From the NCBI GenBank assembly GCA_027036135.1, contig JALVSY010000007.1:36880-100879 (forward strand): 64,000 nucleotides of DNA, given 5' to 3'. The position numbers and the translations under genes are program-made. Shown here in pieces: positions 1-64,000 of this stretch; position 1 is the stretch's first letter, and each line of letters opens with the position of its first letter. This DNA is from Pyrodictiaceae archaeon (lineage in GTDB: Archaea > Thermoproteota > Thermoprotei_A > Sulfolobales > Pyrodictiaceae). A model generated the notes under the pieces. That model ran no database searches. It had not been told where the DNA came from and worked only from the letters and a program-made list of their open reading frames with translations.

Positions 1-614
1 GCCCATAGGCTCCTTGCGCTGCTCAAAGCTTCTCGAAGCAACGTGGAGCGCCGGGTCTTCTCCACAGGCTTCTCTAGGAAGAGGAGAGCTGAGAGAAGCG
101 CTGCCAAGCCGCCATTAGCAGAGCCGTAGAGAAACCCTGCTGCATAGCCATAGTGATCGACCAGCACCCCTGATATGAAGGGGGAAATGCTCGAAGCAAG
201 CGCTATCGCGGCGCTCCTTGCGGAGATAGCGCGGCTAGCAGAGACCCCAGGGATCACGCTTGCAGCAAAGATGCTCGGGGCCACAAAGAACGCTAGCCCC
301 AGGCCCTGCAACGCCCTAGCCAGCGCAACACCTAGGATACTGTGGCTCGCGGCAGCAACGAGCCCGGATACGAGTATCCATACACTACCCAGCACCATGA
401 AGGGGCGTGCACCGACGCGGTCAGCTCCAACACCCACAGGGATGCGCGAAACAGCCGAAGCCAGTGGCGCTAACGAGAAGACAAGCCCAACACTAGCGAC
501 GCTAAGCCCGAGGAACCGCGCATAACGAGCAATAATAGACGTAATAGCAATTAACCCCGAGAAGAACAAGTAGGAGGACCCAACAAGTAACCAGAGACCA
601 CGACTACCACGCAC
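1..614 (-). CDS. MFS transporter (3' end runs off the window)
   Basis: Hand translation of the minus strand from GTG at 614 gives a hydrophobic open frame with MFS motif A-like GVGADRVGARP and ARALQGLG; not in the ORF track because it is truncated. Confidence 0.8.
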   Translation of the reverse strand, partial: MRGSRGLWLLVGSSYLFFSGLIAITSIIARYARFLGLSVASVGLVFSLAPLASAVSRIPVGVGADRVGARPFMVLGSVWILVSGLVAAASHSILGVALARALQGLGLAFFVAPSIFAASVIPGVSASRAISARSAAIALASSISPFISGVLVDHYGYAAGFLYGSANGGLAALLSALLFLEKPVEKTRRSTLLREALSSARSLW

Positions 615-807
615 CCCCTCATGCCCAGGGAAGCAGGCCCGCGGAGAAGGGGATAGAAAAACATAGAGCAAGGCAGAACACGCAAGAGTCGTCACGGCTC
701 TGGGTAGTATGGGCATTTTTAGCGATGATTCATTGGAGCCCTATGGTGCTATGATGCTTTTACAGTATAAAGCATCCCTTATGGATTTGGTAGCAAAGTA
801 GGGGTTT

Positions 808-1119
808 ATGAGAAGGTGTTGTAAGAGTAGGAAAGAGGGCAAGATCGTCTTGCAAAAACAGTCGCTTGGAGACATAATCAAGGATATTAAGAGAGAATTA
901 GCAGCTATGACGCCGCTTATGGAGACACTAATAGACTTGATGATGATCTCTGAGGTCTGGGAGGAAAACGGTTACATTCATGTTATTGCGTGGGTACCGG
1001 ACCTAGTAGAGGGCAAGCCAAGGTATCGTAGAAAGCACATAGTCTATGATGTTGCTGGCAAGCGTATAGTAAGGGTGATAGAGGCTGAAAAGGAGGAAAC
1101 AGTACAAAAGGCGGTTTAG
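808..1119 (+). CDS. hypothetical protein, positional antitoxin candidate
   Basis: 103-aa ORF directly upstream of a decayed PIN gene. Confidence 0.5.
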   Translation: MRRCCKSRKEGKIVLQKQSLGDIIKDIKRELAAMTPLMETLIDLMMISEVWEENGYIHVIAWVPDLVEGKPRYRRKHIVYDVAGKRIVRVIEAEKEETVQKAV

Positions 1120-1120
1120 G

Positions 1121-1575
1121 GGAGCACTAGTTCTCGATACTGGTCCATTACTAGGCCTTTTATCCCTACATACAGCCCTTAGGCTGTGCTCTTGACGAGC
1201 TAGGTGCCTTAGTAGAGAAACTATATGACAAACTGCTCGGCTTTAGCCTTGTCTCCTCATGGCCTGTATTTACAGAGGCTCTCCACATTCTCGAGAATAG
1301 GTGCCGTCTCGAAGCGAAGAGACTACGTGGAGAAGCTTAGCGCGATAAAAGCTCTCCTAGCAATGGTAAAGGAGGAGACCATAGATCTTCACGAGGCACT
1401 ACGGAGACTAGCGCCAGGCGTTGATTTAGCCGATGCAGCACTCATCGGTTTACTAGAAAGGAGCCAAGGGCTATACACGCTACTAACCCACGACTATTCC
1501 CTAGCTAGGCTTGCTCGTCACCAAGGCCTACAAGCATTAACTACTTGGGAGCTACTAAGCCTCCTAGGCGGCTAA
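1121..1575 (+). pseudogene. PIN-domain (VapC-like) toxin pseudogene
   Basis: PIN motifs in three frames: LVLDTGPL (1121), SSWPVFTEALHIL (middle), DLADAALI...LLTHD (ORF 1225-1575); two frameshifts. Confidence 0.65.
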
Positions 1576-1595
1576 GAACTACATGCACTAGTGCC

Positions 1596-2174
1596 TTATT
1601 CTCCCAGCTTCTCCTCCAATCTCTGTAGCGCGTCCTCGTGGCTCCGGGTCCATTTGCCCCGCTTCTCTAGTTGGGGTTTCAGGTACTGCTTCGTTGTCCT
1701 TAGTAACTCTCTTAGAAGTGCCTCGATGTCATATACTGCTTCCAGCCTATCCCGGTACTTGCTTAGCTCTAGGTCCGGGTCCGGGCCGTGGTGTTGGTAG
1801 TCGTGTAGATCAAGGGCTATAGCTGTGTAGGCAACTAGGCCACGGCGCCTGGTAGCTTTCTCGAGTAGTTGTGCTAGTTGTCTTAGCCTAGTAGTGGGTA
1901 TTCTCGGTATTGCTCTCTCGCTTAGCCATCTCTTCTCCTTCTCACCTAGTCCCTGTGCTATCTTTTCCCTCTCTAGCATAACTAGAGCCCCTATTAGTGC
2001 TCGCCAGGCCTGGAATGCCTTCCCGGCAGCATTCCTTGTGTAGCCTTGCTCTAGGAACCCGAGCGCTATGAGGGCCTCCAGTAGAGCTTCGAGGGAGCGG
2101 GCAGAGGCGTAGCCAGTAGGGTCTCCCCGGGGCTTCGGTAGCGGCTTCTCTAGCTGCTCAGCGCTTAGATCCAA
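1596..2174 (-). CDS. PaREP1-family protein (HEPN-like)
   Basis: EKPLPKP...RNAAGKAFQAWRAL...ALDLHDYQHHGPDPD motifs typical of crenarchaeal PaREP1. Confidence 0.8.
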   Translation of the reverse strand: MDLSAEQLEKPLPKPRGDPTGYASARSLEALLEALIALGFLEQGYTRNAAGKAFQAWRALIGALVMLEREKIAQGLGEKEKRWLSERAIPRIPTTRLRQLAQLLEKATRRRGLVAYTAIALDLHDYQHHGPDPDLELSKYRDRLEAVYDIEALLRELLRTTKQYLKPQLEKRGKWTRSHEDALQRLEEKLGE

Positions 2175-2404
2175 TGACTATCCTACCTCCCGTATCCACT
2201 ACTGCTGTATCACTTAATGAATACTATTCTTGCACCTTGTTTCTAATCATGTTGCTTGCTGAGACCTTTATCGTCCATGTGTTGTTCGTGTAGTAATGTA
2301 TTTGTGAAAAAGAGCGTGTTTCTCGCAGCCTTGGTGATTCGTGGGAAAAACTTGGTGTATAGCGCGGGGGTAAACTTGGGGGGCTTGCTACTCTTCTCTC
2401 CGTA

Positions 2405-3352
2405 TTACTGGCTTGTTCCTAGTACGCGTTTTGCTAGCGAGACTAGTATCTGGCTCTTACTGTTACCGTGTTGTCGGGGATGATGGGTCGGCGATGGTAG
2501 TGGCTGGGGTATGTACTCTACTCCTGGCCTATTGTGCGGCGCCTGTGGGTAAAGCTCCATTAGCTCGTAGACCTCTGGCGGCACATCGGTGTTCACAGGT
2601 AGTCCTAGCTCCTTGGCCTTCTCAAGAGTTATTGGGTAGTCGTGGGTCCACCTACCCTCAGTGAGTATCCTTGCTAGCTCCTTGGCTTTCTCCTCGCCCA
2701 TCCTATCCTTTAGTAGCTCTACTATGGTTTCCTGCATCTCCTTGATGGCTTTCTCCGCTACATCCGCCACTATCAACGTGGTGTCTGCTGCCTTGTCCTT
2801 TTTCATCTGGGCTACCTTGACTATGCTCGGTGCTGGCATCACGGGTCCCTGGGGCCCCAGGGCTAGCTGTGGGTCAAGTGGGCCAAGCACGGCGTTCGGA
2901 TCCATGCGTATCTCGTCGGCGGCCAGTGCTATCAGGGTGCCGCCACTCATCGCGTAGTGCGGGACAATTACTATCTTCTTGCCAGGGTGCCTCTTGAGAG
3001 CCATTGCTATCTGGCTAGCAGCGAGCACTAAGCCACCCGGCGTATGCAGTATGAGCGCTATCGGCTTATCCGGTGGCGTCGTCCTTATCGCGCGGAGCAC
3101 CGCCTCCGAGTCATCAATGTCTATGAACCGTTGTATCGGTATACCGAAGAACGATATCCTCTCCTCCCTATGGATCATCGTTATTACTCGCCAGCCATAC
3201 TTCCGCTCCATCTCCCTTATCACGGCGAGCCTAGCAGCCTTTAGGCGGCGCAGACTCATAATGGGCTCCAGCATCGCTATTAGGAATATCAGCCAGAACA
3301 GCCACCAGATAACATCTCCAAAGCCGTAACCCGGAGCAGCGGTTCCCGCCAA
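2405..3352 (-). CDS. SDH-family Clp-fold serine proteinase (DUF114-type)
   Basis: N-terminal TM helix; LHTPGG, PHYAMSGGTLIALAAD, LGPLDPQ, WTHDYPI. Confidence 0.88.
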   Translation of the reverse strand: MAGTAAPGYGFGDVIWWLFWLIFLIAMLEPIMSLRRLKAARLAVIREMERKYGWRVITMIHREERISFFGIPIQRFIDIDDSEAVLRAIRTTPPDKPIALILHTPGGLVLAASQIAMALKRHPGKKIVIVPHYAMSGGTLIALAADEIRMDPNAVLGPLDPQLALGPQGPVMPAPSIVKVAQMKKDKAADTTLIVADVAEKAIKEMQETIVELLKDRMGEEKAKELARILTEGRWTHDYPITLEKAKELGLPVNTDVPPEVYELMELYPQAPHNRPGVEYIPQPLPSPTHHPRQHGNSKSQILVSLAKRVLGTSQ

Positions 3353-3516
3353 GACAACCAGCCTCTAACTATATAGCCTACTTGTTGGAGATATAAGCAA
3401 ATTACTCTGGAATCAAAAGAACTAGTTATACACACCCCTATCACGCGGAGCGAGAACACGATACAATCATAGACCCCGGGGAAAGATAGCTAGGGTTCCG
3501 GAGGCACTAAGCAGGT

Positions 3517-3976
3517 ATGCCGAGGATAGCGGTCCTTGAGGACGCTAAGCGAAGAAGCACTGGGCTATCGAGGGAGCAAAGAGAGAAAGCAATACAAATA
3601 ATAACAAATGCTCTCTGTAGACGGGAGGGAATAATCCTAGCAATCGTCTTCGGCGGGGTGCTCGTGGAGGAGAAACCTATCCGTGACATAGACGTCGCTA
3701 TCTACACGGGCTACAGGGTGAAGCCAAGCGAGTGGCCCAGCTACGTTGACGAGCTGCGCACTGTGCTTGAGAAAGAGCTGCACCAGGGCCTGGGGCTGCG
3801 AAAAAGCTGTGGACGTGGCTCTCCTGGAGTATGCGCCGCCTAGGCTACGGGCAACAATACTCAAAGAGGGACGAGTAATAATCGATCGCTCCCCGGGGCT
3901 CCGGGCCCTATTGCTCCTACGCTCACTAGACGATGCCAAGGCCATGGAAAGGGTTCGCAAAAGGCTAAAGCGATAA
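3517..3976 (+). pseudogene. minimal nucleotidyltransferase (MNT), frameshifted
   Basis: IVFGG...RDIDVAI in ORF 3517; C-terminus AVDVALLEYAPP in ORF 3746; removing one A from A5 (3801-3805) joins them. Confidence 0.7.
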
Positions 3977-4170
3977 GAGCAGAGCGAAGACGCTATTACT
4001 TAGTAAATAATACGGCCTAAGGGAAGAAGATTCCATAAAACAAGGGGTGTTGCCTAGGCTGGTGGGTGTGATTATACGTTGTTTTGGAGAGTAGCAAGGG
4101 AATACATTATTGTCTTGTATCTCTGGCCTTATTAGTCCGCGGTAATATAGTATTGAAGGGATGTATTGTC

Positions 4171-4539
4171 TTGAGTGCTCGGTTGTACCGGGAGCTTGTT
4201 GCACGTGCTAAGCACTTCTACAAGATTAGTGGGTACGATGTACGCGAGGGCCGTTACGATATCGCCTTGTTTCATCTCGAGCAGGCTGCTCAGCTAGCCC
4301 TCAAGGCTTATCTCCTCCGAGAGGTCGGGGATTTCCCTCGCGTTCATAGCCTCTACGACCTAGTAGAGGTTAGCGGTAATGATTGTTTGAGGAGGCTTGC
4401 CGAGAAGTACTGGTACGTAATAGATATACTCGACGACGCCTATACCGGTTCCAGGTACTTTGTGCGCCGCTACGGAGAGAAGGAGTACACGGCGGCGAAG
4501 AGGTTTGTAGAGGAGGTGTTTAGATGCACGGGTATCTAG
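4171..4539 (+). CDS. HEPN-domain protein
   Basis: YDIALFHLEQAAQLALKAYL, FPRVHSL, YTGSRY; overlaps downstream MNT. Confidence 0.85.
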   Translation: MSARLYRELVARAKHFYKISGYDVREGRYDIALFHLEQAAQLALKAYLLREVGDFPRVHSLYDLVEVSGNDCLRRLAEKYWYVIDILDDAYTGSRYFVRRYGEKEYTAAKRFVEEVFRCTGI

Positions 4540-4841
4540 AGTTTCTGCGAAAGAGGCGACGCGACCTAGAGGAGAACCTCGACAAGTACCTTTTGGCTCT
4601 GAAGAGGCTTGCTGAGCGCTATGGCGGCAGAGCCTATCTCTTTGGCTCGGTGCTCAGCGGCGAGGCGATAGCAGCGAGCGATGTTGATGTGTTGATAGAG
4701 GTTCCCGATAATGTTGATAGGCTAGGAGTTCTCCACGAGGCCCGCAGACTTGTACCTAACACACTCGTGGAAATACACGTGCTCAACGCCTCCGACGCTG
4801 AGGTGTTCAAGAGGCTCGTTAAGAGGATAAAACCACTCTAA
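4524..4841 (+). CDS. minimal nucleotidyltransferase (MNT antitoxin)
   Basis: YLFGS...SDVDVLI, VEIHV. Confidence 0.85.
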   Translation: MHGYLEFLRKRRRDLEENLDKYLLALKRLAERYGGRAYLFGSVLSGEAIAASDVDVLIEVPDNVDRLGVLHEARRLVPNTLVEIHVLNASDAEVFKRLVKRIKPL

Positions 4842-4926
4842 GCCTTTTACGAGGCATAGTGTCTCTAATAGAGTACCTTCTGTTTCCAAGGCTCTCCGGG
4901 TCAACCTAGTTACCGGGGATACGGCC

Positions 4927-5340
4927 ATGGTCTCGTCTGTTGAGGAGTATAGGTTGCTCCTAGCGAGGAGCAAGATGATGCTGGAAGAGGCCCGGGATGC
5001 TCTGAGGAAGAAGAGATACGACGTAGCAGTATTCCTGGCTGAGCAAGGCCTCTAACTCTACCTAAAGGCCCAGCTCTATCGCCTACTAGGCGAGTATCCC
5101 GGAACCCATGGTATTAGGCGCCTACTTGCTCTTCTCGCGGAGAGCCTTGGGGCAGGGCCGAGGAGGAGATAGCCAGGTTTTCTAGGGAGAAGAGACCCTT
5201 CCTCTCAGAGCTTGAAGACGTCTATATCGTTGCTCGCTACACGCCTAGGACATATACAGAGGAGGATGCGCGAGACATACTCGGGCTCGTAGAGGAGGTA
5301 ATAGGGCTTGTCGAGAAACTTCTACGAGCTAGTACTAGAG
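4927..5340 (+). pseudogene. HEPN-domain pseudogene
   Basis: ATG 4927; YDVAVFLAEQGL*LYLKA with in-frame TAA at 5053; YPGTHGI; frameshift near 5155; ELEDVYIVARY. Confidence 0.75.
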
Positions 5341-5652
5341 GTGGCGAAGGAGAACGGGAAGCTGCTTAGGAACTGGAGAAACCTAGCCAAGCAAGTAGCA
5401 AGAGCGGTGAAGGAGATATACCCGGGGGCCAGGGTCTTTGTTACTGGTAGCGTTGTACGCGGAGAAGCAATAATGGGTAGTGACATAGACATAGTGGTTG
5501 CACTACCCCATGAACCAGGGCCAAGGGAGGCAGCAAGAATAATAGCCCATATATGGGAGCGCCTAAGCCTACCAGACACTCATCCCATTGAGATACACGT
5601 AGTCTCCGAGAAACAACTAAACAAGTACAAAGAACTCATAGAGATAGAATAA
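5308..5652 (+). CDS. minimal nucleotidyltransferase (MNT)
   Basis: VFVTGSVVRG...SDIDIVV, IEIHVV. Confidence 0.85.
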   Translation: MSRNFYELVLEVAKENGKLLRNWRNLAKQVARAVKEIYPGARVFVTGSVVRGEAIMGSDIDIVVALPHEPGPREAARIIAHIWERLSLPDTHPIEIHVVSEKQLNKYKELIEIE

Positions 5653-5887
5653 CATTTAGTGGGGACGGACAAAGGTAATTGTCTAAGGAAACTGTTTTAC
5701 CCGTTTAGGTAATCTGTTTTCGAGCCCATCGACTAGTTAATGTACTATAGTATATATCGAGGTGTTAGATACTGAGAAGATTTTGTACCAAGAGATTACT
5801 GATAGTACTCCTAACTATTATTTAGATATTAGACAAGATACTTAGAGGCAGTATTCGGTTCTAATTGTAGTTTGGGGGTGCTAAGGC

Positions 5888-6085
5888 TTGTCTAAGGCGA
5901 TTAGGGCTAGGTATGAGAATGGCGTCCTGAAGCCGCTTGAGCCCTTAGAGCTTAGAGAAGGCGAGGAGGTAACAATAAGAATAGAGAGAAGTCTACGTGA
6001 GAAATTAAAAGACCTCATTGGAGCGCTAGGCAGGTCTAGTGACGAGGAGCTTGAAAGATACCTAGATACTTTATATAAGCACTAA
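5888..6085 (+). CDS. AF2212/DUF104-type antitoxin (no adjacent toxin)
   Basis: IRARYENGVLKPLEPLELREGEEV. Confidence 0.8.
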   Translation: MSKAIRARYENGVLKPLEPLELREGEEVTIRIERSLREKLKDLIGALGRSSDEELERYLDTLYKH

Positions 6086-6117
6086 TGCGGTTATCCCTGG
6101 GAATGGCTTGATAATCC

Positions 6118-6486
6118 TTGGCTGGGTGTGCTTGGTCTGGTAGGATAAAGGCATTGTTAGCTAGGCTTGGTGCCTCGTCCCAGGGTGGTCTCGCTGAGCT
6201 TGTGTGCGGCCTTGACGACTCTGTAGCGTTTAGTATTGTCGAGTTACTGGATCTTGTTGCGAGGTATAGGGCGGCTCCGAGCGGGGCTCGTGGAGAGATA
6301 GGCTCTAGTATACTGAGCTCCTTGATGGAGCTTTACTGGGTTACTCGTGGCGTCTATGGAGCCGGGCTCCCGGCTGAGCTTCACCGCGCGGTGAACAAGC
6401 TACTCCGGGGCGACGAGGAGGCAGTAGGGGGGATAGTAGCGGCTGTAGGGGAGCTAGTGAAAAACCTTGCTGGGAGGGGAGGCTAG
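6118..6486 (+). CDS. hypothetical protein
   Basis: 122-aa helical-looking ORF filling the gap, convergent with the BMP gene. Confidence 0.5.
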   Translation: MAGCAWSGRIKALLARLGASSQGGLAELVCGLDDSVAFSIVELLDLVARYRAAPSGARGEIGSSILSSLMELYWVTRGVYGAGLPAELHRAVNKLLRGDEEAVGGIVAAVGELVKNLAGRGG

Positions 6487-7913
6487 CCTCCGAGGGTTAT
6501 TATTTTCTCGTAGAACCAGTTCATGGTATTGCAGCTCTTTGGCTCCTTCTCGGTGAAGCACTTGCCCCAGCATTTTGTGCTACATCCCCATAGCTCGTTT
6601 CTGCCCCAGCGTACTCCTGGTGGTACCTTGGTCTCTACGGGCCCTATCTTCTTGCCGCTTGCCGGGTCTATGGTGTAGCCTCTTATGGGTCCCGTGAAGG
6701 GCTCGAAGAGTAGCTCCTTCATGTCCTCGTATAGCCTCTTTATCTCATCCACTGCCTTCGCTGGTATAACCTTGGTGTTTATCGGGGCTAGGTAGACCGC
6801 TCCCTCGTGCTTGCCAGCAGTGGAGTACTGTATGGGTCTCCTCCACCTTATTGGGACGAAGTCGCCTATCCTTGCCCATACATCCTCCTTCTCAGCAACA
6901 CCGGTTATCTTCTTAGCGAGCAAATAGATATAGATGGGGCCCCAGTCCGCGACCTGGCCTGTCAAGTGGTGCTCCACGACCTTCTTAGCTATAGGCGAGG
7001 AGGCTCCCTTGCCCTTGGTGAAGTACTCGAGCATGTTGCTGTAGTGGCTGAAGCTATAGGCGCCGTATTCCGCCGCTGTCTCGAGCACTGCGGTTGAGTC
7101 CTCAGTATAGGCCAGGACATCAACATTGTATTGGTTAATAAGCATGGCGGCGTACTCGTGTGCCTTGCTTGGGTTAAACCAGGCACGGAGTGGTGCAGTG
7201 ACGTAGATCTCCAGCTTCTCACCATTACCGCACTTGCCCATGAGCTTGGCGCCATGTACAGCGCCCATAGCGAAAGCGTTTATATCCCTAACAACCTCAG
7301 GCGTCAAGAACGCTGGTACATAGCCTACTTTGCAAGTCTTAGTGACAGCGCCGGCGGCTATGCCATTGAGGTAGTAGAGCTGATAGAACTCAGCAAAATA
7401 CGTCGCGACGTTCGGCAAGTCCTTAAACATCTCCCAGGGCCCGCTACAGTGATAGAACATGATGTTGGGGAACTCGGGAGCAAGCCTCCGAACAGCATCT
7501 ATGAAGTCAAAGCTGGTCGCGAAGACAGCGTCTATCTTCTTCTCCTCCAGTATCGGCTTAACCCTGTCATACGCCTCCGAGCCAGGCACGTTCTCGATAT
7601 AATACGTCTCTATGAACCTGCCTAGTGCTTTTTGAGCCTCTCTACGCCCCACATCATGTGCATGCGTCCAACCATAATCCCCAATAGGCCCGACGTAGAT
7701 CCAGAGGGCCTTGAGCTTCCTACCAGTACTGCTTACCACCGTCTTTGTAACGGTTTTCGTAGTAGCTGCACCGCTTACAGTCTTGGTCACAGTACGAACC
7801 GAGGAACTTTTTACAGCATATCCTGCTCCAGCACCAACGGCTAGCCCAATAATACCGGCGCCGAGGAGCTTAAGGAACTCTCTCCTAGAGGACAAGGCCC
7901 CAACTACACCCAT
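6483..7913 (-). CDS. BMP-family (purine nucleoside-type) ABC substrate-binding protein with Tat signal
   Basis: SRREFLK twin-arginine signal, Thr-rich linker, YVGPIGDYGWTHAHDVGR, YLNGIAAG, INAFAMG. Confidence 0.88.
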   Translation of the reverse strand: MGVVGALSSRREFLKLLGAGIIGLAVGAGAGYAVKSSSVRTVTKTVSGAATTKTVTKTVVSSTGRKLKALWIYVGPIGDYGWTHAHDVGRREAQKALGRFIETYYIENVPGSEAYDRVKPILEEKKIDAVFATSFDFIDAVRRLAPEFPNIMFYHCSGPWEMFKDLPNVATYFAEFYQLYYLNGIAAGAVTKTCKVGYVPAFLTPEVVRDINAFAMGAVHGAKLMGKCGNGEKLEIYVTAPLRAWFNPSKAHEYAAMLINQYNVDVLAYTEDSTAVLETAAEYGAYSFSHYSNMLEYFTKGKGASSPIAKKVVEHHLTGQVADWGPIYIYLLAKKITGVAEKEDVWARIGDFVPIRWRRPIQYSTAGKHEGAVYLAPINTKVIPAKAVDEIKRLYEDMKELLFEPFTGPIRGYTIDPASGKKIGPVETKVPPGVRWGRNELWGCSTKCWGKCFTEKEPKSCNTMNWFYEKIITLGG

Positions 7914-8520
7914 GAAGACCCCGAGGCCCCGGTGCGACTAATAAGCCGGTTCTCAAACAATTGAATACAAGCATTTTACGACAATAATAATAAAAACAAC
8001 GAAGCCCAGCACCATAAAAGCCGATTACTATGCATTATGCATTTGCTTTAGTCACCGATAGCGAGAAGAAAGGCCTAGTTATAGACAAGTATGGGGCTCA
8101 GAGATTGTTAAAAGATGCTACCTCGTGGTTTCTTGCTCTTGCCTTAGCTCTAGAAGATAGTCAATGCCTATGAGGATGTATATTATTCCCCATAGGGGGT
8201 CTAGGCTTAGCTCGCTTAGCGCCTTGTATGCGAAGAGTGCTGCGAGGAGTATGTAGAGGGTTCTCCGGAGCCCTATACATCCCAGCCCCTAGCCATGACT
8301 AGTGCTCACCTCTCCATCTCGGCCTATGCTATAGGTGTAACTTAGTTGTATGTTGTGTAGTTTTTCTTAACCTGACCTAGTTCTCTGATATGGCGAGTCT
8401 CCCCTTATTCTATTAGCGGGTATTACTTGGAACTGTATCTATACATTGGCTCTGCTCCCTCGTATACCTATATATAGTGGCTCCTTTGCTCCACTCTAGC
8501 CCAGGAGGCTGGTTCACGAG

Positions 8521-9039
8521 ATGGAGTTCTCGACCGCGAAGATACTCGCCATAATAGGTCTCATACTCGGGCTCGTCGGGAGCGGGCACGCAGCACTAGC
8601 AACCATAGGCCTAGTAATATACCTCATAGGCATGTACGGGTTAGCGGAGCACTATGGTAGAAACGAGCTCTTCCAATACGCGCTCTACGCCACGATAGGA
8701 ATGATAATAGCGATAATAGCAGCGGCAGCGATAATAGGAGTAGGGGTATTAACGGGCACGTTCACGCATGGCTTTAGCATAAGTGCTAGCATGGTCATCG
8801 GCTTCATAATACTATACATAGGTGTCCTCATAGCCGGCAAGTATAACCGAGACCTAATGCAAGCCCTAAGCGACTACGGCGACAAAGGCCTAGCAAACCT
8901 ATCGGCGAAGCTATACTGGTACGGCGCCATACTAACCATAATACTAGTAGGCGCATTCCTAGTATTCATCGCCGAGATACTAGAGGTAATAGTGCTAGCA
9001 ACACTGCGCGAACAAGCACCAGCAACCTACCAGCCCTAA
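8521..9039 (+). CDS. DUF996-like membrane protein
   Basis: Multi-TM protein; AKLYWYGAILTIILVG C-terminal motif. Confidence 0.7.
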   Translation: MEFSTAKILAIIGLILGLVGSGHAALATIGLVIYLIGMYGLAEHYGRNELFQYALYATIGMIIAIIAAAAIIGVGVLTGTFTHGFSISASMVIGFIILYIGVLIAGKYNRDLMQALSDYGDKGLANLSAKLYWYGAILTIILVGAFLVFIAEILEVIVLATLREQAPATYQP

Positions 9040-9225
9040 GAAAAGAGAACCCATGGGCCGCTCCTAGAACGGGATTCTCCTAGAAGTTATCCGGGATAGA
9101 GCCCTTAGGGTCTCACTGGCTGTTTTTACTGTGCATAGGAGCGACCGATAGGCCCATGTATATACTCGGTCTTCTCTCGGCCTGAGCAAAGTATGGAGAT
9201 GGGGAGGAGGGAGGAACGGCTAGGG

Positions 9226-9495
9226 TTAGAGCTTCTCCCACATCTCTGGGCATCTCTCTCTTGCCCCCCTCAGTAGTTCTCTTGAAGGATAGCAGCTCGT
9301 CCGCCCCTTACCATGACTCTTGCATATAATGAGCCCCTTCTTCTCGAGCCACCGTATGGTCTTCGAGAACCTATTCCCTGGTAGGCGGGCAAGCCGCCGA
9401 ATAGCCTCCAAAGGGGCATGGCAGCTCGGGGTCGCGCAAAGCTCGTAGAGAGCACACATCACGGCCATTACCTCATCGCGTGAAGGCTTACCCAC
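9226..9495 (-). CDS. small winged-helix protein with Cys/His motif (copy 1)
   Basis: CALYELCATPSCHAPLEAI...IRWLEKKGLIICKSHGKGRTSCY; paralog of 10154-10462. Confidence 0.7.
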   Translation of the reverse strand: MGKPSRDEVMAVMCALYELCATPSCHAPLEAIRRLARLPGNRFSKTIRWLEKKGLIICKSHGKGRTSCYPSRELLRGARERCPEMWEKL

Positions 9496-9534
9496 GTCGC
9501 ATCCTCCTTCTTACTAAGGCCATGAGGATAAATA

Positions 9535-9562
9535 TTCCGGCCGGAAAACCTTATTTCCGGCC
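9535..9562. promoter_or_regulatory. palindromic operator candidate between divergent genes (copy 1)
   Basis: Perfect palindrome TTCCGGCCGGAA 9535-9546 and partial repeat TTTCCGGCC 9554-9562. Confidence 0.45.
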
Positions 9563-9688
9563 ACTCCGGTGCATACTTAGCCTGGAACCGCCCCAGGGGG
9601 AGAGGACACAGGCTATTCGCGGATCCTTAGAACTACATACTCTCGTTGCCCCTGGGGGCTCCACGATACTGAGAGGCAATGGTGGTCC

Positions 9689-10183
9689 GTGTTGGAGGTT
9701 GCAGCCGAGAGAGTGGCTGAGAAGAGCGAGCTAGAGGAGGTACTTGGCCCGGTAGAGCCTCCGAAGCCCCTGGAATGGGTCCCTGTAATAGCTAGCCTGG
9801 GTATTGAGAGGAAGCGTGTCAGGCTACGTAGTGGCGAGACCCGGGTCTATGAGAGCTACCGGGTGAGGCTACCCAAGGAGGTTGTTGAGAAGCTAGGTCT
9901 CCGAGGAGAATCAACAGTGCTCCTTCAAGTAGCCCGGCCCCGCTGGTACCACCTCCTAGACTACAGGGAAGAGCCCCTCCGCACCAGGTTCAAGCAAATA
10001 AAGAAGCCATGGATAAAGGCAGAGATATGCCTCCTAGGCCTCGCCCCCCAGGATCTATGCAATGACTATAAGACAATCACAGTCATAGCCTCCGAGCAGG
10101 AGCTACGGGAACTAGGACTGGAGCCAGGCAAGCCAATAACGCTCAGAGAACTACTAGAGAGGGCTAGAAGCATGAGAGGCTGA
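9689..10183 (+). CDS. AbrB/SpoVT-like protein with extra C-terminal domain (copy 1)
   Basis: SGETRVYESYRVRLPKEVVEKLGL swapped-hairpin pattern; paralog of 10551-11042. Confidence 0.7.
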   Translation: MLEVAAERVAEKSELEEVLGPVEPPKPLEWVPVIASLGIERKRVRLRSGETRVYESYRVRLPKEVVEKLGLRGESTVLLQVARPRWYHLLDYREEPLRTRFKQIKKPWIKAEICLLGLAPQDLCNDYKTITVIASEQELRELGLEPGKPITLRELLERARSMRG

Positions 10184-10462
10184 CCCCGAGTAGTCTTCTT
10201 CCCCGCCGCATAGTTGCTTTGCTAGCCCTGCTCCCTCCCTGGTGAGCCCGTAGCTCCTCCTCCCAGGGCCATGGCTCTTTTCCCAGGCAAGGCCCATCGC
10301 TACTAGTCTTCTCAGCGCCTTTGGGGCTAGGTCTCTCTTTTCTCTCGGAAGCTTATGTGCTACTGCCTCTAGGGGGACGTGGCAGCTGGTTGAGGAGCCG
10401 CAGTATGATTGGAGTATGCACAGTATTCGTAGGAGCTGCCTCCATGTGGGCTTTGGCACCAC
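10154..10462 (-). CDS. small winged-helix protein with Cys/His motif (copy 2)
   Basis: CILQSYCGSSTSCHVPLEAV...ALRRLVAMGLAWEKSHGPGRRSYGLTREG. Confidence 0.75.
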   Translation of the reverse strand: MVPKPTWRQLLRILCILQSYCGSSTSCHVPLEAVAHKLPREKRDLAPKALRRLVAMGLAWEKSHGPGRRSYGLTREGAGLAKQLCGGEEDYSGSASHASSPL

Positions 10463-10476
10463 CTCCTTCTCCCTGA

Positions 10477-10528
10477 TTCAGACTGAACCACAATGACATT
10501 TTAAACGTTCAGACTGAACATTTATATA
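10477..10528. promoter_or_regulatory. divergent promoter with two copies of a palindromic operator (copy 2)
   Basis: TTCAGACTGAA at 10477-10487 and GTTCAGACTGAAC at 10507-10519, interleaved with TTTTAAA (10499-10505) and TTTATATA (10521-10528). Confidence 0.6.
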
Positions 10529-10550
10529 CCTGTGGTCACCCAAATAATCA

Positions 10551-11042
10551 TTGGTGACAATTGTGGAGACGCTGAGCGTTGAGGAGAGGGAGAGGCTCAT
10601 AGAGGAGCTACGCCGAGAGGCCAGGCCGGAGCCACTGAGGTGGAGGCTCTTCCTAGCGGAGGCTATGAGGACCCGTATGAGGAAGAGGCTGAAGAGCGGC
10701 GAGACCCGGGTCTACGAGGGCTACCGAGTAACCATACCCCTGGAGCTCGCCAAGGAGCTAGGCCTAGACCAGGACCCCGAGCTAGTAGTAGCAATAGCTA
10801 AGCCCAGATGGTACCACGGCATAATCTACGAGGATGCTACCCTCAAGCTCTTCCACAAACTCCCCCCATACGCTAAGGCGGAGATATGCCAACTGGGCCT
10901 CGCTCCCCAAGACATGTGCAGAGAATACAGAACCATAACCGTGGTAGCTAGTGAGGAAGAGCTAAGGAGGCTAGGACTGGAGCCAGGCAAGCCCGTGACA
11001 CTCAGGGAGCTCCTCGAGAAAGCCAAGAACCTCGCAACCTGA
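10551..11042 (+). CDS. AbrB/SpoVT-like protein with extra C-terminal domain (copy 2)
   Basis: SGETRVYEGYRVTIPLELAKELGL...PRWYH...KAEICQLGLAPQDMC...LGLEPGKPVTLRELLE. Confidence 0.75.
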   Translation: MVTIVETLSVEERERLIEELRREARPEPLRWRLFLAEAMRTRMRKRLKSGETRVYEGYRVTIPLELAKELGLDQDPELVVAIAKPRWYHGIIYEDATLKLFHKLPPYAKAEICQLGLAPQDMCREYRTITVVASEEELRRLGLEPGKPVTLRELLEKAKNLAT

Positions 11043-11379
11043 TCCCTCTCCGCAGCAAAGATATGCATTAGCCGAAGTAGTCGAGGAAGCTGCAACGCCT
11101 ACCCATGGCCCCTAGCCAGAGCCTCCGAAGAGCCCATAGCCCTTGGGCGCGTATTTCTCCATGTACCCTACATACCAGCTTATCCGGTTACCGCTGTTCC
11201 CGATACCACCCTTAGTGGCTAGGAGCATGCATGTAGAGCATACCCTCATTGAATCTCCACTGGTATAGAGGTGGGCCTCTTGTATCCCAGGGGTACACAA
11301 GGTAACACTTTCTCCTAGAAACAATGGATGCGATAACACCTAGGCACAGATAACGAGGTACCCTAGAGCCCCATGAATA

Positions 11380-11388
11380 CAAAGAAAT
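11380..11388 (-). terminator. U-rich end of the putative rod RNA
   Basis: Minus strand reads ATTTCTTTG a few nt after the outer stem closes; archaeal intrinsic termination uses oligo-U. Confidence 0.35.
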
Positions 11389-11392
11389 GCGG

Positions 11393-13293
11393 GAGGAGCC
11401 CACCCCTAACCACACAGAGAGACCCAAATCAAGCCCTGGAAGCCCCTCCCCAGGGAACCCCTTCTCTCGGGGAAGGCGGCCGGCCAACCCCGAGGGGCGG
11501 GCCCCCCGGGCCCGGAAAGAGAGCCACGCATCTGGGAACCCTTGTTCTCCCCCAAGCACCCAGAGAGACACGCCCCGGGAAACCAGGCGGCCACAGAGCC
11601 CCCGCCAGGCCAAGGAGCCCGGTTCCCAGCGCCGAAGAAGACACCAGGAGAGCCCCGAGCCCAGGGACACTGCCCAGGCCCCACGGGAAGAGACCCCTAA
11701 AGTAGGAGCCCGCCACAGCGGAGGCCAATGCCAGTCCCTAAGGCCCACCCTCTCCCACGGCACGGAGGGGCAGGCCCAGCAAGCCCTAGGAATCCCCGAG
11801 TCCCCCGGAGCACCCCAAGGAACCAGGGGCTACGGCGAACCAGCGGCCCCTGGGCCTCCCCGCGGCTAGAGCCCCAAGGCACCCTAGAAGGCACCAGGGA
11901 AGCGATGACCATCCCCAGCCGCCTCAGGGATGCGTGCCAACACCACCTCGGGCCCTGGGACATCTAGGCCAGCTGGCACAGCCCCAGCCCACGGGGTGGT
12001 AGCGGAGCAACCTCTCGTCGAAGATGCGCGTCCCATGGCCCCGGCCAAGGACCTCTACCCCAAGGCTTTCGCGGAGCCCTGGCAGCCTCCGCGATACGGC
12101 CTGGGCAGAGCCCCGTAGAGTCTCTCGGTGCCGCCAGAGACCCCCAGGGCCGAGACCTAGCGGCCCTGGAAACCTTGCTCCGTCGAGGAGAACCCCTCCC
12201 AAGCACTGCTGCCAAGAGGCGAACAGCTGTTATAAGCCCCTCATGCGGTTGCCGAAAAAGTCCCCGGCCCGAAGCGGCGCTCCCAAGGACCCGGCCCAGG
12301 AGGTGAATCCTCCCCGGGCACCCTCTAGGGATCCAAGGGGCTCTCCTATACACCGAGGCTCATGCGGCCTCGGCGGAGGCCCTCCGGGGTCCCTAGAGGG
12401 CTTGGTCCCTGAGGCGCCTTGGGCCAGGGGCTTTCGGCAACCGCGTACTAGTGGATTAGCTTCGGGGCCTAGCGCGGGAGGGTTCTCCTCAACGGAGCCG
12501 TGGCACATTGCTATCATATTATTGCCGGGAATCCCTGGTAGCACCGAGAGACTCCACAAGGCCCATGCCCAGGCCTCTAAGGCAGCGGGGGCTGCCGGGC
12601 CCTACTCGCCTTGGGGCAAGAGCCCTTGATCGGAGCCAGGGGCGCTTGTTCCTCGGCGAAGAGGTTGCTCCTCCCCCGGAGCCGGGGCTATGTCAGCCAG
12701 CCTGGTCTCGGGGCTTCGAGGGTGAGCTGACACGCGCCCCCTGAGACGGCGGGGATGGTCCCTGGGTGCCTCCTTGGGGTGCCCTGGAGCACCTAGCCGC
12801 AGAGGGAGACATAGAGGGCCTAGCTAGCCCGCCGTTAAGCCCCTGGTCCCTGGGGTGCTTTCCCGGGGGTCCTCGGAGGAATCCCTGGCTCGCTGGGCCC
12901 CCTTGGTTCCTCCGCGCCGTGGGATGCTGATTGGTGGGCTTGGGCCCGGCTTGGTCTCCATGCCGTGGCGGGTCCCGGTGCCCTCCCCGCGGAGGCCTCT
13001 CTTGGTTCCTGGGTCTCGGGGCTCTCCTGGTGCTCTCGGCGCTGGCTAGGCACTGTGCTCCCTGGCCTAGCAAGGGCCTGTAACCAACCTGGTTTTCCTC
13101 GGAGCGCGTCTCTCTGGGTGCATCACCCCCGTGCGTGGCTCTCTTTGAGGATCCTCAGGGCCCACCCTCCCCGCGGGACTCTTCCTTCCCCGAGAGGGGG
13201 TCCCGGGGCGGGCGGGGTCCAGGGCTCCCTGCTCCCAGGAGGCAGGCTGGCTCCTCCTGGGAGAGGGGCTGTGTGGCTAGGGGTGGGCTCCCC
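11393..13293 (-). ncRNA. candidate ~1.9-kb rod-shaped (fold-back) non-coding RNA
   Basis: Nested imperfect inverted repeats from the outer stem 11393-11417/13269-13293 to an apex near 12362; mismatches mostly G-U on the minus strand; no credible protein ORF. Confidence 0.6.
11393..13293. repeat. giant imperfect inverted repeat (two ~950-bp arms)
   Basis: Examples: 11642 CACCAGGAGAGCCCCGAG vs 13015 CTCGGGGCTCTCCTGGTG; 12118 GAGTCTCTCGGTGC vs 12541 GCACCGAGAGACTC; 12245 GCGGTTGCCGAAA vs 12432 TTTCGGCAACCGC. Confidence 0.95.
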
Positions 13294-13324
13294 TTTAGGC
13301 CTCCTTTCTACTGTTTTGATAGTG

Positions 13325-13331
13325 CTTTAAG
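13325..13331 (-). promoter_or_regulatory. TATA-like box for the putative rod RNA
   Basis: Minus-strand CTTAAAG in the only AT-rich patch, about 30 nt upstream of the outer stem. Confidence 0.4.
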
Positions 13332-13506
13332 AGTTAGGGGGTATGAGGAGTGCTGGGTTCTCTCGCGGTTTCTTGGTGCGCGACGTGCCCGGTGGTGTAG
13401 GGGTGGTGCGGGGAGAAGGAGTGCTATGTACGGAGGGGCTTCGGGGCGCGGTGTTGCTTCCTGGTTCGAGGGGAGCATTGTTTCCCTGTCTTGGCTCCCC
13501 GTGGGG

Positions 13507-13896
13507 CTAGGTGAGGGCTTTTCCTGTCTCCTGCCTCATGTGCGGGGGTGCTCCGTCGTGGCCGTCTAGGTGTCTGCGTAGATAATCTGCTACCTCTTTT
13601 ACCTCGTCTAGGCTCACTGTGAAGAAGTACTTGTTCTCGATGTAGAGCGTGGCGGCCTCGCGAGTAGTGTCTACTAGTTGGTCTAGGCACTCGTCGCTCT
13701 CTAGGCACTCCTTTATAGCTTCCAGGCCTAGCTCGGAGGCCACGAAGCTATAGGTCTCCATCACTGCTAGCTCCATGCCCACGAGTGCTAGGAGTTCCTC
13801 CCCCAGCTCCTCTTCCTCGACGCAGAGGTCCCCAGCCTCCCTGCACACTAGGCTCGCTACTAGCCTCGGCGAGTACCTACCCAGTGGCTCCACCAT
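13507..13896 (-). CDS. acidic hypothetical protein, possibly the C-terminal remnant of a longer gene
   Basis: 129-aa ORF with host-like codon style; the same frame continues upstream past a TAA at about 13903. Confidence 0.55.
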   Translation of the reverse strand: MVEPLGRYSPRLVASLVCREAGDLCVEEEELGEELLALVGMELAVMETYSFVASELGLEAIKECLESDECLDQLVDTTREAATLYIENKYFFTVSLDEVKEVADYLRRHLDGHDGAPPHMRQETGKALT

Positions 13897-14220
13897 ACCC
13901 GGTTACACCCTCTGGAGTAGCCGCTCCCCAGGTAATACTTCTCGTAGTGCTATGTGATACGGTTTCTGGTTCGCTTCCCTATACACTACTCTACTTTATT
14001 GTTTGCCACGCCCCTACCAAGGACATCACCCAGAAGCACTCATCAACCCGAATCCAGGCACTATGCCCGGGTTTACGCCATGCAGAGATACTTCCTAACC
14101 ACGTATTTACTCCATGCACAGAGCCGTAGATGTCTCAGCGTCTCTGAAGACGTCGTCTCCTAGGACGAAAACCATTCATAAATGTGCTTGTTGGGTTCTC
14201 TAAGGGCTGGTTTTTCTCTC

Positions 14221-14664
14221 CTAGCGTATGAGTAGGTTGCTTGTGTCTAGGCCCTTTGTCTCTAGGAACTCTACTAGTTTCCTATCGCGTGTGACTAGGA
14301 TCGCGTCTTCGTGGAGGGCTGTAGCGTAGAGTATACAGTCAAAGATATCGGGGTGCCCAAGTGCCTTCAGCTTAATCGCGGTCTTGATGTGCTCTATACG
14401 GGGCTGTATAAGCCCCACATCAACTTCTAGGAGTAATGCGATCAAGGCCTCGGACGCGGGCTCGGGTACCTCGCGGAGCCCTTGCTTCATCATCTCCTTT
14501 GCTATCTTTGCTGCGAGTTCGGGTAGGAGCAGGATAGGGTAATAGATATCTGCGCCTAGCTCTTCTCTTAGCCTGGCTACGTCCCTGGCTTCTAGTCCTT
14601 GTACCTTTATACCGAAGAATGGTAAAAGATAAGTGGTATCGATAACGGCCTTTCTTCTCTGCAA
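14221..14664 (-). CDS. vapC: VapC/PIN toxin
   Basis: VIDTTYLLP...HPDIFDCILYATA...LVTRD. Confidence 0.85.
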   Translation of the reverse strand: MQRRKAVIDTTYLLPFFGIKVQGLEARDVARLREELGADIYYPILLLPELAAKIAKEMMKQGLREVPEPASEALIALLLEVDVGLIQPRIEHIKTAIKLKALGHPDIFDCILYATALHEDAILVTRDRKLVEFLETKGLDTSNLLIR

Positions 14665-14667
14665 GGC

Positions 14668-14904
14668 CTACTGGTCCTCCTCGCTTATCCTGGTAAGTTC
14701 CTCGCTCTCCTCCTCGAACTCCTCCACGGTTGTCTCAGCCCAGTAGCTCCTCTCCTTGAATAGGCGGGGGAGGGGGCGAAGCACTAGCTCGTTTCCACGG
14801 ATGCTAAGTAATAGTCTGTCGCCTTCGCGTAGCCCTAATTTCTCAACAATCTCCTTTGGGAGATAAAGCGCATATTTCCGGCCAACCCGGATAACCAGGC
14901 TCAA
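14668..14904 (-). CDS. vapB: AbrB/MazE-type antitoxin
   Basis: RVGRKYALYLPKEIVEKLGLREGD; upstream of PIN gene. Confidence 0.85.
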   Translation of the reverse strand: MSLVIRVGRKYALYLPKEIVEKLGLREGDRLLLSIRGNELVLRPLPRLFKERSYWAETTVEEFEEESEELTRISEEDQ

Positions 14905-15117
14905 CCCGGCAGCCCAACTAGTTACCTAGTAGACAAGGATACAGATATACTATGTTGCGCACTCGGAAACTAGTACGCGAAATGCACGAATAAGTCACGA
15001 GCAATTAACTAGAGGTAAGGAATAGAGACGCCTCAAGCCAATACAGCTTGCAGCCCAGGAGGCCTTGTAATTAACCGTGGTTTATATTGTATAGATTACC
15101 GGGGTGCTGGGTTCTCC

Positions 15118-16149
15118 TTGACTAAGCCTAGGCCCGGTGTCCTCGAGTCCCTGTTCACCCTGCTCAGTTCGCGGGACCCGAGCGTGGTTGTTGGCCCGGG
15201 TATCGGGGAGGATGCCGCGGTCATAGAGCTTGACGAGGCCCGTGTCCTTGTTACCCACGTTGACCCGGTTACCGGGGCCTCCAGGCTCCTCGGATGGCTG
15301 GGAGTCCATGTAGCCGCTAACGATGTCGCTGCTACTGGTGCTCGTCCCCGCTGGCTCCTCGTAACCCTGCTGGTGCCTAGCGGCTCGGGCCCCGAGGCAA
15401 TAGAGGCTGTTATGCGTGACGCGGCCCGCGCAGCCAGGGAGCTCGGGGCAAGCATTGTCGGTGGCCACACGGAGTACGCTCCTGGGGTGGAGAAGCCAGT
15501 GATAGTCGTGACAGCCATTGGTGTAGCGGGGAGGGACTCCTTTGTAGCGACGCGTGGCGCGAGGCCCGGTGACGCAGTGGTACTGACCAAGTACGCAGCG
15601 ATGGAGGCAGCCGCTGTGCTCGCGACTGATTACGCAGAGGAGCTCCGGAGAAGGGGAGTCGGCGAGGAGGTGCTACGGGAAGCTGCTAGGCTACAGGAGA
15701 TGGTGAGCGTGGTGCCGGAGGCACTACTACTCTCTGAGAGCAAGCTAGCAAGCTCTATGCATGACCCGACCGAGGGAGGAGTACTCGGGGGCGCAGCAGA
15801 GATAGCCTATGCCTCGGGGACCACGATAAGGCTCTATGAGGAAAAGATACCCCTGCACCCAGCCGCCAAGGAAGTCCTAGAGGCGATGAGTCTGGACCCG
15901 CTGCGCTCCCTTAGCTCCGGGGCACTCCTAGCAACAATTCCGCGGGCAAAGCTAGGAGAAGCCCTCATGAGGCTAGAGGATATCGGGGTAAGAGCCACAG
16001 TCATAGGCGAGGTGATAGAGTACAACGGTTACCTAGTAGAGCTGCACCGTGTCAACGGCGTAGTTGAGACCCTGGAGGAGCCCTATGTAGAGGACGAGGT
16101 CATGAAGCTCTGGGAGAAGAGAGGTGGGCAAGAAGATAAGGCTAAGTAG
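15118..16149 (+). CDS. AIR-synthase-related protein (HypE/ThiL/PurM superfamily)
   Basis: GPGIGEDAAV, VAANDVA, IVGGHTE, MHDPTEGG. Confidence 0.88.
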   Translation: MTKPRPGVLESLFTLLSSRDPSVVVGPGIGEDAAVIELDEARVLVTHVDPVTGASRLLGWLGVHVAANDVAATGARPRWLLVTLLVPSGSGPEAIEAVMRDAARAARELGASIVGGHTEYAPGVEKPVIVVTAIGVAGRDSFVATRGARPGDAVVLTKYAAMEAAAVLATDYAEELRRRGVGEEVLREAARLQEMVSVVPEALLLSESKLASSMHDPTEGGVLGGAAEIAYASGTTIRLYEEKIPLHPAAKEVLEAMSLDPLRSLSSGALLATIPRAKLGEALMRLEDIGVRATVIGEVIEYNGYLVELHRVNGVVETLEEPYVEDEVMKLWEKRGGQEDKAK

Positions 16150-16384
16150 CCCGATAAACACGATATATCAATCGAGCAGGGGCAGCGACTAGTAGGGATC
16201 ACGGTGCTAGGGATTGTAAGCGATTACTGAAGCCCCCTAGGCTAAAGTAACTCTATTCGAATCTCAGCGTTAATTTCTCGGACAAGCCTCTTAATTAACA
16301 TGAGACTAGGATAGCTTTGCCTACACCTCTCTTAACCAGGTACTCGGAGAAGCGGATTCTTACCAGGAAGAGAACTATGGGGAT

Positions 16385-17050
16385 CTAGGTGCTTAGCTTC
16401 TCTACTAGTTCTTGTAGTTTTTTCTTCGCGTTTCCTAGTACTGGGTCTCCGTGGCTTGGTAGGAGGTGCTTGAAGCTGTAGCCTAGTAGGCTTCTTATCG
16501 ACTCCCTGTTCCTATCGGGGTCCATGGAGTAGTGCCTGGGGATTTCGTGGAGTTCTCCGTTCTTCTCGTATACGAGGTCTCCGGTGAACAATGCCTCTCT
16601 CCCGGGGTCTAGTAGCGCTATGTGGCCGGGTGTGTGCCCCGGGGTGTGTATCACTAGTAGACCCTTGACCGTGGAGTTGTGCTCGAGGAGGATATCTGGC
16701 CTGATACCCGTTGCTCTCTCGATGAGCGGTGCCTCGTCGCGATGAGCTGCTACTCGTGCCCCAGTGGCTTCTCTTATCCTCTGGAGCCCGTCTACGTGGT
16801 CGTAGTGGTGATGAGTAATGATTACCAGCTCTACGCTGCTCGGGCTAATCCCTGTTCTCTCGAGGTATCTTAGCACGGGGTCACCGTTGATACCGGCATC
16901 TATTAGTACGAGGGAGCCCTGTGTCTCCACGAGATAGGTGTTCACGAACTCGTCTCTAACAAGGTGGACTCCGGGAAGGACTTGCACACCAAGACCCCCG
17001 GCAAGGAATAAAGATGAGTAGTCCCTTGTCTCTTCTTCGCCGCTTCTCAT
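16385..17050 (-). CDS. MBL-fold metallo-hydrolase
   Basis: THHHYDHVDG, HTPGHTPGH, LFTGD, PSHG. Confidence 0.88.
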   Translation of the reverse strand: MRSGEEETRDYSSLFLAGGLGVQVLPGVHLVRDEFVNTYLVETQGSLVLIDAGINGDPVLRYLERTGISPSSVELVIITHHHYDHVDGLQRIREATGARVAAHRDEAPLIERATGIRPDILLEHNSTVKGLLVIHTPGHTPGHIALLDPGREALFTGDLVYEKNGELHEIPRHYSMDPDRNRESIRSLLGYSFKHLLPSHGDPVLGNAKKKLQELVEKLST

Positions 17051-18054
17051 TGCCCCGGGTTTTGTATCATTGTCTCTATTGTTGCTTTTCTTCCCTCTAG
17101 CTTGCCTCTTCCCTCTAGGCGGAGCACTGCTCTGTCTCCCTGCCTCTCTACGTAGAGGTCTACTACGCGTATTGGCTCGTGGCCTAGTTCTCGTAGCCTC
17201 TCTACGCCGCGGTACTGTGGCTTGGCGAGCGCCGCTGCCACTGCTACTACTTCGTAGCCGTTCTCCTCGAGTAGCTTTGTTAGTGCTATAGCGGTGCCCC
17301 CGGTCGAGACAGTGTCGTCAACTATCGCTATCCTCTTATATTTCTCTGTGAGCCCGTATACATGGTATTCTCCCTCCTCGTAGCCCGAGGCATAGCTAGC
17401 TACTAGTCCCGGGGCCTCGTATCTCCTCTTGCGCACAATTATCATTGGTGCTACTAGTTGCTGTGCTACCAGGGTTCCTAGGGGTAGGCCTAGGGCCTCG
17501 GGTACTAGTACTGCGTCTGGCTCTAGGGGCTCTAGCTCCTCTGCCAAGTAGTCTGCAAGGAGTTGTAGGAGGAGGGGCTCTATTACCGGTATGTCATCGG
17601 TTACTGGGTTAATTACGTAGAGGTACTCGCTTAGCCCAGCATACCCCTTCCTCGGCACCACGACGGCTTCCTGGAACGCCTTGACTAGGAGGCGCCATAG
17701 CTCCTCGTCTCGTGCATCGGCCACGGGGTTGTGGAAGCACCTCTTAGCACCGGTGTGGCAGACGGGGCCGCTGGGCAATCCCTCGTAGATCAGGGCGTCT
17801 AGGTCGCAGTCAGCTATGACGCGTAGCACCCGTATCTTGTTCCCGCTCGTCTCCCCCTTCATCCATAGCCTTTTCCTGCTCCGTGAATAGAACCATGCAT
17901 AGCCGGTCTCTAGGGTTTTCTTCACGGCTTCGCGGTTAGCGTAGGCCTGCATGAGGGGCTTCTTGGAGACAGCGTCCACGACTACTACGGGTACTAGGCC
18001 CCCCATCTTCCCATAGTCTATCTCGTCGGGGCTCCTTATCTCCCTCAGGGCCAT
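17047..18054 (-). CDS. hisI: phosphoribosyl-AMP cyclohydrolase fused to a type I phosphoribosyltransferase domain
   Basis: YSRSR..LWMKGETSG, DCDLD, CHTG..CF, followed by a PRTase domain with PRPP motif IAIVDDTVSTGGT. Confidence 0.88.
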   Translation of the reverse strand: MALREIRSPDEIDYGKMGGLVPVVVVDAVSKKPLMQAYANREAVKKTLETGYAWFYSRSRKRLWMKGETSGNKIRVLRVIADCDLDALIYEGLPSGPVCHTGAKRCFHNPVADARDEELWRLLVKAFQEAVVVPRKGYAGLSEYLYVINPVTDDIPVIEPLLLQLLADYLAEELEPLEPDAVLVPEALGLPLGTLVAQQLVAPMIIVRKRRYEAPGLVASYASGYEEGEYHVYGLTEKYKRIAIVDDTVSTGGTAIALTKLLEENGYEVVAVAAALAKPQYRGVERLRELGHEPIRVVDLYVERQGDRAVLRLEGRGKLEGRKATIETMIQNPGQ

Positions 18055-18064
18055 GACGCCTGGT

Positions 18065-18670
18065 TCACCTCTTTACGAGCCTAACGAAGTTGCCTAGGAC
18101 GCGGGAGCCGTGCCTACCGCTCCTCTCGGGGTGAAACTGTGTACCATAGAGGGGTGGCTCCTCGACCACGGCTGCGAAGTCCTCGCCATAACTAGCTATG
18201 GCGCGGACCCATGGTGCCTCGGTGTTCTTGTAGGCGTAGCTGTGCACGAAGTACATATAGGTGTTATCAGGTACTCCTTCCAGTAGCTCGCTCTCCCCGG
18301 TTATCCTTATCCGTGTCCAGCCTATATGGGGCAGCTTGGGCGCCTCGAGTCTCTCTACTCTGCCCCTTAGTAGTCCTAGGCCTTTGCCGCCTTCCTCGCT
18401 CTCCTCGAAGAAGAGCTGCATCCCGAGACAAATCCCGAGGACGGGCACCCCGTTCTCGAGCAACTTGGCTAGCTCTTCTCGCTCCCCGAGTATTCTCCGC
18501 GAGGCGGCGGGGTAGGCGCCCACGCCGGGGAAGACGAGTGCATCGATATTACTCCTCGCCGCCTCTCCTAGGCTGCTAACCACTACTGGGCTAGCTCCCT
18601 GCCTCTCCAGCCCTGCTCTCACACTATAGATGTTGCCGACACCATACTTGACAATAGCTATCCTCGTCAC
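18065..18670 (-). CDS. hisH: imidazole glycerol phosphate synthase glutaminase subunit
   Basis: PGVG, GICLGMQ, PHIGW, YFVHSY, QFHPERS. Confidence 0.95.
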   Translation of the reverse strand: MTRIAIVKYGVGNIYSVRAGLERQGASPVVVSSLGEAARSNIDALVFPGVGAYPAASRRILGEREELAKLLENGVPVLGICLGMQLFFEESEEGGKGLGLLRGRVERLEAPKLPHIGWTRIRITGESELLEGVPDNTYMYFVHSYAYKNTEAPWVRAIASYGEDFAAVVEEPPLYGTQFHPERSGRHGSRVLGNFVRLVKR

Positions 18671-18963
18671 TTCCTCCCCCTCCTACGCCTCTCCAGCTCC
18701 TCTGCCACGTCGCGAGTACTAACACCGCTCATTGCTAGGAGAACTACGAGGTGATAGAGAAGGTCAGCGGCCTCCCTTACAACGCCCTCCCTATTACCCT
18801 GGAGAGCCTCGACCATTGTCTCCACGGCTTCCTCGCCTAGCTTGCGCGCAGCATAGCCTATGCCTCGCCTCGCTATCTCAGCGGTGTAGCTCTTCTCGGG
18901 CATCTCCCTGAGCCTCTCCAAGACCAGCTCGTATAGCTCGTCTAGGAACCCGAGACCCGTCAA
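18667..18963 (-). CDS. hisE: phosphoribosyl-ATP pyrophosphohydrolase
   Basis: SYTA...KLGEEAVE...EAADLLYHL. Confidence 0.95.
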   Translation of the reverse strand: MTGLGFLDELYELVLERLREMPEKSYTAEIARRGIGYAARKLGEEAVETMVEALQGNREGVVREAADLLYHLVVLLAMSGVSTRDVAEELERRRRGRK

Positions 18964-18975
18964 GCCCCTCTCCCC

Positions 18976-20211
18976 CTAGCTCTTCCTAGCCTCTAGGCTC
19001 ATAGCGTGGTACCGGAAGCCCTCTAGCCTAGCAAGAACGATTGCCGCCTCCAACGCCTCGGGGTCCGTGTCGCTGACCACTGGTACTGGTTTGAGGAAGT
19101 CGTAGACGCTTAGCCCTCCACGCCACCTAGCCGCCCTGCCTGTCGGCAGTACGTGGCTTGGGCCAGCACTATAGTCCATATAGGCCACGGGCTCTCCGAG
19201 GGACACTGCGCCAGCATTAACTATCCTCCCTAGTATCTCGCGGGGCTCATCAGCGACTATCTCTAGGTGCTCGGGCGCGTACTCGTTAACAATAGCTATC
19301 GCTTGCTCCATGTTCTCCGCCACCACTATGGCCACGACGCCCATGTTCTCGTCGCGTACGGGCTCGGAGACGAGGCCCCTGACCTGGGACGCTAGCCTCG
19401 TTGAATCGGTAACGAGGAGAGCGGTCGAGAACGCGCCGTGCTCGGCCTGGGCTAGGAGGTCCAGGGCAACCAGCCTCGGGTCGGCGGAGTCATCGGCTAG
19501 TACTGCTATCTCGCTAGGCCCAGCAACCATGTCTATGCCGGTGTCCCTCGCTACTAGGAGCTTAGCAGCCTCCACGTAGGGGCTCCCTGGGCCAACTATC
19601 TTGTCTACGCGGGGCACGGGGGTAGCGCCATAAGCCATTGCCGCGACTGCCTGCGCGCCACCAATAGCTACTAGTGTATCGATGCCCGCGACGGCGGCAG
19701 CTGCCTCGATTAATGGGTGAGCCATGAAGCCTTCTCCCCGATACGGTGGAGAAGCAGCAACGATTAGCTCGGAGCCAACTACGCGCGCAGGGATAGCGGT
19801 CATGAGCAGCGTCGAGGGATAAGGCTTGGCACCCGCCGGGACATAGACGCCTACACGCCTCACCGGTCTCCACACAACACCTAGGCCATTGACCCATGTA
19901 TTGCGGGGCATTATCGCTTCGTGGAACCTCCTTATCCTCTCAGCGCTCGTCTCGAGAGCCCACCTAGCCTCGTCCCCTACCTCGCGGAGGGCCTCCTCGA
20001 GCTCTTCTCGTGGAACCCTTGGGTCGTCGAAGCCCTTGCCATCGAAGCGCTCAGAGAACCTCTTAGCAGCGGGGTAGCCCTCCTCACGTATACTCTTGAC
20101 AACGGGCTCAACGCGCTTAATGAACTCCTCTATGTCGTAGGGCCTCTTAAGCCCCTCCACTACCTCCTCGACACCGCGTCCACGGGCATCAATCTCCACG
20201 AGCTTACCCAT
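18976..20211 (-). CDS. hisD: histidinol dehydrogenase
   Basis: [44 protein letters not shown]. Confidence 0.95.
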
Positions 20212-20971
20212 CGGGTGGCCTCACCTCTACCCCGTGGCTTAGGAGGAAGCGCTTAAGCTCCGGGATCGGGATCAATGCCTCGTGGAAAACACCTGCTGCG
20301 AGGGCAGCGTCGGCGCCAGCGTCTCGCAGCACCTCTAGGAAGTGCCTCATCTCCCCCGCGCCGCCACTCGCTATGACGGGGACGCGGACAGCCTCAACCA
20401 CGGCCCTGGTCAGCTCTAGGTCGTAGCCGCTCCTTGTCCCGTCGCGGTCGATGCTAGTCAAGAGTATCTCGCCGGCACCGAGCCCTGCTACTCTCCTGGC
20501 CCACTCTACGGCGTCTAGCCCGGTTGGTATCCTCCCGCCAGCGACGTAGACCTCCCACCCACCGCTAGCGCGCCGCGCAGCATCAATAGCCACTACTACT
20601 GCCTGGGAGCCGTACTCCTGGGCAGCGAGCCTCACCAGCTCCGGGTTCCTCACCGCGCCAGTGTTTATCGAGACTTTGTCAGCCCCGCTGTCGAGCAACC
20701 TACCGAACTCCCTTAGGGTCTTGACCCCGCCGCCAACGGTGAAGGGCACGGTAATAGTGCTCGCCACGTCCCTTACTAGGCGGTAGAGGGGCTCACGGTT
20801 CTCAACAGTAGCGGTTATGTCGAGGAACACTAGCTCGTCCACACCCCACTCCTCGTATCGCGCCGCGAGCTCAACAGGGTCGCCCTGGTCCCTGAGGTCC
20901 CGGAACCTGGTACCCTTGACAACCCTTCCACCCGCGACGTCTAGGCAGGCAATTATCCTCTTAGCTGGCAT
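20204..20971 (-). CDS. hisF: imidazole glycerol phosphate synthase cyclase subunit
   Basis: [42 protein letters not shown]. Confidence 0.95.
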
Positions 20972-21545
20972 CGAGCCTCACCTCGCCCTTAGTACTAATC
21001 GTCTCCCCCGCCTCGGCTAGGGCTTCTCGTAGAGCAAAGCCGAGGGCCTTGAACGCGGCCTCTGCTAAGTGGTGATTATTCCCGCCCACCAGTTCCCTCA
21101 CGTGTATGGTTGCCCGGAGCGAGGAGGCAAGCGAGGCCACGAAGTGCGCAACGTTCTCGAGGGCTAGCCCGCCTATCTCCTCGCGGGTAAACCCTAGCTC
21201 CACGTAGCCGCCGGGGCGCCCAGAGACATCGACGGCTGCGAGCACGAGAACCTCGTCCATAGGCACAATGGCGTACCCAAACCTCTTGATCGCTCCACCG
21301 CTTATTGCTCTCCTAAGCGCCTCGCCAAGAGCAAGCGCAGTGTCCTCGACCACGTGGTGGTCGTCAAAGCCCCGCTTATCCACCGACTCGACGACGCCGC
21401 GGGCACCCATGTAGCGCAGCAGGGTCTCGACTAGGTGGTCGAAGAACCCTATACCCGTGGATACCCTGGCCTCGCCCGGCTCAAGCACTATATCGACAAG
21501 TACCCGTGTCTCCCGGGTTTCTCTCAGGACGCGCGCGCTACGCAT
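20961..21545 (-). CDS. hisB: imidazoleglycerol-phosphate dehydratase
   Basis: [38 protein letters not shown]. Confidence 0.95.
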
Positions 21546-22251
21546 ACCTAGCAGCCTCCTCCCACCTAATCCTACCAGTATAGAGAGCCATGCCGACCAC
21601 TACCGCGTCGAACCCAAGCGAGGCAAGAGCCTCGACATCCCTTAGCGAGGAGACGCCGCCGGAGAACACGATGAAGCCCGGGTAGATCTCGCGGAGCCTC
21701 CTAGCCCGGCCCAGGTCTGGGCCCCTGAGGCTCCCCTCAACCCATACCTGGGTATAGAATAGCCCAGTAGCGCCGCTAGCCGCCACGGTCTTGACGGCCT
21801 CCTCTAGGCTGAGTGAGGTCTTCTCCCTCCAGCCACGGGTAACTAGGAAGCCGTCCCGATCCTCCTCGACAGCCGCTAACACCTCGCAGCCTGTCCGCTT
21901 CCTCGCCTCGCCCAGTATCCCGGGGTCGCGGAGCCAAGCAGAGCCAATAACTAGTCTCGAGGCCCCAGCGCTGCAAAGAGCCTCGGCTACCTCGAGGGAG
22001 CGAACACCGCCCCCATACTCTACCCTGAGGCCGAGACCAGCAATCCCCCGGAGTATCCCCAGCGTCTCCTTGCCCAGCTTCCCTTTCTCGGCAGCGTCCA
22101 GGTCGACTACGTGGACCCACGTGAACCCGTAGCTTGCTATTCTCCTAGCTAGCTCCACTGGGTCTCCTAGGCGTAGCCCCGTGCCACGCCGACCAGCGAC
22201 GCGCTTAACAGCCACGCCGTCCTCGATGTCTATAGATGGTATGAGCTTCAC
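21538..22251 (-). CDS. hisA: ProFAR isomerase
   Basis: IPSIDI, HVVDLD, GGGVRS, SGGV, VGMALY; position in operon. Confidence 0.92.
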   Translation of the reverse strand: MKLIPSIDIEDGVAVKRVAGRRGTGLRLGDPVELARRIASYGFTWVHVVDLDAAEKGKLGKETLGILRGIAGLGLRVEYGGGVRSLEVAEALCSAGASRLVIGSAWLRDPGILGEARKRTGCEVLAAVEEDRDGFLVTRGWREKTSLSLEEAVKTVAASGATGLFYTQVWVEGSLRGPDLGRARRLREIYPGFIVFSGGVSSLRDVEALASLGFDAVVVGMALYTGRIRWEEAARYA

Positions 22252-23114
22252 GGTATCACCCTCTCAACGCTGAGCACGAGGATGTCCCTAGCCCCGCGCC
22301 GCTTAGCCTCAACAACTACACGGGACAGCTTATCGACCGGGACAACAGTCATTACCTCCCACATGGGCTCCGGGGCCTCTATACGTGCAATCGTCGGGCC
22401 ACTCATAGAGGGCAACACCTTGACAACGTCTTGGAGATACTTATCGGGCACGTTCATTAGGATTAGTTTTAGCTTACGTGCGCGCACAACGCCCTTAATG
22501 GCCTCAACTATCTCCTCCACCGCACCGGTATCATCCCTTAGCAGCGGTGTCTTGATGAGCCTCGCACTGGTCTCGAGAACGGTCTCGATCGGTACTAGGC
22601 CGTGAAGCCTCATAGTAGTACCAGTAGACACTATATCAACAACGGCGTCGCAAGCCCCTAGGCTAGGCATGACCTCGGACGCGCCACTAATCCTCAGAAT
22701 CCTCGCCCTTATCCCCCTCTCCTCGAAGAACCTCCTAGCAATATTGACGTACTTGGTCGCTACCCGTACACCATCCGGCAGTTCATCAACGCTCCTAATC
22801 CCGCTGCTACGCGGCACAGCCACCACTAGCCGGGCCCTACCAAACCCCAGGTCAGCAACCTCGGTGACCTCCGCACCGGACTCGACAACGTAGTCGAGGC
22901 CAGTTATGCCGAGCTCAGCAGCACCCGAGGCAACAATGCCGGGGATATCCTCGGCGCGGACAAACACTATCTTAACATCATCGCGCGTCGTCGGGACAAC
23001 AAGAGCCCTATCAGAGTCGCCGTATAGGGGCTCAATACCAGCAGCCTCCAAGAGCCTCAGCGCGGGGCCGCGTAGCCTACCCTTACTAGGAACAGCTATA
23101 CGTAGCTGAGCCAA
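22248..23114 (-). CDS. hisG: ATP phosphoribosyltransferase, long form
   Basis: IAVPSKGRL, RAEDIP, LGITGLD, ATKY, DIVSTGTT, C-terminal regulatory domain. Confidence 0.95.
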   Translation of the reverse strand: MAQLRIAVPSKGRLRGPALRLLEAAGIEPLYGDSDRALVVPTTRDDVKIVFVRAEDIPGIVASGAAELGITGLDYVVESGAEVTEVADLGFGRARLVVAVPRSSGIRSVDELPDGVRVATKYVNIARRFFEERGIRARILRISGASEVMPSLGACDAVVDIVSTGTTMRLHGLVPIETVLETSARLIKTPLLRDDTGAVEEIVEAIKGVVRARKLKLILMNVPDKYLQDVVKVLPSMSGPTIARIEAPEPMWEVMTVVPVDKLSRVVVEAKRRGARDILVLSVERVIP

Positions 23115-23492
23115 TGAGAACTAGCACCCCTGCTGCAATGATACCAGGGCTTCCCCATACCCAGTAGAACCCGTGACAACTAGCAACGGGTACGGGCTAG
23201 GAGCTAGGAGGAGAAAGAGACTCCTCTTACCGCTACTAGGCCTTATGAACACACATCGCCACTACACCCACACCACGAGACGCTAGGCAACTCAAAAGCC
23301 CTGGGCAGGGGTTAAAACAACTAAGCACATAACAAGTACGCTTACAGTCAAGAACCGTGTGCTATAGCTATTTGAAATAATAGGAGATATAGGTATCGCC
23401 GGGGAGTCTTAGGGTATATAGGAGCATATTTTTCACAAGTATACGATACCGTATGTTAGCGATGAGAGTAATGTTTATTAGAACTAACTATA

Positions 23493-23508
23493 ATATATAT
23501 ATATATAT
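23493..23508. repeat. (AT)8 microsatellite in an AT-rich promoter region
   Basis: ATATATATATATATAT read directly. Confidence 0.85.
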
Positions 23509-23543
23509 TAATGAAGAAGAAGCTATTAGGGTGAGAAGTGCAC

Positions 23544-23594
23544 ATGATAATAATAATTGATTGCAGAGTAATAATTTGTCCAGAGCCACTGTAA
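23544..23594 (+). CDS. candidate 16-aa peptide MIIIIDCRVIICPEPL
   Basis: GGGTGA RBS at 23529-23534, ATG 23544, TAA 23592, upstream AT run, downstream T tract. Confidence 0.45.
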   Translation: MIIIIDCRVIICPEPL

Positions 23595-23607
23595 CCAACC
23601 TAAACTA

Positions 23608-23621
23608 TTTTTTTCTCTTTT
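23608..23621 (+). terminator. oligo-T terminator after the peptide ORF
   Basis: TTTTTTTCTCTTTT. Confidence 0.5.
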
Positions 23622-23663
23622 AGATAATTATTAAATAATTATAGTAAATCAAGGCGATTAAAG

Positions 23664-24422
23664 TTGATAGGTCAAGGTAATACTAGTAATAAAAAAATTA
23701 GCGTTGATAAAATTGACGTTTACTGTGCTATAGGCGATGTTAACGAGTGTGCACAATGGGGAAGAACTTTATCTAGCGCCGTTCACGTCTTAAGTGACAT
23801 GATTAATAAGGATTTAAAGATCTTAGTTGTCGTTACGAGTGGAATGCAAGTTTTAATGCTTAGTGCGTTTGAGGTGTTGAGGAAGTATGATGGTATAGCT
23901 GCTATAGATGTTACGCAGCCACTATCTAGAAACCTATATAACGCGCTCCATAGTGTCGCTGAGCTAGCCATACGCAAGGACTTAGGAAACACGGTTAGCA
24001 GGTGGGCCCTTGAGGGCATGGCTAGTGCGCTAGCATTAGAAGCTCTCAGGGCTTCGGATGAGAACGTGTTTAGAGAAGTTCTTGGCAAGATCACATCCGA
24101 GAACTGCATCGACTTGGACAAGTTATTCTCGTGGAAGTTCCCCGTTGAAGTTGGGGAAGGCTTTACAATAATTGGCGGTGCCGGCGAGAACGCCACAAAT
24201 GTTGTAAAACAACTAGTTTCGACCCTGGCCAGGAGCCTAGAAGGCGACCTAATAGGCCATATTAGTGGTAGCGATAAAGCGCTTTACTCAACCGCGGCCC
24301 GTATATTCTATAAACTCATCGAGAAATATGGTATTAGTGAGATTTACAAGCTCTTGATCGATGAAAGTACTCTTAGAAAGAGGATCGAAGATGTCTACAA
24401 AGAAGCCTGTGGTACAGATTAG
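23664..24422 (+). CDS. degenerate gluzincin/peptidase-MA-like protein
   Basis: LHSVAEL in place of HExxH, then RWALEGMAS, and C-terminal LYSTAARIFYKLIEKYG. Confidence 0.55.
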   Translation: MIGQGNTSNKKISVDKIDVYCAIGDVNECAQWGRTLSSAVHVLSDMINKDLKILVVVTSGMQVLMLSAFEVLRKYDGIAAIDVTQPLSRNLYNALHSVAELAIRKDLGNTVSRWALEGMASALALEALRASDENVFREVLGKITSENCIDLDKLFSWKFPVEVGEGFTIIGGAGENATNVVKQLVSTLARSLEGDLIGHISGSDKALYSTAARIFYKLIEKYGISEIYKLLIDESTLRKRIEDVYKEACGTD

Positions 24423-25410
24423 GGGGGTCTATTACCGAGTTCTAAGGAACATTACTGTTGATTTTCCGAGCGGCCTCACTATTGTATCAGGTGCTAATGG
24501 TAGTGGCAAGACTAGCTTAATGAGGCTTGTAGCGGGGCTAGATACACCTGAAAGGGGTATTGTTAAAGTTTTTTCTCTTGAGCCCAGGAGGGCTCTCCAC
24601 ACCGGACTTATCGCGGTCTCGCTCCACCCACCATACTTTGACCCGACTCTGACAGTACGGGAGTTCCTACAGCTTCATGGTAGCCTATGTAAGGGTATAC
24701 CTCTTAAAGATGTAACTCGCAGGCTCAACTTATACAGCTTCTTTGATAAGAGGATTTACGAGCTATCCAGTGGGCAAAGAAAACGAGCTGATTTGGCCCG
24801 TGTGTTTAACTGCTTGCCGAAGAACGGGGTTCTCTTACTTGACGAGCCCAGCGAGTCCCTTGATACCGCGTCTCGAAGCACCCTCATAGACCTAATATCT
24901 GAGTCCCTGGATATAGTGGATGCCGTTATTGTTTCGACCCACGATGAGCTCTTTGCTAGGGATCTGGGAAAGCTGGGTATCAGTAGCTATATTATGCTCG
25001 ATAAAGGAAAAGCTCATAATGTCTCACTGAGCGCTGCGAATCCCCCCGCACCCACAGAGTCTAGAGCGGGTAGTCGCGGTATTGCCTTTGCTGTTAAAGC
25101 CGTAGTTCGCGGCAATATCCCTATCACGGAGTTGAGATCCATACCCGGTGTTCTTAGCGTTGATTTCCAGCCAGATATCGACTGGGTGCTGCAACGTCTA
25201 GGACTTGATAGATCCTCCTTGGGTAATGTAATAATGGCCTCTACTGGCAGACTTGAGAAAAGTGCTAGCGGGTACTCCACTATAAGGCTTGATAGCATTA
25301 TGGTCAAGTTTGACATAGTTGTAGAAGATTATAATGCTCTTGCCCGGGCTCTTAGTAAGTTACTTGAATATGGAAGTATTGAGTATCTCGGTATGGGTGG
25401 TCATAGGTGA
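24391..25410 (+). CDS. ABC transporter ATP-binding protein with C-terminal extension
   Basis: GANGSGKT, LSSGQRKR, LLLDEP, STHD. Confidence 0.9.
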   Translation: MSTKKPVVQIRGVYYRVLRNITVDFPSGLTIVSGANGSGKTSLMRLVAGLDTPERGIVKVFSLEPRRALHTGLIAVSLHPPYFDPTLTVREFLQLHGSLCKGIPLKDVTRRLNLYSFFDKRIYELSSGQRKRADLARVFNCLPKNGVLLLDEPSESLDTASRSTLIDLISESLDIVDAVIVSTHDELFARDLGKLGISSYIMLDKGKAHNVSLSAANPPAPTESRAGSRGIAFAVKAVVRGNIPITELRSIPGVLSVDFQPDIDWVLQRLGLDRSSLGNVIMASTGRLEKSASGYSTIRLDSIMVKFDIVVEDYNALARALSKLLEYGSIEYLGMGGHR

Positions 25411-26144
25411 ATGCATTCAATACCCTTAAGGTGCTTATTTCATTCCAGCTGAGTAAGTCGAGGCATAGTGCACCCACAGTCATAGTGTCTCCCTTAGCCA
25501 TTGCCTTCACAGCGATAGCGATACTCCCATACGCTTTATCTAAAAGTTATGGAGCCAGCGTAGCAAAGTCCATTCTTGCAGGCTATATACCCTTGCTTGC
25601 TATACTTGCTGCTCTTCCAGCAGCTATAATAGCGGTTATTGAAGTTTCAGCGGGGCGCTATAATCACTTATTATTATCCGGGGTATCGCCTCACCTTATC
25701 TCGGTATCAATATTCCTTATAAACGCCGCTTTATCCCTTATAATAGTTGTACTAGGCTTAGTAATTTCTAAGGTTTTATATAACTTCCCTTCGCATGAAA
25801 ATATAAGCCTAGTTATATTCCTAGCCTTCCTCGGCACCATAGGAATATCGGGACTTGCAGTTGCCGTGTCTTATCCGTTCCGTAACCCGCAAATCTCGGG
25901 GCTAATTGTTTCCCTACTTGTCATACTTTTTGAGTATTTATCGCCAGTATATTATCCTATCACGGCGCTTCCCCGGATTTGGGCCGAAGTAGTACTGGCC
26001 ATTAATCCCTTGGCGTCTGTTATGGGGTTTCTTCGTGGAACCTTCTCACTGAAATTTACCATGCTAGTTACAATACCATCTTCTATCTTATGGACTGTTA
26101 TTGGAATTATACTCTTATCGAGGAAGATAATGAAAACAATATAA
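25407..26144 (+). CDS. ABC-2-type exporter permease
   Basis: About six TM helices; LSPVYYPITALP...INPL motif. Confidence 0.85.
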   Translation: MNAFNTLKVLISFQLSKSRHSAPTVIVSPLAIAFTAIAILPYALSKSYGASVAKSILAGYIPLLAILAALPAAIIAVIEVSAGRYNHLLLSGVSPHLISVSIFLINAALSLIIVVLGLVISKVLYNFPSHENISLVIFLAFLGTIGISGLAVAVSYPFRNPQISGLIVSLLVILFEYLSPVYYPITALPRIWAEVVLAINPLASVMGFLRGTFSLKFTMLVTIPSSILWTVIGIILLSRKIMKTI

Positions 26145-26262
26145 CGTTTCAAAGTAAAGATTTACTGCTTAATCAAGTGATTATTTTAATTATGTATCAT
26201 ATTTTTTAATTAATTTTTACAACTATGTATCCCATGACTAGGCTGGTATTGGAGGCTGGTCC

Positions 26263-26496
26263 TTACCTAGGCATTATTTTCGTGTACCTCTTCTCAAGCT
26301 CGTACTCCTCTCGGAGGATTTTCTCAACAAGCTTCGGATCAACATCAACTACCTCGGGTTTTAAAGCCCTCATAATAAGCTCTCCATCATTAACCTCAAC
26401 TATTACCTCGTCCCCTTCGTCAATGCCTAGGGCTTCGCGAATACGCTTAGGCAATATTATGATGCCCTTCTTATGAACCCGGAGAACAGCTTTCAT
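26263..26496 (-). CDS. AbrB/MazE-type antitoxin (no adjacent toxin)
   Basis: VHKKGIIILPKRIREALGIDEGD. Confidence 0.8.
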   Translation of the reverse strand: MKAVLRVHKKGIIILPKRIREALGIDEGDEVIVEVNDGELIMRALKPEVVDVDPKLVEKILREEYELEKRYTKIMPR

Positions 26497-26577
26497 AAAG
26501 GTCTCCCAGAATATATTGGGTTAAACCTGCTTAATAAGGGTTTGACCAGCCAAATGGTGTTAAGTAAAATACCCACT

Positions 26578-27684
26578 TTACGGTTTATGAGTATTTTCGT
26601 CTCGATGACGAGAAAAACATTTGTTTTTCGCAACTACTTGCTCCTTCGCTTGTCTTAGCGACTTTAGTAGTGCTTCTAACTCCTTTCGTGTGCCTATTGT
26701 TATTCTCATCCATGTGTCTCCCATGGGTACTCTCCTCACCATTACTCCTTTCTCGGCTAGCTTGTTGACTACCCCTGGTATGCCAGTGTCTGCTAGGAGG
26801 AAGTTTGTCCAGCTCTTGTAGGCCTGGATCCCCATGCCTAGTAGTTCTCCGCGGAGCCAGTCCCTGTTCCCCTTTATCTCCCTGACCTGTTTCTCGACGA
26901 GGTCACGGTGCTTTAGCGCTGCGATGGCTGCTGCGAGGCTTGTGCGTGGCACGGGGAATGGTGCTAGTAGTTTCCACACGGCTTCCCGGAGCTCCCTTGG
27001 AGCGGCTATGTAGCCTATTCTTAGCCCTGCTAGGCCGAATGCCTTGCTAAAGGTGCGCGCCACGACTAGGCGCCCAGTTTCCTCTACTAGGTCTATCACG
27101 GTCTCGCCGCTGAACTCGTAGTAGGCCTCATCGATAACGATGACTGCCTCGGTCTCCTCCACCAAGTCCACTACGTCGCGTCTGCCTAGGAGCAGGGCCC
27201 CGGTCGGGTTATTCGGGTTATCAATGACTACTAGCCGGGCGCCCCGAGCTCGGTCAATAAGCTCTGCCAGGTCTAGGCACCACTTGTCGCCACAGGGGCT
27301 GAGCTCAACGGTCTCGGCCCTAGCTCCGCTGAGCGCGGCGTAGACGCTGTACATCGCGAACCCCGGCGAGGGGTGGACAACGCGGTCACCAGGCTCCACG
27401 ACAGCATCGAACACCGCTCTCAGCAACGAGTCGCTACCAGGCCCGAAGACGAGGAAACCCCTACCGACGCCAGTATAGTCCTCTAGTAGCTCGTAGAGGG
27501 TGTCGTAGAGCCTCTTCTCGGGGTAGCGATTAGCCCTCCTAGCCTCCTCGGCGACGGCCTCAACGATGAAACCGGGGACGGGGCCAGGGTTCTCGTTCAG
27601 GTCGAGGCGCGCGACAAGCCCCTCAGGGTAGTCACGGGGCTCGTAGAGCGGAGCACTCCTTATCCTATCCTTGACCAATCCCAA
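26578..27684 (-). CDS. hisC: histidinol-phosphate aminotransferase
   Basis: LDLNENP, NRYP, NPNNPTG, DEAYYEF, RTFSKAFGLAGLRIG; start estimated. Confidence 0.92.
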   Translation of the reverse strand: MGLVKDRIRSAPLYEPRDYPEGLVARLDLNENPGPVPGFIVEAVAEEARRANRYPEKRLYDTLYELLEDYTGVGRGFLVFGPGSDSLLRAVFDAVVEPGDRVVHPSPGFAMYSVYAALSGARAETVELSPCGDKWCLDLAELIDRARGARLVVIDNPNNPTGALLLGRRDVVDLVEETEAVIVIDEAYYEFSGETVIDLVEETGRLVVARTFSKAFGLAGLRIGYIAAPRELREAVWKLLAPFPVPRTSLAAAIAALKHRDLVEKQVREIKGNRDWLRGELLGMGIQAYKSWTNFLLADTGIPGVVNKLAEKGVMVRRVPMGDTWMRITIGTRKELEALLKSLRQAKEQVVAKNKCFSRHRDENTHKP

Positions 27685-27815
27685 GGAGGTAGCCCCCACA
27701 CAGCGGGTATAGGCACGCTCACTAGCTAATTGGGCCACACAAAAAGAGACTATCGGAATAGACCGTGGAGGAAACAGCACCTCGTAACAAGAGCCTCGAA
27801 TAAGGAGTTGCTTCT

Positions 27816-28151
27816 TTACTGGGGCTCGAGGGGTACTAGCTTACCCATGCGCCTATATCTCTCGAGCTCCTCCTCGCCGACTATGTGTAGCTCAACCGGG
27901 GCATAGAGGGGTAGGCCCAGCTTCTCCGCTTCCTCTAGTATCCTTGCCCTGAGCCCCACTGCTTCCCTGAACCCGGGCCTATGGGGCAGCACGACGAGGA
28001 TATCTATGTCGCTTAGGACGGTGAGCCTATCCTCAGCGGCTCCTCCCACTAGGTAGACCTTAGCCTCCGGGACTACTTGCCTAGCAGCCCTCGCGGCTAT
28101 GTGGGCGTATCTCCTCCACTCACTGATTATCCTTAGCCTCGTGGCCGCCAA
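27816..28151 (-). CDS. minimal nucleotidyltransferase (MNT)
   Basis: VYLVGG...SDIDILVV, VELHIV. Confidence 0.85.
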   Translation of the reverse strand: MAATRLRIISEWRRYAHIAARAARQVVPEAKVYLVGGAAEDRLTVLSDIDILVVLPHRPGFREAVGLRARILEEAEKLGLPLYAPVELHIVGEEELERYRRMGKLVPLEPQ

Positions 28152-28600
28152 GCACCCTCTCCTCTACACGTGACACTAGCCTAATAACGTCCTCCGCGAC
28201 GCGGAGAATAATCTCTGCCTGCTCCCTCGTGTACTCTAGGACTGAGTAAACGGCACGTGTATGAGCCTCCTCTAGCTCTGCTAGGAGCCTCCTATTAGCC
28301 CGGACATAGTCCTCGATAATCTCTGCTTCTTCTCTGAAGCCCTCGTTGCGCAGACTAAGTGCCAAAGCACCCAACAAGCTGCGGGTACCGGGGCCTCTCC
28401 ACTCCTCTCCCGTGACGCGGTAGAAGGCTCTTAATCCTCAGCTGGGCAGCGTACTCAGCCAGTAACGCGGCCACGTCGTAGACTCCCTTATCTAGGAGCT
28501 CGGCGGCAAGCCCTAGCATTAGCTCAGAGCGCTTCTTCAGGAGCGCCAGTATACATCGCTCAATAACCAGAGCCCCCGAGTCACTCTTGTAAGGAGGCAC
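28120..28600 (-). pseudogene. HEPN-domain pseudogene
   Basis: YDVAALLAEYAAQLRIKS in ORF 28355-28600 and ELEEAHTRAVY in ORF 28120-28377; frameshift near 28420. Confidence 0.7.
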
Positions 28601-28804
28601 CGGGGCCTAGTAGGTTGCTGCCCGGGGAAGAGCATTCCTCCCGGGGCTATTTCTTGAGCGATATGTGGTGGGAGCGCATGATTGGGTAGAGGGATAGGTG
28701 TTAAAACACCCACATACCTCTATACCTAGGTGGTGTCATCTCCTCGGGTGCTTCCTCGGGAAGGACTCCCCTTGTTTACGCGTTGAGCGGGGCGATTCGG
28801 AGAG

Positions 28805-29521
28805 GTGCCTAGCAGACGGTTCGAGGAGGCACGCTTCGTGCTCGTGGTGGTGGAGGCTCTCCGCCTAGCTAAGCAGCGGTATAGTTACCGGGAGCTCTCG
28901 CTTGCCACGGGTGTTCCTGCGCCCCACTTGTCCCGCTACGTTACTGGCAGGGGGCTCCCATCGCCCGAGAAGGCCCGCGAGATACTCGAGGGTCTCTGGC
29001 GCCTAGCCAACCCGAGGAAGGCGTTGGCGGAGCGCCTTGCCGAGACCGGGGGCGTGCTCGACACCAGCATAGTGCTCACCGACCCGCTTCATCTCTTGCT
29101 CGCATCTCTCTACTTCATGGAGCGCATAGACTCCGGCAAGGTGACCCGTATACTCGTGCCAGAGGCCTCCGGGATACCCTTCGCCACTACGCTGAGTCTC
29201 TCCCTGGAGAAACCCTTCATCGTGGCCCGGAGGGGCCCAGTGCTAGGCGACGAGGTGTGCAGCGACACGGTTCCAAGCTTCTGCATACCTCGGGGCACAC
29301 TGACAAGGGCTGACACAGTCCTAATAGTGGATGACATAGTGGAGACGGGGAGAACGCTGCAAGCGATGAGGAACCTAGCAGAGAAAACAGGGGCCAAGAT
29401 ACACAGCGTGGCAGCACTAGTAGTCATCGGGGAGGAGTGGCGCGAGACAAGCGGCCTCCACGAAATAGAGGCGCTTGTGGCGCTAACCAAGCCAGGGACA
29501 AAGAGAATACCAAGCCTATGA
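28805..29521 (+). CDS. HTH plus phosphoribosyltransferase-domain regulator (archaeal PurR-like)
   Basis: YRELSLATG...LSRYVTGRGLPS HTH; VLIVDDIVETGRT PRPP motif. Confidence 0.82.
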   Translation: MPSRRFEEARFVLVVVEALRLAKQRYSYRELSLATGVPAPHLSRYVTGRGLPSPEKAREILEGLWRLANPRKALAERLAETGGVLDTSIVLTDPLHLLLASLYFMERIDSGKVTRILVPEASGIPFATTLSLSLEKPFIVARRGPVLGDEVCSDTVPSFCIPRGTLTRADTVLIVDDIVETGRTLQAMRNLAEKTGAKIHSVAALVVIGEEWRETSGLHEIEALVALTKPGTKRIPSL

Positions 29522-29545
29522 CTCTAGGGCCTCACTGCCTAATGG

Positions 29546-29923
29546 CTACTCCTCTTGCTCCCCGCGCGGCGACTCTTTACCCTTGCCTCTCTCCCTTCCC
29601 TTTCTCCCCTCCTTGCCTCCCTCCTGCTCGCAGCCCTCCTCTTCTTCCTCCTCTTCCCTCTCCCCGCTTATCTCCTCGAGCCTCTTATCAATACTCTTAA
29701 TGTACTCGTCTATGAGCTTCTTCATTGCCTCGAGCCACTTTTTCTGAGCCTCTAGTATCTCCTGCTCAACCTCAGGCGGTATCTCTGCCAGGTAGCCCGG
29801 ATAGGGGAGACTCGCCGGGGCTAGAGGTGTAACGGGGAAGAGTTGTTGGAGGTTATATGGGTATTGGTAGGAGGCTTGCCCTCTCATGGATCTATGGTGC
29901 TTGTGGCTTGGTTTGCAGGGCAT
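29546..29923 (-). CDS. DUF5320-like Pro/Tyr-rich coiled-coil protein
   Basis: EQEILEAQKKWLEAMKKLIDEYIKSIDKRLEEI; paralog of 31531-31869. Confidence 0.6.
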   Translation of the reverse strand: MPCKPSHKHHRSMRGQASYQYPYNLQQLFPVTPLAPASLPYPGYLAEIPPEVEQEILEAQKKWLEAMKKLIDEYIKSIDKRLEEISGEREEEEEEEGCEQEGGKEGRKGRERGKGKESPRGEQEE

Positions 29924-30152
29924 GTGTTCTACACCACGTATACTAGCTGACCGGACAGTTAATATCTTTTCCATAACTCCAGGGCGCCAGGCCCCATAAC
30001 CTAGTCAACAAAGAAGACCACTGAGCCGAGAACTCAACCATCCTTCCTCCCAAGCATCTATAGCGTATCAGTACTACTGAGCGACTCTGTGTTTATGGCA
30101 TAAACTTATAGCTAGGCGGGTTAGCCCCTACAGTACATGGAGGTAGCACTCC

Positions 30153-30374
30153 GTGGCACGCACCATAACGGTATCCGAGGAGGCATACGAGGCCTTGAAA
30201 CGCTACAAGAGGAGCGGGGAGAGTTTTTCTCAAGTAATACTCCGGCTTGTAGAGGAGGCTAGCAGAAAGGAGAGCCTACTAAGCCTGGCCGGGGCCTGGA
30301 GCGATATGAGTGACTCCGAGGAAGAGGAGCTAGTAAAGGAGATTCGCCGAGCGTGGCGCGAGTGGCGTGCATAG
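30153..30374 (+). CDS. vapB: VapB (DUF217-type) antitoxin
   Basis: TITVSEEAYEALKRYKRSGESFSQVILRL. Confidence 0.85.
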   Translation: MARTITVSEEAYEALKRYKRSGESFSQVILRLVEEASRKESLLSLAGAWSDMSDSEEEELVKEIRRAWREWRA

Positions 30375-30763
30375 TCCTCGATACTGATCTACTCATAGCC
30401 CTTCTCCGCGGCAAAGAGAGAGCAATGAAGTACATTGCTAGGCTGGAGCATGAGAACCAGGAGCTAGCCACAACAGCGATTAACCTTTTCGAGCTATACT
30501 ATGGAGCCTACAAGAGCGGTAGCACGAGGAGAATAGAGGCGGTACGCAGCCTCCAGAGAATGCTCCGCAGCATAGACATCGACGAGAAGATTGCCGAGGC
30601 AGCTGGGCGCGAAGCAGCCCGCCTGGCCTCAAGAGGCATGCCCCTAGACTTCCGCGACGTACTCATAGGCGTCACGGCGAGGGAGAAGGGCTGCAAACTA
30701 GCAACATGCAACGTGAGGCATCTAGGCAGGATAGAGGCACTGACTATAGAGAAATGGTGCTAA
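30362..30763 (+). CDS. vapC: VapC/PIN toxin
   Basis: VLDTDLLI, NLFELYYG, DFRDVLIG, LATCNVRH. Confidence 0.88.
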   Translation: MACIVLDTDLLIALLRGKERAMKYIARLEHENQELATTAINLFELYYGAYKSGSTRRIEAVRSLQRMLRSIDIDEKIAEAAGREAARLASRGMPLDFRDVLIGVTAREKGCKLATCNVRHLGRIEALTIEKWC

Positions 30764-30789
30764 CCAATACAGCATCAGTGAGGGGGCTC

Positions 30790-31195
30790 CTGATTAGTGA
30801 TCCTAGCTTCCTTTTCGGATCCTTTTCGGGACCTTTTCAACCACGGTGCACGTTCGAAGTCCTCATCAAGAGTAGCTATAGTGTCTACTCCATGCTCTTT
30901 ACAGGTTAGGGCTATTACTGCATCGTTTGAGGAGAGGTTATAGGCTTCCACGGTTTCTACAACTTTGGTTGCATAGGCTCTATCGGTAGAATAGTTATCT
31001 CTTCGAGAAAATCGAGTAAAGGCTGATAATTAGGTTTACGACGTAAACGGAGATGAACTCTTCTCACAACATGGAGCGCCTCTAGCACTACAATACTTGG
31101 AGCATAGAACTCCGGTGTAGAATCAATTATCTTAGCAACTACGCGGTCTCCTTGAAGATAGTAAATTATAGCGCTTATTCAATGCAGATACCCAC
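30790..31195 (-). pseudogene. VapC/PIN pseudogene
   Basis: Hand translation: SAIIYYL...IVVLEAL... frameshift ...YNLSSNDAVIALTCKEHGVDTIATLDEDFERAPWL. Confidence 0.7.
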
Positions 31196-31400
31196 CCTCT
31201 TTTACCTCCCGCAGAGCTTCCTCTAGGAGTTCTCTAGGCAGATAGGAGTAGCTCCCTGCCTTGCTCTTGGTAAGTATCACTGCTCCTTCTTTTATCCTCA
31301 CTACGAGTCTTTCGCCAGGTCTCAACCGTAGCTTCTCGGCTACCTCGTCACTAAATCCCGCAGTATTCTCATCAATAACGACCGCCACGCTGAATCCCAC
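31179..31400 (-). CDS. AbrB-type antitoxin (divergent)
   Basis: EVAEKLRLRPGERLVVRI; upstream of the PIN pseudogene. Confidence 0.6.
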   Translation of the reverse strand: MGFSVAVVIDENTAGFSDEVAEKLRLRPGERLVVRIKEGAVILTKSKAGSYSYLPRELLEEALREVKEGGYLH

Positions 31401-31530
31401 TAGCCTAATTAGGCTGTTGAGAGCATAATTATAGTGTTCTACCTCGTCCTCACCGTGCCAATGCCCTACCGGCTCCGAGGAGTTCTTGAAAAGAAGATAG
31501 AAGGCCCGGTGAGGAGGCCGGGGTGTGCGG

Positions 31531-31869
31531 CTACTTTTCTTCTAGCTCTTTTTCTAGCTCTTTGATTCTCTTCTCGATTGCCTTGATTTGCTCGTCTATC
31601 ATTTTCCGCATTGCTTCTAGCCATTGTTTCTGGGCCTTCAGCATCTCTAGCTCGACTTCGGAGCTCACGGGGCCCGGGAACACTGCCTGGGGTGGCGGGT
31701 AGCTCCACGCTGGCATGGGTGGAGGCGCGTACTCCGGGGTGGGCGGGGCCTGCTCAAACCCCGGGTACGGTGGCTGGTAGGGTGGCTGATCCTCTTCCTC
31801 CTCGCTCCACCTCCTTCCCCGGCGCTTGCGCCCGTAGCCGTATCCGTAGCCAGGAGACCACCAAGACAC
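31531..31869 (-). CDS. DUF5320-like Pro/Tyr-rich coiled-coil protein
   Basis: GYGYGYGRKRRGRRW, PPY repeats, ELEMLKAQKQWLEAM...IEKRIKELE. Confidence 0.7.
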   Translation of the reverse strand: MSWWSPGYGYGYGRKRRGRRWSEEEEDQPPYQPPYPGFEQAPPTPEYAPPPMPAWSYPPPQAVFPGPVSSEVELEMLKAQKQWLEAMRKMIDEQIKAIEKRIKELEKELEEK

Positions 31870-32228
31870 GGATACTCACCACTTGGCTAAGGGTTCTCCT
31901 CTTCGGCCCTAATACGTTCTCCCCAAGCCTAGGCCAACGCTGGGCAATAGTAGTGCTGTTTTTGCTGGGTTCGCCTATTGCCCGCTAAGTGCTTATATAT
32001 AGCCCGTACCCCTTATAGATAATAGGGGTCTCTGCCCAGCCCGATAAACAGTCATACATGTATCAACGATGGGGAAAAGGCGTTGCAGACAACGGCGCGC
32101 AGAAAGAGGCTAAGAGAGCTACTAGAGAGAGCCTTTGCCAACATGGATGTCTCCGAGGAGGAGTGGGTCAGGGCAGTGAGGAGACGCCCGACGAGAGATA
32201 ATGAGGCACATAGTTATCTCCCCAGAGG

Positions 32229-32543
32229 GTGAGGGCATTGCCACTGGTCCTTGATCTACTCGGACTCGTTGGCGGCATCGGGCTAGTAATTGCCGCGCTT
32301 GCAGAGATAGCTGGAGCGCTCCTTAGGGGTAGACCTACTAGCTTGCTAAAACCACTACTGTTGCTCGTCTTCGGGGTACTCATGGCTCTTGATTATGGCG
32401 TTAGGTTGTTCGGTGCCAGTGTACCCGGGGCTTTCCACGCGGTAATCGGTGTTGCGGTATTCATTGACTCCTTGGCGCTGATCGCGCTATACCTGGGGCG
32501 TGGGAGGATGCGTGCTAGGGAGGCTGTGGAGGCGGCTCGCTGA
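32229..32543 (+). CDS. small membrane protein
   Basis: 104 aa with three hydrophobic segments. Confidence 0.6.
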   Translation: MRALPLVLDLLGLVGGIGLVIAALAEIAGALLRGRPTSLLKPLLLLVFGVLMALDYGVRLFGASVPGAFHAVIGVAVFIDSLALIALYLGRGRMRAREAVEAAR

Positions 32544-32591
32544 GAAGGAGCACAAGTGCTCCTAAGGGGGGACGTGTTCTCTGTGGTCTCC

Positions 32592-33308
32592 TTAGTCTAG
32601 GTTTATTGTTATTGCTCCGGCGTAGCTTACCTTTATCTCGTCGCCGACTAGTATTGGGTTTACCTTGTAGGCGTATAGCTCTAGGCCCGCTTGGTGGCTT
32701 TTTAGTAGCTTTGCGAGCCCGGGGTCTATGGCGCGGTTTGGTCTCAGGGTGTGGGCGTCGCTTCGTAGCACGGTGAACACTATTGCTGCTCTCGCACCGC
32801 TACGCGTAGCAGCTATCAATGCCTCTACCTGTCGCCTAGCCCTCGTGCTGGGTGCGTCGGCGGGGAAGAGAGCTACCCCGTTCTCCACTAGGTTGGTCGA
32901 CTTGACCTCTATGAGCACTGGCCTGCCCTCCCTGTCAACCGAGACGAAGTCGACACGTGTACCATTGATCCATTTCTCCGCTGCAAGGTCCCCCGTGAGC
33001 CCGGGTACGAGGAGCGGGGCTACCATGGGGAACAACTTGTTACCGAGCCTCGTGTCCTCGAGCACGAGCACGCCGCCGGGGCTACGCACAGCCACAACGT
33101 CGCAACTGGTGCGGCGGCCAGGCCTCCAAGCCCACCGATAAAACACCTCGGCACCCGGTCTCAGCAGGTGCCGGAGCCTACCCGGGTCATGCAAGTGGCA
33201 AGCCTGGGTCCCCTCAGCGTCGCTGAGCAACACGGTGAACCTCGAGGGCCTAGAAAGGTACCTAGCCCTCCTCACACCTCGGATGACCAAGAGCTCCAAG
33301 AAGAGCAC
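32592..33308 (-). CDS. sfsA: SfsA-family nuclease
   Basis: RPSRF, HLHDPGRL, RVDF, IEVKSTNLV, ALFP.DAPSTR. Confidence 0.9.
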   Translation of the reverse strand: MLFLELLVIRGVRRARYLSRPSRFTVLLSDAEGTQACHLHDPGRLRHLLRPGAEVFYRWAWRPGRRTSCDVVAVRSPGGVLVLEDTRLGNKLFPMVAPLLVPGLTGDLAAEKWINGTRVDFVSVDREGRPVLIEVKSTNLVENGVALFPADAPSTRARRQVEALIAATRSGARAAIVFTVLRSDAHTLRPNRAIDPGLAKLLKSHQAGLELYAYKVNPILVGDEIKVSYAGAITINLD

Positions 33309-33401
33309 CCGGAGATATGGGACTTGTTGGCCTCATACAGGCTATACAAGCCTAGTAGTGACTAGTAGTGATTAATACGTCTCGGATATCTATTCCTGGG
33401 T

Positions 33402-33851
33402 TCATGGGAGAACCCTTAGCCATGGTATTCGTTTAAAGTCTTCGTCGAAGGTGAACATCGTGTCTATGCCGTAGTGGCGAGCCGTTATAGCTATCAATGC
33501 GTCTCCGGGGAGAAGATTGTACCTGGCCATAACTTCTAGGAGTTCTTTGAGACTACCCTTATCCTCTAGGACAAGTATCCCTAGCTCCTCTATTAGCTCC
33601 CTGACATCCCTTAGGGCGTCACTGAACTCGCCTATGCCGTGTCTCCTTATATAGCTACGTAGCTGGTCAAGCCTCCTAATACCATGTCTTCTCAGTGCCT
33701 CGAGCCTTATGAGGGTAAAGATTGTCTCGTCGATTATTCTGAGCGTTACTGCGAAATCCTCATGACTGATGAGTACTTGTTTCACCCTGGATGCGTAGGG
33801 CTCGACCCGGTGAAGATAGTAGACAATAGCATTTGTATCTAGGAGTATCAC
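33402..33851 (-). CDS. vapC: VapC/PIN toxin
   Basis: ILLDTNAIV, YNLLPGDALIA, TFDEDFKRIPWL. Confidence 0.9.
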   Translation of the reverse strand: MILLDTNAIVYYLHRVEPYASRVKQVLISHEDFAVTLRIIDETIFTLIRLEALRRHGIRRLDQLRSYIRRHGIGEFSDALRDVRELIEELGILVLEDKGSLKELLEVMARYNLLPGDALIAITARHYGIDTMFTFDEDFKRIPWLRVLP

Positions 33852-34054
33852 TGGGCCTCTGCCTCTAACATGAACTCGTCAAGAAGCTCCTTCGGCGCAG
33901 AGCCACGCTTCCCATAAAACTTCTCAACAATCCTCCTCCTGTCAGCTGGTCTCTCTATTCTAACCAATACCTCCTCTCCCTCTCGAAGCTCAAGAGGCTC
34001 CAGAGGCTTTAGTACGCCCTTTTCGTATCTAGCCCTAACGAGCCTAGGCAACAC
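33848..34054 (-). CDS. AF2212/DUF104-type antitoxin
   Basis: RARYEKGVLKPLEPLELREGEEV; overlaps PIN start. Confidence 0.85.
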   Translation of the reverse strand: MLPRLVRARYEKGVLKPLEPLELREGEEVLVRIERPADRRRIVEKFYGKRGSAPKELLDEFMLEAEAQ

Positions 34055-34165
34055 TAAGCATCCCAGACTACACAGTTAGCTCCTCAACCGATATACATTT
34101 GCACCAGGGCACATCGTCTCCCAGGGCTTGTGGCTCAAAGCCCTGGGAGAGAACAAGATAGGAGT

Positions 34166-34477
34166 CTATTGCTTCCTGCATAGCACCTTCCCCTCTCGGA
34201 GCATCTCCGCGAAGAGGGGGTCCCGTGTCTCGTCACTGTGTAGTACTATGAGGTCTAGGGGGAACGATCGCTTCCTCAGCTTCCTCAGCCTCTCAGAGGC
34301 CTCGAGCTTATCGATGCCCGGCGGCACCACGACCACTACGTCGTAGTCGCTGTAGGGCAGGTGATCCCCGCGCGCACGTGAGCCGACGAGATAGGCCTCT
34401 AGAACCATATCCTCCTGGCATAACCTCTCCACGTACTCCCTGAACGCCTCCTCCCACTCCGAGAGACGCCTAGCCAT
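34166..34477 (-). CDS. minimal nucleotidyltransferase (MNT)
   Basis: YLVGSRARGD...SDYDVVVV, LDLIV; start ATG 34477. Confidence 0.85.
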   Translation of the reverse strand: MARRLSEWEEAFREYVERLCQEDMVLEAYLVGSRARGDHLPYSDYDVVVVVPPGIDKLEASERLRKLRKRSFPLDLIVLHSDETRDPLFAEMLREGKVLCRKQ

Positions 34478-34490
34478 TACCCGGTACAGG

Positions 34491-34865
34491 CTAGGGGTCG
34501 ACAACCCTCTCAACCCACTCCACAATAGCCCTTGCCTGCCGAATACACCTCTCCGCCCTCTTATCGTTGTACGTGAGCGGCTTCCTCCCGGGATACCTCG
34601 CAAGAGTATAGTGGGGTGTCAACGCGTCCCCATATACTCTCAGCTCGTCTGGTACGCTTATCCCGAGAGACTCCAGTGCTTCCAGCAACTCTACGAGGTC
34701 ATGTGTATAGGGATGGGCACCACTAAGAGCAACTAGGAGAGCCTTGAGATATAGCTCAGCAGCCTGCTGTGCTTCAAAGCACACAAGCCAATAGTAGCCA
34801 AGGCCACGATGCCTCTCAGCCTCCTCTAGGAATACACGAGCCTTCTCCACCCACTCACTGGGCAA
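34491..34865 (-). CDS. HEPN-domain protein
   Basis: CFEAQQAAELYLKA, PYTHDLVEL, YTLARYP. Confidence 0.88.
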   Translation of the reverse strand: MPSEWVEKARVFLEEAERHRGLGYYWLVCFEAQQAAELYLKALLVALSGAHPYTHDLVELLEALESLGISVPDELRVYGDALTPHYTLARYPGRKPLTYNDKRAERCIRQARAIVEWVERVVDP

Positions 34866-35075
34866 GCGTTTACCCACTGGCCCTAAGCACCGAGTCATAG
34901 ACTAGATGATATTTGCCTCGTAAAAAACTGAGCCACTAGCCCTAGAAGAACCCTTAGCGAAATGACTTTGTAGAGCAACAAGAGGGCTTAGGAAGCCGAA
35001 ATTTAAAGAACGTATCTCTGCTAGCAGAGCTTAACGGGTCCGGATAAGCTCCCTATCTTAGAGAGGAAACCATCG

Positions 35076-35426
35076 ATGTCTAGCCGGGATCTCGAGGAGA
35101 GGTTGCTTAGTTATCTACGGGATCACCCGGGTAGTGGGCCCAGGGAGATTGCTGATGCTCTTGGTGAGCCCTTGCAGAGGATAAGGGTGGCCTTGGCCCG
35201 GTTGCGCGATAAGGGCCTCGTGGCCCGGGGCGAGGAGGGTAGGTACTACGCGGTGGCTCACCTCGTTAGGGGTGTTGGTAGGGGGGATGTCCGGAGGGAG
35301 CGGCCGAGGAGGCTGTCGCCGGATCTTGAGGCATTGTTTGTGGAGCTTGAGGAGCTACGGGCGAGGCTGCGGGAGCTAGAGGCTAGGGTTAGGAGGCTAG
35401 AGGAGCGCTGCGGCTCCGGGGAATAG
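35076..35426 (+). CDS. winged-helix transcriptional regulator with C-terminal coiled coil
   Basis: PREIADALG...LARLRDKGLV; LEELRARLRELEARVRRLEE. Confidence 0.75.
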   Translation: MSSRDLEERLLSYLRDHPGSGPREIADALGEPLQRIRVALARLRDKGLVARGEEGRYYAVAHLVRGVGRGDVRRERPRRLSPDLEALFVELEELRARLRELEARVRRLEERCGSGE

Positions 35427-35565
35427 GCTAGGACGGATCATGTTCCCTAGCTATGCGACTAGTAGCGTGTTCTTGGCTTCGGTAATAGATTTGACTACCT
35501 TATAGTGATCCTTAGCTATATCAGGAATAGAATAGAGGGCCAGGGAGCAAGAGAAGTGTAATTTT

Positions 35566-36036
35566 CTAGCTCCTGCCTTGTAGCACTGCTGCTACCCGCG
35601 GGGTTACTAGCTCTAGTAGTTCTCCTTGGCCCCTGGCTAGCTCTTCTGCCTCTACTAGGGCGTAGCCCCCAGCCTTGATCTTGATGGCTCCGCCTCCTAT
35701 TATGCAGGAGACTATTAGCTCTATGCTGGGGGCATGGCCTACGAACACTGTCTCTGGCTCGGGGCCTAGCTCTTCTAGGGCCTCGCAGCTAGCAATGCCG
35801 GGGCTTAGCTGCTCCACCACCCTTACCTCGCCGCCCCTTATCCTTGAGACTATCTCCGCTGTCTCCCTCGCGCGGCGTAGCGGGCTAGTATAGATGACCC
35901 TGGGCATGAAGGGTATCAGCTTAGCCATGGCGGCGACGTCGTTGCGCCCCTCCTCTGTGAGCCACCTGTCCTCGTCGCTACCAGCAACGCTAGCCGGGAC
36001 GGCCTTGCCATGCCTCATGAACACGTAGAGACCCAT
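35566..36036 (-). CDS. sixA: SixA-like phosphohistidine phosphatase
   Basis: MRHGKA, LTEEG, TSPLRRARETA, VGHAP. Confidence 0.85.
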   Translation of the reverse strand: MGLYVFMRHGKAVPASVAGSDEDRWLTEEGRNDVAAMAKLIPFMPRVIYTSPLRRARETAEIVSRIRGGEVRVVEQLSPGIASCEALEELGPEPETVFVGHAPSIELIVSCIIGGGAIKIKAGGYALVEAEELARGQGELLELVTPRVAAVLQGRS

Positions 36037-36169
36037 GCCGCTGGGCACCCCCAGGGAAGAAAACACCCAGGGGGGAGGAGAGATAACAGTAATGTCTGAG
36101 CATAGAGATGCATAGCGCTTTGCCTTATCCTTCCCGTGTCTTAGGAGATTGTTAGAATAGTGCTGCCCT

Positions 36170-36706
36170 CTATGCTCTCTTCTTGGGCGGTCTCGAGCCC
36201 AGCGCCTTGGCCAAGCAGCGGGGGCTCAGGTTAAAGGCTGGTACTTCTCTGCGATACCTCTCGTACTCCTCGCCGAATCTCGCGAGGCTCTCCTTCTCGT
36301 CGAGCACCACCGCTAGGACGAGCACAGCAATCATCTCGGCTAAGCCGAGCAATATGGAGCACCAAGTAGCAGCGAGGAGGCCAACGGATAGGGGGAAGAG
36401 GGAGAGGAAGAGGTGCATAGGATGCCTCATACACGAGTAAGGCCCCTCCCTAACAAGCCTAGTGGGCTCAGCGGGGCCCCTGCCCCGCTTAACGGGGTTA
36501 CCATAGACTGCTAGGTAGCGGCCAGTAACAGCAGCACCCCGGAGAGATAAGAGAAGCAACGCTACGCCAACTAGGCGCACTACCGGGCTATGCCCCGGGG
36601 AGGGCCCGAGGAACCCACAGGCAATGACCACGAGTATCATTAGGAGCCAGGCTAGGCCCCTCACCCGGTTACTAATCACCCTACCGCTCATGTTCCCTGG
36701 ACTCAA
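36170..36706 (-). CDS. isoprenylcysteine carboxyl methyltransferase/PEMT-family membrane protein
   Basis: LVREGPYSCMRHPMH, EKESLARFGEEYERYRREVP. Confidence 0.82.
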   Translation of the reverse strand: MSPGNMSGRVISNRVRGLAWLLMILVVIACGFLGPSPGHSPVVRLVGVALLLLSLRGAAVTGRYLAVYGNPVKRGRGPAEPTRLVREGPYSCMRHPMHLFLSLFPLSVGLLAATWCSILLGLAEMIAVLVLAVVLDEKESLARFGEEYERYRREVPAFNLSPRCLAKALGSRPPKKRA

Positions 36707-36808
36707 CGTTGAATACCCCTCCTAGGCGAATTATTTCTACAGCATTGCTGAAAACATCTACAATGTTATTGACCGACTACTCCAGTCCTAAAGACCATAT
36801 CTTACAAC

Positions 36809-37033
36809 CTAGTGAGTCTCCTTCTCTAATTTTCCTCCTTGGATTGTTTCGAGGTAGAGTTCTATGGCCTCCCTGATATTCTTCATTACCTCGTCTAGGC
36901 TGTCTCCCTGCGTATGGCATCCAGGAAGCTCCGGTACAATTGCTATATAGCCCCCGGTCTCGTCCTCCAGTACGACTACGCTGAACTCGTGTACCTTCCT
37001 CGTCACGAGTATAACACCCTTTTTGTCTAGCAC
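36809..37033 (-). CDS. hicB: HicB-family antitoxin (no hicA seen)
   Basis: GGYIAIVPELPGCHTQGDSLDEVMKNIREAIELYLE. Confidence 0.85.
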   Translation of the reverse strand: MLDKKGVILVTRKVHEFSVVVLEDETGGYIAIVPELPGCHTQGDSLDEVMKNIREAIELYLETIQGGKLEKETH

Positions 37034-37225
37034 TCCCTTGTTGTCTTATAATTGTTCACATGCTTCTTGCCTGACTATATACTATTTATCCCGGTTATTC
37101 AGGTTTGTAGCCTAGTTACATTGTTCCCGAGAGATAGCTCAGCTATATGCATGGTGTTGTTTAATGATGTGCTTAATAGGGGAGACATGTCCTCTTACTG
37201 GGTAGCCTAGAAGGTTTCCTAGTCA

Positions 37226-37802
37226 TTGGTGAGAGGAAGCCCCGTATCCTAATCCTTGGAGGCGATGCAGCAGAGGCTCTCGAGATACTCTACCTGTTTC
37301 TCGTTGCTCGAGGAGGACTGGGAGGTAGAGATAGCTGCCCCAAGCAAGGACGTGATAAAGACTGTTGTGCACGACTTCGAGCCCGGGTGGGCCACCTATA
37401 CCGAGAAGCTTAGTTATCGCTGGAAACCGGACAAGTCATTCAGAGAGGTCAACCCCGGGGAGTACGATGGCCTCGTCATACCTGGTGGGAGGCTCCCAGA
37501 ATACATTAGGCTAGACGAGGACATGAAGAGGATAGTCGGGCACTTCCTTGAAACCAGTAAACCAGTTGCCGCTATCTGTCATGCACCCCTAGTACTCGTA
37601 GCCGTCGCGCCCGAGAAGCTACGCGGACGCACAATGACCAGCTACATAACCGTCAAGCCAGAGGTTGAGAACGTTGGAGCAAAATGGGTGGACAAGGAGG
37701 TAGTTGTTGACGGGGAACCTTGTCACGAGCAGGGCTTGGCCAGACAACCCGGCCTGAATGAGAGAGTTCAAGAAACTAGTCAAGGAGAGACTAAGTTCCT
37801 AG
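37226..37802 (+). pseudogene. pfpI: PfpI/DJ-1-family pseudogene
   Basis: N-terminal RILILGGDAAEALE in another frame; core IPGGRLPEY, AICHAP; frameshift after VVVDG and a TGA in NLVTSRAWPDNPA*. Confidence 0.78.
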
Positions 37803-38175
37803 TCCACGATAAACCTCTTAGTAAAACCATATTTTCGCTTGGTCTTTTCCACGTCCCTCATGCTAGCCATGTTAATTAAGTCCACCAAAGTACAAGTACG
37901 TAGACTGTAAAATAAGTGAATAACACTAGCTTCTCCTCCGGGAGGCACCTTCACTATAGCTCTTAATCAAAAATTAATAGAATGGTAAGAGGAGAAATGA
38001 AACTTCCTCAGACCGTCTGATTTCCTGGATCGATCCATTTTATCGGATTACGGGAAACTATTAGGCAATATTATAAAAACTACATTACATCGGCACGCAT
38101 CGAGTAGCGGGTCCTCAAAGCACCCTATCACACTTTAGGACCAGATGGTGGAACTCGTATTAGGGTGATAACGTC

Positions 38176-38559
38176 GTGAGCTATGAGGAGGCCGAGGTTC
38201 TAAGGGAAAGAGCAGAAGCCTTCTTAGAGAATGCTAGGAGATTATTTAGAGAGGGTAAATACGACTTAGCTGCGTTTAGTATTGAGCAATATTGCCAACT
38301 GATTCTTAAATACAAACTATTAGTGAAAGTAGACACTTACCCGCGAACCAATTCTTTGACGAGGCTTATAAGAGAGCTTGCTAGGATTAGTAAGAACGTT
38401 GAAGAGCTACTTAGACCCGAGAATGTCCTCATGATCACGAGGATCGAGGATGCATACATAGGGGCTAGATACCTGCCTAGGAGGTATCTTAGAGAAGAGG
38501 TTGAAGCTATGCTTGAGTTCGTTGAAAGGGTGTTCAAAAATGTTATCGACAGAGCTTAG
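38176..38559 (+). CDS. HEPN-domain protein
   Basis: YDLAAFSIEQYCQLILKY, YPRTNSL, EDAYIGARY. Confidence 0.85.
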   Translation: MSYEEAEVLRERAEAFLENARRLFREGKYDLAAFSIEQYCQLILKYKLLVKVDTYPRTNSLTRLIRELARISKNVEELLRPENVLMITRIEDAYIGARYLPRRYLREEVEAMLEFVERVFKNVIDRA

Positions 38560-38893
38560 CATCTTTATAGAGGAAGCTATCAAGTATCGCAGGTACTTTG
38601 AGAACCCAGTTGAGCTAGGCAATAAAGTCAAAGAAATCATTTCGAAATATGTCAGAAATGTAGAGGTTTATGTCTTTGGATCCGTTGTCCGCGGCAGATA
38701 CACTGCCTCAAGCGACATAGATATCCTCGTTGTAACACCTATAAAGCTTAGTAAAGAGGACATATATAGATTAAAGACAGAGGTTATTACAAGCCTTGAT
38801 GCCCCATTAGAACTCCACATAGTGTCGCGAGACGAGTTTGAGAACTGGTACAAGAGATTCATAGGCAAAGATGAGTTAGTTAAGATACCCTAG
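38540..38893 (+). CDS. minimal nucleotidyltransferase (MNT)
   Basis: VYVFGSVVRG...SDIDILVV, LELHIV. Confidence 0.85.
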   Translation: MLSTELSIFIEEAIKYRRYFENPVELGNKVKEIISKYVRNVEVYVFGSVVRGRYTASSDIDILVVTPIKLSKEDIYRLKTEVITSLDAPLELHIVSRDEFENWYKRFIGKDELVKIP

Positions 38894-38965
38894 CTAGACA
38901 ACGATACATTAATGAGTAGAGAGCACTAAGGCGGCAGCCCCGTAATAAGGCTAGGTCTATGGAGT

Positions 38966-40267
38966 TTACGGGTATAGGCGGTCGCGGAACCTTGGGAACG
39001 GTATTGTGTCCCTTATGTGGTCCGCGCCGGTTATCCACATGAGGTACCTCTCTACTCCTAGCCCGAAGCCGCTGTGGGGCACGCTGCCGTAGCGCCGGAG
39101 GTCTAGGTACCACTCGTAGTCCCTTGGGTCTAGGCCGTGCATCTTTATGTGCTGTACGAGCTTCTCGTAGTCGTCTTCGCGCTCGCTCCCGCCGACGATC
39201 TCGCCTACGCCTGGTACTAGTAGGTCGAATGCCCTTGCGCGGTCGGGTCTCTCTGGGTCCTCCTTCATGTAGAACGCCTTGATCTTTAATGGGAAGAATG
39301 TTATGAAGAACGGTGTATCGTAGTCTTCTCCTAGGGCTCGTTCCTCGTCTGCGCCGAAGTCGTCCCCGAAGGCTACGTCGAAGCCCTTTTTCTGCAGCCT
39401 AGCGATTGCCTCGTCGTAGTCTAGCCTGGGGTACGGCGTCTTGGTTGCTGGCTCTAGTCTCTCTGGTTTCTGTCTTAGCTGCTCGAGCTCCTCGAGCCTC
39501 TCGTCCAGTATCTTCTTGGTAGCGTAGGCTACTAGTTCCTCAACGGTCCTCATCTCGTCCTCCATCCGTGCCCAGGCCTCCTCTGCCTCGAGGTGCCAGT
39601 ACTCGTAGAGGTGCCTCCTCGTCCTGCTACGCTCCGCCCTGAAGCTAGGCGTGAGGCTCCATACCTTCTCTAGGCCATAGATGAGGGCCTCTAGGTATAG
39701 CTGGGCGCTCTGGCTGAGATAAGCGGTGTCGCCGAAGAAGTCTACCTTGAAGAGCGTTGCACCGCCCTCGACCGCCGCCTGTGTCAGTATGGGTGGGCTT
39801 ACCTCCCAGAACCCGTGCTTCTCGAAGTACTCCCGGAAGGCCTGGAGGGCTGTGTGCCTTATCCTCCATATTAGTGTGAGCTTCCTGCTCCGGATCCATA
39901 GGTGGCGGTTGTCGAGGAGATAGTCTATTCCCTCGCCGCCCTTTATCGGGAAATCATGGGACTCTCCCACGACTCTTAGCTTGTCCAATCTTAGCTCGAC
40001 GCCGCCGGGTGCACGGGGATCCCTAGCGACTACTCCCTCGGCCTCAATGCTAGCCTCTATATCTGCTCTCCTAGCTTCCTCCAATACTTCTCTCGGCGAG
40101 TGCTCCTCGGAGGCTACTAGTTGGAGAATACCCTCGGGGTCACGGAGGACTATGAACACCTTGCTACCGAGGTCGCGGTAGCGGTAAACCCAGCCCCTTA
40201 CCCTTGCCCGCTGACCAGGCTCGAGGCCAAGAACCTCGCGGGTATAGAGGTAACCGTCGCGTGGCAT
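38966..40267 (-). CDS. asnS: asparagine--tRNA ligase
   Basis: OB fold RVRGWV; YLSQSAQLYLE; SFRAERSRTRRHL; EIVGGSERE; PHSGFGLGVER. Confidence 0.92.
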   Translation of the reverse strand: MPRDGYLYTREVLGLEPGQRARVRGWVYRYRDLGSKVFIVLRDPEGILQLVASEEHSPREVLEEARRADIEASIEAEGVVARDPRAPGGVELRLDKLRVVGESHDFPIKGGEGIDYLLDNRHLWIRSRKLTLIWRIRHTALQAFREYFEKHGFWEVSPPILTQAAVEGGATLFKVDFFGDTAYLSQSAQLYLEALIYGLEKVWSLTPSFRAERSRTRRHLYEYWHLEAEEAWARMEDEMRTVEELVAYATKKILDERLEELEQLRQKPERLEPATKTPYPRLDYDEAIARLQKKGFDVAFGDDFGADEERALGEDYDTPFFITFFPLKIKAFYMKEDPERPDRARAFDLLVPGVGEIVGGSEREDDYEKLVQHIKMHGLDPRDYEWYLDLRRYGSVPHSGFGLGVERYLMWITGADHIRDTIPFPRFRDRLYP

Positions 40268-40491
40268 TAGAGAATCCTCCCCGGAGAGCTTCGTACCATT
40301 CCGGCTCCTATGTCTCCTAGCCAGCTTGGCTCCTCTTATATAGGGTTATGGGCTCGGCGGGAATAACCGCTTCATCACATAGCTCAGCTGCCTGACGCTC
40401 TTCACGGCCCTGGGTAGTATCTCCGCGGCCCGCTCCAGTATATCGGTCTCCCACAGACATCCTCCACGTTCATCGTGCCGTCCTCTATTCC

Positions 40492-40791
40492 TCATCGTAG
40501 CTCCTCGAGGTACGTTATCCAGGGCTTTGCCTGCATATAGGCTATGAGGGGGAAGAGTAGCGCGAACCCTATGAACACGAGGAGGAAGACGGCGAAGACG
40601 CCGCCGAACGGCCCCGTTACGGGGAACGAGGCAGCGATAGCAACACCCATGAGGGCTATGATGAGCGCTATTCCCGCGCTGAGATAGATGCTCCTCTTCG
40701 CCGAGCTAATAGCGGCGTTGAGTGCAGCGATAGCCGCCTCGCGGTCACATGGAAGCGTTACCACGAAGCCCCCGGGGAACCACCAGGACAA
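40492..40791 (-). CDS. small two-TM membrane protein, possible premature stop
   Basis: Hydrophobic ORF; the frame continues GIEDGTMNVEDVCG past the TGA. Confidence 0.5.
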   Translation of the reverse strand: MSWWFPGGFVVTLPCDREAAIAALNAAISSAKRSIYLSAGIALIIALMGVAIAASFPVTGPFGGVFAVFLLVFIGFALLFPLIAYMQAKPWITYLEELR

Positions 40792-40978
40792 GGCTCAGCA
40801 GCTCCTCCTAGTGGACACGCGTAGAGGGCACGAGGCTAGCTATATGTCCTAGCCCTCTAGTAGCCAAGGTGCTTGATTCCATCAGTATCTATGTCCCCGG
40901 GTTCGCTTTGTGGACACGTGATGAGGCGTAGGGTATAAGTGTCCCACTTTTCGCCCCGTAGAGACTCGTAGGAGAGCC

Positions 40979-41335
40979 ATGCAGAGCCGCGATATATCCC
41001 GAGGCACGGGGGTCGTGGAGTTCTATACCCCGGGTAGGTACCCCGTTTCAGCTGCTAGGGCGCTGAGCATAGGAGCAGAGCTAGTGGACTCCATAGGGTT
41101 GCGCCACGAGTTGAGAGAGGTAACAATTGCCCCGGCTTGGTGGAGGAGGATATGCAGCTACACGAGGTACACCCGGTGCGCAGAGAAAGAGACAGGTAAC
41201 GGGCTACGGGTACTCGTAATAGTTGATTCCCATAGCGCTCTCCCGCCGCGTAGTGGAGCCGACCTCGTCTACCAAGTGGATACGAGGCGTGGCACCGTTC
41301 TACGCGTGGATAGTCTCAGGGCGCCGTGGCTCTGA
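40979..41335 (+). CDS. hypothetical protein
   Basis: 118-aa ORF with GGAG RBS before the ATG. Confidence 0.5.
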   Translation: MQSRDISRGTGVVEFYTPGRYPVSAARALSIGAELVDSIGLRHELREVTIAPAWWRRICSYTRYTRCAEKETGNGLRVLVIVDSHSALPPRSGADLVYQVDTRRGTVLRVDSLRAPWL

Positions 41336-42032
41336 ACCCCCGTTTCTCTAGGCACTCTATCAGCGCCTTGGCTACGTGGTCGTAGTACCCGTTGGGGCCG
41401 AGCACGTAGCGGAAGAGCCTAGCTCCTCCGCCACGATAGATGCTCCTAACCTTGTCCCCGAGATCTATCGGCGATGGATACTGGTTCTCGGCGGCAAAGA
41501 CCTCGGATGGCTGCCGCGGCCTAGGCTCCGGGGACTCAGCTGGCCTCCCCACAGCGAGGCCCACGAGGGGAACCACGTGCAGGGGTAGGCCAAGCAAATC
41601 AGCTACCCTGCATGGATCAGCGTAGAGAGCGACGAAGACGATACCGTATCCCAGCTCCTCGGCTGCGAGAGCAGCCCAGCCCGAGGCTATCCCGACATCT
41701 ATAGCGGCTACGACGAAGTGCCCCAGCCCGGGCTGCGCGACGCTGACCCCTGCTCGGCGAGAAGCCTCCAAGAGCTTATGGTAATCAGCGCTGAAGACGA
41801 GGAAGACTGGTGCCTCTGCGACGTGCTCCTGGCCCCCCGTTATCTCGGCGAGGCTCCTCCGGAGCCCCTTATCCGTGACAGCTATCACGGTCACGGGCTG
41901 GAGATTCCACGAGCTAGGAGCCCTCCTAGCAGCCTCAAGTATCCTCTCCAAGTCCTCTCGGGGCACTGGCTCGTCTCTGAACTTCCTAATACTAACGTGC
42001 CTCGATATGGTCTCGAGACAGCTAGGCGACAA
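41316..42032 (-). CDS. nitroreductase (NfsA/Frp-like)
   Basis: HVSIRKF, RAPSSWNLQP, FSADY, AAEELGYG, PRPR. Confidence 0.88.
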   Translation of the reverse strand: MSPSCLETISRHVSIRKFRDEPVPREDLERILEAARRAPSSWNLQPVTVIAVTDKGLRRSLAEITGGQEHVAEAPVFLVFSADYHKLLEASRRAGVSVAQPGLGHFVVAAIDVGIASGWAALAAEELGYGIVFVALYADPCRVADLLGLPLHVVPLVGLAVGRPAESPEPRPRQPSEVFAAENQYPSPIDLGDKVRSIYRGGGARLFRYVLGPNGYYDHVAKALIECLEKRGFRATAP

Positions 42033-42117
42033 GGCAAACCATCCCTGGAATTGCTAGGGAGCCGGGAACTTTATACATCAGCCCCATGAAGCACCGTGAA
42101 TAAAGCAACCAGGAGGG

Positions 42118-42179
42118 TCAGCATCCCCGCTCAGCTCACAGCCCACTAGAGAGGGCTCGCCCCTTCTAAGCCTCATCAC
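42118..42179 (-). ncRNA. C/D-box guide sRNA candidate
   Basis: Minus strand: C box GTGATGA, guide GGCTTAGAAGGG, D' GCGA, small GCCC/GGGC hairpin, C' TGTGA, guide, D box CTGA; 62 nt, intergenic. Confidence 0.55.
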
Positions 42180-42316
42180 CATTACTATTCGATTTACCCC
42201 CGACCTAGTTCCCCAGAGTATCCCCGTCTAGTCCTTATAGTTGCGCCTACTCTCTAGATACTGTAGATACTGGGCCCTGGGATAGGACTGCAGAGTATCC
42301 ATCCGGGTTCACAGCT

Positions 42317-43402
42317 ATGATCGTATTCCGGGACACTGGTTATCGTACCGGGCTTGGGCTGAGCTTCTATAACCGGCTCCAGGACCTTGAGTGCCTAGAG
42401 AGCTTCCTGCGGGCTGCGAGGACGCTGATAATCTATGGGCCCCGGGGTGTCGGTAAGAGCGAGCTCACCCGGTACTATTTGTTGAGGAGGGCTCCCCGGC
42501 TCAGCGGTGTTCTTATTGATGTGCGTAGGCGTGCTGCTGAGCGCCTCGGAGTCCATGGCTCCCTAGGCGACGTGGCCAGGGTCTTGGACGATATTGTCTT
42601 CTGCGCCCTTGGCACTGGTAGCCTTGTCAGGCTCGTGGAGAGCATTTCCCATGCTCTACGGGGACTTCAGGGAGGCCTCGTGGTTATTGATGAGTTCCAC
42701 TTGCTCTACCGGGACAGGGAGGAGGCTGTTGCTGAGCTTGAGCGCGTAGCCGGGTACCTGGCCAAGACACTGCATGGTCCACGCCTAGTCCTTACTGTGA
42801 GCGAGGGCTTCGTGGCAACCAGTAGGGCTAGGAGGAGACTGATAGGGTACTCGGCGAGGTATATGCTTCTCGAGGGACTCGGCAAGGAGAGCATGGAGGC
42901 GCTCTACAACGAGTACCGGGAGCGCTATGGCTGCGGCATAGGCTTCCAGGAGTATTGGGGAGTATTCGGCGGCGCCCCGGGCTACCTCGTTGAGGCATGC
43001 CCCTTGTCCCGCGAAGAACTCCTAGGAGAGTACATCCCGGGCATCCTCCGCGACACAGTGGACGAGGCAGTAGCGAGGCTTTCGGAAGAGCTGTCCAGGG
43101 AGCCCCGCGAAGTACTGGGTCTTGTTGCGAAGCTACTAGAGGAGCAAGGTGGTGAACCCATCTTTGTCCAGAACCCTGTACTCCACAGAGTCGCCGAGCA
43201 ATTGGTGGAGTACAATGTGCTCTATCCGTGCAGGGAGGGGGCAGTGGAGAGGTATCTCCCCCCGCTACCCGTCTACGGCGCTGCCATAGTCCTCGCTGCC
43301 CAGGGCGGCTACAGCGCCGCCTCCCTAGTACCGCCAAGCGTCTTAGAGAAAACAGTGGTGGAGAACGAGTGGAGCAATGCCAGGTGCCTAGCCCCGGGAT
43401 AG
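42317..43402 (+). CDS. archaeal ATPase (ATPase_2/AAA-type)
   Basis: FYNR..DLE, YGPRGVGKS, VVIDEFH, SEG, GGAPGYL. Confidence 0.82.
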   Translation: MIVFRDTGYRTGLGLSFYNRLQDLECLESFLRAARTLIIYGPRGVGKSELTRYYLLRRAPRLSGVLIDVRRRAAERLGVHGSLGDVARVLDDIVFCALGTGSLVRLVESISHALRGLQGGLVVIDEFHLLYRDREEAVAELERVAGYLAKTLHGPRLVLTVSEGFVATSRARRRLIGYSARYMLLEGLGKESMEALYNEYRERYGCGIGFQEYWGVFGGAPGYLVEACPLSREELLGEYIPGILRDTVDEAVARLSEELSREPREVLGLVAKLLEEQGGEPIFVQNPVLHRVAEQLVEYNVLYPCREGAVERYLPPLPVYGAAIVLAAQGGYSAASLVPPSVLEKTVVENEWSNARCLAPG

Positions 43403-45289
43403 TCTCCTCTCCACCTCTCTCAGTGCTCTCTGCGCCTCCTCGGCTGCGAAGCCTAGGCCTAGCTTCTCAAGGGTCTCTGGCAGTGGTACGCCGTACTCTT
43501 CGTGGTAGCCCCTGGCCCGGTAGAACTCTCTTATTGCTTCGCGTAGGTCCTCCCAGCTAAGGGCTGCTTTCTCGCCCCTCAATGGGCCCTCGGGGATTGG
43601 CTCCATCCATCTCTTCGGGACAGTGTCTCCCTCGGGTACTCTCCCGGCTAGCGCAGCGTGTATCCTCGCTAGGGCCTCTGTGCGCCACCCTACGAGGCGT
43701 AGCTCCTCTATGCTCTTCTCCAGCCCCGTGACGGCCTTGTACATCCTAGTTATCTCCTCGTCCTCGTACGGCACGAAGGCACAGAGCCCTAGGCTGTCTA
43801 GGAGCGCCTTGTGGTCGCGGTCCTCTAGGAAGCTCCTAACCATCTCCTTTGCTGGTCCCTTGCTTGGCCTCTCGTGCGGCCTCGGCCAGCCGCGTAGGTG
43901 GCTAGCACCAACGTCAGCGGTGGCATAGCTTACTGCGAAGCCCCTGCGCCCACGGGGATCCCACGCAGCCGATTCCAGGCCCTTGACGTGGACCGCTCTG
44001 TCTCCTCCGCGGCCAAGTATCTTAGCGGCCTTCTCCACGCCCTCCGCCAATACCGCGCCTATGCCTCTCCTCTCGGCTATTAGCCTGGCTAGCTGCTTGA
44101 CTGCCTCGGCTTCACCGAACCGGGGCTCCACTGTGAGCCCGTCTAGCTCCTCTCTACTGAGCAGGCCGTCCTCATAGAGCTCCATTAGCCATGAAACTGT
44201 CTCGCCGAAGCTGATACTATCCATCCCGAGCCTGTTCACAAGCCACTCTATGTAGATGACCTCGTCGGGGTCCAGGACGCCCGTAGCGACGCCGAGCATT
44301 GCTAGGTTCTCGTACTCCGGCTTCACCACTATGTGCTCGTAGCCCTCCCGGCGGGGCGAGACAAGCTTACTACACTTAACTGGGCAGCCCCATCCCCACA
44401 GGTAGCCAGCATAGGGCTTGTACCCTGCCCTGCCCAGCTCCCTCGCCAATACCTCGTCGCCGCCGAGCCTTTTGGCCTCGTCCTCTGGCAGCCATGGCCT
44501 CTTCCAGTGCCAGCCAGGGCACATGCTGAGCCGGCTACACACCGAGACACCGTCATTGGTGCCGTACCTTGCCCAGGCCCTGGTAGGCTCATCCCTCTCT
44601 ATGCGGCGATAAATCGCTAGGTAGGCCTCGCGCCACTCCTCTACACTAGCCCGGCTCGGAGGCCTCCTACCCCACACAGCTATTGCCTTAAGCTTCTTAG
44701 CGCCCATTACCGCTCCTAGGCCGCAGCGACCAGCAGCGCGGAAACCATCAACAATGATGTTGGCGAAGCGCACAAGCCTCTCCCCAGCAGGCCCAATGGC
44801 AGCAACACTGGCACCGCTCCTCGTCTCCCTCCGAACCCCTATCACTGTGTCCCACGTACTGGAGCCCCATAGGTGCTTGGCCCCGCGTATCTCCACCCGT
44901 CCATCCTCGAGGTAGAGGTAGATGGGCTCATCACTAGCCCCCGTGACTATTAGCGCGTCGAAACCAGCCATCTTCATCTTCGAGCCAAAGACCTGGCCAG
45001 CATAGGTGTCACACAGAATATTGGTCAAGGGACTCTTAGCCAAGAACCCTATCTTGGATGCACCGGGAGCGTGAGCTGCTAGCGCCCCAGGGGCAACGAT
45101 CAACACATTCTCCTCGGGGTCTAGTGGGTCAATGCTCGGAGGTATCAGGCTGAACCCATAGTAGTAGAGGAACCCTTTCCCGCCAACGAATAGTTCAACT
45201 AGCTCCCTGCTAAGCTCCTCGATCCTTACCTTGCCGCTTGAGAGATCCACGATGGCTACTCGGCCAGCGTATCCAGGAACAGGCGCCAA
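43388..45289 (-). CDS. aor: tungsten aldehyde:ferredoxin oxidoreductase family protein
   Basis: KSPLT, IGPAGE, AAGRCGLGAVMGAKKLKA, PEYE, GMDSIS, VKGLE...DPR, DSLGLC. Confidence 0.92.
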   Translation of the reverse strand: MAPVPGYAGRVAIVDLSSGKVRIEELSRELVELFVGGKGFLYYYGFSLIPPSIDPLDPEENVLIVAPGALAAHAPGASKIGFLAKSPLTNILCDTYAGQVFGSKMKMAGFDALIVTGASDEPIYLYLEDGRVEIRGAKHLWGSSTWDTVIGVRRETRSGASVAAIGPAGERLVRFANIIVDGFRAAGRCGLGAVMGAKKLKAIAVWGRRPPSRASVEEWREAYLAIYRRIERDEPTRAWARYGTNDGVSVCSRLSMCPGWHWKRPWLPEDEAKRLGGDEVLARELGRAGYKPYAGYLWGWGCPVKCSKLVSPRREGYEHIVVKPEYENLAMLGVATGVLDPDEVIYIEWLVNRLGMDSISFGETVSWLMELYEDGLLSREELDGLTVEPRFGEAEAVKQLARLIAERRGIGAVLAEGVEKAAKILGRGGDRAVHVKGLESAAWDPRGRRGFAVSYATADVGASHLRGWPRPHERPSKGPAKEMVRSFLEDRDHKALLDSLGLCAFVPYEDEEITRMYKAVTGLEKSIEELRLVGWRTEALARIHAALAGRVPEGDTVPKRWMEPIPEGPLRGEKAALSWEDLREAIREFYRARGYHEEYGVPLPETLEKLGLGFAAEEAQRALREVERRLSRG

Positions 45290-45496
45290 GCCCTTATCCC
45301 CACAGTATTAGCTACGGGCGGGGAATAGTTAACCACTGCTTCGTGGACACTGATGCCGCCTCGTTGAGACACGGCCCGGGGTCTCCTAAGTGGCGGGCTA
45401 AAGGCTTTTTGCAACAATTTCTTAACCAAATATGTTATTAATTCGGCGTCTTTCTCATCTTATCATAGTAAAGAATCGTTGGAGGGCTGGCCAAGC

Positions 45497-46088
45497 ATGG
45501 CCGGGAAGGAGCCAGGGTTCATGAAGGGTGCTAGCTGGGTAAAAGTGTATCATGCCTACTTCCAGTCAATGGTCGTGGAGGGGCTCACGCAGCTAGCCTA
45601 TGACGCGATGGGCCCCGATACGGGGGTTCGCGGCGGTTGCCCGGATAATCGAGAAAGGCGCAATGAAGGGCTTCGGCGCATTGCTCGAGGAGGCCAAGAA
45701 GGCTGGCATAGAGCTACAGGGTATCGGGCTCCGGGAGCTACTAGAGTACGAGGTGGCTTGCCACCGCAAAGCCATAGAGGAGATGGGTGTTGATTTCCAG
45801 CTCTTCGAGAAAGTAGTCCCATTAGAGAATGGCGAGGGATACGCACTAGAGACTAGGCACTGCAAGTACCACGAGCTAGCTAAGAAGAACCCTACGGTCT
45901 GCGGTGTCTGCGTAGGCATAGTGACGGGTATACTGAAGTGCTTCGGGATACGCGCCCAGTGGGTCTCCCATCCACGCAGGAAGAATCAGCTATGCCTCCG
46001 CGAAGAGAAGCCAGAATACGTTGTCTACAAGGACCCCGATGTCGAGCCCCCCAAGTGTAGGATAGTGGTTGAGAAGCTCAAGTGCTAG
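45497..46088 (+). pseudogene. Cys-rich V4R-like hypothetical protein, frameshifted
   Basis: ATG 45497 frame joins ORF 45600 if one G is removed from G5 (45622-45626); CH...HCKY...CGVC...C. Confidence 0.55.
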
Positions 46089-46124
46089 GCCCTTGTCTTC
46101 CACGAAGAAGGGGCGCCCTGCTTC

Positions 46125-47492
46125 TCACCGGGGACTATTATCTTGTTGCAGGGCATCCTGGTAGGGCTTGAGCACCTTGCCCCACTCAGCCCAGTATCCC
46201 CGGCAATACTCTCTATCAGCTGTGCTAGGTGCTGGCTCCTTTGTGGGCGCGGGGTCTAGTGCTGTTAGGCAGTAAACCCTTGGGGCTAGTTTCTCTTGTT
46301 CCTCCCAGTCGCCTTCTAGGAGCCCCGTGCCTAGTAGCCGTCTTATCGTCTCCCGGTACCTTGGGTGTATTGGCCTAGGCCTTGCCCTGGCGAATGGCGT
46401 GCCAGGCAAGGGTATAAATGCGTGGAGCCTCATCTGCGCCTTCATAGCCGCTAGCTCGTCCATGACCCTTATTGTCTGCTCCACTGCTTCCTCGTCCTCG
46501 CCGGGGAGCCCAAACAATAGGTCAACGACTGGGCGGTAGCCGTAGCGCTTAGCAAGCCTTATAGCCTCCATAGCCTCCTCGACGCTGTGGCCCCGGCCAC
46601 TAATTGCTAGAACCTTATTGCTGCCGGATTGGAGCCCGATGGCTAGGCGCTTATTAGCAGCGTAGCGGCGTAGCACCCTCAGCGTCTCCCTAGTGACGTA
46701 CTCTGGCCGGGTCTCGCTGGGGAATGTACCAAGGTATGGCTTGCCACCAACGCTCCTCACGCCTCTAAGCAGCTCCTCTATTGCCCCGGGGTTGGGCTCG
46801 CCGGGCTTTTCTGAGCCATAGGCTAGGCCTATTGGGGCGATGAACCTTATCCTCTCCTTGCCAGCAGCTACATAGGCCTTGGAGGCCTCCACTACGGAGG
46901 CTACGCCGCGGAACCTGACCCTGGCCTTGAAGAGCCATGGTACTTGGCAGAACCTGCACCGGTAGAAACAACCCCTCATAATCTCTATGGGCGGGTAGAG
47001 GCCGTGCTCCCTGCTAAACGGCTCGTAGTCGTCGAGGCTAACAAGCTCGGCTCGTGTCACGCGGAACAAGTCTCCCTCACGGTAAGCGATATTCGGTACA
47101 TCGCCTAGCTCGCGCTCACCCAAGAAGTGCTCAGCCAACCCGATAACAGCGCTCTCCCCGTCACCAACAACAGCGGCGTAGACGCCGAGGCGGAGAAGCT
47201 GCCAATAAGCACCCTCGGCATGAGGCCCACCAGCAACCACGGGGAACTCCTCCGCGACACGAGCAACCTCCTCCATGAGGCCTAGGAACACCGGGCTACT
47301 AAGACCATAGAGGACAACTACCCGGCGCCCACGCTCCCGGAGCCCACGAGCAACACCAAGGGGGTCACCATCGCTGAACACTAGGCCGACACGGTGGCCG
47401 AGCAACCCAGCACGCTTAAGCGCAGAAGCAATAAAGGCGAAAGCATTACGAGCACCATAAACACTACGAGCAACAAGCACCAAACGCTCCAC
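46125..47492 (-). CDS. B12-binding radical SAM protein (TIGR04013-like)
   Basis: VAGGPHA, GDGE, EIMRGCFYRCRFCQ, GTFPSETRPE, FIPLPGTP. Confidence 0.88.
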   Translation of the reverse strand: MERLVLVARSVYGARNAFAFIASALKRAGLLGHRVGLVFSDGDPLGVARGLRERGRRVVVLYGLSSPVFLGLMEEVARVAEEFPVVAGGPHAEGAYWQLLRLGVYAAVVGDGESAVIGLAEHFLGERELGDVPNIAYREGDLFRVTRAELVSLDDYEPFSREHGLYPPIEIMRGCFYRCRFCQVPWLFKARVRFRGVASVVEASKAYVAAGKERIRFIAPIGLAYGSEKPGEPNPGAIEELLRGVRSVGGKPYLGTFPSETRPEYVTRETLRVLRRYAANKRLAIGLQSGSNKVLAISGRGHSVEEAMEAIRLAKRYGYRPVVDLLFGLPGEDEEAVEQTIRVMDELAAMKAQMRLHAFIPLPGTPFARARPRPIHPRYRETIRRLLGTGLLEGDWEEQEKLAPRVYCLTALDPAPTKEPAPSTADREYCRGYWAEWGKVLKPYQDALQQDNSPR

Positions 47493-47642
47493 GCCACCAA
47501 TCCCTCACAGCTCTAGCCGCTACCTCCTATTAGGCTCCTAGGAGCCCGGCCAAGGAATATAGCCATCGAGCAACCAGGCCAAGCACTTGGCTAACACAAG
47601 GCCTATGGAGTAATGACGTCCGGTATCAAGGCGTCCAAGGGT

Positions 47643-48098
47643 TCACGGAATTACTCTTAGCCATGGTACCCGCTTAAAGTCCTCGTCAAAGGTTAGTACC
47701 GTGTCTATGCCATAGTGTTTACAAGTTAGGACTATCTGGGCATCATTTGGCAATAGCCTATAACTCGTCACTACATTGATGTACTCCTTAAAGTCATAAT
47801 AATCCTCAATAACTTCTACACCTAGGTCTTCTATAAGGCCCTTGATAAGCCCAATAACCTCGGGTGGATAGCCATGCCTTCTTATAGCTTCTCGGAGACT
47901 ATACCTTCCCTTTGCTACTCCCTTTCGCCGATAATACTCAAAGGCTGCGACATAGAGTGCCTCGTTTATTGCTATACCAGAGGTCACAAGCACGTTATCC
48001 CTTAGCGAGGCTAATGCGTCCTCGACAATAGGGTATTTCTCGGTCTCTAAAAGGATGCTCAGCAAGATGCTAGTATCTAGGTAAACAAATCTCTTCAT
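47643..48098 (-). CDS. vapC: VapC/PIN toxin
   Basis: VYLDTSIL, YRLLPNDAQI, TFDEDFKRVPWL. Confidence 0.9.
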   Translation of the reverse strand: MKRFVYLDTSILLSILLETEKYPIVEDALASLRDNVLVTSGIAINEALYVAAFEYYRRKGVAKGRYSLREAIRRHGYPPEVIGLIKGLIEDLGVEVIEDYYDFKEYINVVTSYRLLPNDAQIVLTCKHYGIDTVLTFDEDFKRVPWLRVIP

Positions 48099-48334
48099 TG
48101 TACATGAGCCTCTTCCTCTAAGCGTAGAAGCTCCTCTAGACTAGCTTTCCCGAGAGCACCCTTATACTTGCGGAGTATGGAGCGAACATCCCTCTTGATA
48201 CTAACAAGTACCTCTTCGCCCTCTTCTAGATCCACGTCATCAAGGAGTTTCAGCACACCTTTCTCATAGCGTGCACGAATAACTCTTTGCAAGAGCTCTA
48301 ACCCCTCTACTATGGGTGCTTTTACCGAAACCAA
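48095..48334 (-). CDS. AF2212/DUF104-type antitoxin
   Basis: IRARYEKGVLKLLDDVDLEEGEEV. Confidence 0.82.
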   Translation of the reverse strand: MVSVKAPIVEGLELLQRVIRARYEKGVLKLLDDVDLEEGEEVLVSIKRDVRSILRKYKGALGKASLEELLRLEEEAHVQ

Positions 48335-48603
48335 TAACGTTTACTCTATTGGAATTTCACTAAATAATCGTAACCACAAAATAGAGTCATCAAAGAATAC
48401 TCTAGAGCGTTAACATTACTTGGTTAACATTCTGCTTAGTTAGTCATAATGTTAGGATTTTTCTGCAAGGGAACACCCTGGTTCAATTTACTATTCTCTA
48501 AATTGATTAAAAATTATCTCTAATAAGAATAAAACTGTTGGAAAAGATCAATGAAACAACACCGAGCGTTGGCGCCATCTTATGGTAATGCATGGATTCT
48601 GGT

Positions 48604-49710
48604 TTACTTCTCTGCTTTTACCAGATTTATGACTAGTTTCATGGGTATTGTTGTCTCTGTGCCGTTCTCGTCCTCTACGCTTATTGAGCCGTCTATTTCT
48701 AGGTGTTTTATTACCCCGTGGCTTATTGTTGCTACTCCTTTTGTGCCTTGGCCGCTAAATGTCTGTGCCTTTGTCATTGTCTCTGGGAATAGGAAGTAGG
48801 GTATCTGTGTAGCGCTGCTCGATAGTGTTGTGCAGACCATCTTGCCGGGTGGGTATGGCCATAGCTGCGTCATTGCCTGGCTCGCTGTTGCCTTGTCGCC
48901 ACCAACTATGCTGTATTTTAGGCATACCTTGTCACCGGTTCTCTTAACAACGTCTACTCTTACATCATAGGTCGTTGCCGTGTAGTCGCCGGTGGGTTTG
49001 CCGGTGGCTATGTCCATCTTAGCTACTTTCCATGTGAACTTGTAGTAGAGTGTCTTGACGCTAGCTGAGCTGGGCTCGGTGCTGCTCGGTGCCTGCTGGG
49101 TAGTTGTCCTGGATATTTGCTGCTTTGTCGTGGCTGCTTGCTGGCTTGTTGTCGTGGTTGCTAGTCTTACGCTGAGCTGTACTGGGACCTTCTCGCCGTT
49201 ATAGTCGACGGTGTAGCTGTAGTTTAGGCTCCTCAATACACCGTTCTCGACGTAGGCCTTGCCAGCGCCGCTTGCCGAGTTTATGGCCACGTCACCGGTT
49301 CTACCCGGGTCTGTGAAGTACGTTGATAGGTCTACTTGCTTGGCTTTTAGGTCTGTGCAGAGCACTTGGTTCTCCGCGGTGTATCCCTGGTAGCCGTACA
49401 TGAAGTCGCGGATGAAGCTGGGATCGCCCTGCTTTACGTCAACTATCTTGTAGGTGTAGCATAGCTGGTCACTAGTCCTCTTGACCACGTGTACTGCTAC
49501 GTCGAAGCGATGGGTCTCGTGGTTCTGGCCGACTACTACCTGGTAGCTATAGGTTAGGTCCTTGGCGTTGCCCGTGCTTAGGTCATCGGTGGTCTTTGTT
49601 GCTGTTATGCTGTGTATGAACTGGCTCGGTGTCTGCCCGGTGAAGAACCAGACAGCTCCGAAGAATAGGGCTCCCAAGACCAATACGGTCGCGATTAGTT
49701 TTCCTAACAA
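48604..49710 (-). CDS. membrane-anchored surface protein with two homologous beta-rich domains
   Basis: N-terminal TM; FDVAVHVVKRTSDQLC vs YDVRVDVVKRTGDKVC; Thr/Gln/Ser linker. Confidence 0.75.
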   Translation of the reverse strand: MLGKLIATVLVLGALFFGAVWFFTGQTPSQFIHSITATKTTDDLSTGNAKDLTYSYQVVVGQNHETHRFDVAVHVVKRTSDQLCYTYKIVDVKQGDPSFIRDFMYGYQGYTAENQVLCTDLKAKQVDLSTYFTDPGRTGDVAINSASGAGKAYVENGVLRSLNYSYTVDYNGEKVPVQLSVRLATTTTSQQAATTKQQISRTTTQQAPSSTEPSSASVKTLYYKFTWKVAKMDIATGKPTGDYTATTYDVRVDVVKRTGDKVCLKYSIVGGDKATASQAMTQLWPYPPGKMVCTTLSSSATQIPYFLFPETMTKAQTFSGQGTKGVATISHGVIKHLEIDGSISVEDENGTETTIPMKLVINLVKAEK

Positions 49711-49852
49711 GACGTGTACAACTCTTTCGTTTCCAGGGTACTAGTAGTCCCCGGCCCTAATAAATGCTCGCATAAACACTACTGGGGTAAAGAAGCAGAC
49801 TACATGAGGCAAGAGATGTTCTTGAAGAAGCTTGTCGCGTGTGCTATGAAAG

Positions 49853-51415
49853 CTATTCCTCAACCGTTTTCACCGAGTATTTGTAGGCTTCTATGAGTGT
49901 GCTTGGGGGTATGCTTAGCCTTACTAAGCGGTGCCACTTTGGCTCGGGTGCCTCGTAGGTGTAGTGGTCTAGGTTTACTCCGAGGCTCCTAGCAGTGCTC
50001 CATAGCTGGCCTAGTCTCCCGCCTCGCCGGGCCCACTCATCTATTATCCTTGCTATCTTCTCGTCTCCCCTCGCCACGACTGTCTGGGCGTAGGCGTAGC
50101 GGTAGCTCAGCGGCTCTATGCTCAGCACCTTGCTCTGTGCTCTCCGTAGTATCCTTACTCTGCGCTCATAGCTAGCCCTATCAATCAAGCGGTGGAACTG
50201 CATCGGTGTATGAGGCTTGGGCACCAAAGGGTTAAGAGTAACCCTTATCGCCTCGCGCATCGGTGGAGCCTTCTTGCTCAGTTCTCTCAGTGCATCGGCG
50301 TAGCCCTCTACGTCTCTATCAGTCTCCCCGGGGAGCCCGAGCATAAGGTAGAGCTTGACGTGCATCCTCCGGGCCCACGCCCAGCCAGCCACCTCCTCGA
50401 CGAGGCCACGGCTCATACACTTCCCTATGCCTCGGCAAAGCCTCGGGCTAAGGGTCTCGGGCGCCACTGTTAGGACTCTTTGCCCAAGCCTCGCCAGTAG
50501 CTCTACACGGTCCTCGCTGAGCATATCCGCTCTAAGACTCCCAATACTCGCCTCGAGGCCCTCCCCCTCAAGGTACTCGAGGAGCCTGTCAGCAGCAGGG
50601 TGATCGAAGAAGCTCAGCGCGTAGAAGGCTACACGGCTAACCCCGTTAGCCTCGACGCCGCGCTCTATGAGGCCGCGGAGCTTCTCGTAGCTCCGGTGAC
50701 GCGTGGGTAGGAGGAAGTGAGCCTCCATACAGAACCTACACATATGCGGGCAGCCCCTACTAGCCTCGACCATGTATGCTTCTCCCCATGGCTCCCCGCT
50801 ACCCGGTACACGGAACTGCGCAACGGAGTGGAAAACATTGTCAAGGTCGTGTACAAGGGCTTTGTCCACGGCCCCGCACCCCGGGGCGAGGAACCCGGGC
50901 CTACACGCAAGCTCCTCAACCACGCCCCTCGCTCCGTGCTCGTAGGCTTTCTCCACGAGGAGGGGGAGCAGGGGCTCAGCCTCCCCAACCGCGACCAGGT
51001 CTCCGGCCCCCAGCGCCACAACAGGGTTCATACTGGGAACGGGGCCGCCCAGGACGACCAGGGGGTGTTCCTTGTTCCTCTCCTCGCGGAGAAACGGGAT
51101 CCCCGCTGCGTGGAGGATGCGGGCAAGCGTGACATAGTCGAGCTCATAGCTAATACTAGCAACTATTAGGTCGAAGTCGCGGAGCAAGCTACCAGTCTCA
51201 AGGCTACGAGGCACAGGCTCAGCGCCAGCCGTTGAGCTGGCGACGAAGCGCTCAGCATACACGTAGTCAAGGCTATTAAGGAGATAATACATGTTCTGAT
51301 AAGCCAAGCTAGCAACAGCAGCACCATAAGGAGCAGGATACACAAGAGCAACCCTCAGACAACCCCTACAACGCTTAACCACGACACCATGCTCCCGCGA
51401 ACCACAACACCTCAC
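49853..51415 (-). CDS. B12-binding radical SAM protein
   Basis: YAERF, SYELDY, LGGP, EASRGCPHMCRFC, SLRAD, APE, PKPHTP. Confidence 0.88.
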   Translation of the reverse strand: MRCCGSREHGVVVKRCRGCLRVALVYPAPYGAAVASLAYQNMYYLLNSLDYVYAERFVASSTAGAEPVPRSLETGSLLRDFDLIVASISYELDYVTLARILHAAGIPFLREERNKEHPLVVLGGPVPSMNPVVALGAGDLVAVGEAEPLLPLLVEKAYEHGARGVVEELACRPGFLAPGCGAVDKALVHDLDNVFHSVAQFRVPGSGEPWGEAYMVEASRGCPHMCRFCMEAHFLLPTRHRSYEKLRGLIERGVEANGVSRVAFYALSFFDHPAADRLLEYLEGEGLEASIGSLRADMLSEDRVELLARLGQRVLTVAPETLSPRLCRGIGKCMSRGLVEEVAGWAWARRMHVKLYLMLGLPGETDRDVEGYADALRELSKKAPPMREAIRVTLNPLVPKPHTPMQFHRLIDRASYERRVRILRRAQSKVLSIEPLSYRYAYAQTVVARGDEKIARIIDEWARRGGRLGQLWSTARSLGVNLDHYTYEAPEPKWHRLVRLSIPPSTLIEAYKYSVKTVEE

Positions 51416-51595
51416 ACCAGGATAATCACCCCCTAGAACTCCCGGGCCAAGGCCCCTTAATAGCTGACAACTAGAGTAATGATGCGAAAAAGGACTTGCA
51501 ACGGTTCTTGATGTTACGCAAAATCTATATCACTGCCATCATTTACATGAGATGGAAATATGTATATAACTATGAACACTCTGTGACTCCCTGAG

Positions 51596-51949
51596 TTAAA
51601 GGAGCAATACTTTCATTATCTTCTGGTTTATCTCGTCCCGTAGCCGCGGCCCTATGGAGCCTATTTCACCCGCTATAAGCCTCTTGTGCAACGTAGCTAT
51701 CTTGGATAACTTTAGCACAGAGGAGTCTGTCTTGAGCCCCGTGAGTCGGAACTCAGGATGCGACATGGTTATTAACACATCTGTCTCTGGGTCGTATTTG
51801 TCTACCCTAGAGGAGATAAACGCTACAACAACATCTCTCCCACTATCGTGGAGAACGAGTGCTGGCCGGAGCTTTCTTCCCCTAAGATCCGTAAAGGGAA
51901 AGTAGATAAGCACTATCTTACCCTTTAACGTCGTCCTCTGTGTAGACAT
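51596..51949 (-). CDS. PemK/MazF-like toxin
   Basis: GKIVLIYFPFTDLRGRKLRPALV, TGLKTDS, IGSI. Confidence 0.85.
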   Translation of the reverse strand: MSTQRTTLKGKIVLIYFPFTDLRGRKLRPALVLHDSGRDVVVAFISSRVDKYDPETDVLITMSHPEFRLTGLKTDSSVLKLSKIATLHKRLIAGEIGSIGPRLRDEINQKIMKVLLL

Positions 51950-52145
51950 CTGGTTCGTCCTCCAAGAACTCTCGGAGACTCTCTTCCTGTATGCGCAGAA
52001 GCCCATACTCCTCCAGAAACTCCACAAACTTGTCAAACTCATCGCTCACAATAATATCTAGGATAGCCTCTATTCTACGCCTAACCTTCTCGGCGTCAAC
52101 CCCCCTAGGCACCCTCACTACCACAGTTTCCGACACTATCATCAC
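51918..52145 (-). CDS. putative antitoxin of the PemK-like toxin
   Basis: Small acidic ORF overlapping the toxin start; ends EFLEDEPDVYTEDD. Confidence 0.65.
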   Translation of the reverse strand: MMIVSETVVVRVPRGVDAEKVRRRIEAILDIIVSDEFDKFVEFLEEYGLLRIQEESLREFLEDEPDVYTEDDVKG

Positions 52146-52555
52146 CCCACAAGCCTACAAGAAATCATAAGAACACTTTATTAGCGTTACCAAGAACTAT
52201 ATAACACATATCTATTCCCAGCCATCAAGGCTTGCAGGGAACCCCTACAAGGCCAACTTAGAGAGACCAGCTTCCCGTAGGAGTACAGAAGAACCACTAT
52301 GCCTACCACTCTTCCTTGCTATTATAATCCATTAAGGTCCTGCACGCGTTCGCGTCAAGACTTAGTCCGCTATCGCGCGAGAAACCAGTTAAGAATTCTT
52401 CAAGCCTGAGAATATCAGAGCGCTACTTAGCACATGACGGTTATTAGCCCAGAACTGTTTTTAGATTCTTTCAGACCTAGGAAAGGGTCATGTAGTCTTG
52501 CTTGCTCCATTATAATTATATTACTTGGGACGTGTTGAGAATACTTGTGGGGTCA

Positions 52556-52876
52556 ATGGTGCCTGGCCAAGCTAAGCTAGAGTTATCGGGAAACAAGGCC
52601 AGGGTACTGCTAAGAGCTCTCAGCGCTGAGGCTAGGAGACTAGAGCTAGAAATCGAGGCTACTAAGGAGAGGATAAGGATGTTTGAGGAAAAGTACGGGA
52701 TGAGTTCAGAGGAGTTTATGGCTAAGTATACCAGGGGTGAGATGGGTGACGAGGAGGAATACATGGAGTGGTACGGGGAACTCGTCTTCCTAGAAAGAGC
52801 TACCAGGGAGCTAGAGGAGCTGAGAGAGCTTGCAAGCACAGCCTCTCAGAGCCTATCTAGAAAGAGTCAGAGCTAA
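52556..52876 (+). CDS. putative antitoxin (TumA-like)
   Basis: FEEKYGMSSEEF...GEMGD..EYMEW; upstream of the DUF6516 gene. Confidence 0.7.
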   Translation: MVPGQAKLELSGNKARVLLRALSAEARRLELEIEATKERIRMFEEKYGMSSEEFMAKYTRGEMGDEEEYMEWYGELVFLERATRELEELRELASTASQSLSRKSQS

Positions 52877-53246
52877 GATAGAAGAACTAGAACCATTAAT
52901 CTCTAGTGTTAGTCTGCACATGGATCAAAGAGGACCGACAAGGCTTGTCTTGAAGGGCACAATAATCTTCATAAATGGGACCAAACTACACTTCCTAGAA
53001 TATATTTCTGTGGAAGACAACATTCTTGAAAGAATCGTGTACTGGTTCCACTACGTTAAGCCCGATAATAAGCTAATATTTCGCTACGATAATGCGCCGC
53101 ATCACCCAGAGCTAGAGACTTTTCCACACCACAAGCACCTAGCTAATGGTACAGTAGTAGCGTCAGAGGAACAAACTCTACCACGAGTACTTGACGAGAT
53201 CAAAGCACTAGTGCTACGCTCCTTCAGGGGCAGCGACAATACATAG
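52830..53246 (+). CDS. DUF6516/TumE-like toxin
   Basis: FRYDNAPHHPELETFPHHKH. Confidence 0.8.
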   Translation: MQAQPLRAYLERVRAKIEELEPLISSVSLHMDQRGPTRLVLKGTIIFINGTKLHFLEYISVEDNILERIVYWFHYVKPDNKLIFRYDNAPHHPELETFPHHKHLANGTVVASEEQTLPRVLDEIKALVLRSFRGSDNT

Positions 53247-53467
53247 CAAATACATCTACATAGCCGCACTAGTTTCCGACGAGGAGTCTAAGCAGACCAT
53301 AACTAAGAGTGAACGCCTCGGCTCTCTTTGCAAAGGAGGCGTAAAAAGACTCGATCTTCAAGATAGGAATAAGCGCTGTTAGAAAGGAGCCTATATGCTT
53401 AGGGTACTGGCCTCGTTCTCCCCTTACCCTTACTCGTAAATGCTGAGCCTCTTTCAGGCTTTGCGGC

Positions 53468-54553
53468 TTATTTCTTGGCTTGTAGGCGTTCTTGTAGCAG
53501 TGTCCTGTATGCTGGTAGTTGCCATGCATAGTACTCTCCTATGCCTTGCTCGGGGCTCGGGGGCAGCGGTTTGCCTGCTAGTGTTGTTGCTGCCTTGTAT
53601 ATGAAGAGGTTGTGCTCTGTGAGTAGCCTTACTAGTCTCTGGAGCCTCGGCGAGGCCCTCGTCACGGCGGCGTCGGGGTCCTCTAGCAGCGTGTGTAGCT
53701 CTTCTAGGAGTCCCTCTGCCCTGATCCTCGCCAATACTGGCACGACTACGCTGATGTCTAGGTCATGGAGCCAGGCCTCGGTGCTCCACTGGTAAATGGT
53801 TGCTATCTGTATGAGTGCCCTAGGGTTTCCACCAGTCAGCTCCCAGGCCTCCTCCACCGCGTCTCTACTAGGTGCTCCTAGGATGCTTGCTAGTTCCTCG
53901 AATCCATCCCTGGGCATGCCCCATAGGAGCCTAAGACCGAGCCAAGTTGGGTGCCTCCTCAGCCTCTCCAGGCTAAGACCCTCACTCGTAGAAGCGACTA
54001 GTAGCGCTGAGGCTGGCTCCTTCTCAGCTAAGTCGTACTCTAGGAGACGTAATAGGCTCTTAACATAGGCCTCCACGGAGTCCAGGCCAATGGGGCGCGC
54101 AACATCATCAACCACTACCACTACGTGCTTGCCGCGAACAAGCCTCTTCTCAACACCTGCCAGTACACGGGTAACAGCATAGGCAAGCACAGCGCCAAGA
54201 GAACCCGAAGCACCCCGAGCAGCCTCTACTAATAGGCGGCGAAGCTCCTCAGAACCATAAATAGCCCGCCCAGGATCCCGCTCCTCCAACGCATCAATAT
54301 AGACAACAAGGTACCCCTCACGGCCACTAAGCCTCCTAGCAAACTCCCTCAACAACCTAGTCTTACCACAGCCCTCCGGCCCATAGAGATAAACTGGGAC
54401 ACCCGAGCCACGCTCAGCAAGCCCAAACAAGGCACCAAGCTCATCAACACGGTCAACAAACCTCAAACCCAGCAAGCCCTCGGCCCCAGGACGAGAAAGT
54501 ATAGCAAGAGGAGGAGCCAATAAACACCAGGCAAGAAAGACACCGAGTCCCAT
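53468..54553 (-). CDS. archaeal ATPase (ATPase_2/AAA-type)
   Basis: FVDRVDEL, YGPEGCGKT, VVVDD, STSEG, TGGNPR; true start probably about 25 codons downstream. Confidence 0.85.
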   Translation of the reverse strand: MGLGVFLAWCLLAPPLAILSRPGAEGLLGLRFVDRVDELGALFGLAERGSGVPVYLYGPEGCGKTRLLREFARRLSGREGYLVVYIDALEERDPGRAIYGSEELRRLLVEAARGASGSLGAVLAYAVTRVLAGVEKRLVRGKHVVVVVDDVARPIGLDSVEAYVKSLLRLLEYDLAEKEPASALLVASTSEGLSLERLRRHPTWLGLRLLWGMPRDGFEELASILGAPSRDAVEEAWELTGGNPRALIQIATIYQWSTEAWLHDLDISVVVPVLARIRAEGLLEELHTLLEDPDAAVTRASPRLQRLVRLLTEHNLFIYKAATTLAGKPLPPSPEQGIGEYYAWQLPAYRTLLQERLQAKK

Positions 54554-54777
54554 GTCCTCTAGGCAACTCTTTATGAACCTAGGAAAGCTATACTGGAGGG
54601 GCAGGGAATAATGCGATTAGGTGCTCTAGAGAATATGGGGCACGTTGCTTTACTGCTTCTGTAAGCAGTAGTAAGCAAGACTACAAAAGGACTCTCTTGT
54701 ACATTTCCTTGACTCGTGTTTACTGAAGTAAGGTTATTGTAGAGCTATGTGATGCTTAAATCCCTGGGGCTAAGTTT

Positions 54778-55224
54778 ATGCCCGAGAAGGTTTATCGCGT
54801 CGTGGTGAGTAAGCCTGGTATAGTTACCTTGGTTGATGGTAGTAAGCTTATCCTGCGCGTCGTCATAGTTGGTGTGAAGTATACGGGGTTCTCCCCGCTA
54901 GGTGGCGTGAACTTCGCTATTAAGCCCGCTGGTGGTGTCTCGTCGCTCTATGTGCCGGAGGAACTGAGAAACATGGTGAGGGATAAGCCTGTTAGCCCGC
55001 CTGATAGGCTTCCTGAGAATGGCTGGGAGCTAGTAGACATAGCTGGGCAGGAGCCAGCGGAGGAGGAGGTAGAGCTCGATGTAAATAACAGGAAGTACCG
55101 GGTCAAGGTTATAGGCGAGGCCTCAATGGTCTCGCGGAACACTAGTTACAAGACACAGCTAGGCGAACCACTATACTGGGTACAGTGGAGCGTCAAGGTG
55201 CAGTGGAGACCCCTAGAGAGGTGA
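54778..55224 (+). CDS. hypothetical protein (beta-rich)
   Basis: 148-aa ORF after a TTAAAT box; LVDGSKLILR...GEPLYWV. Confidence 0.7.
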   Translation: MPEKVYRVVVSKPGIVTLVDGSKLILRVVIVGVKYTGFSPLGGVNFAIKPAGGVSSLYVPEELRNMVRDKPVSPPDRLPENGWELVDIAGQEPAEEEVELDVNNRKYRVKVIGEASMVSRNTSYKTQLGEPLYWVQWSVKVQWRPLER

Positions 55225-55228
55225 GAGA

Positions 55229-55549
55229 ATGGCGACGCAGCCCATTCCTCTTCGATACCCCGTGCCTAGCAGCGTCGAGAGACTACAGGATATCAGTGGC
55301 CAGTTATTCGGCGACAGCACTGAGCTAACCGGGCAGGGCAGCGACGTGACGCAAGTACTTCAGTTCCCTGAGATAACGATGACCACTATGAGAACCCTTG
55401 TAGAGTCCCTCATAAAGGCTTTGTGGAGAAACATTGAGCCCAGAAAAGCCCTGCCGCTCCGACCAGGAGAAATAAGGAGAATAAGCAGCAACTTGTTAGT
55501 CGAGAAAACACTTGATGGCAAAATCATACTATACGAGGTAATAGAGTAA
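55229..55549 (+). CDS. hypothetical protein
   Basis: GAGGTGA RBS; operonic spacing. Confidence 0.65.
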   Translation: MATQPIPLRYPVPSSVERLQDISGQLFGDSTELTGQGSDVTQVLQFPEITMTTMRTLVESLIKALWRNIEPRKALPLRPGEIRRISSNLLVEKTLDGKIILYEVIE

Positions 55550-55770
55550 TGGACAACGAATTCAGTGACATCGACATAGGTGCCCAGATAGAGTACAAAA
55601 AGGTGAAAAAGATACTAGAGCTAGACCCCCGCGTCTTCAAGCCATGCGAGATAAAACAGTTCGAGAAAGGCATGCTACGCAAACAAACCTACCTAGTCCA
55701 CTTCGACGGCAAGAAATGGGACATACTAATCATAGGCAGCAACGGCATAGAACGCTACATACTCGAGTAA
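55549..55770 (+). CDS. hypothetical protein
   Basis: GAGGT RBS; TAATG stop/start overlap. Confidence 0.65.
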   Translation: MDNEFSDIDIGAQIEYKKVKKILELDPRVFKPCEIKQFEKGMLRKQTYLVHFDGKKWDILIIGSNGIERYILE

Positions 55771-55979
55771 ACAATCCCCGGCCACACCGGCCAAGAACAA
55801 TATTAGTTCTCTCCATATAGCTGGGCCACTCGTCAGAATCTTTGCCTTCCCGCCACATCCTACACCTAGCTTCTCCTGCTAGTCCCTCTCCGCTCCATAC
55901 CCAGTACCTATCCTATGATCCCGCACGAGAGAACATAAATGCGAAAACCTATACGGAGTGGAATATAGGCGATAGTTCC

Positions 55980-56492
55980 TTGAAAATCCTCACTATCAAG
56001 GACTTTAACCAAGCCTTAGAACATATTAGAAAAGGCCTCAAAGCAAGCAGGAATACTCTAGACCAGGGTAGCGGGACACACGACAAGAGGCTAAGGAAGC
56101 TATTCTTCGAGACCTGCCGAGAAGCACTCATCAAGAAGCTAGGAATGAGCACGGAGGCTTTCCTGGAAACATGCTTCGTAGAAGGCTTCAACAAGATCCC
56201 CGGCAAGAAACCAACACTCTTCGGCTCCAAAACCTACCCAGATGCCGTCATAAAGCTCGGCAACGGAGAACTCGTCGCCATCGAGCTAGACTGGGGCAAC
56301 AAGGGAAGCAAACTAAGAAACGCCCTAGCCAAAGCGGGCATGCACAAACTCATCGGGAACTACGCCCAGACAATACTATTCTTCCTAGTCTATCCAGTCC
56401 AAGCAAAGCAAAAGATACAGATAACCGAGCTCGAACAAAAAGTACTAAAGTTCTACGAAGAAGAACTATCAACTAAGCTAATTATACTTTAA
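55980..56492 (+). CDS. PD-(D/E)xK-like nuclease-fold protein
   Basis: YPDAVIK...LVAIELD; start estimated at TTG 55980. Confidence 0.55.
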   Translation: MKILTIKDFNQALEHIRKGLKASRNTLDQGSGTHDKRLRKLFFETCREALIKKLGMSTEAFLETCFVEGFNKIPGKKPTLFGSKTYPDAVIKLGNGELVAIELDWGNKGSKLRNALAKAGMHKLIGNYAQTILFFLVYPVQAKQKIQITELEQKVLKFYEEELSTKLIIL

Positions 56493-56755
56493 AACCTTTG
56501 CGTAACCTCCACCTTATCACTTTATTATTTATAACCTTATCTTTAGTTATACCTGTACACTTTCTGACTTATCCTTATCCCGGTAACCATAACAACCACA
56601 CTCCCGCTCGGCTACGCACAATTGGCACGCTCCTGGAAGCACTCAGTATTGCTACGTCTTAGCCTAGTTCTTGTTTCCAAGACATAGACAGTGATCCACA
56701 ATATGTAGTCTCTAGTAGTATTACGTATCAGCGAATACATGGAGAGGAGTAGAAA

Positions 56756-56992
56756 TTGCCTAGGAGAAAGCGCCGCGTGAGCCTGCGAAGGAGAATTGCA
56801 GCAAGAAAAGCCTGGGACACGAGGACGAGGAACGAGGGAGTAAGACAAGCTCTTGGCTCATTGCTATCGTATGTGGATATTGTAGGTAAGGCTAAGAGCC
56901 TAAAGGATATTATTATGGGCGTGTTGAAGATCGCCGCGCCAAGACTGTATCGCAAGCATAGGCTCTTAAAGCGAATAGATAAAGCACTTTAG
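56756..56992 (+). CDS. small basic hypothetical protein
   Basis: GAGGAG RBS before TTG; Arg/Lys-rich. Confidence 0.45.
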   Translation: MPRRKRRVSLRRRIAARKAWDTRTRNEGVRQALGSLLSYVDIVGKAKSLKDIIMGVLKIAAPRLYRKHRLLKRIDKAL

Positions 56993-57065
56993 CCAAAAAG
57001 ACCGGGTTTTTTATAAAATCATTATTCTCTTGTGCGCCTAGTGTTTCTCGGAGGGGCTGTGTTTC

Positions 57066-57842
57066 TTGGCTAAGCTGAGGAGGCTTGTTGAGAGAATTCG
57101 GGGCTATTATGAGGAGTTTATTGAGGTTCTTCGGGGCTATGAGCGTGGTGAGGAGCGTGTTTATTCTGTCGAGAGGCTTGCTGAGCTCTTAGCTCAATCT
57201 ATACTTGATTTCGCGGCTGTGCTTGTTGCCCGGGAGCGTGGTGCGAAGCCGAGTACTTATCGCGAGCTCGCTAGGTGGCTTGCTCGGCGCCTTGGCCTAA
57301 GAGGAGACCTGGCCGGGTTTCTTGAGGGCCTTGCGGGTTTCCGCAATGTGCTTGTCCACATGTATGCCGAGATAGACGAGGAACTCGAGATGGAGGCTTT
57401 CCGCGAGATAGCCGAGAAGACCCCGGGGGTCATCGCGGCGCTCAAGGAGCTGGCTGGTAGTGATCCGTGTCTGGACGAGGTTGTGCCCCGGATCCGGCTT
57501 GTTGCTCGGCGTCTTGGGCTGCGCTATGTGCTTCTGTTCGGGTCCTTGGCTAGGAATGGGTGTGGTAGGGATGTGGACTTGGTTGTTAAGCTTGGGCGTA
57601 GGCCGCGTAGCTTGCTCGAGGTTGGGAGACTCCAGGTTATCTTCGAGGACGAGCTAGGGGCTCCTGTAGACCTCGTGGTTGTTGACGCTGGTGTTGACCC
57701 TGGCTTGGCGAAGACTATTGTTGATGAGGCCTTGCTGGTGTACGGGGACTCCGAGGAGGCTGAGCGCGACCTACTCCGCCTCTACAAGCTCTACCTAGAC
57801 TACGCCCAGTACCTAGAGAAGCTAGCAAGGATGAGACAATAG
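57066..57842 (+). CDS. HepT/DUF86 RNase fused to MNT nucleotidyltransferase
   Basis: GFRNVLVHMY (R-x4-H-x-Y), then LLFGSLAR...RDVDLVV, VDLVV in one frame. Confidence 0.85.
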   Translation: MAKLRRLVERIRGYYEEFIEVLRGYERGEERVYSVERLAELLAQSILDFAAVLVARERGAKPSTYRELARWLARRLGLRGDLAGFLEGLAGFRNVLVHMYAEIDEELEMEAFREIAEKTPGVIAALKELAGSDPCLDEVVPRIRLVARRLGLRYVLLFGSLARNGCGRDVDLVVKLGRRPRSLLEVGRLQVIFEDELGAPVDLVVVDAGVDPGLAKTIVDEALLVYGDSEEAERDLLRLYKLYLDYAQYLEKLARMRQ

Positions 57843-58012
57843 GTAAGCCAGGAGGTTCTGGACTATTATATATCACAGTAGGTAGTTGCTAGATTATACG
57901 CGTTGATTTATCTGTGCTTGTACGAAGCTGTTATCCTCCTGGGGCATTTTCTTCTTGCCTCGGTGCGCTTAATTAGTTTGTCACAGTCTATACCGGGTAT
58001 CGGGGGCTCGGC

Positions 58013-58285
58013 GTGGCCAAGGTAAGAGCCAGTATCTATGTTGATAGGAAGGTTTGGGAGCGGTTTCGGGCGTATGCTGCGAGGAGGGGTGTTGATGCTA
58101 ATAGGTTGCTCGAGGAGCTCATGATGGATGAGGTTGTTGACCTTGTTCTTGACGAGGTGTTGCTCCGGGCTGCTGGGGGTGAAGAGGAGGAGGTGCTGGA
58201 TTTTGAGCCTGTTGAGCCGCGGGGCTCTGTGAGCGAGCTTGTGAGGATTGCCAGGGATGAGAGGGCGCGTAGTATATCTGGATAG
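58013..58285 (+). CDS. putative antitoxin (RHH-like)
   Basis: KVRASIYVDRKVWERFR...SVSELVRIARDER; overlaps PIN gene. Confidence 0.72.
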   Translation: MAKVRASIYVDRKVWERFRAYAARRGVDANRLLEELMMDEVVDLVLDEVLLRAAGGEEEEVLDFEPVEPRGSVSELVRIARDERARSISG

Positions 58286-58712
58286 TAGCGCTATTGTGAA
58301 GAGGTATGTGCGGGAGCCTGGGAGCGAGACGCTGAGGAGGTTGTACCTTGAGGCCTCTGCGGGTGGGCTTGTTCTCTCCTTTAGTGTATGGAATATTGGG
58401 GAGGTTCTCGGTGTCCTGGACCGGGCTAGGAATACTGGGAGGCTCGGGGACGAGGAGTACCTGTTGGCTAGGAGGAGGTTCTTGCTTGAGACCCGTAGGC
58501 TCCTTAGGCAAGGCCGGTTAGTGATCGTGCCTATCCGTGTAAGGATTCTTGAGGAGTCCTGGAGGCTTGTTGAGAAGCACCATATATACCAGGCTGATGC
58601 GTTGCAGGTAGCGTCTGCTAAGCATGTTAGCGCCACAGAGTTCCTCGTAGCGGATAAGCGGCTACACAAGGTAGCTCTCAGCGAGGGACTGAGTAGCGTG
58701 CTACTCGGATAA
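58257..58712 (+). CDS. vapC: VapC/PIN toxin
   Basis: YLDSSAIVKRY..EPGS, WNIGE, ADALQVASA, ADKRL. Confidence 0.88.
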   Translation: MRGRVVYLDSSAIVKRYVREPGSETLRRLYLEASAGGLVLSFSVWNIGEVLGVLDRARNTGRLGDEEYLLARRRFLLETRRLLRQGRLVIVPIRVRILEESWRLVEKHHIYQADALQVASAKHVSATEFLVADKRLHKVALSEGLSSVLLG

Positions 58713-58889
58713 CATCTCTCACAATCACAATACGTTTCTTCCTTTAGTACTATATTACTAGCTGCTTACTTGTTCCTTGGTTGCTGATGGTGTTGTGCCC
58801 TTGTTTTGGGACTGGTTAACTATTTCCAAGATTTCGGTAGATTTGAGTGAAACCAGTTATAAAAAAAGGGTACACGGGGTATTGTATAG

Positions 58890-59540
58890 GTGGAGGCTCC
58901 TCGATCTATGCCCATGTCGCCTAGCCACCCCGTTATTGATTCTCTCAGCGCCTTGAGGGAGACTACTGAGCTAAGGTTCCATGGCCGTGGAGGACAGGGC
59001 GCTGTTACTGCCGCATCTATACTGGTTCAGGCAGCACTGCTGGAGGGTAAGTGGGGCCAGGCTATCCCTAGCTTCGGTGCCGAGCGTAGAGGCGCACATG
59101 TACTAGCGTTCGCGAGGATTGCTCCCCGGCCGGTACCGGTTCATAGCATGGTTAGGAGACCCGATGTACTAGTCGTCCTCGACCCCGGCCTGCTCATGGT
59201 TGAGCGCGACAGAGTCCTCGCGGGCATTAAGCCAGGGGTAAAAATAGTAGCTAACCTCCCCGAGCCAATCGACCTAGGGGGCATAGGGGCCAGGCTATAC
59301 GTGGTCAATGCCACCAGGATTGCTAAGGAGCTCGGCCTCGTCGTGGCGGGGTGGCCCGTGGTTAACACCGCTATGCTCGGCGCACTAGCGAGGGCTACCG
59401 GGCTCGTCTCAATAGACGCTGTTATGGAGGCTATCCGGTTGTTCTGGGAAGCGAGGCCAAAGATAGCTGAGGCCAACGCTATGGCGGCGAAGAGGGCTTA
59501 CGAGGAGCTACAAGAGGTAACGAGTACAAGGCACGACTAA
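58890..59540 (+). CDS. porC: pyruvate/2-ketoisovalerate:ferredoxin oxidoreductase gamma subunit
   Basis: RFHGRGGQGAVTA, FGAERRGA, VNTAMLGA; substrate not resolvable from sequence. Confidence 0.9.
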   Translation: MEAPRSMPMSPSHPVIDSLSALRETTELRFHGRGGQGAVTAASILVQAALLEGKWGQAIPSFGAERRGAHVLAFARIAPRPVPVHSMVRRPDVLVVLDPGLLMVERDRVLAGIKPGVKIVANLPEPIDLGGIGARLYVVNATRIAKELGLVVAGWPVVNTAMLGALARATGLVSIDAVMEAIRLFWEARPKIAEANAMAAKRAYEELQEVTSTRHD

Positions 59541-59570
59541 GCCCTCCGCATTGTTTTCTTCACGCGTCTC

Positions 59571-59960
59571 TTGCCCCGGGTGGGGTGGTTCATGGCCGTG
59601 TCCGAGTCGGAGCAGAGGAGAGGAGTAGTAGCCGTAATCGAGCCTGGTGGCCACAAGCTCCCCTTATCGATGGCCGGGCCAGGTGCTATGGGTAAGACGG
59701 GTTATTGGAGAACCCAGCGCCCCGTGGTTAACTATGAGCGGTGTACTGGTTGCTACCTATGCTGGCTCTATTGCCCCGATAACGTGATAGAGATGGTGCC
59801 TGGTAAGGGGCCTCGTGGCCAAGACATACCGGTCATAGACTATGATTATTGTAAGGGCTGTGGCGTCTGCGCCGCTGTTTGTCCCGTTAAGGCGATAGAC
59901 ATGGTTGACGAGTCCAAGTTCCTGGCAAAGGAGAAGGAGGAGGGTGACGGGAATGCCTAA
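59571..59960 (+). CDS. porD: 2-oxoacid:ferredoxin oxidoreductase delta subunit
   Basis: TGYWRTQRP, CTGCYLCWLYCP, DYDYCKGCGVCAAVCP. Confidence 0.9.
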   Translation: MPRVGWFMAVSESEQRRGVVAVIEPGGHKLPLSMAGPGAMGKTGYWRTQRPVVNYERCTGCYLCWLYCPDNVIEMVPGKGPRGQDIPVIDYDYCKGCGVCAAVCPVKAIDMVDESKFLAKEKEEGDGNA

Positions 59961-61164
59961 GCTACTAGCTATGAGGGGTAACGAGGCTGTAGCATACGCC
60001 GCCAAGTACGCTAGGGTAGAGGTGGTCGCTGCTTACCCGATAACCCCGCAGACAATCATAGTGGAGAAGATAGACGAGCTAATATCCAAGGGCGAGATGG
60101 ATGCCGAGATGATACATGTTGAGAGCGAGCACAGCGCCCTAGCAGCGACCTACGGGGCAGCAGCTGGAGGCGTCCGAGCCTTCACTGCGACGAGTAGCCA
60201 CGGGCTCATGTACATGTACGAGGTACTGTGGTGGACAGCGGGTAGCAGGATACCAGTAGTAATGGCCGTCGTTACCAGGGCGATGGGGCCGCCGTGGAAT
60301 ATTCACGTGAGCCACGAGGACATACTAGCTACCCGCGACACCGGCTGGCTAGTCTCAATGGCCGAGAACAACCAGGAGGCATTCGACCTAACGCTCCAGA
60401 TGTTCAGGATAACGGAGGACCCGAGAGTCTACCTACCAGGCATAGTTGGCCTCGACGGCTTCATACTGAGCCATACTGTTGAGCCCGTGGAGCTACCCGA
60501 CCAAGAGACAGTGGACGAGTTCCTGCCACCGAGGAGACAGCCCTACGTAATGGAGCCAGGAGAGCCAAAAGCGATGGGCAACCTGGTGCCGGACGAGTAC
60601 TTCGAGGAGCTGAGAATGGATATGCAGCAGAGCATGGAGAACGCGGTAAAGGTTATCCGGGAGGTTGGCAGGGAGTACGCGAAGTACTTTGGCAGAGACT
60701 ATAGCGAGCTAGTAGAGTGCTACAAGTGCAGCGACGCGGACTACATAGTAGCCGGTACCGGGTCGTGGATGGGTGACGCCAAGATAGCTGCTGACAAGCT
60801 GAGAGAGAAGGGCTACAGGGTAGGAGTAATGAGGCTTCGCTGGATAAGGCCATTCCCCTGGAGCGATGTGAGAGAGGCGGCAATGAGCAAGAAAGCAGTA
60901 ATCGTGATGGATCGCAGCCTCTCAACTGGTCACGCCGGGCCACTCTTCCTAGAGCTTAGCAGCGCCCTAGAGGCAAAGCCAAGCATGATAGGAGTACCAG
61001 CGGGCATCGGTGGAGTCGATATATCCTACGAGGACATCGAGCGCTTCACCGAGAAGGCTATACAATTGGTAGAGGAGCACGGAAGAGTCTACATACCAGC
61101 GATGTGGTACCACCTAGGCAAGATTTTCCCCACCTACCCCTCGAGCAACGTCAAGCTAGACTAA
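59953..61164 (+). CDS. porA: 2-oxoacid:ferredoxin oxidoreductase alpha subunit
   Basis: AAYPITPQT, ESEHSA, TATSSHGL, DGFILSHT. Confidence 0.92.
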   Translation: MPKLLAMRGNEAVAYAAKYARVEVVAAYPITPQTIIVEKIDELISKGEMDAEMIHVESEHSALAATYGAAAGGVRAFTATSSHGLMYMYEVLWWTAGSRIPVVMAVVTRAMGPPWNIHVSHEDILATRDTGWLVSMAENNQEAFDLTLQMFRITEDPRVYLPGIVGLDGFILSHTVEPVELPDQETVDEFLPPRRQPYVMEPGEPKAMGNLVPDEYFEELRMDMQQSMENAVKVIREVGREYAKYFGRDYSELVECYKCSDADYIVAGTGSWMGDAKIAADKLREKGYRVGVMRLRWIRPFPWSDVREAAMSKKAVIVMDRSLSTGHAGPLFLELSSALEAKPSMIGVPAGIGGVDISYEDIERFTEKAIQLVEEHGRVYIPAMWYHLGKIFPTYPSSNVKLD

Positions 61165-61183
61165 CCCGTTGAGGTGACTCCCC

Positions 61184-62089
61184 GTGGCCGTGAACATTAA
61201 GAAGCTCCCCAAGAAACCATACGTGATACCGGGTCACGCCGCATGCCCAGGCTGCCCAGAGTCAATGGGGTTCAAGTACCTAGGCATGGCTCTCGGCGAC
61301 AAAGCAGTAGTAGTGATCCCCGCGGGCTGTAGCTCCGTCATCCAGGGCCTGTGGCCCCGGCAGGGCTTTGGGCTACCCATACTAAACATAGTATTCGCGG
61401 CAGCAGCCTCCACGGCGAGCGGGCTAGCTAGGGCGCTGAAGAGGAGGGGCGTTGACGCCCAGGTAGTTGTGTGGGCTGGTGACGGTGGCACAGCCGATAT
61501 AGGGTTCCAGGCGCTAAGCGCAGCAGCTGAGAGAGGCGAGGACATAATCTACATCTGTGTAGACAACGAGGCCTACATGAACACCGGTATACAGAGGAGC
61601 GGCCTAACACCCTACGGAGCATGGACCACGACGACCCATACCGGTAAGAAGCAGTTCAAGAAACCAATGCCACAGATAGTTGCTGCGCACCGAGTACCCT
61701 ATGTAGCAACGGCCAGCGTGGGCTACCCATGGGACTTCATAGCCAAGCTAAAGAAGGCAGCGAGCATAAGGGGCTTCAAGTACATCCACCTACACGCCCC
61801 CTGCCCCGTGGGGTGGAGATTCGACCCAAGCCTAACAGCAAAGATAGCCCAGCTAGCAGTAGAGACCGGTGCATGGATACTATACGAGTACGAGAACGGC
61901 AAACTAAGACTCAACCCGCCAAGCAACCGGCTCATAGACCCGAAGAAGAGGAAGCCAATAGAGGAGTACCTGAAGCTGCAGGGAAGGTTCCGCCACCTCA
62001 AGCCAGAGGACATAGAGATGATAAAGAAAGAGATAGAGACCAACTGGGAAGACATAATCCGAGCACTAAAAATACAAGGCGATCTCTAA
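61184..62089 (+). CDS. porB: 2-oxoacid:ferredoxin oxidoreductase beta subunit
   Basis: GHAACPGC, TPP motif GDGG...DNEAYMNTGIQRS, PCPVGW. Confidence 0.92.
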   Translation: MAVNIKKLPKKPYVIPGHAACPGCPESMGFKYLGMALGDKAVVVIPAGCSSVIQGLWPRQGFGLPILNIVFAAAASTASGLARALKRRGVDAQVVVWAGDGGTADIGFQALSAAAERGEDIIYICVDNEAYMNTGIQRSGLTPYGAWTTTTHTGKKQFKKPMPQIVAAHRVPYVATASVGYPWDFIAKLKKAASIRGFKYIHLHAPCPVGWRFDPSLTAKIAQLAVETGAWILYEYENGKLRLNPPSNRLIDPKKRKPIEEYLKLQGRFRHLKPEDIEMIKKEIETNWEDIIRALKIQGDL

Positions 62090-62244
62090 ACAACGATGCT
62101 ATAGACCTTCAGGGATTTTTACATCCGCTATCCCGGTAAACTCATAGCGCTTCTCTAGAGGGCGCTGAAGCGATAGGATGGAGAACATTTATCACCTTGT
62201 TACTCGCTTATCCTATCTTCTTATTCGGGGTAAGGGCGGTACTG

Positions 62245-62498
62245 ATGAGCTTAGCTAGGCAGATACGTGTCGGGAAAAGAAGAACAATTACTATACCGGA
62301 GAGTGTCGCAGAGGGATTAGGTATTAAGGAGGGCACTGTTCTAGAGCTACGCGTAGAGGATAATAAGATCATTTTGGTACTTGTGAGAGACGCAATAACG
62401 CTTTCTCTCCGGGGAGAAAATTCGCAAAAATCACCCTCAAGGAGCTAGAGGAGGAGAGTATAGAGCAGCAAAGGGGCTACATTAATGGAGAGAGCTAA
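62245..62498 (+). pseudogene. AbrB-type antitoxin, frameshifted
   Basis: RVGKRRTITIPESVAEGLGIKEG; tail FAKITLKELEEES lies in another frame from about 62420. Confidence 0.65.
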
Positions 62499-62944
62499 GT
62501 GCCGAGTACTAATTGATACTAGTTTTCTTCTTCCCGCTCTTGGCGTGGAAGTTGAGAAAAGTGTTATGTCAGCAATACCTCTATTCGGGAGACTAAGAGT
62601 CTATTATCTTGAAGCTGGTCTATTGGAGGCTCTCTGGAAGGTTTTTGAAAATTGTTCCGGAGAACAAGCTGGGCCTTGTAGAGACGGGTATTAGGGCTAT
62701 CCGAGCGACTTATCAAGTACTGGCTCCTCCGCCGAGGGCTTTTGTCAAGGCAATAAGACTTTATCGTAATGGGCATAGGGATTATATAGATGACTTGTAT
62801 TACGCGACGGCTTTGTTTACAGAGACGTCGTTTCTCACAATAGATTATAGCTTCATGGAGTTTCTTCGAGGCCGCGGATACCCGGTAGAAGGAGTCGTGA
62901 TTACTCCGATGCTCCGAGACTATATTAAAAGTTGCAGGGGCTAA
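62485..62944 (+). pseudogene. VapC/PIN toxin, frameshifted
   Basis: LIDTSFLLPALG in ORF 62485; GHRDYIDDLYYATA...LTID in ORF 62609; break at T5 62642-62646. Confidence 0.7.
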
Positions 62945-62955
62945 AAGAAAAGGGC

Positions 62956-63966
62956 TTAGTCTTCGTAGCCGTATTGTTTTCTTAGCTTCTTTGCTGCCTC
63001 GGCTATTGAGCGTAGTTTCTGCCTCGCTATCTCCCTGGGTAGTCTTTTGAGCCCGCAGTCTGGGTCTAGGTAGATTTTCTCCGGGCCTAGTATGTCTAGC
63101 TTCATGAGGCGCTCCACGGCCTCTATTATCTCGTCCACGGTCTCTACTCTTAGGCTGTGTACATCGACTACGCCATAGCCTAGTTCCTTGTTGAAGCCAT
63201 ACTCCTTGAGGTAGGGTAGTAGCTTGAAATCGGAGTTCTTGAACTCTAGGTCTATCTGGTCTACGGGGAACTCTAGTATGTAGGGTATGAGTTTCTCTAT
63301 TCTCCCGAAGCATATGTGTACAATCTTCTTGGCATCTATGCCCTTCAGCATCACGTCTAGGGCCTCTTTCACCAGCTCTGCCTCCCCTCTACGAGGCCTC
63401 GCGGGGAGGGCTGGCTCGTCTACCTGTACGTAGCGGGCTCCTCGCTTCACGAACTCCTCGATCTCTCTGCGGAGCACCCTTGCGAACTCGAGTACTAGTT
63501 CCCGGCGATCACCGTAATGGGTGTCGAAGCTCCAGTCAGCCATCGTGTAGGGCCCAGTTAGTATCGCCTTGACGGGCCTGCCCTGGGAGACGCTCTGAGC
63601 GTACTCCCAGTCCATAACAGCCATCGGGGCAACGTACTCTACCCTCTCGTGTACAACTGGTTTACGGAAGTAGACGTTATCGAATATCCTTACCCAGTCA
63701 CCTATCCTGTACCCCTTAAGCCTCTCAGCGAAGTAGACGACCATGTCCTCTCTGCTCTGCTCCCCGTCACTCAGTATATCGACGCCAGCCCACAGGTAGT
63801 CCTCGATAACCTTCTTTATAGCTGGCTTGACTCTCTCGTGGAACTCCTCCTCGCTTATAACACCCTTGCGCCTCAGCTTGATAGCCTCCTGGGCCTCCGG
63901 CATCTTAGGGTAACTACCAACAACCGTGACGGGAAAGGCCCTCGGGACACGATACTCCTGGGCCAA
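62956..63966 (-). CDS. metE: MetE-like methionine synthase (single catalytic domain, archaeal type)
   Basis: [37 protein letters not shown]. Confidence 0.9.
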
Positions 63967-64000
63967 GACTTCTCTCCTCGGGCCACTCTAGCAAAACACT

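Follow-up and report, generated by a model that had tools for sequence, protein, structure and literature searches.

A chromosomal kilobase palindrome in Pyrodictiaceae as a candidate gene for a thermostable hairpin RNA

Positions 11393-13293 of the window, by which we mean the whole 64,000-nt stretch of Pyrodictiaceae DNA analysed here, form an imperfect palindrome of 1901 nt. This single-copy chromosomal element folds into one long rod, encodes no conserved protein, and belongs to a family whose members share a covarying basal module and a common strand polarity. We consider it probable that the element specifies an independently transcribed, non-coding and thermostable hairpin RNA of a new family, with transcription, promoter and terminator inferred from the rods and their flanking sequences. 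According to this model, the gene would be read from the minus strand of the window under the control of its own TATA-type promoter (box at 13325-13341), with transcription starting some 10 nt ahead of the rod base and ending in a T-rich tract just beyond 11393. The RNA would then adopt a single, almost fully paired GC-rich rod that remains folded near 100 °C. Its conserved functional part would be the basal module of ~55 bp, composed of three covarying helices with two internal loops between them, and the distal rod would form a double-stranded stalk (0.6-1.9 kb in total) that evolves fast and retains pairing alone.

The rod: fold, stability and strand polarity

The palindrome is set apart from its surroundings by base composition, with a GC content of 0.68 as a whole and 0.66-0.71 within the segment, compared to 0.51-0.59 in the flanks and 0.497 for the genome overall. 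Rod GC (0.67-0.68) equals that of the rRNA operon in the same genome and is close to that of its SRP RNA (0.64). A sequence-only reading had described the segment as folding back on itself in nested order, and each of the arm pairs that it listed was recovered by repeat search and direct reading. The repeat search placed the outer arms at 11395-11417/13269-13291 (96%), 11432-11466/13192-13226 and 11464-11476/13184-13196 (100%), followed inwards by 11495-11530/13132-13167, 11642-11667/13007-13032 and 11753-11768/12909-12924, and finally by 12110-12145/12527-12562, 12177-12195/12480-12498 and the hairpin that closes the apex (Table 1). Global alignment of the left arm with the reverse complement of the right arm gave 704 matches, 109 mismatches and 275 gap columns. 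A search for tandem repeats gave only one weak example (score 33).

Folding of both strands at 37 °C favoured the minus strand, whose minimum free energy of -1439.9 kcal/mol (780 pairs, 81 of them G-U) compares with -1293.2 kcal/mol for the plus strand (732 pairs, 36 G-U). The minus-strand fold is a rod because 703 of its 780 pairs enclose the apex, and it lies far below the energies of dinucleotide-shuffled sequences (n = 8, mean -1012.6, s.d. 15.5; z = -27.6). At 100 °C the sense strand of the window rod folds at -222.7 versus -170.4 for the antisense strand, and the paired fraction of its nucleotides passes from ~82% at 37 °C to 71%.

The two strands also differ in the wobble pairs available to them. 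Transition differences between the arms of the window rod yield G-U pairs on the minus strand in 58 cases (symmetric recount; 59 in a first count) versus 17 on the plus strand, and the minus-strand bias noticed earlier is thus formally significant (binomial p = 1.4e-6). With rod orientation set by the asymmetric module and the TTAAA box, independently of the G-U counts, sense versus antisense G-U mismatches in five rods were 58/17, 54/11, 43/6, 17/11 and 23/5 (195/50 in total), one of them, L004, showing no significant bias by itself (17 vs 11, p = 0.34). The sense strand gives the better fold at 100 °C in all five. Runs of at least four T number one on the sense strands and six on the antisense strands of the five rods. 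The single sense-strand run lies in the middle of the window rod, where transcription may pause or terminate internally; it could stop archaeal RNA polymerase, which counts against the hairpin RNA reading. Eighteen population substitutions (runs X4 and X5; two other samples) favour neither strand, with 6 pairs kept, 6 broken and 6 positions unpaired on the minus fold, and 5, 4 and 9 respectively on the plus fold.

Strand bias had originally been taken to indicate selection for pairing in a minus-strand molecule. The bias stands, with the same sign in every rod; the step to selection is not airtight, because transcription-associated deamination of the non-template strand would produce a bias of the same sign, and the G-U excess could have arisen in this way instead. 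Such deamination also implies transcription in the minus sense. Comparison with relatives brought two features that were out of reach of the original description: on the minus-strand side, a TATA-like box that is conserved, and agreement in G-U polarity among five out of five rods.

Table 1. Coordinates of the rod element and associated features in the window
Feature	Position	Strand	Remarks
Rod	11393..13293	minus	1901 nt; inferred RNA sense, with its 5' base at 13293 and its 3' base at 11393
Rod apex	12346..12375	minus	Closed by hairpin 12321-12346/12375-12400
Module, 5'-arm half	13129..13194	minus	Alignments A1 and A6; duplex view; palindrome list
Module, 3'-arm half	11465..11530	minus	Alignments A2 and A5
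Upstream box CCCCCTAACTCTTAAAG	13325..13341	minus	TATA-like TTAAA, 37 nt before rod base; putative archaeal promoter
T-rich tract, ...CATTTCTTTG...	11376..11392	minus	Directly 3' of rod; putative oligo-T terminator
T5 run	12255..12259	minus	Sole sense-strand T-run of at least 4 in five rods
129-aa ORF	13507..13896	minus	Neighbour gene, outside the RNA

A family of rods with a conserved basal module

Rods with the same module are present in G004 (1019 nt), G023 (665 nt), G018 (626 nt) and the metagenome contig L016 (~1562 nt), and a contig end in G002 carries the putative promoter box followed by the initial 19 nt of a rod. G004, G018 and G023 contain one locus each. The source genome, which is 99.6% complete and carries the rod on a contig of more than 1.1 Mb, likewise has one locus, identified by whole-genome inverted-repeat BLAST as its sole contiguous giant palindrome. 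Together, these sequences point to a new family of non-coding RNAs, with shorter members in related species.

All complete members have in common the ~55-bp basal module with its two conserved asymmetric internal loops. The 5'-arm half, to which detectable interspecies homology on that arm is limited (13129-13194), holds CCCGCGGG (13170-13177) and GAGGATCCTC (13147-13156); the 3'-arm half holds CCGGGCCCGG (11506-11515) and GGCCGGCC (11478-11485), with 36 invariant columns across five sequences. CCCGCGGG or CCGCGCGG lies opposite GGCCGGCC in one loop, and GAGGAUCCUC opposite CCGGGCCCGG in the other. These loop strands are conserved yet not complementary to one another, each being a self-complementary 8-10-mer, and the non-complementary arrangement persists across two genera. 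The ~110-nt conserved module of each member contains four perfect palindromes of 8-12 nt. Palindromes are not enriched over entire rods (9 versus 11.2 in shuffles for the window rod, 9 versus 9.7 for L016) and stand out only by their clustering in the module. Inspection of the duplex by eye found no kink-turn of the L7Ae type (3-nt bulge, tandem sheared G.A/A.G), and tandem G.A/A.G pairs are impossible in both conserved loops because their 3' strands hold no A.

Homologues of the rod do carry compensatory changes, in agreement with the pairing originally proposed. Comparison of G023 with G018 gave 213 consensus pairs, 18 of which have changed on both sides. For the basal module, tested on five related sequences with a structure taken from their own folds, 89.2% of the 51 pairs are paired, compared to 39.6-58.3% with slid partners; 19 of the 51 have changed on both sides, versus 3-9 in the slid controls, and the covariation score was reached by none of 500 shuffles. 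Conserved secondary structure with compensatory changes, the generic hallmark of a structured non-coding RNA, is thus seen in these five related sequences. The distal rods have no detectable homology between species, yet every one of them remains paired, and under the hairpin RNA reading pairing alone would be maintained there.

The element occurs in five of 29 Pyrodictiaceae species and was not found in five near-complete genomes of other genera (G006, G009, G012, G015 and G019), so that the family does not depend on it. When 185,579 species genomes were scanned for the 3'-module pattern, the motif turned up in Pyrodictiaceae records only, and a sequence-only model of the 3' module (R1) gave four strong matches over the 29 family genomes. 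Allowing three mismatches across 325 genomes of the order added only two matches, G026 and G116, which are chance matches and not rods. Two of three metagenome matches (L017 and L018) are chance similarities in GC-rich DNA, and nine marginal-match loci among L039-L049 contain no rod, with self-complement scores of 26-50 against 260-318 for true rods. A further contig of high GC content (C26, 0.68) was considered and dropped.

The rod had been described as non-coding and as unlike any described archaeal RNA family in size and shape, and both descriptions held. When the five rods' 101 stop-to-stop ORFs (40 aa or longer) were compared all-against-all by BLASTP, no frame-specific conservation emerged; the matches are short, lie at the conserved core, and fall in several frames and on both strands. 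Most indels between G023 and G018 are not multiples of three (alignment A3). Rfam 15 at gathering threshold gave no match in the whole 64-kb window, which also contains no rRNA or tRNA. Relaxing the search to E <= 1 over 11000-13700 returned three sub-threshold chance matches (two miRNA models, and mraW, whose 26 bits fall short of its threshold of 50) and no self-cleaving ribozyme family. No 3-4-3 bulge-helix-bulge, the mark of an rRNA-type processing stem, was present in the minimum-free-energy structures of the five rods.

Flanking signals, rival explanations and possible function

Among sequencing runs searched for the palindrome, DNA runs contain it and no RNA run does. The flanks of the rod suggest how it might be transcribed. 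The CTTAAA box aligns in the window, L003, L004 and L005 (alignment A1) and is near-identical in L016 and G002, with 34-37 nt between TTAAA and the rod base (window, L003 and L004). It is conserved on one side of the rod only and is a putative promoter. The SRP RNA gene of the same genome is preceded by a similar CCCCT[T/A]AC..CTTAAG; the pattern CCCCT[AT]AC..TTAA[AG] occurs at seven sites genome-wide, two of which precede the rod and SRP RNA and none a tRNA, so that the shared motif constitutes weak evidence. T-rich tracts also lie 3' of the rod in L016, L003 and L004, and termination may take place there.

Neither Pfam nor NCBIfam assigns the neighbouring 129-aa ORF to a family, and Atlas gives no match for it. 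Its homologues adjoin the rod within the genus of the window only; it is missing beside the rods of genus g11, and no obligatory partner gene was found. In g11, the MBL-fold neighbour gene is present in four of five other genomes, where synteny is lost and no rod lies nearby. The orientation of rod and box relative to the neighbour gene is inverted in G004 compared to the window, L016 and G002, a flip that fits a self-contained transcription unit.

It is also conceivable, though in our view unlikely, that the palindrome acts at the level of DNA, for instance by extruding a cruciform or binding proteins in replication, recombination or segregation, with 8-10-bp operators for dimeric proteins, gene conversion between the arms, and a G-T excess caused by deamination. 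Such a locus would explain the clustering of perfect palindromes in the module, against nine per entire rod in the window and L016 where some 10-11 are expected, and arm conversion would explain how distal homology is lost between species with self-complementarity kept. The lack of strand preference among the population variants and the AbrB-type DNA-binding genes near the rod in the window are also in its favour. Frequent conversion should, however, wipe out the non-complementary loops, which are kept across two genera, and the roughly 4:1 G-U polarity tracks the orientation of the module in five of five rods. A GC content at the level of rRNA is of no obvious use to a DNA site, the TTAAA box is one-sided, and T-runs are avoided on one strand. 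Moreover, reverse gyrase in hyperthermophiles introduces positive supercoiling, which disfavours cruciform extrusion.

The remaining alternatives are far less credible. A relic of a mobile or viral replicon, be it a fold-back transposon or the point at which a hairpin-ended linear virus or plasmid had its long inverted terminal repeats joined head to head, would suit the patchy distribution, the different genomic neighbourhoods of the rod in the two genera, and the toxin-antitoxin genes near the window rod. We nonetheless judge it highly improbable: fold-back transposons and MITEs occur in multiple copies per genome and the rod in one, as the sole contiguous giant palindrome. Its arms are imperfect and contain conserved asymmetric loops, no viral or transposase-like ORF was seen in the flanks examined at the rod loci, blastn against phage and plasmid records gave no match, and both module motifs were absent from IMG/VR. 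We give even less credence to the idea that the chromosome carries a DNA copy of a rod-shaped RNA replicon resembling viroids, HDV or Obelisks, an idea suggested by the rod shape, the kilobase size and one account of rod-like Obelisk-type RNAs in hot springs (PMC13096302). The element is DNA-encoded in the assemblies of at least three studies, shares its position beside the 129-aa gene inside a genus, has a promoter-like box and linear defined ends, and matches no self-cleaving ribozyme or other Rfam family meaningfully at E <= 1, nor does it contain a conserved Oblin-like ORF. Least credible, and largely refuted, is the view that an old gene was duplicated in inverted form and is decaying neutrally, or that the palindrome is an artefact of assembly. 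Long P/G/R-rich ORFs in all frames might hint at the former, and palindromes are a classic product of faulty assembly and amplification. With 13% divergence plus gaps between them, the arms are no chimeric perfect repeat; compensatory changes accompany the conservation of module and structure across genera, and no ORF is conserved. A 3060-nt contig from another study covers the element from end to end, differing by 21 substitutions and 3 indels, and a contig from a third study reads through the apex with 100% identity. Because these independent assemblies span the palindrome, it is not a mis-assembly.

For the hairpin RNA that we favour, a role can be sketched in speculative terms. The module may serve as a protein docking site, or as a site at which rods pair with one another via their self-complementary loop strands; we would not rank this idea above a working guess. 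With docking or rod-rod pairing, the RNA could provide a stable double-stranded scaffold or serve as a decoy. Read as DNA, each of the four conserved loop strands is a perfect palindrome, as the sites of dimeric DNA-binding proteins also look, and this counts against the RNA reading. A more ambitious version, which we consider less likely than not, envisages a new class of cellular RNA: a chromosomal kilobase hairpin of archaea living near 100 °C, whose loops pair rods or dock a dimeric protein to make a heat-proof scaffold or decoy, and whose stalk is renewed by apex-centred palindromic DNA duplication and then selected for pairing.

Comparison with known systems

If the transcript exists, it would rank among the largest archaeal orphan non-coding RNAs and be the most fully paired of them, and would provide a test case for the making and keeping of RNA structure at about 100 °C. 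It would also raise the questions of how a cell transcribes a 900-bp hairpin and avoids losing it from its DNA by deletion, and of the fate of dsRNA in a cell without RNase III and Dicer. The conserved module offers a handle for pull-downs and for searches of vent metatranscriptomes.

Eukaryotic RNA interference and rod-shaped RNA replicons provide the known cases of long perfect dsRNA made on purpose by cells; searches of Rfam 15 and of the literature found no report of its production from an archaeal or bacterial chromosomal gene. The resemblance to viroids, HDV and Obelisks noted in the sequence-only reading holds for shape, in that a kilobase RNA is predicted as one unbranched, highly paired rod, and goes no further. 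Those agents are RNA replicons without a chromosomal gene, many have ribozymes, and Obelisks and HDV encode a protein, whereas the rod element has a single chromosomal copy, a promoter-like box, much higher pairing (82%), and neither a ribozyme match nor a conserved ORF. Eukaryotic hpRNA loci are genomic inverted repeats that give rise to long, near-perfect hairpin RNAs feeding RNA interference. The rod element is likewise an inverted repeat that would yield a long hairpin, but its basal module is conserved, the rest of the genome offers no detectable target for it, and we know of no Dicer pathway in archaea of this group.

Archaeal SRP (7S) RNA is also GC-rich (0.64, C16), rod-like and stable, with a similar CCCCT[T/A]AC..CTTAA[G/A] upstream. 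SRP RNA is nevertheless ~310 nt long and universal, and Rfam recognises it at its own locus, whereas the rod is 2-6 times longer, restricted to few species and without an Rfam match. The bacterial regulator 6S RNA, a hairpin of ~180 nt, has a bubble that mimics an open sigma-70 promoter, and resembles the rod in its hairpin form and in a conserved internal bubble between helices that keep pairing and not sequence. The loops of the rod, in contrast, are partly paired 10 x 10-nt elements with no counterpart in Rfam, and a decoy role by analogy with 6S RNA is pure conjecture. GOLLD, ROOL, OLE and HEARO are, like the rod, orphan non-coding RNAs of at least 0.5 kb that emerged from comparative genomics, and some of them reportedly self-assemble via self-complementary loops. 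They are bacterial or phage-borne, intricately branched and represented in Rfam, whereas the rod is unbranched, archaeal and outside Rfam.

Fold, composition and assembly of the rod

When the left arm of the palindrome is globally aligned to the reverse-complemented right arm, 704 columns match, 109 mismatch and 275 contain gaps. The nested arm pairs reported in a sequence-only reading were all recovered by repeat search and direct reading of the sequence. MFE folding predicts a single rod for either strand. On the minus strand it comprises 780 pairs, 703 of them enclosing an apex near 12360, at -1439.9 kcal/mol versus a mean of -1012.6 (sd 15.5) for eight dinucleotide shuffles (z = -27.6). 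Transition mismatches between the arms yield 59 G-U pairs on the minus strand versus 17 on the plus strand (58 versus 17 on a symmetric recount, p ~1e-6); the earlier estimate of a roughly 3:1 minus-strand bias was therefore right. The predicted folds contain 81 and 36 G-U pairs respectively, and the minus-strand fold has a stability advantage of 147 kcal/mol at 37 C, which shrinks to 52 kcal/mol at 100 C.

GC content is 0.66-0.71 within the segment versus 0.497 genome-wide, and the clearly structural GC-rich islands of the source genome (G000) are the rRNA operon (0.67-0.69), the SRP RNA (0.64) and the rod (0.67). Another contig of this 0.50-GC genome, C26 (L031, 5633 nt), has a GC of 0.66-0.69 throughout. 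It has no Rfam match, no large repeats and only three ORFs of at least 200 aa, none of the three with a Pfam family, and may be foreign or mis-binned, or unannotated GC-rich DNA.

The rod is single-copy in this 2.2-Mb, 99.6%-complete genome, where it lies on a contig of over 1.1 Mb (C7) and is the sole contiguous giant palindrome by whole-genome inverted-repeat BLAST. Two other studies yielded contigs from this locus. One of 3060 nt (run X4) covers the entire rod stretch and differs from it by 21 substitutions and 3 indels; the other (X3) runs through the apex with 100% identity. The arms diverge by ~13% plus gaps, which is not expected of a chimera and rules against a chimeric-duplication artefact.

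Features of the rod, its surroundings and related loci
Feature	Position	Strand	Description
Imperfect palindrome, 1901 nt	window 11393-13293	minus (inferred RNA sense)	arm alignment and folding
TTAAA box	window 13325-13341	minus	CCCCTAACTCTTAAA; putative promoter
Basal module	~45-110 nt from rod base		helix H1, IL1, H2, IL2, H3 in order
Internal loop IL1			5' strand CCGCGCGG, CCCGCGGG or CCCCGCGGGG versus 3' strand GGCCGGCC
Helix H2			12-14 bp
Internal loop IL2			GAGGAUCCUC across from CCGGGCCCGG
T-rich tract	directly past far end of rod		putative terminator
129-aa ORF	window 13507-13896	minus	no known family
Paralogue of 129-aa ORF	G000:C7:32956-33270		
~164-aa ORF	window 9689-10183	plus	AbrB/MazE-type domain
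~164-aa ORF	window 10551-11042	plus	AbrB/MazE-type domain
VapBC-type pair	window 14221-14904	minus	toxin-antitoxin
PIN-domain protein	window 14221-14664	minus	
MazE/AbrB-type antitoxin	window 14668-14904	minus	
Motif before SRP RNA gene	C16:239066-239082; L034 ~367-383		CCCCTTACACACTTAAG
Apical regions, shorter rods	L004 1185-1300; L005 1185-1300; L003 ~980-1130		A-rich, AT-rich

Related rods and their shared anatomy

Weak BLAST matches in relatives all lay within GC-rich nested palindromes. The element was seen in two genera, in 5 of the family's 29 species genomes; many of the genomes without it are incomplete MAGs, and contigs break at palindromes, as G018 and G002 show. The latter (same genus as the window, 68% complete) contains, at one contig end, the conserved box plus the initial 19 nt of a rod, identical to those of the window. 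Five near-complete genomes of other genera showed no rod, a motif search allowing 3 mismatches revealed none in another 296 genomes of the order, and the exact motif was not seen among 185,579 species genomes outside the family members. The distribution is narrow and patchy.

Lengths of the rods and G-U mismatches on each strand
Rod	Length (nt)	Sense G-U	Antisense G-U	Remark
Window (G000)	1901	58	17	
L016	~1562	54	11	found by motif scan of metagenome contigs
G004 (L003)	1019	43	6	same genus as window; complete genome
G023 (L004)	665	17	11	second genus (g11); not significant alone
G018 (L005)	626	23	5	second genus (g11); runs to contig end
All five		195	50	

The TTAAA box stands on one side of the rod only, upstream. 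Its distance from the base is 34-37 nt in the window, G004 and G023, and its sequence is near-identical among the window, L016 and G002. The motif preceding the SRP RNA gene of G000 resembles it, and a relaxed form of the two occurs 7 times in that genome. T-runs of at least four are nearly missing from the sense strand (1 versus 6 antisense in the five rods); the window's sense strand carries a T5 run mid-rod. Arm composition is strongly skewed in all five: the 5' arm contains 0.20-0.27 A but 0.07-0.13 U, the 3' arm 0.22-0.25 U but 0.07-0.15 A. Consequently, A-U pairs almost always place A in the 5' arm and U in the 3' arm (117 versus 44 in the window), a polarity conserved despite turnover of the distal sequence. 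The apical region of the g11 rods encloses a small, perfectly conserved hairpin, GGAGCC..CUCGGGGGAG..GGCUCC; the window apex has no AT-rich region of the shorter-rod kind.

In the window's genus the 129-aa ORF adjoins the rod. It lies upstream and codirectional in the window, L016 and G002, and downstream and convergent in G004; that the orientation flips inside a single genus is consistent with box and rod forming a self-contained unit. The ORF belongs to a small family of orphan proteins, 129-145 aa long, in which VCREAGDLC and ECL..DECL motifs are conserved; three G004 loci are among its paralogues, and it matches nothing in Pfam, NCBIfam or Atlas. The g11 rods are flanked by a PLP-dependent TrpB-like gene on one side and a metallo-beta-lactamase-fold gene on the other, and no partner gene is common to both genera. 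Just left of the window rod, the two paralogous ~164-aa ORFs each have the AbrB/MazE-type domain (Pfam PF04014, E = 2.8e-7 and 1.8e-3), followed by a C-terminal part common to both.

Strand polarity, covariation and turnover

With orientation set from the asymmetric module and the box, independently of G-U counts, all five rods have their G-U excess on one and the same strand, the sense strand, which is also the stabler at 100 C in every case. Population substitutions in other samples are neutral between the two strands.

The G023 and G018 rods, 81% identical over 622 nt, have 213 consensus pairs in common, 18 of them changed on both sides. Across the module we compared 51 pairs with controls whose partners were slid by 1-3 columns, in a sample of five related sequences from whose own folds the tested structure was derived: 89.2% of cells were paired (39.6-58.3% when slid), 19 pairs had changed on both sides (3-9), and the covariation score was 0.416 (0.096-0.188), matched by none of 500 shuffles. 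The central 27-pair stretch, from H2 through IL2 to H3, was 99.2% paired, and the sequence of H3 is wholly different between genera.

Between species, homology is detectable only in the module region of each arm, outside which the window and L016 align near noise. Away from its basal and apical ends every rod nonetheless remains paired at 0.74-0.97 in the intervening bins, which means that pairing is actively upheld even as the rods change in sequence and length. One possible route is selection acting through compensatory changes on the fold of a single-stranded molecule; another is renewal of the palindrome at the DNA level, either by apex-centred duplication or by conversion between the arms, with later decay. 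Conservation of the non-complementary loops is an argument that selection keeps any such conversion in check.

A probable hairpin RNA and its alternatives

The rod does not resemble a coding sequence or a catalogued RNA. ORFs of the five rods show no frame-specific conservation, and by reading, G023/G018 indels are mostly not multiples of three. Rfam 15 gave no match at gathering thresholds and, at E <= 1, only three chance-level sub-threshold matches, none a ribozyme. No bulge-helix-bulge motif was found in the rod folds, phage and plasmid records held no match to the rod, and IMG/VR held none for either module motif.

The simplest account, and probably the correct one, is that the window minus strand encodes an extremely stable, non-coding hairpin RNA, whose transcription we infer. 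This reading follows from the rRNA-like GC, the one-sided TTAAA box, the far-end T-tract, the avoidance of T-runs, the fourfold G-U polarity tied to module orientation, the covarying helices and the conserved asymmetric loops. Deamination of the non-template strand would be an alternative source of G-U pairs, and the excess alone could reflect it rather than selection; such an origin would still imply transcription in the minus-strand sense, and cannot account for the double compensatory changes. Against an RNA stand the mid-rod T5, the one member without significant bias, the strand-neutral polymorphism, the patchy range and the small sample.

The main rival, which we consider unlikely, treats the rod as a DNA-level element with conserved 8-10-bp palindromes to which dimeric proteins bind. 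Its best argument is that four perfect palindromes crowd into the ~110-nt module, where by our estimate from the rod-wide density ~0.6 would be expected. The ~164-aa AbrB/MazE-type proteins could be DNA-binding and relevant to this rival. If the product is instead a hairpin RNA, the palindromes might, as a conjecture, serve rod-rod pairing via self-complementary loop strands or binding of a dimeric RNA-binding protein.

The portion of the literature covered by our search contained no description of such an RNA. Nearest in shape are the Obelisk-type rods of hot springs, which are protein-coding RNA replicons assigned to bacteria (PMC13096302).
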